In this document: positions 1 to 64,000 of the stretch, piece by piece
Numbering within the stretch: position 1 is the first letter of the stretch
Layout of the letters: each line of letters opens with the position of its first letter
From: Oopsacas minuta
Lineage: Eukaryota; Animalia; Porifera
Assembly: GCA_024704765.1 (NCBI GenBank)
Contig: JAKMXF010000133.1
Span: forward strand, 186,001-250,000
Direction of reading: 5' to 3'
DNA length: 64,000 nucleotides
Position numbers and translations under genes: made by a program
Notes under the pieces: generated by a model
Databases searched by the model: none
Told to the model about the DNA's origin: nothing
What the model saw: the letters and a program-made list of their open reading frames with translations, nothing else

Positions 1-324
1 ATACCAGAGGATACCCCATTGATATCATACGATACCCCATTGATACCAGAGGATGCCCAATTGATATCATACGATACCCCATTGATATCATACGATGCCC
101 AATTGATATCATACGATACCCCATTGATATCATACGATGCCCAATTGATATCATACGATACCCCATTGATACCAGAGGATACCCCATTGATATCATACGA
201 TACCCCATTGATACCAGAGGATGCCCAATTGATATCATACGATACCCCATTGATATCATACGATACCCTATTGATATCAGAGAATACTCCATTGATACCA
301 AACGAAAATCCACCAGGACCGTAA
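1..324 (+). repeat. 21-bp tandem minisatellite (14 full units plus a degenerate 15th), open in one + frame to TAA at 322-324; possibly the 3' end of a gene entering from the left
   Basis: Units such as ATATCATACGATACCCCATTG and ATACCAGAGGATGCCCAATTG translate as ISYDTPL, IPEDAQL, ISYDAQL and IPEDTPL. Frame 1 has no stop from position 1. Confidence 0.9.
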
Positions 325-420
325 AATTACAGAATAGAGTTTGGATGAGTTATCTTCCCATTAGTTTATGTGCTCAAAATTGATAATTACACACACAAAA
401 ACTAAATATTATTTGTATAC

Positions 421-474
<54 letters not shown>
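421..474. repeat. (AAT)18 microsatellite
   Basis: Uninterrupted aat run read directly. Confidence 0.97.
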
Positions 475-475
<1 letters not shown>

Positions 476-597
476 TTTGTGTTTTAGATAAGAAAATGTT
501 ATTATTAATTTCTATCAAACTTAATCCACTCAAATAAATAATTCAAATAATTCTTATCTAAAATAGTAGCATATTAACCTAACAAACACCTTTCTAA

Positions 598-3500
598 TTA
601 CAACATTTGTCGAATCATGTAATTGAGTATACCCCCGTGTTTGAAGTACACAAGCTCTATGTCCGTATCAAACCTCGTTAGAGCTCTGAATTCCTGTCCC
701 GTATCCATAGCAACCTTGATTTCATCACCCGGTTTAAGGTCAGAAGGAATATTAATTGAGAATTGCTCCTTCCCAGTCAGGCCGAGTAGTTCTGCATTTT
801 CCCCCGGCATAAACTCTAAAGGAACTATACCCATTCCGACGAGGTTAGACCGGTGTATCCTTTCGTAGCTCTCTGCTAACACCGCGCGAACACCGAGTAA
901 CATCGGTCCTTTCGCTGCCCAATCCCTCGAGGAACCAGAACCATATTCCTTCCCTGAGATTATTATCAGCTGACGATTTTCAGATTTGTAACGCTCGGCC
1001 GCGTCGAATATATCCATTTCATCACCTGATGGAATGTGGAGTGTTCTAGGACCCGGCTTTGAGACCAGTTTATTGACTAATCTGATATTTGCAAAAGTAC
1101 CTAAGCAAACAACAAGTAAACAACAATATAAATACAGTTAACTCCCTCTTATATTGAAGTAATCATCACCGTCCCTTAAGCTTAGATATAACTAGAGTTG
1201 AGTAAGTAATTATCTTCAAAACAGATTATATAAGAATATTCGGCGGATAAGACATATTCAGTAATTAGTGCATACAAATATTCGTTTCAACATTACCTCT
1301 AGCCATGATAGCATCATTACCCCGTCTAGCACCGTAAGAATTAAACTCTCTAGGTGTAAGCCCCTTTGAGCCTAACAGTCGGGCGGCAGGACTATTCCTA
1401 GCTATTGAGCCAGCAGGGGAGATATGATCCGTTGTCACAGAGTCGCCGAGTAGCAAGAGGCAGTGCGCGTTTGTCACACCTGTCACTGGCGGGAGGTGTT
1501 TACCTATCGTTTGGAAGAATGGTGGTTGTTTGATGTAGGTGGACATTTCATCCCAGGGATAGAGGAGAGAGTCTGGCGCCTAAATATAGCGACAAATTGT
1601 GATAAAGTCGATGGTCCAGATTACACCAATCCAACTCGCCTCTAAATCGTTCCACCTCGAATTGCCCTCTGTAATCTTAGCGTAAACCTCACGGAACATT
1701 CCAGGTAACACGAACGTCCTCTCAGCTGTTTGTATATCATCCCTACTGGGCCATATCTCCCTCAGATAAACAGGAGTACCAGCTGGGTCAAATCCTATTG
1801 GCTCTTTATCAAAGTCAATACAGACAGTACCTGCTAGCGCATACGCGATCACTAGTAGAGGAGAGGCTAGGTAATTTGCCCGTGTTAAGGGGTGAATCCT
1901 TCCCTCAAAATTCCTATATTTAATTGATTATTAACAACTGTTAGTTGGAAATTTGTGTCAGAGCTCCACCTCGCCCGCATCAAGTTCGCCTGTCGCATGA
2001 ATATTCTCATTATTTCACCATTGTAACAGGGACTTTTCCGTATTTAGGAGCAGGTTAAGACCATTTGATTAATTCACGCTTACTTACCTATTACCAGAAA
2101 GGACACCACAGGTAACCAAATCTCCTTTCTCAATGGCATCGGCTACTTCATCAGAAAGTGGTCCGCTATTTCCTATACACGTCATACACCCGTATCCAAC
2201 CAGGTTAAACCCTAGCTCCTCCAGATATGGGACGACACCTCCCTCTCGTAGATAATAGGTCACTACACCAGACCCCGGGGATAAACTTGTTTTGATGTAA
2301 GGTAACACTTTAAGACCTCTCTCTACAGCATTCTTGGCTAGCAGTCCTGCTCCTAGCATCACTGATGGGTTACTGGTATTTGTACAGGATGTTATGGCGC
2401 CTATTACAACAGACCCGTGTGATAAGGAGTACTGTTTCCCTTCGTGTGAGAATTGGACAGAGGTGTCTAGACAGTCAGCTGGTATGTTGTACCCTTTGAA
2501 TCCGATCTACAAGAAATGCATGTATTGTCAATTTTCCGAATGCCCCAACATGACAATAGGAAATGTAAACATTTATAGTTCCAGTTTATAACATATGCAC
2601 ACGTACTTTATTGCTGAGACACTGTAGGAAGTCCTGCTTCATATCAGATACAGATACTCTATCGTGAGGCCTTTTAGGTCCAGACACACAACTGACTACT
2701 GTACTCAGGTCCAGCTGGTGGGTCTCTGAGAATATTGGATCCTAGAGGTGTGAAAATATAATATACAATTCTGTGAGCCCAAAATAAAACACGTGGATCC
2801 CACATGGGTGGATCTATCACATGAGTTATCATATTCCATGGTCAACATTCGCTATCTCGAACAGATTTCTAGGGTTAACTGTAGCTATATTATCCAGCCC
2901 ATTTTGGTCCAATAGGGTGTAAATAGGGCTTTGGAAAATTCTTTGAATAATTAACATTCAAATTTGTGTCTCATAAACTTACTTGTTTAGAATCATTGAA
3001 ATCTCTGAACATTCCAACTGCCCGTAAATACGCTTCAATCCTCGTTACAACACCTCCTTCTCTCCCTGTCTGTTTTAAGTAATCAATACTTTGGAAATCA
3101 ACAGGAAAGTAACCGACAGTTGCTCCATACTCCGGACACATATTAGAAATAGTCGCACGGTCCGCGATGCTTAGAGCGGACACACCTGGTCCATAAAACT
3201 CCACAAACTTTCCTACTACTCCTATTTGTCTGAGATTACGCGTTACAGTTAGTACAACGTCTGTACTTGTTGTTAAGGGCCCTAGTTGTCCAATTAGCTG
3301 GTAGCCAACAACTCTAAAATAAACAAATATGTTTGTTATATTTTGACATACATAATAACAAAAATAGGAGTTTAGCCCCTTCGCCCCCCTCTGCCAATAG
3401 TGCCAAACACCTCCACTAATTGGTTCCAAATACCATAAGGATATTTAAGAAGAGATAACTTGTAAGGTAACCTCAATAAATCACTCCCATAGGATATGCG

Positions 3501-4941
3501 TTAATTCATTTCCTTTAATCTGAAAGGGTACACCGATTAGCACCCCTGACCAATTACCTATGAATCACAGTCTACTCCCCTTATATCGAAGCTCAAGGGA
3601 CCGTGATGATTACTTCGACATGACCGGTCAAATTATGTTACTTTGACGGTTTGGGACCATATTTGTATAATTTCACACCTCGATATAACCGGGCATTTCA
3701 ATATATTCGTGTTAGATACAAGGGGAGGTGATTGTAGATACATAAGAGAATACTTACTTAGGAAGAACCATGCTGATGGACTGTCCAAGCATGACAGCTT
3801 CTGCCTCAATTCCTCCTACACCCCATCCCACTACACCCAGCCCATTAATCATTGTAGTATGAGAATCTGTACCCACTAGACTGTCAGGATACAAGATCTC
3901 CTTGTCACCTTTGAGAGGTTTAGAGAAGACAACTCTAGCTAGAAATTCTAGATTAACCTGATGGACTATTCCAGAACCAGGTGGGACTATTAACATATTT
4001 TGGAAAGCACGTGCGCCCCATTTAAGGAACTGAAACCTCTCTCTGTTCCTCTCAAACTCGATTTCTTGGTTCTTCTCCAGAGCGCCCTTCCCTGAGAAAT
4101 CCACCTAAGTGAATTAAAATATTTGAGACAGTATTTGGTTACTAAGCAAATTATAATTCGTATACACTATAACATACATATCAACGGATCACTTAACACC
4201 TCGCTAATTACCTGTACAGAGTGATCTATAACCAGATCCGCTGGACAGATGGGGTTAATTCTAGCAGGTTCGCCCCCTAGCCTCTTGACAGCGTCCCTCA
4301 TGCTAGCGAAATCAACGACAGCCGGGACACCTGTAAAATCCTGTAGTAGTACTCTACTCGGTTTGAAGGGTATCTCTACTGGTGGTCCTGTGTGTCGCTT
4401 CTCCCAGTCTAAGATTATGTCCACATCTCTTGATCTAACCTGTCAAAATAAATAGCATACTCTGCTTAATAATGCTACCAGCTAATCGGGTCACTTGTCC
4501 AGAAACAGAACCATATAAATAGTGTCAATTACTCGTGCTAACACCTTTACTCTCGACGTGGCTATATTTCAGTTTAGCAAAGAAATTCAAATCGTATGTA
4601 AATAATCTTGTAAGACATTTGAAAGTGTCAGACTCGAACTCCACGTCCCTGTTTACCCCTAATTAGCAGGCGGAAGCTAACTAAGACACTTCAATTTTCA
4701 CCAAAAGTTGTGAAAATATGATTAATCATGTGATAAATTAGTGTACAACAACAAAACAACAAACCTCGAATTCATCACAATTTCTAATAGCAGCTTCTAA
4801 CAATACTCGTATTGAGTAAGGGAGGTTAGAATATCTGGGATCTGACAACTTCAGAGGGTTGTAAAAGTGGCATTTTTCGCACCCTGGAGTGTCGAGTGAA
4901 TCTAATAATTTGTCGAATGGGTTGACAGAGCTAGCTGCCAT
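598..4941 (-). CDS. ACO1: Cytosolic aconitate hydratase / iron regulatory protein 1, multi-exon (approx. exons 4941-4764, 4440-4212, 4104-3760, 3316-2980, 2745-2604, 2507-2087, 1905-1640, 1579-1288, 1100-598)
   Basis: Motifs [94 protein letters not shown] and YFKHGGIL occur in IRP1 order. Canonical intron boundaries were read, except one GC-AG intron. Confidence 0.96.
1133..1204. mobile_element. MITE family 1, short copy in an ACO1 intron
   Basis: TA-CAGTTAACTC...GAGTTGAG-TA termini; shares the core GTCCCTT(A/G)AGCTT(A/C)GATATAAC with other copies. Confidence 0.7.
3568..3736. mobile_element. MITE family 1 copy in an ACO1 intron, opposite orientation
   Basis: CAGTCTACTCCCC...GGGGAGGTGATTGTA termini; core GAAGCTCAAGGGACCGTGATGATTACTTCGA also occurs at about 49437. 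Confidence 0.8.
4452..4555 (-). mobile_element. Partial MITE family 3 copy in ACO1 intron 1
   Basis: Matches the reverse complement of 13978-14155 (ACTCTGCTTAAT...CCAGAAACAGAACCATA(T/C)AAATAGTGT...AACACCTTTA). Confidence 0.7.
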
Positions 4942-5085
4942 TTCTAAACAAACAACAACAACAAGTATAACACATTCAATTATTCAAAACATAAACAAAT
5001 AAGTAAACAAATAATAATGAAGTGAAAAGTTTGAAAAATAAAAATAGTAAAAATGCGATAATTCAATTAGTGATAATGGTAACTG

Positions 5086-5840
5086 TTAAATATTTATTAT
5101 CCAGGTGTCAGTACCAGCTTCCGGTACAACTAGAGTGCATCTCCAAGTTCCTAACTTCACATTCTGGCGGGCAGTTTGTGTTGTCATGTCGGATAGAGTT
5201 AGAAAGTTTACTGAATCTAATCTGACAGTAATTTGTAACAGTTCTCTAGCTGAGTCGGGTCTGTTTGATATGATTTTGTGCTCAGCGCTCAGAATTGTGT
5301 CCGCTTCTTCTGTTGGGAAGAACTCCTTGAGGACATCTATGATTTGGAAGGTGTCAGGTGGCACGGGGACCTGGTTACCATAGGTGTTGAGTGATTTATC
5401 GGGACTGATTAAGAAATCTTCGAAACAGTTGGATGATATAGCATTTTGACAAGAGGTACCGGACCAGCATGAATTACAGTCACAGGTCCCATTTATTCTA
5501 CTGCATCCGTTGCCTTGGTTACACATGCAACTAAATGTAAACAAAATTTGTAAACAAAGGTGAGATATACACTCAAGATAAAATCTGATTGGTCAATAAC
5601 TAACCTTTGTAAACATCCATGTCCGTATTTTCCAGGTTCACATTCCACACAAGAAGACCCGTTGCTATGGAGATACCATCCAGGATTGCAGGAGCAAACA
5701 GCTGTTCCGTTTTCTAAGCTACAGAGTTGGTCACAAGGAATTTGTCTGTTGTCACAAATATTTGTTGTGTTCAGTTGAATTGACAAAGTTTGTGACACAA
5801 ATAGAAGTGAAAATGTCAACAACAATAAGTTTGTATACAT
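5086..5840 (-). CDS. Secreted EGF/laminin-EGF-like protein, two exons (5840-5605, 5530-5086)
   Basis: Hydrophobic N-terminal signal; C-x-C-x2-G-W EGF motif; CEPGKYGHGC-x2-SCMCNQGNGCSRINGTCDC MEGF-type repeat. The GT-AG intron 5604-5531 joins the frames. Confidence 0.75.
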
Positions 5841-6077
5841 TTATCTGTTAGAATGCTTGTTTGTAGATTTATAGGGAATATTTGTTTGTTTATTGCTAAG
5901 AAACATAAACAAACAATTTGTGATTAGTAAATATTTGTGTTTTCATCGCTAGGAAATGATAAACAAACAAACAAAATGGAAATGATAAGGTGTCATAATA
6001 TCCAAATTAAGATCGCATCTCAAACTGCAAAATGCTAATTTTGTAACTAACAGAGAAGTAAACAAGTAAACAAACAA

Positions 6078-8333
6078 CTAAACTATGCAAGTGAGGAGTT
6101 GAGCACGTTTATCGCTTGTTTTGAAACTTCCCCTAACGAAATTACGAATCTCACTGACTTTAAAATTTAGACCCAGAGGGCCTATCCCGTCTCCCCATCT
6201 TTCCTTTATTTGTTTCAAGCTAGCGTCCAATAGGATTATCAGCTCGTTAAACCGGATCCATTCTTCACATACCTCTCTCAATATTTCAGTTTCAGTATCA
6301 GTTTCAGTTTCAAGATGGAATAATGGTTTACAACGGTTGCTTAGCAACGAGAAAATATTTGCTGCTTGACTAGCGTCTTTTGCAGAGATATCAGTGAGTT
6401 GGAAAACAGAGTTTATACAAATTACAAAAATGGTGTCCAAGAGGATGCCAATTGTACCCCTAAGGATGTGGAGGGGTAACACGTCCTTCCATGCCCTGCT
6501 CAGCTGATCAAGGTGTGAAATTAATGATATAAAACTCTTCTGGACCAGTTCCCCTTTGTCACCATCCAAACCTGAAATTGAGTTTTGTAAAACCGCGATA
6601 AATTCCTTTGCTTCGAGTTTTTGTTTGTTTAGCATTTCTAGCCAAAGCTCTTCACCCAAATTCCTAATCACCGGAATGAAATCTATGAAAGTGCATATTT
6701 CAGTATTGAGTGGTTCCGGCATGTGGGGACGAAATTCGAACCCAAGGGTCACTAAATGGTGGCTCACAAACATACAATTATTGTAGAAAACAGCTGTGCT
6801 TCTGACCACATTATTTATCTGTGATTTATGGTAGAAAGGTGTGAAACTTAGGAACATCTGTAACATGTAACGAATTGTCTTAACAACATCAAAAGCATGT
6901 TGTATTTCATTTTGTGTCGCTTCAGCCATCAAATCGCGACAATTCTCGATAAATTCTATGGCGAATATTGACACCTGGCACGCGGGGAAAATGAATAAAT
7001 TTTCGTCTAAATAGCTCAACTCTGATTGGGTGAGAGGGTGATTGGATAAGTGTATGTGTGACTGTAGGTTTGCTTCGGACATATTTTTGGGGAAAAAATT
7101 CGTAGATTTTTGCTCGTTTATTTGAATGCTTACAAGTTCGGTTAGGGAAATGTCAGATTTCAAAAGTGTCCGTGTGTTGTCAAGGATTATGGCTTGTCTC
7201 TTCTCTCTGAATGATGTAACAAGTTTCTTAATTAAATTAGCAAACACCTTTTGATCTTCTGTAATTATACCAAATGATACCAAATCTTCTTCTAACTTCA
7301 ACCAATCAGATTTTAGAGATTCGCTCATTTCAGGTTCCAAAAGTTGACTCTCGAACCCCTGAATAATTGGCGCCCAAACCACAAAGCCCAATTTTTGCAA
7401 ACATTCCTTTCCAAGCTTAAAAGGTGTGAAAAGTCGCGACACAATTTTGAAAATGTTTGTCAGGAATTTTGGGACTTTTTCAGAATTATTAAATCCGTTT
7501 TGATGAATAAAACTTATTTTATCTTCCAAACCGAAATCATTCACGACAAGTGAGATAGTTCTTATTCTAAAAATAGGCTCTATAAGAAACTGCAAGTAAA
7601 GGTGTGAAAACTGTCTAAACATTTCGGAGAATATTTTCAGATCAGACAACATCAAACAAATCTCTTCAAAATTATAACTTTCAAAAATTGGACATAAAAT
7701 TACTTCCACAGTTATTGCGTCATCGAATTTTACAATATTGTTCACACCTTTCATTCTAACAACTTCGAACCATATATTCCTGATTGTGTCACGAATTAGT
7801 TCCATATTCAGTTCGTATTCCCTACGAATATGAACTGATAAATGTTCTGGAATTCTACCACCGAACACTTTCAGTTGTTCGCCAGCTTTAATTCCATTCG
7901 CGACTGCTTCAATATAACACCTCGCTTGCGTAGCAATGATACTGTCACGATGGAATTCTTGGAATAATATTAATCCATCAACAGTTGTGAGTAAAGTTTC
8001 AATTCGCTTAATTTCAGTTTCAATTTGGTTTTTCTTCGAATTAAGGTCGTAGGTGTTTCTACTATTTTCAATCTTTCGATTTGATTCATTTTTCAAATCT
8101 GTCAAATCAGTATTTATCTTTTGTAAGTCAATTAGTATAAGACTTGTCACGTCTTTACGCGCGTAATAGCGCTCAATTAACTCTGAGAGTTGGAACATAT
8201 TTTCTTCAAAACACTCTTTAACCATCTGAATATGTCTATCTATCTCTTGAGCTACACAGGGTATCACACGACTCATTAGCTCTGATACTAAACTAGGTTC
8301 ATGCGACACATTAGCGACACCTGATTCTGCCAT
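6078..8333 (-). CDS. ZW10: Centromere/kinetochore protein ZW10, intronless
   Basis: 751 aa; C-terminal FIFPACQVS, AVFYNNCMFVSHHL, WIRFNELIILLDASLKQIKERW and EIRNFVRGSF match ZW10 as recalled. Confidence 0.88.
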   Translation of the reverse strand: MAESGVANVSHEPSLVSELMSRVIPCVAQEIDRHIQMVKECFEENMFQLSELIERYYARKDVTSLILIDLQKINTDLTDLKNESNRKIENSRNTYDLNSKKNQIETEIKRIETLLTTVDGLILFQEFHRDSIIATQARCYIEAVANGIKAGEQLKVFGGRIPEHLSVHIRREYELNMELIRDTIRNIWFEVVRMKGVNNIVKFDDAITVEVILCPIFESYNFEEICLMLSDLKIFSEMFRQFSHLYLQFLIEPIFRIRTISLVVNDFGLEDKISFIHQNGFNNSEKVPKFLTNIFKIVSRLFTPFKLGKECLQKLGFVVWAPIIQGFESQLLEPEMSESLKSDWLKLEEDLVSFGIITEDQKVFANLIKKLVTSFREKRQAIILDNTRTLLKSDISLTELVSIQINEQKSTNFFPKNMSEANLQSHIHLSNHPLTQSELSYLDENLFIFPACQVSIFAIEFIENCRDLMAEATQNEIQHAFDVVKTIRYMLQMFLSFTPFYHKSQINNVVRSTAVFYNNCMFVSHHLVTLGFEFRPHMPEPLNTEICTFIDFIPVIRNLGEELWLEMLNKQKLEAKEFIAVLQNSISGLDGDKGELVQKSFISLISHLDQLSRAWKDVLPLHILRGTIGILLDTIFVICINSVFQLTDISAKDASQAANIFSLLSNRCKPLFHLETETDTETEILREVCEEWIRFNELIILLDASLKQIKERWGDGIGPLGLNFKVSEIRNFVRGSFKTSDKRAQLLTCIV

Positions 8334-8484
8334 TTAGCTAATATGTATATGCAAAATCTCATATGTAAATAGCTAAAATAAACAACAATAAACACGCATT
8401 AATAAATAATGAAAATACTCGAATAAATTCTACAAATATACAAATGTGTTTACTTCGAGAAAAAGTAAACAAACACCCACCTAA

Positions 8485-10231
8485 CTATTTACTCACTTTA
8501 CACGGTTTGACATTAGCACTAGGGAATACAATAAACCCATATTGCCTAGCTGGTAACTTAATTAAGTTAGAAGCAGGCTTAATATCAGGTGTTAGTTCTG
8601 GTAAGATTGTATTATTCGTGAGTGATAGAATGTCTCCATTTAATAAAATAACTTTACTCGACAGGTCAGGGTCAGGGGAGGACAATAAGTACCAATATTG
8701 TGGTGATACCTTCATCGGATCATTTCTAATCTCAATTTCCTGTCCGCTCACAGCAAGATTCATTAAATAAATGACAACTGAGCCATTTTTGGTCCCGTTT
8801 TGGCAATGTGCATATATCCTCACCTTCCTCTCACGAGATGTACTGCCAGTGACACTCAAAACTTTGCTACCAACTAACCTCCGATACAATAAAGTAATCC
8901 AATAAGCAGGAGTAGGATTAACTGTTGATCGATCAGGTGTTAGTTCCAATAACGATGAGTATTTAGTCCCAAATAGAGAATTTTTGAAGTAGATAGAATG
9001 TTTGAGGTATGCAGCTATCCCTAATGAGTCTAGATACATAAATCCTTGCAGGAAGGTGTCTGATATTCCCCCTGCACCATCTCCCGTGTAGTCTGCCACT
9101 GAGCCTAAAATTAGAGTTGTATTTTTTTGATAGGTTTGTGTCCAATCAGCTGCTTGAGTAGCTCTATCTAGAAGTGTTATATTGGTAAATAAGTAAATAA
9201 CAAGGTGTGAGAATTGGAGACTAAATGTGTCTACCGAACTAGTAATAAACAGCCAAATCGATTATAGGAGTATTTATGAACCTATAAACAAATAGAAATG
9301 TATGACAAACAAGTAAACAACAAACAAACAAACAAACAAACAAACAAACAAACAAACAAACAAACAAACAAACAAACAAACAAACAAACAAACAAACAAC
9401 AAACCTAAAAACTTGTCAAGCACTAATGGGTCATACGAGTATACAGGATCTGCTATATCAGCTTGATCATAGAAGTGATGATACGTTACTCCATCAAGGA
9501 CCCCAGTAGGAGGCATCGACTTTAAAACATTCAAGAAATACCCCGAATAGAGAGGCGAAGCGACATCAGGACCCCAGAGGAAAGATCTCTGTGTGAAGTT
9601 CACTTTATCGATAGTTTTACGGGCTAAAGTGAAGTCTGTCACTATCTATAAGGTGATAAAATATGAATATAGCGTCACAGAATATGAGGAAATATACATA
9701 TACCTGTGATTCATTGACCGCATACCCCTGTGCGAAATACAAATCTGGTTCATTGCCGAGCTCAAAATGGACGCGACACTTTCCGCCCAATTTAAGAATA
9801 TAATTCATTAACACTTCAGCATTCGTCGGATTCCATAAGTTCCCCTCTCTTAGCAGTAAATTCAAGCCGAAAGTGAGATTCAGTCTAAAATTCTGAACCA
9901 AAATGCAAAAGTCTTGGAAGGTCTTTGAAGAAAAGGTGTTATCTTCAAATCTATTATTAGTATCACCCTCTTTGAATGTCATATGGTCCCCTTGTGTACC
10001 TCCTATGCGGACCCAAGCTGGGGAAATGGCGCGCATTAAGGTGTTAAAACGTGTATCATGTATAAGAGCATCACTTTTCCAATTTGGCAAAACTTTAGCA
10101 TCAATAACGTAACTCAGATAGAGTGGATCAGTTACAAAAGCGAGGGTATCATTGTTGATGGAAAGGAATGTGATATTTTGTGCGTAAACAAATGTTGTGT
10201 AAACAAGGAATAGGATACACACAATATGCAT
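8485..10231 (-). CDS. HPSE: Heparanase-like GH79 protein, 3 exons (10231-9704, 9645-9405, 9167-8485; 483 aa); catalytic nucleophile absent
   Basis: Signal peptide, AWVRIGGT, FELGNEPD (acid/base), SDTFLQGFMYLDSLG, PTPAYWITLLYRRLVGSKVL and RIYAHC. Exon lengths sum to 1452 nt in frame. Confidence 0.9.
9321..9397. repeat. (CAAA)n microsatellite, (TTTG)n on the sense strand, just after the 5' splice site of HPSE intron 2
   Basis: About 19 perfect units read directly. Confidence 0.95.
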
Positions 10232-10332
10232 CTAATAGGAAAGAGTAAACAACTGTTTACGAACTAAAATGCTTCAGAGATATAATCAAATTATCACCTT
10301 TTTACATATTACTAAATTCAATTTAGAACTAA

Positions 10333-12534
10333 TTAATACTTAGTTTTGGCGCCTTTATCCTGTCCTCCTGTCCCCCTCCTGCCCCCATAGTACCCAGCGT
10401 TATCCCAGTGATGCTGTTCCCTCCCAGCAGACCCCTTCTTCCTTGTGTGATGCCCTCTCTGTTCATGTTTGTCCCCTCTGGTAGCTTCTCTTGTATAAGC
10501 ATTCTGATGCTGATGGTGTTGGTAACTAAGATGAATAGGAAATGTGAATAATAATATATAATCTGTCCTGCCAACTGTCTAGGGTGGGTTTGAGGATAAA
10601 TTAGACCCCAAGGGTGAAGATAGGGATTCATATATCATGAGAAATTTTAGGGGTAATGCCATGTACCATTAGGTGCTTAAAATATGATAAACTAACCCTC
10701 TGTTATCAGGTTTTCTATTGACAAACTGTGGGGCATGAACCGGTTGTATTGGTTCTACCTCATCCTCATCAGACCCCTGTTGGAGATCAGTATGATAAGT
10801 ATATCTGTTAGAGTACATTCCTTTAGGATTTAAGCGCTCAATACACTCTGTATCTTCCTTATCAACACCTACGTCACATGGAATGTCATCATATGTATCA
10901 TCATACTCATCGTCATATTCTAATTCCATATTAGCTAACTTTAAAGTGGCGTCACTCAGATCCCGATTATTAAGGAAATCTCTTCCGTCACAAAATCGAT
11001 CCTTCTTTCCTCTATGAATAAGACTGGTGTCTATATCATCCCTTGTGAATATGTCAAATTTGTCACCTGTGAAAATATTCCTCCGTTGTGACACTAATTC
11101 CAGTGGTTTTGGAACTAACACCTCTTTAATTCTGGCAGTTGGTGGTATCTCAATAGTTGGTATTCTTTCGAATAGAGTGTTGATTGCATGCGGAACATTC
11201 AAATTGTGTAATCTCAAAACTTCTCTAATACTCGCAGTATCTACATCAGGAAGGATAGCTTGAATTGAAACTATAGCTTCTTCTAGTTCTGGTTCTGGTT
11301 TTGGTTCCGATTTAGGCTCATCTGAACTGAGCGGTTCGGTCAAATACCCGAATTGGATAGCATCTATAATACCGGAATCTTTCATGCGAGAGAATTCGGT
11401 TTTCAGGTCAAAAATCTTTAAATATTCACTTAACAGATGTTTGGTTCCAATTAGGATATTACAAATAGTGAGAAAATCTTCAAGTGGCGCCTGAATATTC
11501 TCCAAAACGAGAGGTGTTACTTGGAATTTCTTAAAATAGCAATTCTCAAAGATATAAGAGAATATTTTACAGAAATTAAACTTAGTCTTTCTCAAACTAC
11601 TTTTGATAAATTCCTGTTTGTCACATAGTTTGTGTTTGTATAGCAACCACAATTGTACAATTCCTGGCAGAAACAATTCATAAAATGTGACGAAGTGGTT
11701 CATGAACAAAGGTGTGAAACACTGACTTGCAGACGGACAAGTGACGAAAAAACTCTCCAAATTAGTAAAAATATCCTCCACAAATAGGATTATTTCGTAA
11801 AATCTGTCAAAACTTAATTGTTTAGTTGGATTATCTCCCAAACGTGCCAATTTTCTGTCCTCATCTCCAAGGTGTAACTTACAGCCCATCTCCTCGCTGA
11901 TTTTAGACAACATTGAAAGAGTCGTCCGAATCATTTCTTGAATATCGTAAAAATACTTTTTCTGTTTACGGAAAATTCCCTCTAACATTTCTCCCAACAG
12001 ATTTCTGTTTGAACTAAAAATCTGACACAAATCGAGTATTTTCGGTAAATCAAACAGATAATTATCATAAAGCAAATCAGCAAAGGCCGTTGCACTGAAA
12101 TCAGGATAAGTCCGATTTTTCGTGTATTGTGCCTCTCTATTCGTCCCCATTCGGAGGAATACTTTGAACATTACTTCAAGGTAGGACTGAAAGACCTCGT
12201 GACCCAAAAGCTCTGGGGAGTCCTCTATAATATCAGGGGTAATCTTCAAAAATGAATCGAGTAAAATATGGAGTTTTGGATCATAAATGACGTGTGACCA
12301 AAATATGTGTAAAGGAAGTCGAAGTAAGGTGATGACGTCATCACGGAGGGCGTGTAGGGAGCGTAACCATAAGTCTTGGTCGTCGTGTAGGAGAGCAGGA
12401 GGGTATTTCCAGTAGGGAAAGAAATCTATATCTAACAGCCATTTCTCATGGAGAGAGGGTATTTCCTCAATCTCGCTTGTAATAGGATTCGTATAAGAAA
12501 TTAAAATACTTTCAAGACCAGATTCTTTCTCCAT
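10333..12534 (-). CDS. ASCC2: Activating signal cointegrator 1 complex subunit 2 (CUE domain), two exons (12534-10696, ~10534-10333)
   Basis: LLRLPLHIFWSHVIYD, LFDLPKILDLCQIF, CUE-like SIQAILPDVDTASIREVLRLHNLNVPHAINTLF, RRNIFTGDKFD and YDDEYDDTYD. A phase-2 GT-AG intron gives an R/G-rich tail. First ATG (MEKESG) is at 12534. Confidence 0.9.
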
Positions 12535-13239
12535 AGAAATTGCTAATATTTTCCTGATTAAAATAATACTAACGGGTAAGTATCCTAGAATATCTTGCAA
12601 TATTCCAGAAATGCTCGCTCTGCATTACAATATATATCAAGAACAAGCTGCAGAGTTCGAAATGATCGCTGAATTACGTATATGTTACATAGATGGTTAG
12701 AGACCATATTTGTGCTATTTAAGACTTTGATGTAAGCGGGTATCTCCATATATCCGTGTTCGCCTAACGGGAGTTGAGTGTATTTGATTATTCCTAATAA
12801 GTAATAACACCTTGTATGTATTATATTGATAGTAAGGGACTGTAGGTTTTGTATTATACCTCATGTCTCCATTGGACAGCAAGTTACTATTTGCATTCAT
12901 AACTTGTATCGCGAACTATGCTTGTATATATTTAAGAATATTATCAGAATTCGGTAAGTCCGCTATTCATGATTACTGATAGTCGGTTGGAATTATGCCA
13001 TGAGAGACTGAGCCCCCTGGGTCAAATGGAAGTTTGACCTATTTAACACCTCCTCAAATGCTACGCGTGTGCTCAATAAATCTACAATCCTCACTCACAT
13101 ATGTTCACTCAACCTAAAACTGCCATATAGATACAATACGAATTCATAGCAATATTATACAACCAAACTGAATGAGTTTAGCTCTACTATAGTCTAATAA
13201 ATATACACAATATATTTTGTATTATTTGAAAGGTGGGAT

Positions 13240-13512
13240 ATGGTATGATTTTCGTGTATAGTGATTCCTCTCCTTTTCTGGATTTGGAAATCACTGATCC
13301 CTAAGTTAAGGGAAAAAATACCTGCTTTAGTTGACAGGTTTTTCCCCAAAATGTCAATCGCAGAGAGAGCAGAATTCGACCCCAATTCAATATCTTGTCC
13401 ATTAGCTGGACTGTTTCCGAGCCGAGCGTTTGATGACGAGGATTTAGTTGAACCAGATGAAGACAGAGGTGAGGTGAATAGCCCTGAAGGTGTGAAAGTA
13501 AAGGAGGATTAA
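13240..13512 (+). CDS. C18orf32: C18orf32/UPF0729-family small membrane protein with an in-frame TGA at codon 3 (13246-13248), predicted selenocysteine; 90 aa
   Basis: ATG GTA TGA TTT TCG TGT ATA GTG ATT CCT CTC CTT TTC TGG = MV(U)FSCIVIPLLFW, gap-free against recalled human MVCIPCIVIPVLLW. Ends in KVKED (human KKKD). SECIS downstream. Confidence 0.9.
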
Positions 13513-13530
13513 CTGAGAGAGTAAAGTGGC

Positions 13531-13595
13531 GCAATCTAACACGTGACGATTCGTATGGAAACTCGATTGAGTGATATGAATCTGATATTTATTGT
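13531..13595 (+). promoter_or_regulatory. Eukaryotic type-II SECIS element in the 3'UTR
   Basis: GTGA at 13543-46, AAA 12 nt later (13559-61), mini-stem CTC/GAG, helix II GATTCGTAT/ATATGAATC, 3' core TGAT at 13583-86, helix I GCAAT/ATTGT. Confidence 0.9.
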
Positions 13596-13977
13596 TTACG
13601 TCATTGCTTACTTTACTGTTAATTGAATTAGAATTAAGTGTTATAGTAAATATTTGTGATACATGCATAGCAACCAAGTATGAGACGTATTTCACCGGGA
13701 TATTGGGTTTTTGGCGGGGAAATATAAATTTTGAGCGGGATACAGTAACCTTTGGAAAATTTTCTAAATTTAACAAAAAAGCTAATTGTATAGAAAAACG
13801 CGGGATAATGACAACTTTCTGAGTGGGGATTATGGTTTTTGGCGGGAGGAGAATAGACATCACTGCTTTTAGGCGGGAAAATGTGGAAATATACGCGGGA
13901 TAATAAACTCAAATTGAAGTTTCTCCTATGGTAATAGAAAATAGAAAATAATCTCATTTAGAGTTAATTAAAATAAA

Positions 13978-14155
13978 TACAGTAGACTCCACTTAATAGG
14001 GTCACGTCGGGACCAGACCATTTTGACCCGATTTGTTAAGCGGAATAAAGGTGTTGGCCCGCTTAAACCGGAGTAATTTAACACTATTTGTATGGTTCTG
14101 TTTCTGGCAGAGCGGCAGATTAACCGGGTAGCTCAATTAAGCAGAGTCTACAATA
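13978..14155. mobile_element. MITE family 3 (Tc1/mariner-pogo-like, TA flanks)
   Basis: TA-CAGTAGACTCCACTTAAT...ATTAAGCAGAGTCTACAA-TA terminal inverted repeat; second copy at about 4452. Confidence 0.8.
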
Positions 14156-14923
14156 AATGTGAACTAACCTACTTTACATGTGAGATCAGAGGTTGAGAAA
14201 TCCATCAAATTTATAAGCAACCCATAATGTATCGTAAGTTATCATCAAATTACATAGAATTGTATTCATTAAAATAGACCCATAAGATTATATTCAATAT
14301 CAGATATAAGTAGTTACAATACTTAATTATATTTGCTTTATAAACTTCTACAAACTTTCATATAAAAAAACTTACAGGTAAGTTGGCTTTTATGCCTGGG
14401 TGTCGCTCCGACACCTTATCTTATAAAAATGAGTTTTTGATTATCTCTTGCTTTCTTTATGTATTTACCTTTCTGCTATTTTTCAGTCCCTTATATTTTC
14501 ATCTTATGGTGACGTTAAGAAGTCGTATTATGCCTAATGTGACAACTCCTACTTTACTTTTCGTATTTGATCACAGCGAGATGAAATTAGAAAGGTTAGA
14601 AGGAAGACTTAAGTTCTGTGTTACAGCTATCTAAGGAACGCGGGTGAGCCAAAATGGGAGGATTCTAACAGCTCTTATAGTGAATTACACATGTACCAAT
14701 TGTAGCAGAGCCAACCTTGGATGGCGTAGCGAAATGCGACATTACCTGGCGCAACTTGCACCATCGCAGAAGCATAAACATTCCACAAGGTATCCTAGCA
14801 ACTACAAAAGTGTCAAATTATGATTAATCATAAGATAAGATAATTAACTACAACAATCAAGTCCAATGACACTAAATTCATAAATATATTTACAAACTAA
14901 TTTGTAAAATTATCAGTCAATTG

Positions 14924-17900
14924 TTATTTTAAATTTTTCTCTAAAAAGTGTGCGATCGAATCGTTGAGAAGATTATTCTTAGAAAGAACTTTGATTTCGG
15001 CGGAAGACAGTTCGTCATTAAAATTTGCATGAAACAGACATTTCACTTTTGAAAGAAAAGTCCCCGCAAAAAGCAATTCATTTTTGTTTCTGTCAATTTC
15101 TTGGACATTTAGTTTCTGTCGAAAGAATGTTATAAATTCTGAAATATTCGGAATGCCCGCTGGACTAATCGTCACCATTTTCTTTCGGAACATATGAGAA
15201 GAGGACCATTCATTTTGGAACTCGATAGGTGTTAGGTTAAGAGGTCGCATCAAGTCTCGAGTTGTGATTAGGAGGTTAAAAAATAATCTTTGTTGAGTCT
15301 TCCGTGTGTCTTTGTAACTCAACTCGCCGCTAACTGTTGGGTTCATTGCAGGTGCTGTACACCTGATTTCTAGAGTCTCTGGGTGAGATTCGAACCCCTC
15401 CAAGCCTTCAAGTGTTAAGTGGTTATTTGTGACACTTTCTAGATGTCTCAAATTTGAAGGGAATTGGTATTTGAAGTGAATATCTTGTAATGCATCTTGT
15501 ATCTGATTAGTAATTACTAAAAATAGAACTAGAGTTTCTGGTTTAAAGACTTTCACATACGTCACACGAATATTTACATCTGAAACTAAAAAGTTTTGTT
15601 CATCTTTCGGAAATTCGTTTAGTTCCAGATTCATTTCCGGCCCTTTAGAGGGGGGGTTATAATTAGTCAAAGGAAACGATTCATTTATGAAAGCAAATCC
15701 ACTCTCATTATCGAAGTTAAGTTCTGATAAAACAGATTCTGTTTTAATACCTTTTGGTTCTGGTACTAGTTCCGTATTATCTAGCTCTATTGTTGGGTCT
15801 AACAAAGTATCTGAGAAGAGAGGGGTCTCTGAATTAGGGACCAATAGAGGTGTTACTTCCCGTTCAACAAGTACTGAATTCTGATTCGGTACTTCTGGTT
15901 GAATCAAATTGGTTAACTGAGGCTCGAGGAGATTTTCTATCCCCCCTGTAGGAGTATTTTTCTTGGGCTTGCGTCCTGTCTGGGACAAGACCCCACCGGT
16001 CCCCTGAGGTGCAAGGTGCGCGAATATGGAATTCGCCTCCTTGCGTTTTGGGTCTTCGTGATGCACTGTCGGGTGAGCATTGACTGTTGATATAGTTGTG
16101 TCAGGTTTATAATTGGTGAAATTAGAACTCAATTTTGTTGGTGGAAATTTTTTTGGTTCAAAAGAATTCAATTCTGAGTTCTTTGTTTGATATCCTTTTG
16201 TAGACCACGGACGATTGATGGATTGGTTGGAATGAAATTGTGTCGAACTCCCTTCAGGTGGTTGTGTAGATGGCAGAACTGGCTCAGGCGACACAATTGA
16301 TATAGGTGTGAATTTATTCATCTGCTTAGGCGCGATATTTGATATAGCAGGAGTAGGTAACGCTCTAACAGCTGGTTTGGGTGGAGCTTCGTATGGCTTA
16401 TAATTAATTTCTATTATTTTCTGAGGGGGCTTATCCTCCTTTCGACTATGAGGGGGCTTGTAAGCAGGAGCGCCGGTCCTCTCGGCCTCTCTGGAGAATT
16501 TAGTCAGGAACCCCAGGGTAGAATCTACTCCCATGTCCTCACAGCTCCCATCCAAGGGATGCAAGGTATCAAGTCTATATTTAGAACTTAGCATTCCATT
16601 GTATTCATTCCATCTCTGTTGCGTATCTATGTTAAGAATCAAATTTGATTGGGCGAATAAGGTGTCAATAGAATTTCTAACAAGTTCATCATGGAGAGCT
16701 AACTTGATCACTGATTGGATAATCCAATTTTGAGTAACAGCTGATCGTTTCCCCTCTCTAAAAACTTTTGCGAGTCTTGACGCGATGTCAATATGTGTCA
16801 GATTGGGACACAAATAAACGTATTCAGCTAACACCCAAGCAACAATTCTTATAAGAGAATCTGGAATATTCAAATTAGTATCTGACTCTATAAGAATGTT
16901 ACTAAAAATAGTAACTGCTTGGATACGAAATTCCTTTTCAACACTAGCGTCTCCACTGTCAATTCCTTCAGCTATCAGGCGCATTAAATTGTGCGCTACA
17001 TTATGTGGGACCAGATCACCCGCCAAACGAAATACGCGGGAGACTGTAACTAAAAACCATTCATGGTTCGGCGCGTGTTTCTCAGCTATTTCTGTAATTT
17101 TACGCGCCAAATCACCTCTAATAAACTGATCTGTGACACTTTCTAGATATTCAGTCAGTTTGCTACATATAACCGACACATTCTCAGGACCTGTAATGCG
17201 ACACAATAGTTCTAGAGTTTTCCTCTTTAAAGTGTCATCTGGGTCATCCAAACACCTCATAATTACCTCCTGATGTTCCAATGCATGCTGGGGCTCAACC
17301 TAAATGGTACAATGGAATGTATGAAAGTGTAATCTCTACAAACCGAGTGCTAGGGGAGGCAGAAACATTCTACCCGCTACTGCCCCAATTTCCCGTTTGT
17401 GGGGGTTGTACTAGTGAAAATATCAAAAGTAATATCAGTGAATTTGGTAAAAATAATTGTGAGTAATTTAATTACTATTTCCTAGCAACAAGTAATGTAT
17501 AAAGGAATGCTAGCTATAGAATGCAAACCTGTACTAAAAGAGATAGAGAAGTAATACCAAAATATTGGATATTATTACTCGGAGATGAGAGGAACCTTCC
17601 TACAGCACCGGCGGCTTTCATTATCAGCTCTGTGTCAGGATAAATACAACTTATCGTGCGGACACATTCGAAAATTAGCGCCTTCCCAATTAACTGTGAC
17701 GCCTCCTGATTGGCACGCGCTAAGCAGATATCCAACACTTCATAAATCCGTTTAGAAATACTCAAATCATCTTGTCCAATTATTGACAATATCTGCAACA
17801 TTTTTATCTGTGTCCATGGCAACACAACGGAATGATATTCAAAATCTATTGATACTCTATGTGTAACAATCTAAGGCGTGAAAATATGATAAACACTATA

Positions 17901-18974
17901 GTATAGCGAAACATGATTGGTTGAATACTCACCTGCATTAATATATTAACCATTGAGTCTACAAGACCCTTAAACTTCCCTGGTTCTTCCAGAACGAGTT
18001 TATAGAGGACAGAGAGACCGGAGGACATTACTCCAGGGTCTCTGTCAGACAAACACCTCTCCACTAATGACACCAAAGGTGCAGATTCTATAGTTAACAC
18101 GTTTGAAGCACCTTCGTTAATATTTTGCTGTTTGTATAGTTTGTATAGAACAACTATAGCTTTCTTTCTGACTAGCTCTTTAGGATGAGACAAGCACTCT
18201 TTTACCAAGGGTAACACTACTGGTAACATCTCTCTTGTTACCGTGTGTCCAAGACAGATTAATGCCATGCTAATCTATAAAACAGCTGAACTCATCTCTG
18301 AGAAAGGTGATAAATATATAACCTATACTTTAGCAGTCTCCGAGAAGCGGACAACTCCCTAAACGGACAGAAGCGATGTCCCCTATGAGTCCGCTATTCG
18401 GAGACTCTACTATAATCTGTTTTAGTCCTCACCCTCATAATATCCTGACATGACAAGTCTTTTTGTAATGAATTCACTATCATCATTCCTAAGTCAGGAT
18501 TCTTATGCATAAACATAGCACTAGCCATATAGCCTAGTCTACGAGCCATTAATGTACCATGCTGTGTCAATTTTACTGCCTGTATGTATCCGAAAGATGC
18601 ATCGTGTCCTAAACAAACAAGTAAACAAAAACCAAACAAACAAGTAAACAAACAACCAAACAAACAAGTAAACAAACAACCAAACAACCAAACAAATAAA
18701 CAAATAAACAAACAAACAAACAAACACTATACTTACCTAGCATTTCAACATATATCATCCTGATAATGAATTCCATCTGTTCCCTAACAGATATGACAGG
18801 AGCTGAAATATTCTGTTTCAGGAATGTGACCTCTCTCTCCACTATTTTGTCCTCCTCGTACTTTGTCCTGGCCTCTCCTATGTGACGTATCAATAGCTGG
18901 AATGTCCTGCTATGTCCAGGTAGAGGGATTATACCCAGTCCGAATTCTGTTATCCTTCCCAGCTGTTTTGCCAT
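14924..18974 (-). CDS. AP4E1: AP-4 complex subunit epsilon, multi-exon with a large terminal exon
   Basis: LIRHIGEARTKYEEDKIV, IRMIYVEMLG|HDASFGYIQAVK, LPWTQIKMLQIL, CLDDPDDTLKRKTLELLCRIT and a C-terminal ear domain. Confidence 0.92.
18609..18726. repeat. Degenerate (AAAC)n tract in AP4E1 intron 1
   Basis: Read directly; it explains the spurious CLFV-type ORFs. Confidence 0.9.
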
Positions 18975-19082
18975 ACTAGTGTTAATGAAATGAATAGTTT
19001 GTAAGTATAGTAAATGCTTGAAGAGTAGCCAAGGCGATTATTCGAGGAAATATGGTTTATAATTGTCAAAATAAACAACAAA

Positions 19083-19523
19083 TCAATATTCACTTTGTTT
19101 ACTTCCAAATTGTAATTCTCTTAAAATTCCTAACACAATTTTAATATTTGCTTTAACTTTTGCTGAATCTTGTTTAAGTTTTGTGACCCTCTCTTCTAGA
19201 AATTTGATTTTCTTCTCAATAAAGTCAAGTGCCTCTCTTGGCTCCATTTCTGTAAATAGTCCCAAACCGACACAAATCATAATACGACCCACAGGGTCTG
19301 TCTGAGCTCTGACATAAAAATTACATCCGATATCCACACGTGTTTTGAATCCGGTATTTGCAGTGTCACTCGTTTTAACAAGCATTAACTGTAACTCTAG
19401 ATATTCAGCGATTTCTTGATAAGTACAATCCAGCTGTTTCCTTAAATTCTCTAAGTCACCTCTCAACTTTTCATTCAGGAATGTTTCGTATTGTGTTACT
19501 ATTGTGGAAGCTAACTTAGCCAT
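19083..19523 (-). CDS. UXT: Prefoldin-like protein UXT
   Basis: YETFLNEKLRGDL, YQEIAEYLEL, VDIGCNFYVRA and KVKANIKIVLGILREL. Confidence 0.9.
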   Translation of the reverse strand: MAKLASTIVTQYETFLNEKLRGDLENLRKQLDCTYQEIAEYLELQLMLVKTSDTANTGFKTRVDIGCNFYVRAQTDPVGRIMICVGLGLFTEMEPREALDFIEKKIKFLEERVTKLKQDSAKVKANIKIVLGILRELQFGSKQSEY

Positions 19524-19625
19524 TTAATACTTGGAAATGGAATTAAAATATTAGGATAGTTCTGGTTTTGGTTGAGGATTGGGTGTCGATAGAGCCACCT
19601 GGAGTACCATCTTCATTTTCAGGGG

Positions 19626-19768
19626 CAGTGAATGCCGGTTATAAGAACATACCGGATATAAGCACCATCCTCTGGAAAAGGATTCTCATATATTCCTGTA
19701 TATTATACCGGTTATAAGAACATGTGTCGCTACCCCCAAGGGTGTTCTTATAACCGACATCTAATGTA
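19626..19768. mobile_element. MITE family 2 between UXT and the sugar transporter
   Basis: TIR CAGTGAATGCCGGTTATAAGAAC...GTTCTTATAACCGACATCTAATG-TA; reverse-complement copy at 63121-63229 and a fragment at about 47005-47080. Confidence 0.8.
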
Positions 19769-19951
19769 TTATACAATATAAGAATATTTAATGGACAATA
19801 TACCCAAGGAACAAATGCATATTTACAATTTCCCTGTAAACAAAACAAATCAATAACTAGTAAACAAAGAGATATATATTTTTAATAAAATATGCCTAAA
19901 ATACAACAAAATTATTACAAAAAATACATGTAAAAAGTTAGAAAATTCCAG

Positions 19952-21547
19952 TTAGAAACGAAAGAAAGGAAAAGCTTTGCTTCCGAAGAAATTCTCAATT
20001 TCTATCAAATTTTTTTTCCGTGTTTCTGGCAGCAAAATAACCACAAAAATAATCGATAAAATATTAAAAATAAAAAAAGTAGAAAACACTCCAAAACTGT
20101 AAACAAGATCTTTGTAGTAAGGAAAAATAAGAGTTACGATAAACGCCGAAAACCAACTCACAAACACTATAACACCCATCGTCAAATTCTTCCATCTGAC
20201 ATTTGTAATTTCCGCTACGACTATCCAAGGAACAGGCCCCCAACCTAACGCAAATGCGGCGTTAAATATGCAAATAGACGCGATTGCAGTCCATCCTAAC
20301 AGCTGACATTGAATACTATCAACTAGTGCATTTCCGGATAGAGTACAATCCAAGTATAAATTAGGGTAAGTAACGAATACTTCATAAACAGTAAGAATAG
20401 CCATAGAGAATCCCATCCCTATGCTAGCTAGGATTAACAGCTTCTTTCTGCCAATTTTATCCACACATAACGACGCTATAATCGTGAATATTACTTGTAC
20501 TAAAGCAGGAGGAATTGACGCGACATTCCCACTCAATTCGTATTTTAGTAAAGAAGTCTGTAAGATCGAAGATTCATAGAATACGAGTGCATTAATCCCG
20601 GTGAATTGTTGAAAGAACATAATCCCACACCCTACCAGACAGGGCGCGAATACTTCAGGTAATAGGAGCGTTCTAATCTGATTAGGCCCTATATACCTAA
20701 CACGGCCTACTACTTGTGATATCTCGATACTGGCCTCATTGCTATACCCCCAATAATAAGAGAATACTTTATAAGCCTTAGCGTGTAGGGATTTAAAAAG
20801 GAGCCAGTAAGGAGAAGGGTAAAGATAGAACAATAGGATAGATTGGATGGTAATAACTAGTACGATAAAGAGAGCAAGGTACACGTAGTTATCAGCTGAT
20901 AGGTATCTGGTATCCTTGATTATTCCGTGATGAGTTAGAGTACCTAAACAGGCCCCGAGGGAATAGACTACAAGAATTCCTAATGCGATGAAAAACTGGA
21001 AAAATGAACAGTAAAATCCGCGATATTTTGGGGGAGATATTTCGGCGAGATAAGTTGGAGTGACAGTCGTACAAATCCCCATTCCCAGTCCTGAGACCAC
21101 GCGGCCCGCTATTAAACTATACGGATTCTTGGGTACAATAGCGATTAGGAGCCAGCCGATCTGGAATAAAATCAAACTTAGATAAAGTGAGAATTTTCTA
21201 CCTAACCGATTCAGGGTAGCTAGCGTAAGGAGGGAGCCTATCGCTCCTCCGAGGTTATAAAGAGAGGAGAATAATGGAAAAATTATCGCGTTAAGAGGAC
21301 TTTTGGACAGATCAGCACTAGCAGGTGATGAATACCCCAACCCGTAGCCTACAATAAGACCACCTAGAGACAAAACTAGAGTTGATGAAATGCCAATACA
21401 GAAGCGCTTCGATTTATTCTCTTCTGGGATCGAAATAGTTTGTGAGAATGATGCTCCGGTTATATCGGAGAGAGGATTAGAACTGGCATGATTCCTCCTG
21501 AAACTAGAGCTATTAGAGTGGAGTAACGGACTGTATTCTTGTAGCAT
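19952..21547 (-). CDS. MFS sugar transporter, GLUT6/GLUT8/Tret1-like
   Basis: RLGRK loop, YLAEISPPKYRG, FFQQFTGINALVFY, GWGPVPW and LPETR; N-terminal EYSPLL dileucine motif. Likely ATG at 21547 rather than the ORF-track start. Confidence 0.88.
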   Translation of the reverse strand: MLQEYSPLLHSNSSSFRRNHASSNPLSDITGASFSQTISIPEENKSKRFCIGISSTLVLSLGGLIVGYGLGYSSPASADLSKSPLNAIIFPLFSSLYNLGGAIGSLLTLATLNRLGRKFSLYLSLILFQIGWLLIAIVPKNPYSLIAGRVVSGLGMGICTTVTPTYLAEISPPKYRGFYCSFFQFFIALGILVVYSLGACLGTLTHHGIIKDTRYLSADNYVYLALFIVLVITIQSILLFYLYPSPYWLLFKSLHAKAYKVFSYYWGYSNEASIEISQVVGRVRYIGPNQIRTLLLPEVFAPCLVGCGIMFFQQFTGINALVFYESSILQTSLLKYELSGNVASIPPALVQVIFTIIASLCVDKIGRKKLLILASIGMGFSMAILTVYEVFVTYPNLYLDCTLSGNALVDSIQCQLLGWTAIASICIFNAAFALGWGPVPWIVVAEITNVRWKNLTMGVIVFVSWFSAFIVTLIFPYYKDLVYSFGVFSTFFIFNILSIIFVVILLPETRKKNLIEIENFFGSKAFPFFRF

Positions 21548-21970
21548 ATTAACTAAACTAGAATATATTAACACTTGTATATTAATACAACCAAGTTTTA
21601 TATTTAAGAATTGAATGGAATATTTTACAGTGCACTGACCCGTTGAAGCTAGGATTAAAATCAATCTGTCGCGGCATATTTTTCAATTAAGCTTTGAAAA
21701 TTATTTTTCTGTATTTATACTATTTGTTGATGTGACTATTGAGAACAACAACATAAGGTCGAATCCTATTGGTCATATAATCATACGAGGTAAACCTCAA
21801 ATCTGATAGGTTGTCAGTTTTGAGGTTTCGCGGATTTTAACACATTGGAGATATTAGCCACATTTTGTAGCTCTCACTAGTTCCTCAATAAACTCGTAAA
21901 CATAAACAAATTACCATATGAATAATCTATTTGTCATCTAATCACTACAATCTAACAAACTATCATTAAA

Positions 21971-24151
21971 CTAGACAACAGGTCCATCGTCTTGTCCAGA
22001 TCTAGACAGCGACAAATTCCTAAAATGTTCCAAGAGGTTCGGTAAATTATACGTCTTGAAATCCTGTCTATCTCTCATCCTTACGCTAACCGTATTATTC
22101 GTTAATTCCTTCTCTCCTACAACTAATATATAGTTAAACTGGGATAGCTGAGCATCTCTAATCTTCTTATTCATCTTATCGTCACCAATATCAGACTCTA
22201 CCATGAACCCAGCTGATCGTATCGCCCCCTCTACTTCTATAGCTTTATCATTATAGTTAGGGACTACGGGGATTATCATTACTTGACGAGGAGACAGCCA
22301 GAAGGGCCATTTTCCGGCAAAGTTCTCAGTTAACACAGCCATCATTCTCTCGACGGATCCTAGAATGGCTCGATGGATCATAACTGGTCTCTTGTGCTCA
22401 TTTGCACCTGACACATATGTGAGATTGAACCTCTCTGGTCCCTGGAAGTCTAGCTGTATCGTAGCGCATTGATGAGACCTCTTTATCGCGTCCTGGAGAG
22501 TTATGTCAATCTTTGGTCCGTAAAAAGCTCCGTCCCCAGGATTGAACTCCCAGGGCTCTCCGAACTGATCCAACACTCCCCTGAGCTCGTCCTCTGCCCG
22601 GTCCCATACGGACAATTCCCCGATATACTTGTCAGGCCGTGTGCTTAGTTTCAATTGGAAAGAGAAACCGAAGACTGTGTAAACAGTTTTTAAGAAGTCT
22701 AATACTCCTGTAATCTCATCTTGTACCTGATCCATGGTACAAAATATGTGTGCATCATCCTGCTGGAACCGTCTGACACGAGTTAGACCCGTGAGACTCC
22801 CAGAAACTTCGTTTCGATGCAAGACCCCGAAATCTGCCATTCTGAGGGGTAGTTCTCTCCAGGATCGAGGTCGGAGATCAAACATGAGACAGTGACCAGG
22901 ACAATTCATCGGTTTGAGTGCAAAATTCTCTTTTTCAACTTCAAATAAAAACAAATTATCTTTATAGTGCTCCCAGTGTCCGCTAGTTTTCCATAACTTA
23001 GCATTATACATGTTAGGTGTTATAACTTCTTGATAACCTCTCTTCCAATATTCCTCCTTTATGAATTCTATTAAACGATTGTAGATGATAGCACCCTTAG
23101 GGAGGAAGAAACAGGACCCGGGGGATAAGTCGTGGAAAAAGAACAACTCCTGCTCTCGTCCGATCTTCCTGTGATCACGTTTGGCCGCCTCTTCTTGGAA
23201 ATGCTTCCATTCTTTGAAAAGTTTGGAGTTCGGAAACGAAACTCCGTAAATTCTCTGGAGTGACTCAGCCTCGGATTTCCCCTCCCAATAGGAGGATGAA
23301 TTCTTAGTCAGAGACAGAGCCTTAATCTTACCGGTGTTTGTAATGTGAGGCCCCCGACAGAGATCTATGAAAGGACCATTCCTGTAGATGGTGGTGGAAG
23401 AGGTTTTAACTTTCTCGTTAATAATTCTACATTTGAACTCATTATAGCCGAACAATTCTAGTAAAGTTTCCTTCTTAACTTCCAAGCGTTCAAATTGTTG
23501 TTTTTGTTTACAAATGCCATTCATAATATCCTCTAATTTCGGAAATTCATTGCTGGAGACTTGTTTACCGGTCATAAACATGTCATAGAAGAATCCGTCG
23601 TCAATAGGGGGTCCATAACACAGGAGACCGCCGTAGAATAACTCCATTGCCTGCCCGAGGACATGAGCAGTGCTATGCCAAAATACTTCTTGACCCTTCG
23701 TGTCTTCGAATTTTAGAATTTCTAGTTTATCGACGTCATTTTCTAAGGGTCTCGTCAGGTCCCAGAGGACGCCGTCTACTCGGGAGATCACCGCGTGGTC
23801 CGCTAGTCCCTGGCTGATCCCCTGTGCCACACTGAGAGGGGAGGTTACCCAAGACTCTCCCTCTATCTTAGCACCGTCAGGGAGGGTTATAACTATCTTT
23901 TGCGGGACTTTTGTTTTCATAAAAGTTTCATTGTCCGCACGTAATCTGGCGTAGAATTTATCTCTGGGGATTATGTAGTCGGGGGGAGGGGGGAGGAGGG
24001 TCTGAGGGGTCTGATTAGCACCCTGGGGGTCTGCCTTTGACACCTCACTCGGAGCTTGAGCACCCCCGTTTTGTGAAGAAGTAACTGACATAAATTTGAG
24101 AGAATTGAGTTTGGAAATAAAATTATTTATCCTAAAACACCTAATAGACAT
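21971..24151 (-). CDS. TARS1: Threonyl-tRNA synthetase, intronless
   Basis: TGS domain, [45 protein letters not shown] and [10 protein letters not shown]. Confidence 0.97.
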
Positions 24152-24327
24152 TAACTATAATATGGATTTTCAATCGGTAAAGTGGCATATAAAGTGGCAT
24201 AAAGTGGCACACGAATATCCTTAGAGAAGATTGAGCTCAATATTTACTCGAAAGTCAGATTTAAATGAATCTGTAAGCAAACATATTTGAGTGAATAAAG
24301 AATAGCACAAATATGTGATTATTACAG

Positions 24328-26244
24328 CTACAATTTGAAGGGAGTACTCTGGTTAAGTGGACTATCATGAGGTGTTTGTAACACCATTATAGCATTTTGT
24401 ATTTCTACCAGACTAGATTCAGATAACAGAGTTACAGGATATGTAGATATCTTTACTATCTTGCCTAGGAGGGTGTTTAGAAATGAGTTGGGGGATAATG
24501 GGGCGTAGACTCGCAATAATTGGACCAACCTCAGGAAAACAGGAGGGGCATAGAGGATGCTGGAGGCGGAGGCAGTCTCGTCGGCTATGCGGTAGAGGAG
24601 ACATTTTCTATTTAGCTTAGGGTGTGTGTTATACTTACAATACTGACATAATTCACAATTTTCTAACACTTCAGGCGTCAGGTATGATGAGAGAAATACT
24701 TCTATCGGTCCAGGACTAAGCTTTAAAGTTTTGACCTCATTACGAACTAGTATTTCATTATTTAGATCAGAAGATTCAGAGATAAGATCGGAATCTTGTG
24801 ACACTGGGACATAAGCAGACTTAGAACTCTCCGACATGACACTTAAATAATTAGTAGAAGTAGAACTATGCGATTGAAGTGATAAATTGTCTGGATGGAA
24901 TTCATCAACATTCTTAAGTTGGATAGACACATTTAAACTTTGATATTTCGAGCTAGTTATTTCGCTATACGATTCAGGTACCTCTGCACAAGTTCCTTCC
25001 GGTCTTATCGATGAGAATTCAACAGCTAATGGACGCTTTACCTTCTTATTATTGTCTCTATTTTTAGATTGATAAACGTTTGTGAGATTAGGAGTACCAA
25101 CGAACATTATTCCGTTAGGTGTCGAACTTGAAAATGTTGAAAATATGTTTTCGTGCAAAATAATAGTTTGAATTTTCTGTAGCAACGAAACAGCACAATT
25201 CACTGAAGATGGAATGCATTTCTTTAAAAGGGGAAAACGTCCGGACCGTAGGAGCTCGATCAAAAATAACATCCCACGACACTCAAACGGTGAGAAATGC
25301 GGTAACATATCCTGATTGTCCTCCAGGGAAAATCCGTCCTCTTTGGTAGTAAGCATCGTATCTTGAAAACTGGACAAATAAGCCTGCAAGACTAACCAAT
25401 GAGAAATAACGAAAGGTGATACACTATCAGATCCATCTAAGTAAACATCTTTATACAAATGCCAAACACCTATTTGTGTCTCTATGGCATAACTATGAAA
25501 GAATTCTCCTCCGTACTCAATTGTATTTTGCTCACGTTTGATTATGTATATCCACCCAGCTGGTATGAAAACTGCTTGGCTCCTATGCACACGAACTTCT
25601 GTCGAATCTGTATGAAACAAATGAAGCAAAGCCTCATCCTCGTTATCTAGGAATTCCCGAAAAGCAGAAACATTCTCAGGGGTGGGAGCCAGAAGGTGCG
25701 CTATTATATTACCCCTTAGACATATAATCCATTTGGTAGCGGGCTCGCAAAACGGCTGATGGAGCTGTTCGTCCGTAGGGGTTATGGTATACAGCATGTA
25801 ATGCACTAAAGGGATCTGTGTCCAATCATGAATGATGTATTCTAGTTTCTGATCGAACAAATAATACCAGCTCAGCTGTTTTACAATATTTGGCGCGTTA
25901 GCTTCACCATAAATAGCAGCTAAACGCGAGCAGATCTCATCTTCAATCTTCCCTCCTACTCTAATACGATTTTTTATTTGACTGGTATAACTAATGACAG
26001 GTTTACAGTTATGCTGATAAAGAACAGAGCACAGGTTAATGCCAGGATCTTTACATATCGAGTCTGTGTATTGCAACAAGAATCTTACACTATTCCCGCT
26101 GAATGTATTAGAAACAAATTCCCTGTTGTTTTGGTGTCTTTTAAGTTCAATACGAACAACAATCGGGATAGATAGACCTGTTACTTGTATGTCTTGCATA
26201 CGTAGGTCATCTACTAGCTCTGCTCCTCTATTAACTACTGACAT
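24328..26244 (-). CDS. Divergent JmjC-domain protein (KDM2/KDM7-like) with degenerate metal ligands
   Basis: SQAVFIPAGWIYII...YGGEFFHSYAIETQI resembles KDM2/7 GQTLFIPTGWIHAV...FGGNFLHSLNI; CELCQYCK half-CXXC near the C-terminus. Confidence 0.65.
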   Translation of the reverse strand: MSVVNRGAELVDDLRMQDIQVTGLSIPIVVRIELKRHQNNREFVSNTFSGNSVRFLLQYTDSICKDPGINLCSVLYQHNCKPVISYTSQIKNRIRVGGKIEDEICSRLAAIYGEANAPNIVKQLSWYYLFDQKLEYIIHDWTQIPLVHYMLYTITPTDEQLHQPFCEPATKWIICLRGNIIAHLLAPTPENVSAFREFLDNEDEALLHLFHTDSTEVRVHRSQAVFIPAGWIYIIKREQNTIEYGGEFFHSYAIETQIGVWHLYKDVYLDGSDSVSPFVISHWLVLQAYLSSFQDTMLTTKEDGFSLEDNQDMLPHFSPFECRGMLFLIELLRSGRFPLLKKCIPSSVNCAVSLLQKIQTIILHENIFSTFSSSTPNGIMFVGTPNLTNVYQSKNRDNNKKVKRPLAVEFSSIRPEGTCAEVPESYSEITSSKYQSLNVSIQLKNVDEFHPDNLSLQSHSSTSTNYLSVMSESSKSAYVPVSQDSDLISESSDLNNEILVRNEVKTLKLSPGPIEVFLSSYLTPEVLENCELCQYCKYNTHPKLNRKCLLYRIADETASASSILYAPPVFLRLVQLLRVYAPLSPNSFLNTLLGKIVKISTYPVTLLSESSLVEIQNAIMVLQTPHDSPLNQSTPFKL

Positions 26245-26708
26245 CTACAACATATTAATTATTAGGAAGTTTAACCTCGCGGTTACAAACCTTCTTCACT
26301 CGTAGACCCACTATACAAATTTTGAGATCCTATGAACTCCAGGTTGGGAACTGACATCCCTTTATATCAATTTATCATATTTACACTTTAGTGTCTCAAA
26401 CTGACACTCGCAATAACCTTGAAAAGTCATAAAAATAAGGAAATAGAAATGATTCAACTCTAACTCAAGAATAACGCAATGAAATAGTTTCACACAATAA
26501 TGCTCTGTAATAGAATTCTAAAATTTCCGGATTAGTCACCATAATCGATAAAATAACCCCGAGAGAAGTTATCAGGGACAGATCTCCCAATTGACATTTG
26601 ATACCATAATGATAATATCCATAAGGATGTAATACGAATATAATTCTGTGTAAGTATTGCAATATTTGAATGTATAAATATTCACTTGTTAGGAAATATA
26701 ATTAGTAA

Positions 26709-29072
26709 ATGGCACAATTAATTCAATCTGGGTATCTCTATAAAACACCTCCAAAGGATAAATTCAAAAACAAGTTCGCGGATAAATGGAGATTAAGATG
26801 GTTCAAACTCTTGGATAACAAAAAATTTACATACTATGAGGACTGCAATTCCGCCAAGCCGAAGGGGGAGATCCCTCTAGATGAAGTAGAGATCGATGAT
26901 ATAAGACATACGCTAAATATAGAAAAGAGGGACTGGGTTATCTCAATTAACGTAGCGTCACAAAACAGAGAATACTTTCTAGGTGCAAATAATAAGGAAA
27001 GTATGATGAGTTGGTTTCAATCTTTGAAGCAAGTTTTAAAAGTAGACTACATACTCGCGACAGAGGTAGCTTCAACTAATATATTAAGTCATGATAATAT
27101 TACGTCCTACAGTGATTCATTGAAGAGGGTGGAGACTACCGGGTCTGCGAGGTATATAGAATTGTTAGGTTCTAAACTTGAACGAATTGAGACGGAGGAA
27201 TCTACTACTATTGGGCCTGTCGATGAGACAAATGAATTGGAGAGGGAGTTAATACCGAAGAGAGATAGCAAAGTCTCTCCTTACGCGATGTATGATCTGG
27301 ATACGCCAGATAATAACGATCTTGTTGACCAGGACAACCAAGTAGAGGGAAACGAAGATTTCTATATGCCAATGAACTTGGTAAACTCAATCCCAGTTGA
27401 TGAGATGGAAGACAATTCAGATATGTTAAAAAACCCAGCAGTTCTAACCAAAGACCCAAATATGAGTTATAATCGGAGCAATTATAATGAGAACTACACA
27501 CAGAGACATGAACAAGAACAAACATATGATGAAAATGAGATTCCACAGAATCAAGCAAGCCCGCAACGTCCCGATTATTTCGACTTTGAAATATCAGAAC
27601 AACGAGAAAATAAAGAATTGAATTTTGAGAGAGAGGAAGTACAAAATAAGACAAGTTACGGATCAGACATTTATGAAACAATGAGTTCACCACAAGCTGA
27701 TGAACCTGAGATTATAAACACTTACGATCACCTGGAAGATGCACACGAACATGTGAAAGCAATAATGTTAAAATTGGAAACCGAGAAATTGGAGAACAGA
27801 GAAGCGAAGAGAGCTATCTCAAAGGTATATGATGACGTAATACCCTATAAGATAAAGCCCGGAAGCACGAGTGACGTCACGAGTTCGATCCCCGTCCGTG
27901 TCATGCGATCTTTCACAGAAATTGAAACCGAGGATGTCTTTGAACCCCCAATACTCCCTCCAAAAGCCTCGGGGCTAGCGACACTAGATGAACTTCGAAA
28001 ATCGATATACGGGAACTTCACAAACCTTTTAGAACGTTACTGGATAATGTATATATTTCTACCCAACAAGTACGTAACGAAAGAACTTGTAAGTATTGAG
28101 GCCCCAGTGGAGAATCTACTCAAGAAACTAGCCAAATTATTTTTAAGGCAAAAAGACCTGCACGACTTTAATCTATATCTCGTATCAGATGTCCATCAGA
28201 CGTACGAGTGTAACAAGAAGATTGAAAAGGAATTCGTTAAGAATGACAGAACTCACAGAAGGCTGAATAATGAAATGTCATTTTCGAAACAAGGAATAAA
28301 CTCCTCAAAATTACTTCAACTAATTTCAATAAAAGAAATAGACAAGAGGGTATTTAGTGATTATCTGAGGGAGAAAACAGAAATGAGTGTCACACGGAGG
28401 TTCTGTGAGACCTGGATCCCATTCGTTAGAGGCTACTTCTCAATCCCTGATCTCCGTGAGGTAGCGTCACTTGGCGGTTATATACACTATATCTACCAAA
28501 CTACTTTCCAATCCAAAAACATCAGTCATGATATCTTCTTGCCTAGATACGTGAGGGATATCCCGGAATGCGTTAAAAAGTGTCGGGACCAATCGATTGC
28601 ACTCAAGGATACACCCATTGAGACGGTTTGTATCAATTTTATGAAACGAATGGCCGTATGGCCAACGGCGAACACACTCGCCTTTCCTATAAAACGAATC
28701 GGCAAGGGAGTACTCCTTAGCAAACAATCTGACTTCCTGATAGTATTCGCGAATGATCATATCGGTGTGGTGAAAGCAGACAAAAATATGGATTACAGTA
28801 ATTTCGTGTATTGGTGGCATAAACTTGATATAGCAGGCTTCAATGTAAACATGCAAAAGGATGTTCTGACCATTAAGTTAACAAAACCAATTGATGAAGG
28901 GAGCAATGAATTTCTAATAAAATCACCAATGAATAAGATACTTTGTCAGCTTTTAGAGAACTTTTTCACAGAAAAAACGCAAACTTTGACGAAACGCGTT
29001 TCACTGGGAGCAATGTCTGGTAATGTTATTGGTAAGGAATTACCGGAAACTCCGAACGAAATGAATATGTAA
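26709..29072 (+). CDS. Adaptor with a Gab-type N-terminal PH domain, Tyr-rich linker and FERM-like C-terminus; intronless
   Basis: SGYLYKTPPKDKFKNKFADKWRLRWFKL...REYFLGANNKESMMSWFQSL is a PH domain; the C-terminal ~350 aa look like ubiquitin-like, helical and PTB/PH-like lobes. Confidence 0.75.
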   Translation: MAQLIQSGYLYKTPPKDKFKNKFADKWRLRWFKLLDNKKFTYYEDCNSAKPKGEIPLDEVEIDDIRHTLNIEKRDWVISINVASQNREYFLGANNKESMMSWFQSLKQVLKVDYILATEVASTNILSHDNITSYSDSLKRVETTGSARYIELLGSKLERIETEESTTIGPVDETNELERELIPKRDSKVSPYAMYDLDTPDNNDLVDQDNQVEGNEDFYMPMNLVNSIPVDEMEDNSDMLKNPAVLTKDPNMSYNRSNYNENYTQRHEQEQTYDENEIPQNQASPQRPDYFDFEISEQRENKELNFEREEVQNKTSYGSDIYETMSSPQADEPEIINTYDHLEDAHEHVKAIMLKLETEKLENREAKRAISKVYDDVIPYKIKPGSTSDVTSSIPVRVMRSFTEIETEDVFEPPILPPKASGLATLDELRKSIYGNFTNLLERYWIMYIFLPNKYVTKELVSIEAPVENLLKKLAKLFLRQKDLHDFNLYLVSDVHQTYECNKKIEKEFVKNDRTHRRLNNEMSFSKQGINSSKLLQLISIKEIDKRVFSDYLREKTEMSVTRRFCETWIPFVRGYFSIPDLREVASLGGYIHYIYQTTFQSKNISHDIFLPRYVRDIPECVKKCRDQSIALKDTPIETVCINFMKRMAVWPTANTLAFPIKRIGKGVLLSKQSDFLIVFANDHIGVVKADKNMDYSNFVYWWHKLDIAGFNVNMQKDVLTIKLTKPIDEGSNEFLIKSPMNKILCQLLENFFTEKTQTLTKRVSLGAMSGNVIGKELPETPNEMNM

Positions 29073-29350
29073 ATAACAGAGTTGAGTTGTGTTAAACTTG
29101 ATTTATACTAATCGTTCTTTTGTTATTTTTGTATATTTTGCAATGAGCGCTAATTGTATAAAGAATATTATAAATAGGGGGGGGAGAGAGACCATGGGGG
29201 AATGGGTTGTGGGATAAGGTTCAAATGGGTCATGAATCATCAGTGGCCAGCGCTCCAGTCTGGTAGGGCAGGGGCAGTTCCAAGGGCGGAAATGCATAAA
29301 TAATTTGAATGTAGTTATTACTAACGGAAATATACAGAAATGAATGAATA

Positions 29351-30358
29351 TTATATTTCTATTCTCTTCAAACTTTTCAAACGCTTTTTGAATAACTCTA
29401 CTGCCCATGAGTACAGCTGTATGTCTAGATAGTTTATCTCTTCAATCTCTTTTAACTCTTGAATTGTAAATGCAAGTTTCCTGTTTTCTTTTAAGGTAGG
29501 AATTTCCATAAACTTTACAGAAAATATAGACTCAAACAGCTGATAAGATTCCTTGAGGAATTCAAAAATACCGAAATAGGTGAATTCCTCCAAATTACGT
29601 TTAGCCGTTTCTAAAATGATCGATTCCTTGGCCGCCTGAGTTATAGTATAATTCAATTCACACTTAATATTGTAATATCCAGCTAGCATATACGTCATGC
29701 GGTTAATAGCGGGATTATAAGTACAATTCATAAATTCCTGTAAAGTAAGATTCCCCAAGTCTTTACTGAAAAATCGACATTTTGGGGATGTTTGTGTTTG
29801 TGAGATCACTATAGATTCTCTTGAACAATCTATCTCATAAACAGGCCAATTAGCACCACGTTTTACATGCAAATATTCACTTAGAAATCTGCTAACTGGA
29901 TGGCGTAATGATGTTACAAAGAAGAGATTCTTATCTTTACCTAATTTCATTCTAGCACAGGTTTTAAGAGTTATAAAGTCCGCATGGACACCGCAAGGCC
30001 AGCCAACAGTACGTCTTGTGAATATCCAATTTTCTACAGAACCTGACTTGTAACAGTGATAATGTCTCCAAACAAATTTTGACTTTTTACTTGAATATAA
30101 TTTCTCGCCAGCACACGAATAATTACTGATATTATTCACAAGCTTATCTTCAAAGAAACTGCCCGCTGTTTTCTGGATATGAAAGAATACGATTATATCT
30201 CCTGGATGTGTTATATTGTACCCAGGCGGGACGTTACCATTCCGTAATTGTATCATATTCAAATCAAACTGTGTGTATTTTGTGATATACAAAACCATCA
30301 GTATATTCACCGATATGATTATGATGAAAAATATCAACAAATTTCTATTTTGATTCAT
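29351..30358 (-). CDS. HS6ST: Heparan-sulfate 6-O-sulfotransferase
   Basis: Type II TM, IVFFHIQKTAGS (5'-PSB), WIFTRRTVGWPCGVHADF, TSLRHPVSRFLSEYLHVKRGANW and NPAINRMTYMLA. Likely ATG at 30358. Confidence 0.93.
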   Translation of the reverse strand: MNQNRNLLIFFIIIISVNILMVLYITKYTQFDLNMIQLRNGNVPPGYNITHPGDIIVFFHIQKTAGSFFEDKLVNNISNYSCAGEKLYSSKKSKFVWRHYHCYKSGSVENWIFTRRTVGWPCGVHADFITLKTCARMKLGKDKNLFFVTSLRHPVSRFLSEYLHVKRGANWPVYEIDCSRESIVISQTQTSPKCRFFSKDLGNLTLQEFMNCTYNPAINRMTYMLAGYYNIKCELNYTITQAAKESIILETAKRNLEEFTYFGIFEFLKESYQLFESIFSVKFMEIPTLKENRKLAFTIQELKEIEEINYLDIQLYSWAVELFKKRLKSLKRIEI

Positions 30359-30519
30359 TGCTAACTCATTTCTAAGAATAAATGTACGATATACATTAGA
30401 TGCTTTAACATATGAGGGTGCAAATATGGACAAACACCCACCTTTCCTATAAGTAAATAACAACAAATAAGTGACAGAGTTATTAGAAAGATTGCAATAG
30501 TTATACATACACCAGTTAC

Positions 30520-31776
30520 TTAACAATTCAAAAATTTATTAGCAAGTAGTTGTAAGCATGTGGGTCTTTTCCTGGGGTTCCTGTCTAAACAGCTGATGAG
30601 TACTGGTAACAGAGATTCAGATATATCTTTGGGAAATGATATGACCTCATTAGGATCTGTTATAGCAATCCATTTCTTAATTTTATCGCCTATATGTTGG
30701 AATGGAGTAATGCCATATGCTAGTTTGTAAAGGATACAGCCTAACGACCATACATCAGCTGATTGGGATATTTTACAAACACCTCCTTGGGAGGGGAGAG
30801 AACCGTTCTTAGGGATGGAGAGGATCATTTCAGGAGCCATATAATTGGGTGTTCCCCATCTTCCCTCCCGCTCAAAAGAAGTAGCGTCATTATTAAGTGA
30901 ACAGGCGATACCGAAATCAATTATTTTAAGTTTTGTGTTAACTAATACGAAGTTATTCGGTTTTAAATCCGTGTGGATAATGTCCATCGAGTGGATTGCG
31001 GTAACACCTTTGAGCATATCATGCCAGTATGTTTGTATGTGGTATGTCTCAAATGGTTGATTGTTATTGTCTTTAATAATTCTAGCTAAGTCTAGCTGGC
31101 CACATTCCATAACTATGTACAATTTCTTGTTGATTGGGGAAAATTCAAAATCAAATAGATGGATTACGTGTGAATTATCTCGAAGATTTTGTAAAACCAA
31201 TATTTCATTTTGGTAAGAGTCTAATTGGAGTTGGTCAATATCTTCAAGATTGACAGATTTAAGCGCGTAAAAGCGCCAATTCAGATCTACGACCCGTTGT
31301 ACGGTGCTTGTGGATCCTCTGCCCAGTTCCCCCATGGTGTAGTAAGGCGTGTTATTAACCAAAACAGGCCTCAAGAGGAGCGGCGGCCAGTTAGCTTGCG
31401 AGAGTCCAGCGGGAGCTGTGCTCTCCTTCGCCAGACAGGGGTGAGTTGAAAATAGATTCGGTGTAGCGGATATTTGAGGGGTGAGAGGGAAGGGGTGTCT
31501 GCTAGGGCCTGGGGTGGAATTACAGAGGGGATGTGACATGAGAGACAAGTTAGACTTTGACTTAAGAGAATCGACGGATTCAGAAACAACATTAAAAGTC
31601 TCATTATTACCCTCAGAATTAGGAATATCAGTATTTTCTATGATTTTAGTCTCATCGGAGGATTCATTGATAGAATCTTCAGTAGCTGAATCTTGTAGAG
31701 AGGGGAATTTGTATTTAGAGAGCTGTAGGAAAGACTCTGACTTACTGACGTCAAAATGGACATTTCTATTAAGCAT
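30520..31776 (-). CDS. TTK: Dual-specificity kinase TTK/Mps1, short form (418 aa)
   Basis: ELGRGSTSTV, SYQNEILVL, VMECGQLDL, HTDLKPNNF, KIIDFGIA, GTPNYMAPE and DVWSLGCILYKLAYGITPFQH. Confidence 0.85.
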   Translation of the reverse strand: MLNRNVHFDVSKSESFLQLSKYKFPSLQDSATEDSINESSDETKIIENTDIPNSEGNNETFNVVSESVDSLKSKSNLSLMSHPLCNSTPGPSRHPFPLTPQISATPNLFSTHPCLAKESTAPAGLSQANWPPLLLRPVLVNNTPYYTMGELGRGSTSTVQRVVDLNWRFYALKSVNLEDIDQLQLDSYQNEILVLQNLRDNSHVIHLFDFEFSPINKKLYIVMECGQLDLARIIKDNNNQPFETYHIQTYWHDMLKGVTAIHSMDIIHTDLKPNNFVLVNTKLKIIDFGIACSLNNDATSFEREGRWGTPNYMAPEMILSIPKNGSLPSQGGVCKISQSADVWSLGCILYKLAYGITPFQHIGDKIKKWIAITDPNEVISFPKDISESLLPVLISCLDRNPRKRPTCLQLLANKFLNC

Positions 31777-32173
31777 CTATCATAAAATGAGAGGTATTTA
31801 TATGTCCAATAATCCCCTGGAGTACGTGGACTGCTTGGAGGTTCACGGACGGAAGTCAATAGGATATCAAAAATTTGTATTGAAGTCTATGAGTGGGAAA
31901 AGTATGGCAATTGCATGAAAGCAAGGTTGAAACCAATCGGACCGGATATTGAACTGTTTCGGTTGCAACTTTGCATGAAAGTATGACAATTGCATGAGGG
32001 GTCCAAGGATAAATAAGGTTGGGAACCACTACAGGGGATGTGTCCAGAGGACAAATCACAAGTTTGGTGTCCCTAGGGAGACAATAAAAGGTGACGAAAT
32101 ATATATAAATATTTGTGGAGTCAATAATTAAATGAATGATACAAGCGAGGTTTATTGATTGAAAAGTACAAAC

Positions 32174-33025
32174 TCATAAGAAATGAGTGCAATACAAAAC
32201 AATAACAACAATGGAAATACCAATAACTCCAATAAACAACACACCAGCAACTATACCTAATCTCAAGTTGTTATCATCGCTCTTCTTATCCTCTGTTAGC
32301 GGGTATATACACGGCTGTTGTAATGCTATTGTCAATTGTGTTAAGTCGGATTTGAGAGTGGGGTTATTGGATCTGATGGCTGCTAGATTCGAGTCGAGTT
32401 GTTCTAAGAGGGTGTTTGTATTGTGTTTCCATTTGAGTGCCGATTTTAAACTGACTGTCTGGTAGGTCGCTTCGGCTTCGTGCTCCGGCCCCGATTCGAC
32501 ATCTCCTTCCGCGCTGTCACTGCAGTATGAATCGCCTATTCGTGTCATCAAGGGTTTAGATTTTATCTGTTCGGGGTCGGAGGATGTTAGCCCAGAATCC
32601 GGAGAAGTATGTTTATCCCAGTGGCGAGGACGTTCCAGTGGGTCTGATAATATCCCGTAGGTGGGGACAGGTATCCGAATTTGATTCAAAGAGTAAAAAT
32701 CCTGATTAGCATACAATTTGTTATAACTCTTAAGAACTGACGGGTCTGTACCGAACTTAGCTGCTATACTTGTTAAAGTGTCTCCTGTTCCGATAGGCTC
32801 AGTGATGACTGTGTATTTATGAGAGGAACCACCTGATCTCTTGCTACCCTTTAATCTCCTGGGTCTAACTGCTTCTAATTTTACCTCATCGTCTGAGGCT
32901 GTTAATTCAAATTCCTTTCCTTTATTCACGCCTGTTATGTGTATCTTCCTGCCTTTAAGGTTGTGTACAATTCTTGTCTCTTTGAGTGGTATTAGTGGAA
33001 CTGATTCTTCTCTCCTTCGAGCCAT
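32174..33025 (-). CDS. LYSMD3: LysM domain plus C-terminal TM protein (LYSMD3/4-like)
   Basis: GDTLTSIAAKFGTDPSVLKSYNKL...QIRIPV LysM domain; C-terminal hydrophobic helix. Confidence 0.8.
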   Translation of the reverse strand: MARRREESVPLIPLKETRIVHNLKGRKIHITGVNKGKEFELTASDDEVKLEAVRPRRLKGSKRSGGSSHKYTVITEPIGTGDTLTSIAAKFGTDPSVLKSYNKLYANQDFYSLNQIRIPVPTYGILSDPLERPRHWDKHTSPDSGLTSSDPEQIKSKPLMTRIGDSYCSDSAEGDVESGPEHEAEATYQTVSLKSALKWKHNTNTLLEQLDSNLAAIRSNNPTLKSDLTQLTIALQQPCIYPLTEDKKSDDNNLRLGIVAGVLFIGVIGISIVVIVLYCTHFL

Positions 33026-33050
33026 AATATCTCCTAATTACGTGTATAAT

Positions 33051-33165
33051 TACAGTTAACACCCGCTTATATAGAAGTGTGAAATTATACAAATATCAAA
33101 GTAACATATATATGGAATTACTTATCGCCGTCCCTTGAGCTTAGATATAACAGAAGTTGACTGTA
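33051..33165. mobile_element. MITE family 1 copy
   Basis: TA-CAGTTAAC...GTTGACTG-TA with the family core. Confidence 0.8.
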
Positions 33166-33303
33166 GTAATTGACATAGATTGTGGTAAACAAATCTTGTT
33201 TGTTTGTTTGTTTTAAAAGTTGTGAGGTGACACAATTGATTTATTAATCGAGTTATGAAAACTAACTAAAAGAAATAGAGAATTGACCAATAGGATTATT
33301 AGG

Positions 33304-34584
33304 TTAATAGTGTTGACTCTGTCCATATTTGGACATAAATCTTGACCGTCTCCCTCTCCCACGTCCCCTCGCTCTAGCTGCCCCTCTCCAACCTCCTCTA
33401 CGGAGGTACATTTGTGGTCCAATAGGGACAGGGCGGGACTTGTAGTAAGCCTCATGAGGTAAGTTTGATGATATAGGATAAGATGTGTAATCAACCTCGG
33501 GGGGATGATCATAATAGGTGTTGATCATGTGTTCCTCACTTATGGGGTCGTAAAGTGTCCTCTCTGCCTCTAGGGGGTGCTGAACCGTGTCTGTAGGCGG
33601 ATAATGGTTGAGTAGAGGGGGATCTTCAAAGTAGCGGACGGAATTAGAGGCTGGGGTAAGGATCCGGGGGGAGAGACGTGAATGGACTGGTATATGATCC
33701 TGTAGGGGCTCTGTAAAATACTCAGTCTCTCCTGGATACTGAATAGAGTCAATGGAATCCTCGCTTTGATCATATACTTGTCCTAGTAGTGGTGACGGAT
33801 CTTTAATTAATGGTGAAACAGCTGTTTGACAAAATCCACCTAGTTTGTTTGTTTTCGCATAGTTAAGAGCTTTTGTGAGTGAAGATAGCTTAGCTAGACT
33901 CTGAGAACTTCCAATACCGATAAACTCTAGCCCTATCCCAGGAAGTTTAGTTATCACCTTTGCCATATTTGGTCTTCTTGAGTCTCTACTACCATTTATA
34001 ATCGGAGTTAGTTTAGCTTTTACCAGTTCAGAACGGACAGTATAACTCTTCAATTTTGATTTAGCTCTCTGATGCCTTTTCTTGGTGCTATTCGGTCCAA
34101 AGGATATAATTTCATTTGGGGTAATATTGATCCGCTTAACAGGGATATTCGGAACTGACATTAACTCAGAGAGTCTAGCGGGTACCCTGTCTAACCCCAT
34201 AATAAAGTCAATAACCTTACGAGCACCTATTTTACGCATTTCATCCGCATCCTCTCCACGTAGAGGAAATTTAATATTTATCTCGTTTCCTTCTACCGAA
34301 AAATGACACCTTTTCTCAGTGGAATTCGGTATATCTTCAATATCAGATCGAACCTTAAACCTGGAGCATACCAGAATACCATATGGGTTGTTATCATAAG
34401 TCAGCTGATTCTTAACAGCATTCTTGACAAGATTTAATTTTGGGTTTAGCGAATTATTTACTTTTTCGTTCTGTTTGACTACTCTATCGTGTATACTAGG
34501 CTTTATGACGTGCGGGATCTCTGTAACAGGATCAGATATTTCTTCAGTAGTATCCACAACTACCAATTCTTCCATGTCAGACAT
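33304..34584 (-). CDS. Hypothetical 426-aa protein with a Pro/Tyr-rich region and C-terminal RG/RGG tail
   Basis: Long ORF with natural composition; ends RRGGWRGAARARGRGRGRRSRF. No family recognised. Confidence 0.75.
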   Translation of the reverse strand: MSDMEELVVVDTTEEISDPVTEIPHVIKPSIHDRVVKQNEKVNNSLNPKLNLVKNAVKNQLTYDNNPYGILVCSRFKVRSDIEDIPNSTEKRCHFSVEGNEINIKFPLRGEDADEMRKIGARKVIDFIMGLDRVPARLSELMSVPNIPVKRINITPNEIISFGPNSTKKRHQRAKSKLKSYTVRSELVKAKLTPIINGSRDSRRPNMAKVITKLPGIGLEFIGIGSSQSLAKLSSLTKALNYAKTNKLGGFCQTAVSPLIKDPSPLLGQVYDQSEDSIDSIQYPGETEYFTEPLQDHIPVHSRLSPRILTPASNSVRYFEDPPLLNHYPPTDTVQHPLEAERTLYDPISEEHMINTYYDHPPEVDYTSYPISSNLPHEAYYKSRPVPIGPQMYLRRGGWRGAARARGRGRGRRSRFMSKYGQSQHY

Positions 34585-34650
34585 TCTGTATCAGAAACAA
34601 GCTAATAATAAACAGGAAGTGTAATATAGGGAAATATTGGTACTCACAAA

Positions 34651-34713
34651 TCAGTCAACTCCAGTTAGAACGAAGTGAAAACGGTGATTTTGTTATAAGG
34701 AGAATTTACTGTA
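34651..34713. mobile_element. Short MITE-like element related to family 1
   Basis: CAGTCAACTCC...GGAGAATTTACTG-TA imperfect TIR. Confidence 0.5.
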
Positions 34714-35335
34714 CGGATTAAGAGTTTATACCGAAATTCTTGGTGTTTATGAGCTGTGTCAGATCAAGTGGGGTTCGGTGTCGGGACAATATTTTCAGAC
34801 CAAGTCTACAGAAAAGGGTGCACTCACAGGGCAAAAGAGATTCGAGTAGCCGGCGAACTTTCGTGCTATTCAATTGTAAAAATAATATACTTGACAGCGC
34901 ATCACAACCTCATGTGGACCCCATAGATGTCCACATGACCTCAAAAATTGTATTGCAGCCTATGGGAAGGTGTCAACGAGTAAAATGGGTTGCACTGACT
35001 TGTAATATTCAAAATTGGTTGAAAGGAATTCCAATTGGAACAATCTCAGAAATATTTGCATCAATCACACAAATCAGCCGAAAGATGGTTAATATTCATC
35101 ACAGATTAATATCGCTATAGCAACTTAAACTATGTGAAGACACATTTATATAAAGCAATGTGGGTTTATAATATGGCATGAGAGTGTTAAACTAGTCTGA
35201 CAAAAGGCGGTACAATTCAATTTTATGGGACGTAAACACAGAATGACAACTTCGTATAAATGCTTAACAAACAAACAACAAAGAAAAGTAGACAATATGG
35301 AATATAAGTGATAGGTGTGAAAGAATAATATGTGA

Positions 35336-35941
35336 TTAACTATAAGCCGTTTTGGATGCTTTCAGTTCTGGCAGCACGACTTGTCTGTTTTTCAAAAACT
35401 TACTCATCCAATCTTTGACCTCATAGTTATGAGCTAAGACGATCTGAATAAGCAATATAAGAAAAATGCTAATGATCACTGTACTATAATATTCGTATAA
35501 CAGCCCCTTAAAACAGGCGAGAAAATTATAATTATCTACAAGAGGTGAATTGGTCTCAGTTATAGCTGATGGACATTTGGTTAGTGAGTACTCAATAGTT
35601 TTGCCATCCTCAAGATCCTGTAAGCATATCAAATCTAAATCGAAGTCAGAATCAGTGAAATGTCGAATTGTTATTGTTCCGGTAAGGATCATAGAATTAT
35701 TCTCATCTGGGAAATCAAACCCATCAAAGCGAATTCCAAGTACGCTCAATGAATCTCCAAACTCGAAAAGTTTATCACTTTTACCCGCTTTCAATTGGGG
35801 AATAGTCTTGGCAAACCTTGTTCCTGTGGGTGCAGTTAAGAGACAAAAAACTGACGCAATATTCTTGTTCAAAGGAGTAATTTCAAAATGACCCATGATA
35901 ATAATTAGGTTTGTAGAAAACACAATTGTCAGAAGTTTCAT
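35336..35941 (-). CDS. Orphan single-pass receptor, Ig-like paralog 1
   Basis: N-terminal hydrophobic segment, Cys pair 73 aa apart, TM helix; clear paralog of 36282 and 38520. Confidence 0.8.
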   Translation of the reverse strand: MKLLTIVFSTNLIIIMGHFEITPLNKNIASVFCLLTAPTGTRFAKTIPQLKAGKSDKLFEFGDSLSVLGIRFDGFDFPDENNSMILTGTITIRHFTDSDFDLDLICLQDLEDGKTIEYSLTKCPSAITETNSPLVDNYNFLACFKGLLYEYYSTVIISIFLILLIQIVLAHNYEVKDWMSKFLKNRQVVLPELKASKTAYS

Positions 35942-36021
35942 TGATAGTTTAGGCTAAATATTATAAGCAAAAGGTGTATATAACAAATATTTGACCTTCA
36001 TTCGTTTTAACATGTTAAGAG

Positions 36022-36162
36022 TACAGTCAAACTTGTCTATAACAGGGACAAAGAGATGGTGACTGTTATAAAGAGGCCATGGTAATGTGAAATCGGAGGG
36101 TACTGCTCTTAGCAGGTGACCGATAATTATACTTTGGTAGCAGTTAAACAGATTTGACTGTA
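36022..36162. mobile_element. MITE family 4 between receptor paralogs
   Basis: TA-CAGTCAAACTTGTCTATAAC...GTTAAACAGATTTGACTG-TA TIR. Confidence 0.75.
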
Positions 36163-36281
36163 AAGCATGTTGTTACCATAAACAATTAAATGTAAACAAA
36201 AGAATAATTCTTGCAAACAAACAAAAATAAGAGTGCATGTAAACTTGTGTTCAGAAATAAGTGATCCTAACAGAGCGTCTT

Positions 36282-36983
36282 TTAATATAAATTTTCCTCG
36301 TTTGAAGATGGCTGTGCCTTTTCCTCGGTGGCTCGCTTATCAGTGGTATTAGCTGAGGGAATATAAGTAAATGCCTTAAACCGTTGGAGTATCTGACTTA
36401 AATGCTTATACAGAAATATACAAATGAGAATAGGTTTAGGCACGACAAAAAGTAGAATAAAGATAGTAGCAATGAAGGTAACCACAATGGTAGTAACAAT
36501 GGTAGTAACTAAAACTGTGCCGTTGTCGCATTGAAGAGTAGTAGTAGGAGGTGGAGGTGTCGTTACAGGATGAGTGGGAGAGCTACTTAGAGTGCTATAT
36601 TTAGAATCGAGTGTTAGTGGTAATTGTATTAAGGTATCGTTATTGAGGATTTGTTGACAAATTAGACCTAGTTCAAGATCAGAACTTGAGTAGTCCCTAA
36701 TCGTTAACATCCCAATTAATTCCATAGCATTGTGCTCGTCTGGAGTATGAAACCCGTTAAAACGATCTCCTATTTCTGGTCGGGCATTTGTAAATTGGAA
36801 AATTTTCCCATTCTTTCCAATTTTAAGTTCAGGTATAGTTTTAGCGAAGGATACGTCATCTTGTCCTGTGAGTAGACAAAATGCTGTAGCAATTTCGTTC
36901 TCCTGGAGGGTGAGGGTAAATTCAGACCCAGATGCAATTGTGTAAAATAAAAATGTAAAAAAGGTGAAAACTCTCAAGAACAT
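36282..36983 (-). CDS. Orphan single-pass receptor, Ig-like paralog 2
   Basis: Signal peptide, FCLLT...FAKTIPELK...RFNGF...PDE...LTIRDY...LICQQ, Thr/Pro stalk, TM, tail ending EENLY. Confidence 0.82.
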   Translation of the reverse strand: MFLRVFTFFTFLFYTIASGSEFTLTLQENEIATAFCLLTGQDDVSFAKTIPELKIGKNGKIFQFTNARPEIGDRFNGFHTPDEHNAMELIGMLTIRDYSSSDLELGLICQQILNNDTLIQLPLTLDSKYSTLSSSPTHPVTTPPPPTTTLQCDNGTVLVTTIVTTIVVTFIATIFILLFVVPKPILICIFLYKHLSQILQRFKAFTYIPSANTTDKRATEEKAQPSSNEENLY

Positions 36984-37640
36984 TGTTGTTGTTATTGTTG
37001 TTGTTCTTGCGCATCTAAAAAGCTAAAAATAACTAGATTGTATTTGAATAATTTTACTGTTCTGGTTACAGTATAGTATAGTGGCACAGTTCTAAAATGG
37101 TTGACTTTCTTAGTTGGTAGGTGTATATAAATGTGTTAGCTCTCCTGTTTACACCTTTGGAGATTAAGACTAGATTTCTAGTCGGGTGATTCAAGCACCT
37201 AATGGGATCATGGGAGGTGAGTACCAGGGCCAGCACGATTATTTCAATTTTGAGCGGAACGATTGGATTTACAATACCAAATGCATGCATTGGTTTCCAA
37301 TATTTGAATATTATTCATATAATACTCGATAATAGCCATTTGAATAGGAAAATCCCCCTAGATATGAACCAAATCCGGTGGTATGCCAAGAGGATGGTAA
37401 TTTGGCTCAGTTAACCCATAAACACAGAATAATAATGAATAACTTAGTCTACAGTCAATATAATTACAATATGTATACAAAAAATATAAATCTATGAAAG
37501 TGTTAAAGACAGCTGTTCCATTGAGTAGGAGAAATTAAGTGACCGTTTAGCTTTTATAAAGATGAGTTTTACAAACATAAACTAATATTTATATTAGCTA
37601 ATATAGTGACCTATGGTTGCAGATTTTATTATCCAGGACC

Positions 37641-38084
37641 TTAGTTCGAAACCTGCTGCACAATTGGTTCCGTGCAATCCGACAATTGGTTCAAGGGAGC
37701 TTGTTGAACAATTGGTTCGGTGGAGTCCTCAGCTTCAGGGAGATCTAATACCAGTTCAGACAGAGCAGAGTGATAAGATTCTGGACTGTCGGGTATAGGG
37801 GAATGCTCAGTGCCATCATCTCCCTCCATATGATACGCACAAGCGTCTGGAGCTGGCTCTCCTACACTTGAAATATCATTCGATTGCATGGTACCCTTCA
37901 TACAACATATACATATGCACTTTGTGCAAATTTTCCTTATCAGCTTACGATAATTCAGAATACATCCGAAAATGAGTACAATTCCTGAAAAAGCTCCGAC
38001 CCAAGTGCCAATCACACCCAGGTATACAGTAGAATTGGTATATGTACTATTGCCATCCGGAATAGCTATAGCTACTGATAGCAT
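37641..38084 (-). CDS. Short single-pass membrane protein within the receptor cluster, no Ig domain
   Basis: Short NxS/T-bearing ectodomain, TM, CTKCICICC cluster and an acidic tail loosely like paralog 3. Confidence 0.6.
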   Translation of the reverse strand: MLSVAIAIPDGNSTYTNSTVYLGVIGTWVGAFSGIVLIFGCILNYRKLIRKICTKCICICCMKGTMQSNDISSVGEPAPDACAYHMEGDDGTEHSPIPDSPESYHSALSELVLDLPEAEDSTEPIVQQAPLNQLSDCTEPIVQQVSN

Positions 38085-38519
38085 TTTCTCACAAACTTGA
38101 AAACTGCTAATATCTCTAATTTCCTAATTCATTGTGATATTTACAAACAAACAAGATTAAAATATGAATAAATAATACACACACACACAAGAGACGAGTT
38201 AGTGAGAATGAAACTTAACTTGTATGTTACTGACCTAATAGGTTTTGGGTGGCACAATGAATTGAGGTATATTGAGGGCAGATGGGCCGAATGGATTATG
38301 GATAATGGAATTAATGGATTCCGGATGGATTCGGGCTCTCTAAAGTTAAAAGGAATCCATCAGATCCTTGAAATTTATGGATTTTATGGATCTGATTTAT
38401 GTTCGTGTGGGAAATGTATTTTCCTTTAAAAATTATTAATAAATATTATTATTTATCTTCCTACACACAAAATTAATACAAAAATAAAGACAATAAGTGA
38501 AAAGGTTCTGATCTTACTC

Positions 38520-39371
38520 CTACTCAGGCTTGTCTTTACCGGGGGCTCCTACCCTGGTAATCCTGTGCTCAGTGGACTCTTCTTCTGTATCTATTGGTAT
38601 CACACACGAATCAGGAGAAGCCTTCTCGTCCTTTGGTACTTGATAAGGGGCATTCTTGCGGTCTGGCAAATCCTCTACCTCGATGTTTATTGTATGGGCT
38701 GACGCGGGTGAGACATTTGGACAAATAGTCTCGGACTCACTTAGAAGGGTAATTGAGTTTGTAGGACTGATATTATTATTGTTTGTTGTACACCAAAAGA
38801 TAGTTCTGCTAATTTTATTCTTTGCAAGTAGTGATAAAGTTCGAATTTCTTTTTGGAAAATTATAAAACTCAGAATTATTATAGTTAAAACTATTAATTG
38901 GGGCAGAGTAGAGATGAAATATTCTAGTCCTGTCAGACAATTAGATGCAACTGTTCTACCTGTACTATCTGTAGTACAGGTAGTTGAATGGTTAGTTTCC
39001 TTTGTTAAAGGATACTGAATAATTTTATCGTCGTTGAGATATTGGAAGCAGAATAGCTCAGGGGCTAGATCAGTATCGTTATATCCTCGAATTGTTATAG
39101 TCCCGATTAAAATCTTTGAATTAGCAACATCGGGAAAATGGTCCCCATGAAAGCGATCACCAAATTCACCCCTAACTTTAGCAAATTCAAATCTTCGTCC
39201 TTCATTACCCAATCTAAGTTCTGGGGTAGTTGATGAGAATTTCTTCCCTATCGGAGCTCTTAACTGACAACGAGCAAAGGCAATGCCTTCTCCCTCAGAT
39301 GTGTATAAGGTAAAATCACCCCCAACTGTTGAAAATAACGTAATAAGGAACAGAATTAGTAGTAGACCCAT
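38520..39371 (-). CDS. Orphan single-pass receptor, Ig-like paralog 3
   Basis: Signal peptide, ARCQL...PELRLG...RFHG...PD...GTITIRGY...LFCFQ, TM and long acidic tail. ATG at 39371. Confidence 0.82.
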   Translation of the reverse strand: MGLLLILFLITLFSTVGGDFTLYTSEGEGIAFARCQLRAPIGKKFSSTTPELRLGNEGRRFEFAKVRGEFGDRFHGDHFPDVANSKILIGTITIRGYNDTDLAPELFCFQYLNDDKIIQYPLTKETNHSTTCTTDSTGRTVASNCLTGLEYFISTLPQLIVLTIIILSFIIFQKEIRTLSLLAKNKISRTIFWCTTNNNNISPTNSITLLSESETICPNVSPASAHTINIEVEDLPDRKNAPYQVPKDEKASPDSCVIPIDTEEESTEHRITRVGAPGKDKPE

Positions 39372-39400
39372 TTTTTGTAAGATCAATAAATCTACTATTC

Positions 39401-39461
39401 AATTTATATGCGAACACTTACACGTTTTCAATGAAAACGTGTAAGTGTTCGCATATAAATT
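39401..39461. repeat. Perfect 30-bp inverted repeat with a 1-nt spacer
   Basis: AATTTATATGCGAACACTTACACGTTTTCA-A-TGAAAACGTGTAAGTGTTCGCATATAAATT. Confidence 0.97.
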
Positions 39462-39969
39462 ACGTAATTAACTAATTATATCTCAAAAATATATACGCAA
39501 ACTATGCAATTTATCCATCTACGTATATTCTCACCTTTAGCGATAAGTATAAAGAATAATGAAAAGTTAATGCTAACACTTAAGTATAGCTAAGTTTAGA
39601 ATCCGGAATGAAAACTAAGAATATTCGTGAATTCTTAGAAATACGCTTAGAAATAAGTTAAGAGTTATTCTTAGAATTTTAGTAAATAAGGCCCCTGGAA
39701 TTTACTGGAATTTACTGGAATTTCCTAAATAGAATGTATCAGTTATGATGCATTATATTTTTCATCTCGTCCAGAAACATCGAGCTAGCGGGACCTCGCC
39801 CCATGATACGACACTACCAGCAACAGCGAATGAATCCAAGAATAGTATTAAGAGTTTTGTATAATTTAATATATTTTAGTTATCAAAATGGGGAACTCTT
39901 ATCGTACTAGCAAAATACATTAGTATATACTATGGTTAAATGTGTGTAGATTATATATATGAGATTACA

Positions 39970-42900
39970 TTAATAGTTTGTACGTGCGTACAACTCCTGA
40001 GCATTCCTATGCTCCAGAAGTCTGAGTTTATGTTCATCTGGCATCTGGTGTCTCAGTATACTGGCTGTAGAGTGAGAAGAGTGTATAGACCGCGAGCTGT
40101 TACTGGTGTCACCATGGTGTGATAATTCATTTCCAGTGTCCGGTCGGGACAGTGAGGGGTAATCCTGTCTCCTCTCAAAGGATCGAGTGGTCCGTAGTTC
40201 TGGAGGTGATAGGTCAGAGTTCGGGTCTTCAAATAGAATGCTATCAGCTGGTGCCAAGGTGGTGGGCGGGGAATTTTTATCAAAAGTAGAATCATATGAT
40301 TTCCGGTGACTAATCGAATTAGGTTGAGATAGAAAATCTGGATTGTCCTTAGATGGAGTGTCGAATACCAAAGAGTTGTACCCATAGGACGCATATGACC
40401 CCTGGTTATGGTCTAGGGAGGTAATAGGACAAGAGGGTGGGTGAGAGAGGAAAGGGTTCATAGGAGGGTGGGGAGAGAGGGCGTGTTTTGTCCTGTTAGT
40501 CTTATCAGACATTTTATCAATCTTGTTATTCATCTGCTCTATCCTTTCATTCTGCATTTTAATCTTCATCTCTACATCATACGGGATTTGAGGGGGGTCT
40601 ACTGTTTTATGCTCGTCTAGGACAGTTTGTAAATGTTCTATCTGTCTCTTCAAGTCATAAACACCCTGCATTGTCTCTTGCTGAGCTGTGAGAACGGTCT
40701 TCTCTCCTTCCTGCATATTTCCTTGTAGATATGTCATTAACACTTCATGTTCACGGTTAATATTGTCAAGAACATGTTGATGATTCTTAATACGCATTTT
40801 AGTTATGTCTGGCAATACCTCAGGGCAAACGGTAGGGTAAGTATCCTCCATTGGGAGAGAGTTATGTGTGTGAGAAATTTGATTATGTAAATCCTCCTCC
40901 TCGTTATATAATTCAGTAGAGATATTATTCTGTAAATTAGAGAGTTGAGTTTGCAGATTCTCCAACAAATTATCAATGGTTTGGGTGTGTTTAGCGTTAT
41001 AGTGTTTATTCAATGAATTGTGTTTTCCTTGAATCCGATTTAATTCATTTCTTAATTCTAGTATTTCCTGAAGGTAAGCTTCATTCTGTTGTTCTACCTC
41101 TTCCATTTTCTGGAGAGCATACTCCAGATCTTCAATCCGATCCTTGTATCGGCTTACCCTCGCCCTGAGTACCTCTACCTCATTCTTACCCGCTCTATCA
41201 TTGTCCATACCTTTCTGGTGTCTCAGAGGGTCTAAATATGATCTAGAGAGATCCTTATTAGCTCTCAATTCCTGTAACAGAGATCTTAAATGTTTTAAGT
41301 TAGCTTCCTCTGTCTTCCGATTTACTCTTAGCCTTTTAATAGTGTCCTCCAGCTCTGCTTTCTCATCTAAATACTTGTAAAACTCTGTCTGAGCGTTTCT
41401 CTTCTGCTCGTTAACCTCCCGTAAGCAAAATCTAGCGTTATCTAATTCTATTTGGAATTTGTTGAGTTCCCTCTGTACACGGGACTTCTTGGGTAACAGG
41501 TCATTCAAGTCGTCACCCGCGTATCCTTCTGTTCCTTGTAGTATCCCAGTTAGGTTCTCAATTCGTCTCTGAAGGGTGTCAAGCTGTGGAGTCATCCCTC
41601 CATGAGAGGTCTGTCCCGTAATCACATCTGTCCTAGAACTTCTCCCTCTCAAATGGACGTTTATCTGTTGCAGCTCATCACCTGCTCGCGAGAGCTCAGC
41701 AGCTGTTCTTGAGAGGTGTTGCTGTTCCCTAGCCAGTTGATGGTTCAATCGTTCTTGTTCCTCTTGTTTGGCGCCTAATTTATCTACCTTCTCCTTCAAC
41801 AGCTGTTCGATATCAGACAGGCGGTCTAACACGTTATGTCGTACTGATATATCAACTCGAGTATTCCTGCCTCTCCTGTCAGAAATACCTAGCAACGCTT
41901 CCAACCTATCAATCTCATCTTCCATAGCAACGTGCTCTGGAATGTTACAGAAATACTCCCCATTATCTGTGTTGGTATGATAATGGTTAGTGTGTCGCTC
42001 AACTGGCACACGGTGTGTCTTATGTACATGAATATTGTAGTCATGCTTCGGTCGTGACGTATGTGTGTGTCTGACAGTTTTGTGTCCGCGACTGGGTAGA
42101 TATACATAATTTACATCCGGTTCATGCTCAACCACAGAATGTATGGATTCCTCCGACCCTGTATCAGATAGTACTAAGACTGTACGTTGCGTGAAAGGCC
42201 TGTTAACGGGCTGTTTAGGGCAGTTCTTCTTCACTCGATGTTTCTGTCTCTTCCTAGAAATATATATTTTGTCATGTAGCTCTGTGTCTGACCTGCTGAT
42301 TGATTTCTTAGGCTTCTGTTTTTCTGTCTGAGCTCCCCGAGTAGTCCTATAGTGTACGCGGGTGGTTTTCTCTGTAGAAGGTTTGGGAGGGACAGACTCT
42401 TCTGATTCAGAGTAACTTGAAATTATTTCCTCATCGATAAATATGTCTCTAAATTCTTGTCGTCTGCCTGTGCCTTCAGGTATACGAGTGGTTGTGGATT
42501 TGCTGTTCACCTGGACAGTATCTCTGTCCGGTAGTCTGATCTCCGTCCTGTTTGGGGGTCTGTCCCGTCGAGAGAATACAGAGGACTCACTGATAGTAGG
42601 AGAATCAACGGATACATGGGATTGGTAATAAGCACCTTGTCCTTGTGTCTGGGTTCCAGAAGAATCTTTGAAGGGGTAGGTCTGTACCCCCTGTCCCTGT
42701 CCGATAGTCTGCATTCCTCTACTCTCTGTATCAAAGAAATCAGCCTGTAAGCTCACATTCCGATGAGGCGGTCTGGTTGTCAAGCCGTTGATTTCAATAG
42801 ATTCAGTTAGATTAGAATTATTATCAAAAGTATCTTGATGGTTTAGTTGGTCGTCAAATCTCGGTACACCATTTCTGATACCAGACATATCATGGTAACT

Positions 42901-45900
42901 GTTAGGGTCCTGTGGAGATACCCCTTGGTCAGTGTGCTCACCCAGTAAATTGTTATCCATGGTCTCAGGATTAGTTTGTACACCGACTGTATGCAGATCT
43001 CGTTTCAACTGATCATTCTCCGCTAGTAACAGCTGTATATCTTCCTCTTGACTATGCAGCTGATCGTCTCTAGCTTTTATTCCTAAGTCCATCTGACCTA
43101 TCTCATCCAGCAGCTGTTCTTTGTCTCGCTTCATATCGTTAATTCTCTGAGATAATTCCTCATTCTCTCTGACTAGATTCATATCCAAAATATTAGCTTG
43201 TGAGTTTTGATGGTTAATTCGAGGTTTAACTTGTGTGGCTACTTCAACTCCCCTCTTCTTCTTGAGAGAGTCTAATTCGTGTTCCGCTCTCTCCAATAGT
43301 TCCTGTAGATGAGAGAGTCGGTCTTCTAGTTGGGCTGACCGAAGATCAGGTACTGTTTGAGTTGTCCTATTCACACGATGAGTATTATTCACGATCTCCT
43401 TCAGATCTGCATTCTCAGCTTCTATCTCAACAAGTTGCTCTCTCAATCTCTCAAGTTCCTCTCCGATATGACCAAATAGACTAACCAGCTGATCGCTAAG
43501 CTCCCCTACCATCCTCTCCTCTGGGTATTGGACAATAGGAGGTGGGGGGAGCTGGTGAATAGCCTCAGCTACAGTCTCAGGTTCTCCAAAGGCAGGGACG
43601 GTATCAATTAAGTCTCTCAGCTGATGGACAACAGAACTATAGTCAGCTCCGATGGGTGTTTGAGTAGATTGTGACTGTTTGGGTCTATTCCTATCTTGCT
43701 CCATCTGTGTTATATAATCTCTCAATTCCTGTATTTCATGTTCATATCCTCTTATTTGCGTCTCCATATTTCTATGAGCCAATTCTAATCGATCTGTCTT
43801 TGTGCTTGAATTCTGTCTAGCATTCTCAAGTTGTGCAATAGCCTGTTTAAGCTGTGTAACTTTATCTTTGAGACGGGTATTCTCTCCTTCTACCTGTTGT
43901 CTGTCTAGCTCCTCTTCACGTAATCTCCTCTCTAAGACCTCTCTGTCTCTCTCTAAACTATCTAAACCTTCTAACGCGTCAGTAGCTATAGCCATTTCTC
44001 TTTTCAAAGCTTCTAGTTGTGTCTCAGCATCCAGGAGGGCATTACGGACCTGGTATCGATCCTCATCCGCCTGATCTCTCTCCTCTATAGCTCTAGTCTT
44101 CTCTAGATCTATCGAGTTAATCGTGTCCTCAAGGACCTGATTCTCTAGCTGTTTTTCATTCAGATCCTCTTCTAACTGTTTCATCCTATCAAGTAAATTT
44201 TGTCTTTCCTTCTCCCATGTCTGCTCCCCTGATGGTATATCTACCCGACTACCTGGAGACATTGCTAGCTTAGCACGGGGGCGTGGGGTGTTGGTACTCT
44301 GATCTATCTGATGACACCTTACAGAGACACCTACCTCTACGGTATCCTTATGAAGCCGTCTCCAGAGACCATTTCTCTCCTGAGTGAGTGCTTTCTGGTC
44401 CCCTAAGAGGTTCTGTATCTCTATTTCCTGTTCCAATAATTTCTCCTTCAATTCATCTAACTCATTTGTACTAGTTTGTACTACTACTGATTCTGTTTCT
44501 ATGTTAAGCACATCATTCAGTTTAGCTACTAGTTCTGCTTTATCAGCGATCAGCTGTTCCCTCTCAGCTCTCTCTCGTATCAGCTGTTCATTCAAAACAG
44601 CTGTTTCATGTTGCATTAGTTCAACCTGTTCTCCAACACTGACACTTCTCCCTAGTTTATGATCTATCTCCCTCATAGCTAGCTCTTTCTGAGCAATTAG
44701 TTCCGCTAATTTATCCAGGTCCTGTTTACTAGCATTATCCAAGACAGACTCTCTCACAATTGAGGTAGTCTCCGAGTCTGAATCATCTATGGTAAGGTCT
44801 AAATGCTCTTGGTGTCGTCTCTTCAGTTCTCTGAGCTCCTCCTTTACAGCTGCTAATCTCTGTAGTAGCTCGGTGTCGTCATCAGTAGGAGGACTCATTT
44901 GTCCTGCCTGTATACTCTGATCGGATTTGTCAATACTATTACATATATCCTCCTCTTTCCTATTTGACACCTGTATCCCTTGTTCCTTCATGTGAACTAA
45001 TCTAGCTAGGTGAGCAGGATCCCCTGAGTCAGGTGGCTGTATAACACCCTGTCTGCTATACTGTACCCCTGGCATAGCTTGGTAAGAAGCCGGTTGGGAA
45101 AGATCCGGGTGATTAGTCCGGTGGACAGTTGATGAGGGCATAAACCTTGCCTGACCAAGATAGGGTATCTCTTCAAGGTCAGAATTCTCAGAATCAGGTG
45201 CAAAATTTGGCTGAAACAAATCTGTGTATCTAGAATGATCCACTTTAAAATCTAGCTTATAGAACGCCAGCTGATTCTCTAACTCTAATTTAGACCGGAG
45301 AATATGATTCATTTCATTTGTCTTCTGGTCAACTAATCGCAGCTGTACAGCTAGTTGGTCGTCTAGACGGATAGTCTCGTCCCTCTTAACCTGTAATTCA
45401 TTCTTGTAATGAGTCTCATTCTTCTCTAATTTATCTTTCCCCTTCAGAGCTTCATCTAAGTCCTGTTCCAAGTTTATAACCTTCTCTCTGAGCTGTGTCA
45501 GCTCCGTCTCATGAATCTCCAGAGTGTCCCTCGCGTACTTTGCCCCTGCCCCCATCTTCTCCTCCTCTGATATTGGATCACCGTCCAGCAGCTCCAGCGT
45601 AGGGATACCATAGACTATCATACCTCTGCAGTGAGGTAGAAGGGATAGAGGATTGTCTTCGATGCTCAAATGAACCAAACCAGTGAGAGATCTTAATTTA
45701 ATGACGTCAGGGAGTGATACTAGTTTATTCCCAGCAAGATAAAGCTCCCTAAGAGCTGTTAGCTTCTTAGCTAGGTATATCGGTATCCGTTGTATTTGGT
45801 TATTAGATACGTCAAGGACTGTAAGGTTTATAAGCGGCCATAGACCGTCGAGATTATCCAGTTTGTTATATGAGATGTAGACCTTTTGGAGTTGAGTTAG

Positions 45901-46314
45901 TTTAGCTAGTCTGTCACAGCGGGATAGGACGTTACCAGATAAGTTTATCTCTACAAGGTTAGTCAGCTGTTCTGTCTGATCGATATACGGGAATTTACGG
46001 CTATTGGGTTTATTCGGGGGACACGATAAGTCCAATTTGGTGATTAGTTTTAGATTATTCTGTCCCGTAACTGTACGGAATAGTTCTGCATCCATGTAGC
46101 GGATTAGTGTGTTATCTTGTGGAGCCAATACAGTGAGAGGGATTTTTGAATCCCTCCGTCCAATCTGTTGAGGGAGTTTACGACCAGATTTAGGACTGTT
46201 TATAAATGACTGATGTTTGGTTAGAGTGCTAGGCTCTGTGGAGACGCTAGGTACCGGATTCTTAGGATTACTATTTGACCGAACAACTTTATTCGGACGA
46301 GGACTATTCGACAT
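39970..46314 (-). CDS. CNTRL: Centriolin-like protein (N-terminal LRRs plus long coiled coil), single 6.3-kb ORF
   Basis: LIRYMDAELFRTVTG, KFPYIDQTEQLTNLVEINLS, PIYLAKKLTALRELYLAGN, LSIEDNPLSLLPHCRGMIVY and YFCNIPEHVAMEDEI resemble centriolin. Confidence 0.85.
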   Translation of the reverse strand: MSNSPRPNKVVRSNSNPKNPVPSVSTEPSTLTKHQSFINSPKSGRKLPQQIGRRDSKIPLTVLAPQDNTLIRYMDAELFRTVTGQNNLKLITKLDLSCPPNKPNSRKFPYIDQTEQLTNLVEINLSGNVLSRCDRLAKLTQLQKVYISYNKLDNLDGLWPLINLTVLDVSNNQIQRIPIYLAKKLTALRELYLAGNKLVSLPDVIKLRSLTGLVHLSIEDNPLSLLPHCRGMIVYGIPTLELLDGDPISEEEKMGAGAKYARDTLEIHETELTQLREKVINLEQDLDEALKGKDKLEKNETHYKNELQVKRDETIRLDDQLAVQLRLVDQKTNEMNHILRSKLELENQLAFYKLDFKVDHSRYTDLFQPNFAPDSENSDLEEIPYLGQARFMPSSTVHRTNHPDLSQPASYQAMPGVQYSRQGVIQPPDSGDPAHLARLVHMKEQGIQVSNRKEEDICNSIDKSDQSIQAGQMSPPTDDDTELLQRLAAVKEELRELKRRHQEHLDLTIDDSDSETTSIVRESVLDNASKQDLDKLAELIAQKELAMREIDHKLGRSVSVGEQVELMQHETAVLNEQLIRERAEREQLIADKAELVAKLNDVLNIETESVVVQTSTNELDELKEKLLEQEIEIQNLLGDQKALTQERNGLWRRLHKDTVEVGVSVRCHQIDQSTNTPRPRAKLAMSPGSRVDIPSGEQTWEKERQNLLDRMKQLEEDLNEKQLENQVLEDTINSIDLEKTRAIEERDQADEDRYQVRNALLDAETQLEALKREMAIATDALEGLDSLERDREVLERRLREEELDRQQVEGENTRLKDKVTQLKQAIAQLENARQNSSTKTDRLELAHRNMETQIRGYEHEIQELRDYITQMEQDRNRPKQSQSTQTPIGADYSSVVHQLRDLIDTVPAFGEPETVAEAIHQLPPPPIVQYPEERMVGELSDQLVSLFGHIGEELERLREQLVEIEAENADLKEIVNNTHRVNRTTQTVPDLRSAQLEDRLSHLQELLERAEHELDSLKKKRGVEVATQVKPRINHQNSQANILDMNLVRENEELSQRINDMKRDKEQLLDEIGQMDLGIKARDDQLHSQEEDIQLLLAENDQLKRDLHTVGVQTNPETMDNNLLGEHTDQGVSPQDPNSYHDMSGIRNGVPRFDDQLNHQDTFDNNSNLTESIEINGLTTRPPHRNVSLQADFFDTESRGMQTIGQGQGVQTYPFKDSSGTQTQGQGAYYQSHVSVDSPTISESSVFSRRDRPPNRTEIRLPDRDTVQVNSKSTTTRIPEGTGRRQEFRDIFIDEEIISSYSESEESVPPKPSTEKTTRVHYRTTRGAQTEKQKPKKSISRSDTELHDKIYISRKRQKHRVKKNCPKQPVNRPFTQRTVLVLSDTGSEESIHSVVEHEPDVNYVYLPSRGHKTVRHTHTSRPKHDYNIHVHKTHRVPVERHTNHYHTNTDNGEYFCNIPEHVAMEDEIDRLEALLGISDRRGRNTRVDISVRHNVLDRLSDIEQLLKEKVDKLGAKQEEQERLNHQLAREQQHLSRTAAELSRAGDELQQINVHLRGRSSRTDVITGQTSHGGMTPQLDTLQRRIENLTGILQGTEGYAGDDLNDLLPKKSRVQRELNKFQIELDNARFCLREVNEQKRNAQTEFYKYLDEKAELEDTIKRLRVNRKTEEANLKHLRSLLQELRANKDLSRSYLDPLRHQKGMDNDRAGKNEVEVLRARVSRYKDRIEDLEYALQKMEEVEQQNEAYLQEILELRNELNRIQGKHNSLNKHYNAKHTQTIDNLLENLQTQLSNLQNNISTELYNEEEDLHNQISHTHNSLPMEDTYPTVCPEVLPDITKMRIKNHQHVLDNINREHEVLMTYLQGNMQEGEKTVLTAQQETMQGVYDLKRQIEHLQTVLDEHKTVDPPQIPYDVEMKIKMQNERIEQMNNKIDKMSDKTNRTKHALSPHPPMNPFLSHPPSCPITSLDHNQGSYASYGYNSLVFDTPSKDNPDFLSQPNSISHRKSYDSTFDKNSPPTTLAPADSILFEDPNSDLSPPELRTTRSFERRQDYPSLSRPDTGNELSHHGDTSNSSRSIHSSHSTASILRHQMPDEHKLRLLEHRNAQELYARTNY

Positions 46315-47004
46315 TTTGATAACTTCTCAATACAATTCTAATAATTGAATACAACCAAATATATATACTGATTAGTGCATGTACGTACAATCTCAGAGAT
46401 ATGCTGATATTACCACAAGGAACTGAATTACGTTTTCCTACCATTTAAATGTCTAGCAATGCTTTGATACTCAATTAGCAGATTACAGAGTTCATTATTA
46501 AGGAACAAAACAACAAAATACGGGAGGTTATTGCATAAACTGATTCAGATTTCATAGAACAACAATTTGGAATATTCGCTTCAAGAAGCGATGGAGATAG
46601 CATAATCTGTATTGAGTAATACATAGTTCATATCTTAGTATATTGAACTGAGATAAGACTGTAAGATGTAGTTTCGTGTAATTGTGTAACAGTCAGATTT
46701 GCCCATAAATTATGAATGACGATTATACAACACTACAAACGTAGGACGAATTAATGGATTAATAAGAGAATATTCGATGATAAGTTCAATGCTATTTGAG
46801 CTCTCTGTCATTTAATGTATTGCTATGTACCTTACGTAATCTGATTGTACTCATGTGCGTAGCTGAGAGCGGACATACTCGCATCATTATATTGTCTATA
46901 CAACCCATAAATTCGTTATGATTATACAAGAAAATGAGGAGTGGCTGTGTGTAAGGTCTCTACACGTAGTTCACAGATCTGACAAGATAATGAGTTTGAT
47001 ATTC

Positions 47005-47080
47005 TACACATATCCCATACTTTCTTACTGTGTATACCGGTTATACTACCAAGGGTGTTATTATAACCGGTATCTACTGT
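47005..47080. mobile_element. Partial MITE family 2 copy
   Basis: ATACCGGTTATA...CCAAGGGTGTTATTATAACCGGTATCTACTGT matches the right end of 19626-19768. Confidence 0.65.
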
Positions 47081-47186
47081 CTTTCCAAATACGCAGCTAT
47101 TCCCATTGTATAATATATGAATATAGCAAAAGCTGAACAAAAGAGGAAACAAACAACCCGGACATACATACAAATAACAAAATATA

Positions 47187-47984
47187 TTATAACACTAATC
47201 TTACAGGGAAATAGGAAGATAGTAGTTTTGCATAACACTCATGATCATCAGCCTTACGAACTACGAATACTATACCGTCAATAGATTCTCTATTCCCTTC
47301 TAGTTCTAACAGCCAATTCCTTATCGTACTTATCGCAGCATTGGCAGCTTCTACACAGTTATAGGCGGACTGACCCGTGGATATACAACAGAACGCTATT
47401 GTACGTAGTTTAGAACGCTTAGCTATTCGTAGACAAGATCTATAGCAGTCTCCCAGTGCTTCTTCTCTGCCTAGTTCTTGTCCTTGTGGTCCTACTGTGT
47501 GTATGACGTGTTTAGCTGGTAGATCGTAGCCCTTGGTCAGCACGGCCTCTCCTACATCACATACCCCAATCGTCTGACACTCTTCCAGAAGATCTGGTCC
47601 CGCTCTTGAGTGAATGGACCCGTTTACACCGCTCCCAGTCGACAGCATAACATTACCCGCATTGACAATAGCATCAACCTCTAGGTCAGTTATATCCCCG
47701 GAGTGTAGCGTGATTTTGTGGTGGAGCTTCGTCTCAATAATGCCACGGGTCTCTACGTCGAAGGCAGCTGTTTCTATTGCAACTTCTTTTGCTAGCTGGT
47801 CTAAAGATTTCTTGTCGTTTTCTTCAAGTCGGTCTATCGCTAATTCCCAGTGTTTCTGTAGGTGAGGGAATTTGAATAACACCTGGAATTCCCCGTAAGT
47901 CTCAGCCCATCGAGGAAGAGCGGAGAGAGAGTAGGAGCCCTTGGATGCAGCCGGTATAGTCTCTGTTTCTAAGTCATAGGCCAT
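47187..47984 (-). CDS. Macro domain protein (MacroD/GDAP2-like)
   Basis: GDITDLEVDAIVNAGN, GEAVLTKGYDLPAKHVIHTVGP and TIAFCCISTG. Confidence 0.88.
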   Translation of the reverse strand: MAYDLETETIPAASKGSYSLSALPRWAETYGEFQVLFKFPHLQKHWELAIDRLEENDKKSLDQLAKEVAIETAAFDVETRGIIETKLHHKITLHSGDITDLEVDAIVNAGNVMLSTGSGVNGSIHSRAGPDLLEECQTIGVCDVGEAVLTKGYDLPAKHVIHTVGPQGQELGREEALGDCYRSCLRIAKRSKLRTIAFCCISTGQSAYNCVEAANAAISTIRNWLLELEGNRESIDGIVFVVRKADDHECYAKLLSSYFPVRLVL

Positions 47985-48194
47985 TTTTGTAGAAAGATGA
48001 AATATAAATTCCGAATGCTTCTATTTATGTCAGAATGATAACAAAATAGCTAAAATTAGAACTGATTTGTATTTGATAGAATCTTGAGATGAATTAATAG
48101 CTCCTTGTGACCTACCAAAATTAGTGCATTATTCCTAATACTAAAAATAGAATTACAGCTTCTATAGTGGTGAATTAGCAACAAAGAAATATGC

Positions 48195-48267
48195 GCCGGG
48201 ATAGCTCAGTTGGGAGAGCGTTAGACTGAAGATCTAAAGGTCCCTGGTTCGATCCCTGGTCACGGCA
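48195..48267 (+). tRNA. trnF-GAA: tRNA-Phe(GAA) followed by a TTTTT Pol III terminator
   Basis: GCCGGGATAGCTCAGTTGGGAGAGCGTTAGACTGAAGATCTAAAGGTCCCTGGTTCGATCCCTGGTCACGGCA; anticodon at 48228-30. One acceptor-stem and one T-stem mismatch. Confidence 0.9.
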
Positions 48268-48468
48268 CTTTTTGGCTTGAGTTGGAATTTTGTTCCAAAT
48301 TCTGGATACACCTCCGTGGGTTCGAACACCATCAGTGGGGTAACCCTTTGGACGAAAATAATAATTCTCCCAGCACGCGAAATACGGGATTTGTGAACTT
48401 TGTGTAGTTATGTATAACATTGTATCATATCCATAGTATGAATAATATTCTAATACACAAATGAATAC

Positions 48469-50987
48469 TCAAAAACACATTTTATTTAGTTTTGGAATAG
48501 AATTAATGATATCTCTAATATTAGGTGTTACCACGCCCCTGTTCCTGTCCTCACTCGGTTCTTCCACAAACCGTGACTCACTCCCAAATTCAATTACGTT
48601 CTCTTCAATTCTTCTAGTGACCAAATCCATATTTTGTGCTCTATTAGCATTTTTCTGAGCAGTCCTGTGACGTAAGGAAGATTGCAGAAGCCTTTCTTGC
48701 AAAGCTGTAACAAGAGCATCTGATTTACCCTCTATTTCTGTGAAACTTCCAATCATATCATTTTCAAAGTCATATTTACGTTTATAGGGGGTGGCGATCA
48801 CAGATGGTCCCTTCTGGGAGTCTAATAGTCTCTGGAATTGTTCTTCATAACTTTGAATCGTGTGTTCCTGATTTTGACAAAGTTTTGCCAATTTCTTATA
48901 CCTACATTATAGCAGTAAATTACAAACGGTAAAGGAACACTGCAGTGTTACCTAGCCGACAGGATGTGTGATTATTATTTATGAAGCTGAATTATCTCAA
49001 AAATTCGTGTAAGTACAAACTTCTCATTTTTATCAGACAAAATATGAAAACAAAATATGATAATCATGATATTTGTTTTGTCTCTCAGATTGTATATTTT
49101 AAGAATTTATCAAATATGAATACACGTGTATAACCAATTATATGTAATTAACCCAATAATTAAGGAGAAATCAACAATTACGATTTGCACCTAATTATCT
49201 TGTCTACTCACATATAGTTATCTGTTGGCGCTATTGAGATAGTTCATATGATATTTGCATAAATCTCACGTTAAAACCTCTGCCCTTTGGTTGTAATATA
49301 ATTCACACATATGTAATTCTGCATATTATTGTAAACTGCTGAAAATATATTTAACGCATTTTCTAAGAAACAGACTGTTTGCTCGAAATGGTGCAGACAC
49401 GATAAAAATAAAATACAGCCAACTTCCGTTTTGTTGAAGCTCAAGGGACCGTGATGATTACTTCGATAGAACATATGAATATATGTTCTTTGACGGTTTG
49501 GTACCATATTTGTACAATTTAAGACTTCGATATCAGCGGAGGTATTTGGATCTAACGGGAGTTGATTGTATATGAATAAATGCTTGTGCATAAAGATTAC
49601 CTTACTGCTCTCTCTTGCAGGTGACGGACAATTTCCTGCTGCAAGAGAGTAGATTCTTGAATTTGAGAGAAACTCTCTTGTAATTCAGAATATCCCTCCA
49701 GACTCAAATACAGATTGTCTATTAATTCTTTTGATTGATCGCATTTACGAGATAACACATCTCTCTCCTGTTGTAGCATTAAGTATTTATGAATAATTTC
49801 TGATCTAAATAATAAACAATAAAATAAATAACAACAAATAATAATAATACTGTTATTGCTTACTTTTCAGAATTATCTAGAGCTGATCTAGAAAACGAAG
49901 GTAGATGTTGTGCAGGTTGTAAAGATTCTAATTTCCTTTGAAAACTATTATTTTCAATCTTCAACTGATCTCTCTCATTTTTAACTCTCTCTAATTCTTC
50001 GCTAAATTTAATCAATTCCCCTTCCGTACTGTCCTCTGTCCTGACAACTCCATGAGACTCTTCATGAGTACCAAGGAACATGAAGGGATAATCTTTCTTC
50101 TTCATTCTAAGAAGAATTTTGAACCCATGAGACAATTGGTCACCTTTAAGATAACCAACTGTATCAGCAACATTCTTGATAAGCGATTTGGTTGCTAGGG
50201 AAGATAATAGACTAGTTTGCAATTCGATATAGCATATAACATCTGGGGGATTATCAAACCAAGGGACTACAGAATCAACCGGGTACTTATGGAGGACGAT
50301 AACAAGAAAATGAGATTCCATTCTGTAATTAAAACTTCCTTCAGAAATAAACGAATAATGAACTATTTGTATTGGAGTTGTTATGTAGTTTGTTTGTATG
50401 TTTGTTTGTTGTTTTGAATAATCTCCGAATTTTATACTCTGTCTGTAAGACGCTAGAGGTTTCGATCTAACAACTTCAACCGAAATAATACATTTTTCAC
50501 TTTCACTTTCAGATATGAAAGCTAATTCTAGACCGCTGTAAGAATAGTAGTTCATAGCTCTGGGCGATTTTATGACAGAAAATTTAAGAGAGAGGGTATG
50601 TCCACATGCCAGCAGATGATAAGGACGTAACACATCTAGTAACGACAATTCTATCGCGGTTATCAATACTAGTTTATCAATATTGATATCAACAACAGAT
50701 ATCTCAACCCAAGGCTCATTATGTGAAACTGTTAGAGATATTCGAGTTAGAATAGAAGATTCATTTTTAGATAACAAACTGGATTGTTCAAAGTAATTGT
50801 TTTTAGTTAGTATAATGCTAGAAGTATTTGGCTCAGAGACAAGAACTGAGAAGGCTTTGTAAGAAGACTGCGGTGTAGACGGGAATACGGAATGTAAAGT
50901 TATATGACAGGCCTGCTCTGTGGAGATTAGAGATATAGGATCTGTTGTATCAGTTCCAAAAGGATGAAATTCGGATAATGTATCCAT
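48469..50987 (-). CDS. CCDC33-like C2/coiled-coil protein, three exons (approx. 50987-49864, ~49768-49601, 48901-48469)
   Basis: Beta-rich N-terminal exon; spliced coil QQEIVRHLQERAVR|YKKLAKLCQNQEHTIQSYE resembles CCDC33 as recalled. Confidence 0.55.
49414..49570. mobile_element. MITE family 1 copy, intronic
   Basis: TA-CAGCCAACTTCC...GGGAGTTGATTG-TA; core shared with 3568-3736. Confidence 0.8.
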
Positions 50988-51596
50988 TTATTAATATACG
51001 TATACACGAATTCTAATCTAATTACAGTTTTGTTTACCATTCGTATTGGAATTGTTTGGGTATTAGCAAGGGAAATTCGTGCAAAATACAATTGCAAAAA
51101 TAGGCGAACTCCACTACGTAGGAAAGACGGAAGCAATATTGTTTATCCAGTTTTGGAGAACGTACAACACTAAGCAGCTTGTGTTTAGCGGACACTTTGC
51201 CAGCTGGACACCTATGCTGGTGTTAAGAGGTTCTACATATGCAAATGTTAGCGACCAGAAGAGACCGATAAATACCCAGCCACCCAATAAAGACCCCATT
51301 AACTTGAATATTAAAGAAAACGCGAGATGATAAATATTAAATATACGAATATACATATAACAACAATCACAAACTATTACATATAATACAATGCAATGTG
51401 TATATTTATAGAAGTGCTCTATACGGATATGGAAGTACATAATTAAGTGAAGTCGAGCCTAAAATATGTAAACACAAATCTACGTGAAAATCGTACTAAA
51501 CTCATATAATACATTAACAAACTATTGCTAGAAGTAGATAGACTAAATATACACACGAGTAGTCGTATCTTATTTGACTTAAAAACTTCAGTGTAT

Positions 51597-54245
51597 CTAC
51601 TGCTTAATTGCACTGTCTACATCGTCAGTAGCTAGGTTAATAGAGCTACATTGGAAGCCACAAGAGGAGATCGGTGGGTGCGACATATTGGGGTGTTGTC
51701 CCTTCAAATGCTGTCGTAACGTGGCTCTGGAACTGTAATATTTTAGACATATACTACATCGATACCTGACACCATTATGTACGTCCATGTGTGCGTCATA
51801 TGGCGCACGGATACGAAATGATTTGTTACAAACATTACACTGAAACGGTTTTTCTCCTGTATGCAGCATTCTGTGGTATTTAAGAGAGCCTCGTTGTGTG
51901 AATGCTCGGTTACAAATATCACAGACATGTCTCTTCTTAAAATGTCCAGACATCTGAGAACTATATCCCATTCTGAAGTTTGGAGTCTGTACTTTAGTGC
52001 TATCCTGTGGTAACAGTGCTAGCTGTGATGAATGTTGCGTTCCAATGGGCAATTCCGTTACTAGGACTCTGCTGTTATCAACTTGAGGCAATGTGAATAG
52101 CTGAGGTTCAGAATTATGTCTCCCATTCTCTGGGATTTGATGCTCACTGGAAGATGTAGACATCTTCCTATCAGTGAGATTAGAATCATCTGCTGTAGTT
52201 GGTCTATCCAGGGTTACAGTTTGTGGTTCTTGGATTATTTGGTAGAGTGTAGTACCATTAGATTGTTGTTGTACCCCTGGCAGAGTCTGGTTATTAACTG
52301 CTAGAGTTATAGCTGTGTTATCTTCTGTTAAGTTTCCTGATCCGTTTATGTAGATAGTGTTAGGCTAGAAGAGAGCATTAATAAATGACTACAATTAACC
52401 CAGAGTTATGCAAAAAATGCAATGGGGATGCTACTCCCTGAAGATGTTCAACCTTGGTACCAAAAGACAAGTAACATCAATCAGATTTGCAAAAATAGAC
52501 AACTCTCTGAGAATGGTGACTAATGCGTTGACCTATCAGATTTGAGAGTATACTCAGTATGATAGACTGATATTCTATTGGTAAATTGAATTTACAAGTT
52601 ACGTACATATATCTGAAACTGTAAATTGATTGGCTTAGGGAAAACATAAACATCTGTAATTCTAACAAACACGAGAGGGACTAATTATAATTATTTGTTC
52701 AAGGAACAATTCAAATTGTTTACACAATCAACTCCCGTAATAATAAACATGGATATATTGAAATACCAGCTGATATCCAAGCCTGAAAATGTACAAATAT
52801 GGTACCAAAATTGTCGTGAACTGTCAGAGTAACATATATTACATCGGCTATATCGAAATAATCATCGGCGGTCCCTTGAGCTTCGATATAACTCTAGCTG
52901 ATTATAGTTAGTCGTATATCCTATAATACACAATACCATTGTTAATTAAGTCCTCCAAGGAGTCAAATATATTATAGAAATCGTATCAGTGCTAACACAT
53001 AAGTATTTCTGCGTTATCATACGCATGAATATGTTACAAATAAAAGTACAAGCTATAGACTGAATCAGGAATAGTAAATGATGTTAATCTGTAAACAAAT
53101 GTATTAAAATATGATAAAACGTGGCTACAATATCGACATATAGTTATGTTCATATGTCATAAGCGATATGCGATTTATCCTTAGAAGTGATGAAAAAGTC
53201 TTGAAACTTGTATGAATCATATCAACAACTAGCTATCCTCATAACATGAATGTTTTGATATCTACGATGTGATATTTACAGAGCCACAAGGAGAAATACA
53301 TACATATACATCAATTAGGTCAAAGTATTCTTGGACCAAATTGGCCCAATTAATCCGAGAGAAGGTGAACCAATGGTACCTAGCTTAAGTTTCATGATGG
53401 CTATTATCGGCTCATTTATCATAAAATCTGCCAATAATTAGTGAATAAATAATATTGCAAAAATGAACTCATTTGTTAATAATAATCGCAGTCATTATTA
53501 TTTAATTCTATTGTTCTAACGACTAAAGCGGGTCATTAATATGTTTTGTTAAATGATATAACTGATATGAGTTTGTGCAATGATAGCCTTGCGATTAATT
53601 GGTTTCCCTGATTGTATGTATGTATTTTGGATTATATTTAAGATAGCCAGATGAATTGTGAAGGATATATGATTTCATAACCTTGCATATACACAATAAT
53701 ATTTATGTTGTTTGTGTCGATTATTCGCAGAAAGTAATTACCCAAACAAGCAATAAATGTATATTTTAGCGATCATAAAATGAAGTAAGTAATGTATGGC
53801 TGTAATTGCCTTATATAAGAGTATAACTATACTGAAAGTATATGGTATAACTCACTTGCTGATTAGCTCCTTGAGATTGTGGGATTAAGATGTAGTATGT
53901 ATTATTAGCAGGGGTAGGGAGGACCTGTTGCTGTTGTTGCTGTTGTTGTTGTACCGCTGTCCCCAGGGGTATCTGTGTGTTCTCCTTCTCATCTTCAGAA
54001 GAGGCTGTTTCCGGGTGGACAGGAACCTCCTCGGGTGTAGGGGGGTTTGGAGGGGGGTTGGAGGATGGGGGAGTCGATTCGCACTTGACCGAGGTAAAAT
54101 GTTGTGATATATGTTTATTGACCTCAGCCTCGCTCATGAAACCCTGCTGGCATAAGCCGCAATAGTATATGAGTAAACCAACAGATGGACTAATCGAATT
54201 TTGCAATATCTGTGTGCACAGAGAAATCTCGCCATTCTGACTCAT
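51597..54245 (-). CDS. C2H2 zinc-finger protein, two exons (54245-53856, 52364-51597)
   Basis: One N-terminal finger, polyQ, a phase-0 GTGAG...CTAG intron with open frame through 52364-52163, then three fingers with an HTGEKPF linker. Confidence 0.8.
52724..52906. mobile_element. MITE family 1 copy in the zinc-finger intron
   Basis: CAATCAACTCCCG...GTCCCTTGAGCTTCGATATAAC...GCTGATTA. Confidence 0.75.
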
Positions 54246-54530
54246 TCTATTCAAAAATATCCAAAAGTAATGGCAGTTCTATTCAGCGCAATCAGAGCGA
54301 AAAAATGACAGATTTAATGAATAGTAAAATTATTGAAAGAGCACGTGTTTAAATAGCATAAATATTAAGCTAACCAAGTGAATTTGGTCTTTATATATAC
54401 TTGTGTATGATGGCTTCATCAAGCACATGAAAAACTGTAAGAGTATAAATTCAGCTATACATATATATGAATATACCCAATACGCAGTAACAGAATAGCA
54501 TCGAATATATCCGAGCTAATTAGCTTAATA

Positions 54531-55613
54531 ATGCAACTTAAGCTAAAGCAAGTTTACTGCATGGCTTTGCTTGGGCTATTGCTTAGTGCATTGCAGATTG
54601 TAGCAGGGCTATATGAATCCAAGGCTACACTATATCAATCAGAATCTCTGCAAGAGTTCATAAAATTTGTAGAAAAACATAATAAAAGGTACTTAACTAA
54701 CCAAGAGCTTTACGCTCGCTTTACGAGGTTTAAGAACAACAGACAAGTTGTGGATGAATTAAATTCGAGGGTGCCGAAGGGGGACACCGCGAATTACGGA
54801 GTCACCGTGTTTTCAGATTCAACGACGGACGAGTTTGTTAAGCGACTAAACTTTATGGACGATATCTTAGCCGATGAGCGGTTAACATTGAAAGAGGATT
54901 TCTATATCGACCCTATTGATCCTCCTGTCAGCGTCAATGAGACATTATCTACTGATAAACTACCGTTAGAAATAGATTGGACAGAACAAGCGATTGTGTC
55001 ACCAGTGAAAGATCAAACTACTTGTTCTTCATGTGCCGTATTTGCTAGTATAGAGACGATTGAGTCCGCGTGGGCACTGAAAAATGGGAAATTATACACA
55101 CTAGCTATACAAGAAAATTTAGACTGTGGGCCAACGAATCCGTGCGTAGCAGGATCTTCATATAACTACAATTATATCCTGTTAATCCATCTTGGGGGCA
55201 TACCTATGAACACGACATACAAGTACACGTCAACTCGGAGTGATTGCAAACTCGATAAAATCAGTAGTTCCGATAGATTAGTTTCAATTAGCAATTACTG
55301 GTTAGTTAACTACCCGACAGATGGATACATGATGTCAGTTGTAAGCAAGTTTGGACCTGTGGGGCTTGCTATAAATGCTAATACACTACAATTCTATGAG
55401 TCTGGGATTATTGATTCGGAAGTAACCGGATGTAGTGAAATGGTTAATCACGCTGTACTGCTAGTCGGATACGGAGAGACGGAGGACCGGATCAAATTCT
55501 GGAAATTAAAGAACACCTGGGGTGAGAAATGGGGTGAAAAAGGGTACTTTCGGCTCATCAGAGGTAAAAATGCCTGCGGGATTAACCGGCTAATGTCTGG
55601 GCCTTATATTTAA
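54531..55613 (+). CDS. Papain-family (C1A) cathepsin with I29 propeptide, intronless
   Basis: Signal peptide, ERFNIN-like ELYARFTRFKNNRQVVDELN, KDQTTCSSCAVF (catalytic Cys), NHAVLLVGYG (His) and WKLKNTWGEKWGEKGY (Asn). Confidence 0.92.
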   Translation: MQLKLKQVYCMALLGLLLSALQIVAGLYESKATLYQSESLQEFIKFVEKHNKRYLTNQELYARFTRFKNNRQVVDELNSRVPKGDTANYGVTVFSDSTTDEFVKRLNFMDDILADERLTLKEDFYIDPIDPPVSVNETLSTDKLPLEIDWTEQAIVSPVKDQTTCSSCAVFASIETIESAWALKNGKLYTLAIQENLDCGPTNPCVAGSSYNYNYILLIHLGGIPMNTTYKYTSTRSDCKLDKISSSDRLVSISNYWLVNYPTDGYMMSVVSKFGPVGLAINANTLQFYESGIIDSEVTGCSEMVNHAVLLVGYGETEDRIKFWKLKNTWGEKWGEKGYFRLIRGKNACGINRLMSGPYI

Positions 55614-56681
55614 TTTAATAAATATTATGCTCGATAATTGCTATGATGACTAGTGCTATTCGTAATGTTGCTAACATGTATAGACATGTAACAGTGAATG
55701 CTGTTATCCTGTTGATGCAGATTTTGTTATATAAAAAAGAGTAACAATTATACCAAAATTGATGGGTATTTTGCTGTAATATATTTTGGCCAAAAGGTTT
55801 AATTAGATTATTCAAAGACGAGCTATTAGTAAAGAATGCAATTAGCATGTGATGACACGTGTTGTTTGCGATAAAAGTAAAAACATCTCTTTCCAATTAA
55901 AATTTGTCCAGGCCTCTCTCCTCGGATTTTATACACTACACAGTTTAAGGACATATTACAAGACAGACCTCCCACCCCCTATTTGAGTTCCAAAGTTGAT
56001 GTGAATATTTTACTAGCATATTAATATTCAAGTGTAATATGAGCAAACAACAAACTAAAATGTGCATAACTGATCACGTGACTTCACGTAGAATATATGA
56101 TACTTTATTAAAAATGTAATTCGAACAATTTGAACTCAAAAAAATTAACATGTGGATTATATTTTTCACAAAATAGTGTTAATAACTTGACTAACAATAT
56201 AGCGTATCAACACTATATGAACGCATAAATATACAGGTGATAAATAATTATTATTAATATAGACATATACCGTCATTCTCTGAATAAGCGTCGGGGCTAG
56301 AAAAAGGCTATAAGACTTGTGAATACAAAAATCTCCTCTCTCTAGAAGAGATCTTTGTATGAAATTTCGCCTCATTTGACTATGCAACAATTAGTGATGA
56401 TTAGTTTTGCAAAAGTTGTATAAAGTGATTCCGAAAAATATGATTATTTATGGAATGTTAAGAATCTGTTTGTATAATAATCCCCATAAATATAGTAAAT
56501 AATAGTCGGGTAAGTGTGAATTATTTGATCGTTAAATACACACAAATTTGATTATTAATTTATATAAACTGAGTTAATTAGAATATAGCAAATGCCTTCA
56601 TTGATATGTCTATCATAAAATCAATATTCTAATTATTGCAATGAAAAGTTTAGAAGTCATAGTGAATAACAACAATCAATG

Positions 56682-57651
56682 CTAGATGTCAGTTGGTATT
56701 TCCAGTGGGGCCAGGGCCTGTCGTTTCCTAGCTGTGTTCATATACGGACGTAATCTCCACTCTACATCAGCCTCTGTCTCATTGACAGTTCCAAGGCGAA
56801 TTAAATAAGGTCTGAGTTCGAAACGGGGGCCTACCTCTTCCAATTCTATTTCTCTACTTTTGAATTTACGTTTATACATATGGTGTCTGAAGGAAATAAA
56901 ATCTTTATCGTTAGCGAATGTCATTATCCTCTTTGCATCAGGTTTAGGCACGGGAAATAAATATTTTAAAATATTAGTAACTCTCTTGCCTAGTTTTGAA
57001 GTTAGATTATTAAAAATAAGATGTGGATATTGTTCAGATATTTTACCAACGTCTGGGATATCGTGACGTAATACTGTCCCTGATAGAGTAAAATAGGCAG
57101 TAGGACCGTACGGGAAATGTGAGACTACAATTCCATCAGGGACCCCCCTATGCTCGTGGGCTATAATTAGGTCAGTTACACCGTTAGATTTACAGGCCTC
57201 TACCAGTTGTGTGAGAACAGCATTACCTCTGTTTAACCGTTGAGCATTCGGGAAAATCAGTTTTAATTCTTTCGCGAATTGTTTCAACCTACTACTCGGT
57301 GAGTGAGATGTGGTTACTACTAATTTAGGATCTTCTACTCCTGCATAAGCGTACTCATCATCCTACAATAATTACTACTGTAAATACGAACACCAACGAA
57401 CGGTCAGAATATTTTCGCCTAGGTTCACTGTAATTTACCTCGTGTGTGGTTTCCAGTTGTGTATCAGGATCATCCAATTCCATCTTAGATACCAATCTCC
57501 CTTCATCTCCCCTCATCTCTGTAGGTATAGAGGTACCATCCTCTAACGCACGTTTGAATTTACGTTTCCGTTCTAGAATAGAATGTTCCTGAGACTCTAG
57601 ATTCTTCCTATACAAATACTCCCTGCGGAGTCTAGCTTGTCTGCGTAGCAT
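56682..57651 (-). CDS. IMP4: U3 snoRNP protein IMP4, two exons (57651-57439, 57362-56682)
   Basis: MLRRQARLRREYLYRK, DDEYAYAGVEDPKLVVTTS, EHRGVPDG and EVGPRFELRPY. Confidence 0.96.
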
Positions 57652-57806
57652 TAAGCTAGTAATTATTATTCTAAATAGTAATGAGCAAATGATTGCAGAT
57701 GAGAAAGAGAGAATTCTTGATAACATATTTAGCGAACAATACTAAAGTTGTTATCCTACATTATACTTTGAGTTGTTAGAATAATAAGAATTCTCTATCC
57801 ATTAAT

Positions 57807-57970
57807 TACAGCTAATGCCACTGCTATTATAGAAATGGATATGAATACATATCAAAGTCTAAAATTGTACAAAGATGGTCCCAAACCTTCAGAGTAACAT
57901 AATGTATATCGGTTTTATCGAAGTGATTAGTGCTGTCCCTTGAGCTTCAATAAAACTGGGGTTGACTGTA
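57807..57970. mobile_element. MITE family 1 copy between PNPLA8 and IMP4
   Basis: Core TGTCCCTTGAGCTTC and right end GGGGTTGACTG-TA; left end degenerate. Confidence 0.7.
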
Positions 57971-58077
57971 ATGAAAATGAAATGAGTCATTCCAGTTATT
58001 TGATTCAAATTGACAATCATTACAAACTCATTTATTATTTACAATCAAAAGAAGTACAAAGCCAAAACAGAACTTTG

Positions 58078-60085
58078 TTACTTTGACATTTGTATTTGTT
58101 TAAAAAAATTTGTTAATCCTGATGGTTCACGAAATAACGCTTCTCTCATATTAGCGAATTTTATTTTATTGTGATTTATATACTTTTTGGTTTCTTGGAT
58201 AATTAAATTGAGCTCCTCTTCCCGAGACTCGTCCATAGGAACTTCTTTAGAGAACCCGGGGTTTAACCGGAAATAAGGAACACCTAGCATTGGTAATAAA
58301 TCAGATAGCGTGTCGTGTGTTCCATTAGAGCTAGATGTTATACAATAGAATAATACACGAAGTTTATCTGTTATTGAAAGTATGTTTATTCCTTGCGAAT
58401 CTTTATCGTCCGAACTAGATGACGCCGTTTCAACTAAGGATTCAAAATTACTCATTTTACCTGTACCGATAGATACCAAACATTGAATTTTATGCTCAGG
58501 CCATAGAATACTAGCTTCATGTATAGCAAGTGCTGATGGATTGTTAGCAACCAGACCGCCATCTTGGAATGCAGAACTCCCAATACAGTATTCAGCGAAA
58601 TAACCTATACATGATACATTAATGATACAAGCAATAATTGTATTCCACAGTGCAATTCTATGATATCAGAATGTATTGAGTTACATATGGGAATGCTTAA
58701 CACATATCACCGTAGGATAACGTATGCAGAAATATTATTATGAAGTAAACAATAAATGGTTGCACTTGACAACAAAAATCTACGATGGAATGCTGATCAT
58801 ATATCGCAAAACTGTAAGTACCCAGAAAATGATAATAACTGAATTATCCATGATATTAATCAGCAAATATTTGAAGACATTTATGTAATCAAAATAGCTT
58901 AATTAGTCTTACCAGGAGCTGCAGTAGAGGCTAGTATGGCATCTATCCATTTTACGTCACAAACACCTTCGTACTTGGATACCGATGGAATGCGGAAATT
59001 CCTAAATATATAAGGTTGTGGAGTGTCCCCCACGTGTGTCGCTACCACCCCCAGTCTTGGTTGGGAGGAGCTAGATGGTGTCACCCACATAGGCAGCTGG
59101 GTTGTCTTCTGTTCAGAGAGAAATTCTCTTAGCAACTCAGCGTTGTATATGGAATGTGTACTCCAAATCTGATAAGCAGCCCCAAATGTGCTCTGAGTAA
59201 ATATCTGGTGACTATAGTTACAATGATTACAGAAAGGAATTTTCATACACAAGATATACTTACCTGAATTTTTGGTAAATTTTGATACAATCAGAGAGTT
59301 CTATCTTACATACAAAGTGTAGAAATATAATTATAGCCCCTGTAGATGTTCCGTAAACTAAATCAAACATATCTCGGAGTCTTTGACCCGTACACTGCTC
59401 TAAGGCTGATAACAACTCGATAGCTACCAGACCTCTAGACCCACCCCCGTCTAGAGCAAGTATTCTGACACCTGACCCCTTGGGGTAACTCCCCCACCCA
59501 ATTAGAGAGAGGACCTGGTCCAATTTACCTAAATCACAAAATATATAATTCGAAATATCTGCAACAAACTATCGGAAATATTTGGGACAACAAAATCCTC
59601 AAATTTCTTTAAAAAAAGTAATGGAAATTTATAATTTTCCAAAAAGTATAACTCTTACGAGTGTAAGTAGCGAATGGTTTAGCTTCATCGGCGGATATCT
59701 TATCGATATCTAATCCCAGGTATAAATTCCTTTGATCCAGAGCACGTCTATGTCTGTGTAGTTGAAATGACGTCAGTTTGAGTAATCTCTTCGTTTCTTC
59801 GCATTCTAGAAAGCTAGTTACACTAGCGTCCTGTTGGAACGTCATAGAATGTAGTGTCGGGGTTATTTGATCCAGTAGGGTGTCTACTCGAGGACTATAA
59901 GTGGGGCGTGCCCTGAATGGGTAAGGAGGGAGAGTGTTTATGAGTGTCCTGAGGTGTGAATTGAAATTATACTTGTTTACAGTACCATGAGAGAACCTTG
60001 TTCCTGTTGTGTAACTGTAATGAAGTTGGACAGGCATTCGAACATACCTAGACCTCATTAGCATTTGTGTTAGCTGGTGGAGCAT
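58078..60085 (-). CDS. PNPLA8: Calcium-independent phospholipase A2-gamma-like patatin protein, multi-exon
   Basis: ILALDGGGSRG, GTSTG, AILASTAAPG, FQDGGLVANNP (about 58545-58575) and VSIGTGK. Confidence 0.88.
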
Positions 60086-60559
60086 AACACCAGGAATAAT
60101 TCTAGATCATTATAGTACAGCTCCAATAAGGAGATTAACTATGGCATGGATGTTGTACAATGTCTGTACGTCCTTGCGAACTCTGAGAGCCCGATTAAGG
60201 GACCGTTCAAACGTTACCAACGGCAAGGAGGGGACCGGGGGTGGTGTGCAGACAGCCCCATTATGTACTATTACAAAATCTGGCGCGGAACATCCATTTC
60301 AAAATTGTATGGCGGAATATTTTATTATATCTAAAGTTGTATGACAATACAGGACCAAATAATACAAAATGGACCGCGATTATTTATGCCCTCTTGTTCC
60401 CGTGTTCTTGTTGACAAACAAATATACTTTTGTATCACACATGAATCTTCAATTTTCTTAAACTAAGTGTTATATAATATAAGAAACGAAGTTTGTAGTT
60501 TTATATGAAGTATTGTTAGATAGAATTTGAAGGTTATACTTCCAAATACCTCTGTTGTT

Positions 60560-63500
60560 ATGGCGTCTGATTTCCTCTCAGAAATCAATAACTGCGGACA
60601 AACTATCCTACGTCTGGTTAGTCGTGGTAACGCTATTATAGCAGAACTACTGAGATTATCAGAGTTCATTCCTGTTGAGTTCAGTCCTGGACCTGATACT
60701 CCCAAAGAGGAGAGAGAGAGACTGGAACTCTTGTTACCAGATTTCTCATATTTCCAGAAACCAGACTTATGCGAGGCTAGGATAGATCAGAATGAAGCAC
60801 TACAGGTATTTAGTAACCCCTACTTTTCCTATTTGTATATATAATTGTATATTTAGAACAAAGATGAAGAACTACGAGAAAATATGATAGAGATACTAAC
60901 CAGATTCTACCTAGTTTTTGAGAGTGTTTACAAGTACGTCACAGACCTACAGAGGTTCTTAGAGGAATTGGACGAAGGCGTGTTCGTACAACAGACCCTG
61001 GAGAGTGTGCTCATGAATGCTGATGGTAAACAGTTGATGGCAGAAGCTCTGTTCCTATACGGAGTCATGTTAATTATTATAGAGGATAAATACGAGGCTA
61101 TTGTGAGTTATCAAATAATCTAGACAAGTCGACAGGGTGAATACATACACACCAAGTGAATAGCCAAATTGAGCTTTACCCCTAGCTAAGTTGCAATTTA
61201 CAGTCACCTGCCGTTATATCGAACACATATATCGAAACACCCGCTCATATCGAAGTTTGAAATTATACAAATAAAGTCCCAAACCGTCAAAGTTAGTAAC
61301 AAAATATAATCGATATAACAGGAGTTGACTGTATTTCCAAAGCCTAATAATTCACAAAAATACTGGCTATAAGGGGCTATAGTGACCTGACTCAATATGA
61401 TAGTGAATTATTTCACATAGCAATGAATTCATCTTATCCTCCCTGTTCAGGTCAGAGAACGTATAATGGTATCATACTACAGATACAGCTCAAGTAAAGC
61501 TAATGAAGACAATAATATTGATGACGTATGTAAGCTACTACGGAGTACAGGCTATGTAAAGTATCAAGGAGGATATACACGACCTAAGAATTATCCAGAG
61601 AACTATTTCTCCAGGATAGCTATCAGTGAAGAGTTTATTGATATGATCATAGGCAGATTGAGATCTGATGATATCTATAATCAAATACAATCATATCCAT
61701 CTCCTGACCAGAGGAGTGTTGCTCTTGCTAATCAGGTAACATCTACCATGGATGCTGAATTAATTTTAAGACAAATATTCTGACACTTAACTTTGAATTG
61801 TTTGTGTCTTATTAATGTAAACAATTATTGTTATGTACTTATATAGGCCGCTATGTTGTACGTGATACTCTACTTCCAACCATCTCTACTAAATTTGCAG
61901 CAAGCTAAGATGCGTGAAATCGTAGACAAGCACTTTCCAGATAATTGGGTTATATCTATCTATATGGGAATGACAGTTAACTTGATAGAAGCGTGGGAGC
62001 CTTATAAGGCAGCTAAAACAGCTCTGAATAATACGCTAGAGATGTCTAACTTGCAAGCACAAGCTATACACCACACTAACATGCTGGAGAAGACGAATAA
62101 GCAGGTCAGATCTAATTCCTGCTTGATGCCACAATTGCTTGTGGCTCAACCACTTTGTATAGCCATATCTCCAACATTATAAGTCCGTATTAATAGCTTA
62201 AGTTGCAAGTATGTAGGTCAGAGGGCCTTCTTCCCGAAAGATTCAGTCTCAGGACGATTCGTCATGCCATTAATACACTAATTTGTCCTTATAGGTTTTG
62301 AAATATTTGAAAGAAGGAGCTCTTGTAGAAGACTTCGTTCTAGACAATATTCCCCGATTAATGAGTTGTCTAAGAGACTGTAACGTGACAATACGATGGC
62401 TAATGTTACACACAGCTTATACACCTGAATGTGAGATAGCTGGTAGGTGTAAGAAGGTGAGAGAACAGCTGATCCAGGATTGTAGATATGATCCTACTAA
62501 AGTATTTGAATTATTATTAAACACAGCTCAATTTGAGTTTGTGCTCTCTGAGATGTGTAAGAAATTATTGGATATGAAATATGAGATTTGGTTGAATGAT
62601 AAAGATGAGTGTTCTTCTAGATTGAGAGAGCTTGGAGAGGTGAGTAATATATACATATATGGATATATAGTGTTATTACTGTAATACAAGTGTGTCCTCG
62701 AGTAAACGCATACTTCCCAACTGTCCAGAAACGTGACAAAAACTGTAAACACTTTTTTCTTAGGTATTCTCAGGAGAGAAGCCCCTAACTCGTGTGGAGA
62801 GGAACGACAACCTACAGGCCTGGTTCCAAGAGATGGCTAACCAAATAGATAAACTTAGCTATGAGGATAGTACATCAGCTGGTAGGAAGATAGTACAGCT
62901 GATACAAGCTATGGAAGAGGTGTTAGAATTCCATCAACTGGAACAGAATCTACAGGTTAAACAGTTCCTCCTAGATGTCCAGAGATATCTCAAACATATG
63001 CTACGTACTATTAATATTAAAGGAGAGACCCTCGTAGTGTTAAAGATAGTATCTGACCTTTCTTATGCTTGGATTATTATAGATACTTATACTCCATTCA
63101 TGCAGGTATGTAGATTTTTGTGAGAACACCCTTGGGGTTACAACACATGTTCTTATAACCCGTATAATATACAGGAATATATGAGAACCGTTTTCCAGAA
63201 CATGGTGCTTATAACCGGCATCCACTGTACAATTGTTAGATAAGACGAACTATAATACTGTAGAACTTGGACATCTTATCCGAGTCCTACTGTATTTAGA
63301 ATATTTGTTTATATTTAAGTTTCTTAGGAAGGAATCAAGAAGAACCCTCAGCTTGTAATAAAGCTCCGTGCTACCTTCCTGAAGCTAGCTACAGCACTAG
63401 ACCTCCCTCTAGTCCGTATACTACAAGCTAATAGCTCAGATCTACAGTCTGTATCTAAATACTATTCATCTGAATTAGTGTCTTATGTAAGGAAAGTATT

Positions 63501-64000
63501 ACAGATTATACCAGAATCTATGTTTTTGAAATTAGCGGAAATTATAAATCTACAAACTGACAAGGTAAGTGGTACTTAAATATGCCACGTCACCACTATC
63601 TTAGCGACACTTTTCACACCTTTTAAGGTGAAAAATTATATATATATTTCTTGTACACATTTCAGATAAAAGAAGTCCCTACTCGATTGGATAAAGACAA
63701 AATTCGCGAATTCTCACAGTTAAACGAACGTTACCAAGTAGCAGAACTAACTCACTCAATATCCGTGTTTACTGAAGGAATCTTAATGATGAAAACTACA
63801 CTAGTTGGTATAATTAAAGTAGACCCAAAGCAGTTATTAGAAGATGGTATCCGTAAGGAATTAGTTAACAAAGTAGCACAAGCGTTACACTACGGTCTCG
63901 TGTTTAATTACAGAACTAGAGTAAGTGAATTGGAACCAAAATTGAAACAGCTCGCCTCAGATATGTCAGGTTTTCTACGTTCGTTTGAGTACATACAGGA
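60560..64000 (+). CDS. WASHC5: Strumpellin (WASH complex subunit 5), multi-exon, incomplete at the window end
   Basis: [59 protein letters not shown] and [13 protein letters not shown]. Confidence 0.95.
61199..61333. mobile_element. MITE family 1 copy in a WASHC5 intron
   Basis: TA-CAGTCACCTGCCGTTATATCGA...TCGATATAACAGGAGTTGACTG-TA. Confidence 0.8.
63121..63229 (-). mobile_element. MITE family 2 copy in a WASHC5 intron
   Basis: Reverse complement aligns to 19626-19768 over about 110 bp. Confidence 0.8.

Follow-up and report, generated by a model that had tools for sequence, protein, structure and literature searches.

A probable selenocysteine form of C18orf32 in glass sponges

The locus and its transcript

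We examined a small open reading frame in the glass sponge Oopsacas minuta, within a 64-kb stretch of genomic DNA (64,000 nucleotides of contig JAKMXF010000133.1, hereafter "the window"). The plus strand reads ATG (13240-42), GTA, TGA (13246-48), TTT TCG TGT ATA and GTG (13261), and the frame runs on to a TAA at 13510-12, giving 90 sense positions if the TGA is decoded. The reading frame and its surroundings comprise the following features, all on the plus strand.

13232-13650 (+), abundant unspliced mRNA, with both ends approximate
13240-13512 (+), coding sequence of 90 codons plus TAA, beginning M-V-U-F-S-C and ending K-V-K-E-D
13240-13242 (+), start codon, with G at -3 and G at +4
13246-13248 (+), in-frame TGA, the proposed selenocysteine codon (residue 3)
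13249-13341 (+), predicted N-terminal helix (residues 4-34), consisting of a hydrophobic segment, F4-W16, and then an amphipathic part ending in the FFPK motif
13534-13596 (+), SECIS-type hairpin, type 2: helix 1 at 13534-38/13592-96, core GUGA at 13543-46 and UGAU at 13583-86, helix 2 (nine pairs) at 13548-56/13574-82, unpaired apical AAA at 13559-61 and a 3-bp mini-stem at 13562-64/13569-71

The hairpin lies 22 nt after the TAA and was identified as a match to Rfam SECIS_1 (28 bits against a gathering score of 35; E 0.004 in a 1-kb search). When both strands of the whole window were scanned at E<=1, this was the only SECIS hit. Its core satisfies the UGAN/KGAW rule (PMC3753652), although the base before UGA is G rather than the usual A and helix 1 has two U-U mismatches. 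The earlier note, which had proposed a new selenoprotein family here, called this SECIS canonical, and that description needs the GUGA qualification. Minimum free energy folding of the 3'UTR gave a competing long-range fold with a weak z-score of -2.35 and was not informative.

To determine whether the TGA is real and is present in the mRNA, we used four sequencing runs from one sample and one study. X1 behaves like genomic DNA, with flat depth and one 4.6-kb contig identical to the window. X3 and X4 carry a second haplotype with SNPs elsewhere. None of the four runs showed a variant at 13246-48. The TGA is therefore not an assembly error.

In contrast, X2 behaves like RNA-seq. Its depth is 52 across the upstream intergenic region, climbs through 715 at 13231-35, 8.3k at 13236-40 and 62k at 13246-50 to a plateau of 250-480k, and then falls to 40k over 13539-13605, which covers the SECIS, and 4k over 13606-72, reaching zero beyond 13740. 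No joints were reported, and there was no step in depth at 13262. The abundant transcript is therefore unspliced and about 400 nt long, begins only about 5-10 nt before the ATG, and contains the TGA, the TAA and the SECIS. These are, however, assembler contigs from a single sample, and RNA-seq under-represents 5' ends. Read starts occur at 13243-13248, so that some transcripts may lack the ATG, and depth over the SECIS is about a tenth of the plateau over the coding sequence. A second ATG lies 5 nt after the first in another frame (gtATGAtt, overlapping the TGA) and opens a 19-codon ORF (13245-13304). With so short a leader it could capture scanning ribosomes, but substitution patterns show no coding constraint in that frame.

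The product of the ORF is 100% identical to part of the NCBI protein LOD99_16059 (111 aa). That model joins an exon at 12611-12695 to 13262 across a GT...AG interval and so removes the ATG-GTA-TGA. It is probably an annotation artefact caused by the in-frame TGA.

The neighboring genes on the minus strand are an AP-4 epsilon adaptin (14927-17299; Adaptin_N plus AP4E appendage) and a 643-aa single-exon ORF with a weak CUE-domain match (10669-12600). Just downstream of the gene, at 13714-13900, five same-strand GCGGGA motifs and one GGCGGGG lie within about 190 nt. Several occur as TTTTGGCGGGA, which resembles an E2F site. The whole window holds 19 matches against 7.4 expected, and Tandem Repeats Finder does not call the region a tandem repeat. 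At 14066-14108 depth spikes in all runs and many contigs run on into unrelated sequence, which probably reflects a dispersed repeat. Elsewhere in the window, 35034-35110 (-) gave sub-threshold matches to several C/D-box snoRNA families (best 33.7 bits) and is possibly a sponge C/D snoRNA. At 39393-39467 and 48195-48268, a palindromic hairpin matches miRNA-precursor models on both strands, far below their thresholds, and a tRNA-Phe(GAA) gene is also present.

Conservation of the TGA, the reading frame and the SECIS

Protein searches for relatives found only short ORFs that gene callers had truncated at alternative starts, and we retrieved their contigs. The 13 related loci (L001 to L013) fall into five lineages besides O. 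minuta: L001; L003/L013; L004/L012; L002/L010/L011; and L005-L009. L009 comes from run SRR11455659, which is listed as a metagenome of the glass sponge Vazella pourtalesii (PMC7426153, supplementary file 2), while the taxa of the four ERZ250-257 samples remain unknown. All 13 loci carry an in-frame ATGGTATGA, followed by [F/L]-S-C-I-[V/L/M]-I-P-L-L and a SECIS-like 3'UTR. The AP-4 epsilon gene is a neighbor both in the window and in L002, at 70.7% identity, which supports orthology and a fairly close relationship. An ORF at 14344-14631 (+) in the window shares a 31-aa stretch (64% identity) with L002:976-1068, which lies between the AP4E gene and the selenoprotein gene there. This ORF has no Pfam match, but depth in X2 jumps to about 60,000 in its last bin (14343-14400), and it may be another small conserved, highly expressed gene.

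Between O. minuta and the other lineages synonymous sites are close to saturation (pS 0.67-0.85), yet the nine bases ATGGTATGA are identical in all 14 loci. Conservation between species begins exactly at the ATG, and the sequence upstream of it is unalignable. Codons 4-37, which lie between the TGA and the first downstream conserved Met (Met38), show pS of 0.27-0.85 against pN of 0.08-0.21, the same pattern as the rest of the gene, whereas the two other frames show the reverse. The hydrophobic N-terminal part is therefore translated in the frame of the TGA. Within codons 4-7, changes are synonymous at C6 (TGT/TGC) and I7 (ATA/ATT/ATC), or conservative (F/L) at codon 4.

Orthologous SECIS elements scored 34 bits in L003 (E 0.0005) and 23.9 bits in L001, also below the gathering score. 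The elements of L004 and L002 were recognised only by alignment, and L002 gave no SECIS hit at E<=1. In the five-species alignment, 88.9% of cells in the SECIS structure are paired, compared to 22-46% when the 3' partners are slid. Five pairs change on both sides. In helix 1, for example, L002 has A-U where L001, L003 and L004 have U-A, at two positions. The covariation score was reached by only 3 of 500 shuffles. The core is GUGA in O. minuta and L003, and AUGA in the others. In L010 (832-940) and L011 (686-795), two contigs from the same sample as L002, the 3' side of the core reads CGAU instead of UGAU, which departs from the KGAW consensus while keeping the GA. L010 is the highest-coverage contig (251x).

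To place the protein in a family, we first searched Pfam. All five sponge proteins hit only DUF4512 (PF14975, the C18orf32/UPF0729 family), with a best E of 1.5e-4. Each match was below the curated cut-off of 27 bits, the window protein scoring 17.2 bits (E 0.008) with a query that lacked M-V-U. We then compared the sponge alignment with 15 tetrapod C18orf32 sequences by hhalign, which gave 96.5% probability and E 8.3e-10 over 49 columns, with sponge S5 aligned to vertebrate P5. Extending this alignment without gaps puts M1 on M1, V2 on V2, U3 on the invariant C3 and C6 on the invariant C6. The vertebrate N-terminus, MVCIPCIVIPVLLW, was checked against database sequences. An ESM Atlas feature search independently ranked UPF0729/DUF4512 clusters first (0.87; 191 of 256 features).

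Two scans of JGI metagenomes with peptide patterns from the sponge proteins found no relatives. An exhaustive HMM search of 1.84 billion representatives with a two-sponge profile returned only two sponge clusters at E<=0.001, and it therefore gave no Cys-form invertebrate homologs and no Cys paralog.

Decoding of the TGA

Each of the tests proposed in the earlier note that we could run came out in favor of its interpretation. Although there is no direct evidence of selenium in the protein, by far the most likely explanation is that this is an intronless selenoprotein gene, a member of the C18orf32/UPF0729 family in which the first Cys of the N-terminal MVCxxC motif is replaced by selenocysteine. 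Translation would start at ATG 13240, and the UGA at codon 3 would be recoded to Sec by the type-2 SECIS about 295 nt downstream, giving a 90-residue protein. This is consistent with the tRNA-Sec predicted in the O. minuta genome (PMC10280926) and with the large selenoproteomes of sponges (PMC3473315). Because the gene has no intron, the early UGA should not trigger splice-dependent mRNA decay. Met1 is probably removed, since Val follows it.

One alternative is that ATG-GTA-TGA is a minimal two-codon upstream ORF, that UGA is a true stop, and that the protein starts at codon 8 or at Met38, with the 3'UTR hairpin not used for recoding. Codon 8 is GTG, TTG or ATG in all lineages, Met38 is invariant, and the apparently very short leader favors leaky scanning. 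A start at Met38 is excluded by the purifying selection on codons 4-37. Initiation at codon 8 cannot be excluded formally; however, it is unlikely, as it would leave unexplained the coding-type evolution of codons 4-7, the conserved ATG-GTA-TGA and the conserved, covarying SECIS, and the aligned vertebrate homologs start at the same M-V and have Cys where the TGA lies.

Another possibility is that the TGA is read through by a near-cognate tRNA (Cys, Trp or Arg) rather than by Sec-tRNA. UGA may be the leakiest stop codon, and the selenium content of the protein has not been measured. This too is improbable given that a SECIS with compensatory changes is conserved at the expected place in all lineages, that sponges use Sec (PMC3473315) and that a tRNA-Sec is predicted in this genome. 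Moreover, low-level read-through would not fit the very abundant mRNA of a conserved protein.

The remaining alternatives are very unlikely. The splice in the NCBI model has a GT at 12696 and an AG at 13260-61, but depth in the RNA-like run ramps smoothly from about 13232 without a joint, depth over the proposed exon is about 5000 times lower, and the AG acceptor is absent in all other lineages. A C/D-box snoRNA or another kink-turn RNA in place of the SECIS is suggested by a weak SNORD30 match over the same bases (28.8 bits, gathering score 40, E 0.073), which is explained by the kink-turn that C/D boxes and SECIS cores both form; the C box would read GUGACGA, without the second UGA, in all lineages, the apical AAA and the helix-2 length fit a SECIS, and the element lies in the 3'UTR of an unspliced mRNA that contains an in-frame UGA.

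In the favored explanation, the Sec and Cys residues would act as a selenol/thiol redox pair that forms a selenenylsulfide, with Sec as the attacking residue and a membrane-proximal substrate in the ER or on lipid droplets. If so, the invariant C3/C6 pair of the human protein is a redox center too. This function is inferred only from the general rule that Sec/Cys pairs between homologs mark catalytic redox cysteines, and the vertebrate cysteines could instead be acylation or metal-binding sites. It is consistent with C18orf32 and the selenoprotein SELENOT both being hits in the same screen for GPI-inositol deacylation (PMC5800811). It could be speculated further, and we consider this only slightly more likely than not, that C18orf32/DUF4512 is a previously unrecognised family of membrane-anchored selenol/thiol oxidoreductases whose redox pair, UxxC in glass sponges and CxxC in humans, caps the membrane-anchor helix and has no thioredoxin fold. 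The sponge form would also show that SECIS-directed recoding can work at the third codon.

In the literature that we searched, which did not cover subscription journals, no paper describes this family as Sec-containing, and the O. minuta genome paper (PMC10280926) does not mention selenoproteins. While SECIS-dependent selenoprotein genes are well known, we consider this probably a new selenoprotein family, with the unusual features of Sec at residue 3 and a UxxC motif without a thioredoxin fold. New animal selenoprotein families are rarely found. The finding would give a testable chemical role to the invariant N-terminal CxxC of human C18orf32, a poorly understood protein that has been implicated in GPI-anchor inositol deacylation and in lipid-droplet secretion, and it would suggest a link to SELENOT. 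Sec at codon 3 is unusual for the recoding machinery, and an intronless mRNA with a very short leader would make a compact natural model for studying it. The case also shows how public annotation hides such genes.

Comparison with C18orf32 and known selenoproteins

The sponge protein and vertebrate C18orf32 are both small (76-100 aa). Both start M-V-[C/U]-x-x-C-I-V-I-P-x-L-L-W, followed by a long N-terminal helix that ends in a [FW]-P-K motif and then a disordered tail ending in a Lys-rich C-terminus. In the sponge protein the hydrophobic stretch covers residues 4-16, and AlphaFold2 predicts a helix over residues 5-34, with pLDDT of about 77 for the first 20 residues, and disorder elsewhere, although confidence in the model is low (mean pLDDT 58). 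The human protein is described in the same way, with residues 4-35 helical and 39-76 disordered, and it localises to the ER and lipid droplets (PMC12797721). The earlier note called the sponge protein single-pass, but this is not established, as a 13-residue hydrophobic stretch is short for a bilayer span and a monotopic anchor, as proposed for the human protein on lipid droplets, is equally possible. Sponge proteins end in K-[VIL]-K-E-D (H-I-K-E-D in L004/L012) and tetrapod proteins in K-K-x-D. These resemble KxKxx/KKxx dilysine ER-retrieval signals, which would place the C-terminus in the cytosol. The sponge protein differs from vertebrate C18orf32 in having the proposed Sec instead of Cys at residue 3, in the presence of a SECIS, and in its C-terminal half, an acidic FDPN...CP...DDEDL tail that is not alignable.

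We found no sequence similarity to SELENOK and SELENOS. Their Sec is near the C-terminus and lies in no UxxC motif, whereas here Sec is residue 3, ahead of the anchor. SELENOT and the SELENOW/H/M group have a Sec/Cys pair separated by two residues at the N-terminal end of a helix, and SELENOT is ER-localised. These proteins have a thioredoxin fold and the order CxxU, whereas the sponge protein has no globular fold, the order is UxxC, and the motif caps a membrane helix.

Follow-up and report, generated by a model that had tools for sequence, protein, structure and literature searches.

A small gene of the glass sponge Oopsacas minuta carries an in-frame TGA as its third codon, and a hairpin lies close behind its stop codon. 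The question raised by this locus is whether that hairpin is a SECIS element, the kind of structure that would allow the TGA to be read as selenocysteine (Sec). The window analyzed here is a stretch of 64,000 nucleotides from contig JAKMXF010000133.1, and all positions without another label refer to it. The hairpin very probably functions as a eukaryotic SECIS element within the 3'UTR of a small Oopsacas mRNA, and as judged from sequence it supports the reading of the codon-3 UGA as selenocysteine. It is also likely to be the SECIS of an animal selenoprotein family that has not been described before, a DUF4512/UPF0729/C18orf32-like family in which a UxxC motif, with Sec as residue 3, is followed by a membrane helix. 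The element itself is an ordinary SECIS in kind, and its significance lies in the gene that it serves.

A small gene with TGA as its third codon

The open reading frame occupies positions 13240 to 13512 of the plus strand. It consists of 90 codons followed by a TAA stop, and reads M-V-UGA-F-S-C-I-V-I-P; the TGA at 13246-13248 is the proposed Sec codon. A database protein from O. minuta, LOD99_16059 (111 amino acids), is 100% identical, and its gene model splices an upstream exon (12612-12695) onto 13261-13512, just past the TGA. In the RNA-like sequencing run described below, this upstream exon has a depth of about 52 versus more than 100,000 on the ORF, and no joint between the two segments was seen. 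The first exon of LOD99_16059 is probably an artefact of avoiding the TGA.

Four sequencing runs of one study cover the stretch. Three of these (X1, X3 and X4) are even over 12300-14300, as DNA is. In the fourth run, X2, the word depth is 52 at 12568-13170, 189,165 to 505,354 across 13238-13505 and 125,552 at 13506-13572, and it then drops to 15,039 at 13573-13639, 894 at 13640-13706 and zero across 13707-13907. Past the hairpin the values are 11,431 at 13598 and 7,097 at 13607, and the ORF is among the most deeply covered stretches in this run. The genome paper places RNA-seq and DNA-seq libraries in one BioProject (PMC10280926). Given this mixture and the pattern of coverage, X2 is taken as RNA, a judgement made from the coverage alone, as no run is labelled RNA on record. 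If X2 is indeed RNA, then an abundant transcript would start shortly before the ATG, would appear unspliced (no joint being seen), would include the whole hairpin and would end near 13660-13700. The run was seen as assembled contigs, which cannot give the true 3' end; these contigs stop between 13640 and 13706, and the AGTAAA at 13646-13651 (plus strand), downstream of the hairpin, is a candidate poly(A) signal.

The DNA on either side of the gene has several features of its own. Six GCGGG[AG] motifs (at 13714, 13735, 13800, 13842, 13873 and 13895) lie within 182 nt in the interval 13700-13900, past the 3' end of the gene, and the whole plus strand of the window contains 19. Several of these motifs are found in T-rich contexts that resemble E2F-type sites (TTTGGCGGGAA). 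The stricter motif SGCGGGAW is not enriched window-wide, and all three of its matches are in 13700-13900. Word depth in X1, X3 and X4, the DNA-like runs, climbs from about 100-240 to 2,800-9,500 at 13975-14108, and many contigs continue from there into unlike sequence; this segment looks like a short dispersed repeat between the small gene and the AP-4 epsilon gene. The neighbouring ORFs (8485-10231, 10669-12600 and 14924-17281, all on the minus strand) are long and uninterrupted. The last of these probably encodes AP-4 epsilon, since Adaptin_N and AP4E_app_platf genes lie beside the small gene at the orthologous loci.

Protein searches and exact look-ups yielded 15 related loci in nine public assemblies. 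Besides Oopsacas, these loci make up five groups (L001; L003 and L014; L004 and L015; L002, L010, L011 and L013; L005 to L009 and L012), which are called sequence lineages here and not species. AP-4 epsilon or NHL-repeat neighbours of the window are common to several of the related loci, and the order and orientation of the neighbours vary between lineages. The sequence ATG-GTA-TGA, followed by [F/L]-S-C-I, is kept in all 15 loci, and the same 273-nt frame is present in L001-L003. Similarity between lineages starts at the ATG. Identity to Oopsacas is 28-50% over the 80 nt before it and 69-78% over the coding sequence. The SECIS stretch, at 65-79%, is about as conserved as the coding sequence. 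The rest of the 3'UTR is 51-69% identical, and identity is 9-42% in the region 80-160 nt further downstream.

The stretch between the TGA and the next ATG evolves as coding sequence. Substitutions there fall mainly on the third base of codons (for example, 8, 3 and 18 at the first, second and third base), which means that the stretch is translated in this frame. In the four codons right after the TGA, the only changes are synonymous (TGT/TGC, ATA/ATT and CTC/CTA) apart from an exchange of F and L. At the first alternative start, most lineages have GTG and L003 has TTG; the post-TGA codons can be served by no in-frame ATG except the one two codons before the TGA. Within the ORF, runs X3 and X4 carry A13308G, a synonymous change of TTA to TTG.

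The part of the protein after the TGA resembles DUF4512. The Pfam profile matches this part in all four of the members tested, with a best E of 1.5e-4, which is below the curated cutoff. The three nearest named Atlas clusters are all DUF4512/UPF0729, and the offsets of the Pfam alignments put the UGA two residues before position 4 of the DUF4512 profile. A word search and an exhaustive profile search for Cys-containing relatives returned only the same small set of UGA-truncated proteins and no DUF4512 protein; the likeness to DUF4512 therefore comes only from the Pfam offsets and the Atlas neighbours. The gene is a candidate DUF4512/UPF0729-like selenoprotein with Sec at residue 3, and apparently an undescribed one. 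A full-text literature search found no paper linking DUF4512, UPF0729 or C18orf32 with selenoproteins, and a literature search for a Sec codon at position 3 found nothing relevant. We know of no characterised eukaryotic selenoprotein in which Sec is so near the start codon.

Fold of the hairpin and its match to SECIS models

The whole element, from the outer part of helix I to its 3' partner, spans 13527-13603 of the plus strand, as judged from the free MFE fold, the Rfam SECIS_1 match and an alignment of the orthologues (A4, with 13 distinct rows). In the MFE fold, the 5' strand of helix I (13527-13536) pairs with the 3' strand (13594-13603): UGGCG at 13527-13531 is joined to CGUCA at 13599-13603, AA at 13533-13534 to UU at 13596-13597, and C13536 to G13594. 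The two halves of the core are G-UGA-C at 13543-13547 and UGAU at 13583-13586, and they fit the published SECIS core consensus UGAN/KGAW (PMC3753652), with UGAC at 13544-13547 as the 5' part. Helix II is formed by GATTCGTAT (13548-13556) and ATATGAATC (13574-13582) in nine consecutive pairs, one of them G.U. Above it, an unpaired AAA at 13559-13561 lies 12 nt after the A of the UGA. An apical mini-stem, a type-II feature, occupies 13562-13571, with CUC at 13562-13564, the loop GAUU and GAG at 13569-13571. The core is located 30 nt after the TAA and 297 nt after the TGA, and the outer stem begins 14 nt past the stop codon. The bases that an earlier note on this DNA had quoted for helix I, the core, helix II, the AAA and the mini-stem are all in place.

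The pairing that the earlier note had drawn for helix I needs revision. It joined GCAAT (13531-13535) to ATTGT (13591-13595), which is possible but has an energy of -8.5 kcal/mol versus -14.1 kcal/mol for the fold with 13527-13531/13599-13603. The latter register is the better one, because of its lower energy and because it is common to the orthologues. RNAfold on 13525-13601 recovered helix II and the mini-stem, and the unconstrained MFE structure of 13527-13604 (-14.1 kcal/mol) is SECIS-shaped with the core open. The stability of 13525-13601 is not unusual when its MFE is compared to that of shuffled sequence (z = 0.06), and thermodynamic stability alone is therefore uninformative for this hairpin. 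Helix I of Oopsacas is weak, with U.U at both pairs (9-69 and 11-67 in the alignment) of the register shared with the orthologues. Runs X3 and X4 carry another allele, in which A13598 is replaced by G, and none of the differences in these runs falls inside 13527-13597. A G at 13598 would pair with C13532 and so close the only gap in helix I, which fits the new register.

The earlier note had proposed a check against the Rfam SECIS models. In E-value mode, SECIS_1 (RF00031) does match, end to end, at 13534-13596 of the plus strand, but the 28.0 bits that it scores are below the Rfam gathering score of 35 (the best orthologue reaches 34.0). At gathering thresholds the Rfam search of the whole window reported tRNA only, and no SECIS; the threshold for RF00031 is the curators' cutoff for genome scans and not a biological property. 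Both strands of the 64-kb window, 128 kb in all, contain no other SECIS match. Since the E of 0.25 for the match counts 4227 families, only about 6e-5 chance matches would be expected for SECIS_1 alone in the window. SECIS_1 is also the sole structured-RNA model that fits the core and the helices together. A SECIS descriptor of our own found this site only, as compared to 0.16 sites expected per window from Markov simulations, and because its thresholds were set after the match had been seen, this gives weak support.

The Rfam searches also touched other structures. The tRNA gene in the window, at 48195-48267 (plus strand, 62.9 bits), has the anticodon loop CUGAAGA and the anticodon GAA, which corresponds to Phe. 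Sub-threshold C/D-box snoRNA models (SNORD51 at 33.7 bits, ceN109 at 32.2, SNORD96 at 28.8 and SNORD31 at 25.0) fall on the same 70-nt stretch at 35034-35110 of the minus strand, which may be a real C/D snoRNA. A hairpin at 39393-39467 matches miRNA-precursor models on both strands, far below their thresholds (mir-5014 at 42.1 bits and mir-1277 at 37.0), and is probably a near-perfect inverted repeat. Among the related loci, a long near-perfect hairpin at L013:1-224 matches many plant and animal miRNA-precursor models (MIR2646 at 130.5 bits, below the threshold of 245); it lies upstream of the orthologous gene and probably represents a foldback or MITE-like repeat.

Conservation of the hairpin and alternative readings

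Each of the 15 related loci has a homologous hairpin, the core of which lies 23-30 nt beyond the stop codon. SECIS_1 matches several of these hairpins at the same position after the stop, with scores of 34.0 bits for both L003 and L014, 23.9 for L001 and 20.7 for L015. At an E of 10 or less, the model gave no listing for L004, L002, L010, L013 or L005. The elements that SECIS_1 does not list lack the mini-stem and have tandem U.U mismatches in helix II. Because the model is silent on these type-I-like orthologues, their membership rests on the alignment.

The alignment is most constant where a SECIS would be. Across the 13 distinct rows of A4, the UGA, the AA (A34 and A35, the last two residues of the AAA in Oopsacas) and the GAU of the 3' core are invariant. 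Oopsacas, L003 and L014 have a G before the UGA where the other rows have an A, and the first base of the 3' core is U except in L010, L011 and L013, where it is C. These three copies with CGAU in place of UGAU (L010:1788-1791, L011:742-745 and L013:1789-1792) are from assembly ERZ25069837, and a fourth contig of that assembly, L002, retains UGAU. The copies of the two kinds could be haplotypes, paralogues or the product of mixed species.

The helices are conserved as pairs. With the SECIS structure imposed on A4, 80.4% of the cells pair, versus 27-47% if the 3' partners are displaced by 1-3 columns; for helix II the value is 84.6% across the orthologues. Five pairs have changed on both sides. 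Pairs 9-69 and 11-67, which belong to helix I, have switched from U-A to A-U; the other three (23-55, 24-54 and 28-50) belong to helix II, where pair 23-55 has gone from A-U to G-C and pair 28-50 from U-A to C-G through U.G. RNAalifold, given the alignment alone, predicted helices I and II and left the core columns unpaired. When the other lineages are folded by MFE, counterparts of the outer GGC/GCC stem appear (GGCA/UGCC, GACG/CGUC and GAC/GUC). The covariation across orthologous 3'UTRs that the earlier note had named as a check is thus present, in the form of compensatory double changes at five pairs. For a reading built on sequence comparison, this conservation among orthologues, with its covariation, is the decisive support for a SECIS. 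As there are only about six independent lineages, it amounts to good evidence that is not statistically deep.

The top of the hairpin is less uniform. The mini-stem is present only in Oopsacas, L003, L014 and L001, and its sequence is unchanged there, so that it offers no covariation. The lineages of L004, L015, L002 and L005 have an open A-rich apical loop, and two lineages have tandem U.U in helix II. Within the family, going by the aligned sequences, the element switches between type-II and type-I forms. The earlier description of a textbook type-II SECIS stands for Oopsacas to the extent that the mini-stem is there, but the Rfam score is sub-threshold and the mini-stem occurs in only three of the six lineages.

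SECIS elements and C/D RNAs have cores built on the same kink-turn motif. This shared motif explains why Rfam SNORD30 matches 13539-13590 with 28.8 bits, slightly more than the SECIS_1 score, and SNORD30 also matches L003 (23.9 bits). One might therefore read the hairpin as a small RNA of the C/D-box snoRNA type, whose box C would be GUGACGA and whose box D would be CUGA, and which binds Snu13/15.5K in place of SBP2 and lies behind the gene by chance. Such a reading is extremely unlikely. The SNORD30 score is far below the gathering score of 40 (E of 4.6 in the window run), and SNORD30 is not listed for L001, L002, L004 or L005. The span would be just 52 nt with the boxes 33 nt apart, which leaves no room for C' and D' boxes. 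An rRNA guide would stay fixed, whereas the 9 nt before the CUGA, where the guide would be, are not the same in all lineages and change in concert with the 5' strand; the putative box C is variable too, in its second half (CGA, CGG, CGU and AGA). In addition, an in-frame UGA is conserved upstream of the element at every locus. A C/D-box snoRNA was rejected, there being neither a conserved guide nor C'/D' boxes.

Covariation reveals a selected structure and not which protein binds it, and the remainder of the 3'UTR is itself moderately conserved (51-69%). The hairpin might then be a conserved 3'UTR kink-turn with another role, in mRNA stability, in localisation or as a site for another L7Ae-family protein, and the UGA would simply end a two-codon upstream ORF. 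This is very unlikely, because invariance falls precisely on the UGA, the AA at a distance of 12 nt and the GA, which are the positions of the SECIS consensus. A two-codon upstream ORF also fits poorly with the coding-type evolution of the four codons that separate the TGA from the first alternative start; with the lack of any other in-frame ATG that could serve the post-TGA codons; and with the position of the UGA two residues before DUF4512 profile position 4. Finally, the hairpin could be a chance fold, the gene in front of it being in decay or wrongly assembled. In favour of this are the ease with which AT-rich sequence folds, an MFE that does not surpass that of shuffles and the 0.16 sites per window that the descriptor finds by chance, yet the probability of this reading is close to nil. 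The TGA and the hairpin are kept in six lineages with compensatory changes, which led to its rejection, and the ORF is intact, under coding constraint and deeply covered in the RNA-like run. What the earlier note had proposed, a sense-strand SECIS within the 3'UTR of a UGA-containing gene, agrees with the Rfam fit, with the 15 related loci and with the RNA-like contigs.

Proposed mechanism and comparison with known systems

If the hairpin is a SECIS element, its mode of action can be outlined by analogy with known SECIS elements. The GUGA/UGAU core would form the tandem sheared G.A kink-turn that is recognised by SECIS-binding protein 2 (SBP2), and the 9 bp of helix II would place the unpaired AA at the required distance from this core. 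The complex would then recruit eEFSec and Sec-tRNA(Sec) to a ribosome at the UGA 297 nt upstream. With codon 3 read as selenocysteine, the protein would begin M-V-U-F-S-C, a UxxC motif, and continue into a hydrophobic helix. Both the binding of SBP2 and the actual insertion of Sec would be expected on this analogy. The Oopsacas genome paper lists a predicted selenocysteine tRNA (PMC10280926). The distance from the UGA to the core is greater than the minimum UGA-to-SECIS spacing in experiments, which was 51-111 nt (PMC3753652).

The hairpin provides independent, structure-based evidence for Sec at codon 3, and would make a mis-modelled gene the founder of a candidate new selenoprotein family. 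As the Sec codon would come two codons behind the AUG, the gene would be an unusual case in which to ask how soon after the start of elongation recoding by a SECIS can operate. If the reading is right, the family could reveal whether the machinery of SECIS, SBP2 and eEFSec can act on a ribosome that is just out of initiation. The orthologues also make up a small natural series of SECIS elements, with GUGA or AUGA and UGAU or CGAU in the core, with or without the mini-stem, and with tandem U.U in helix II, and this series could be used in reporters.

Among known structures, the Oopsacas hairpin is most usefully set beside form 2 (type II) of Rfam RF00031, SECIS_1. On all structural features that were compared it qualifies as a eukaryotic SECIS, and it falls short only of the curated Rfam cutoff. 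It has the same helix I, internal loop, UGA/GA kink-turn quartet and 9-bp helix II. Like type II SECIS elements, it has an unpaired AA 12 nt after the UGA and an apical mini-stem, and it is located in a 3'UTR behind an in-frame UGA. It differs from RF00031 in that it scores 28.0 bits, under the 35 of the family, has a short and mismatched helix I and starts 14 nt after the stop codon; and in contrast to type II elements, its orthologues in three lineages lack the mini-stem and resemble type I. The box C/D snoRNAs (SNORD30, RF00088) share the RUGA...CUGA arrangement and its tandem G.A kink-turn. Unlike these RNAs, the hairpin has no conserved guide or C'/D' boxes, and the space between its boxes is taken up by a covarying 9-bp self-paired helix.

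The closest parallel for the core itself comes from another sponge. In the demosponge Amphimedon queenslandica, 12 of 21 SECIS elements are of the form GUGA_AA, which is also found in some green algae (Jiang et al. 2012, PMC3473315). The earlier note had called GUGA the less common variant of the core, and this does not hold in the one sponge selenoproteome surveyed. The Amphimedon elements serve known families (SelK, SelT, SelL, GPx, TR and others), whereas the Oopsacas element serves a DUF4512-like gene that is absent from that list (PMC3473315). What the Oopsacas hairpin shares with the Amphimedon GUGA_AA elements is the G before the UGA quartet, together with the AA motif.
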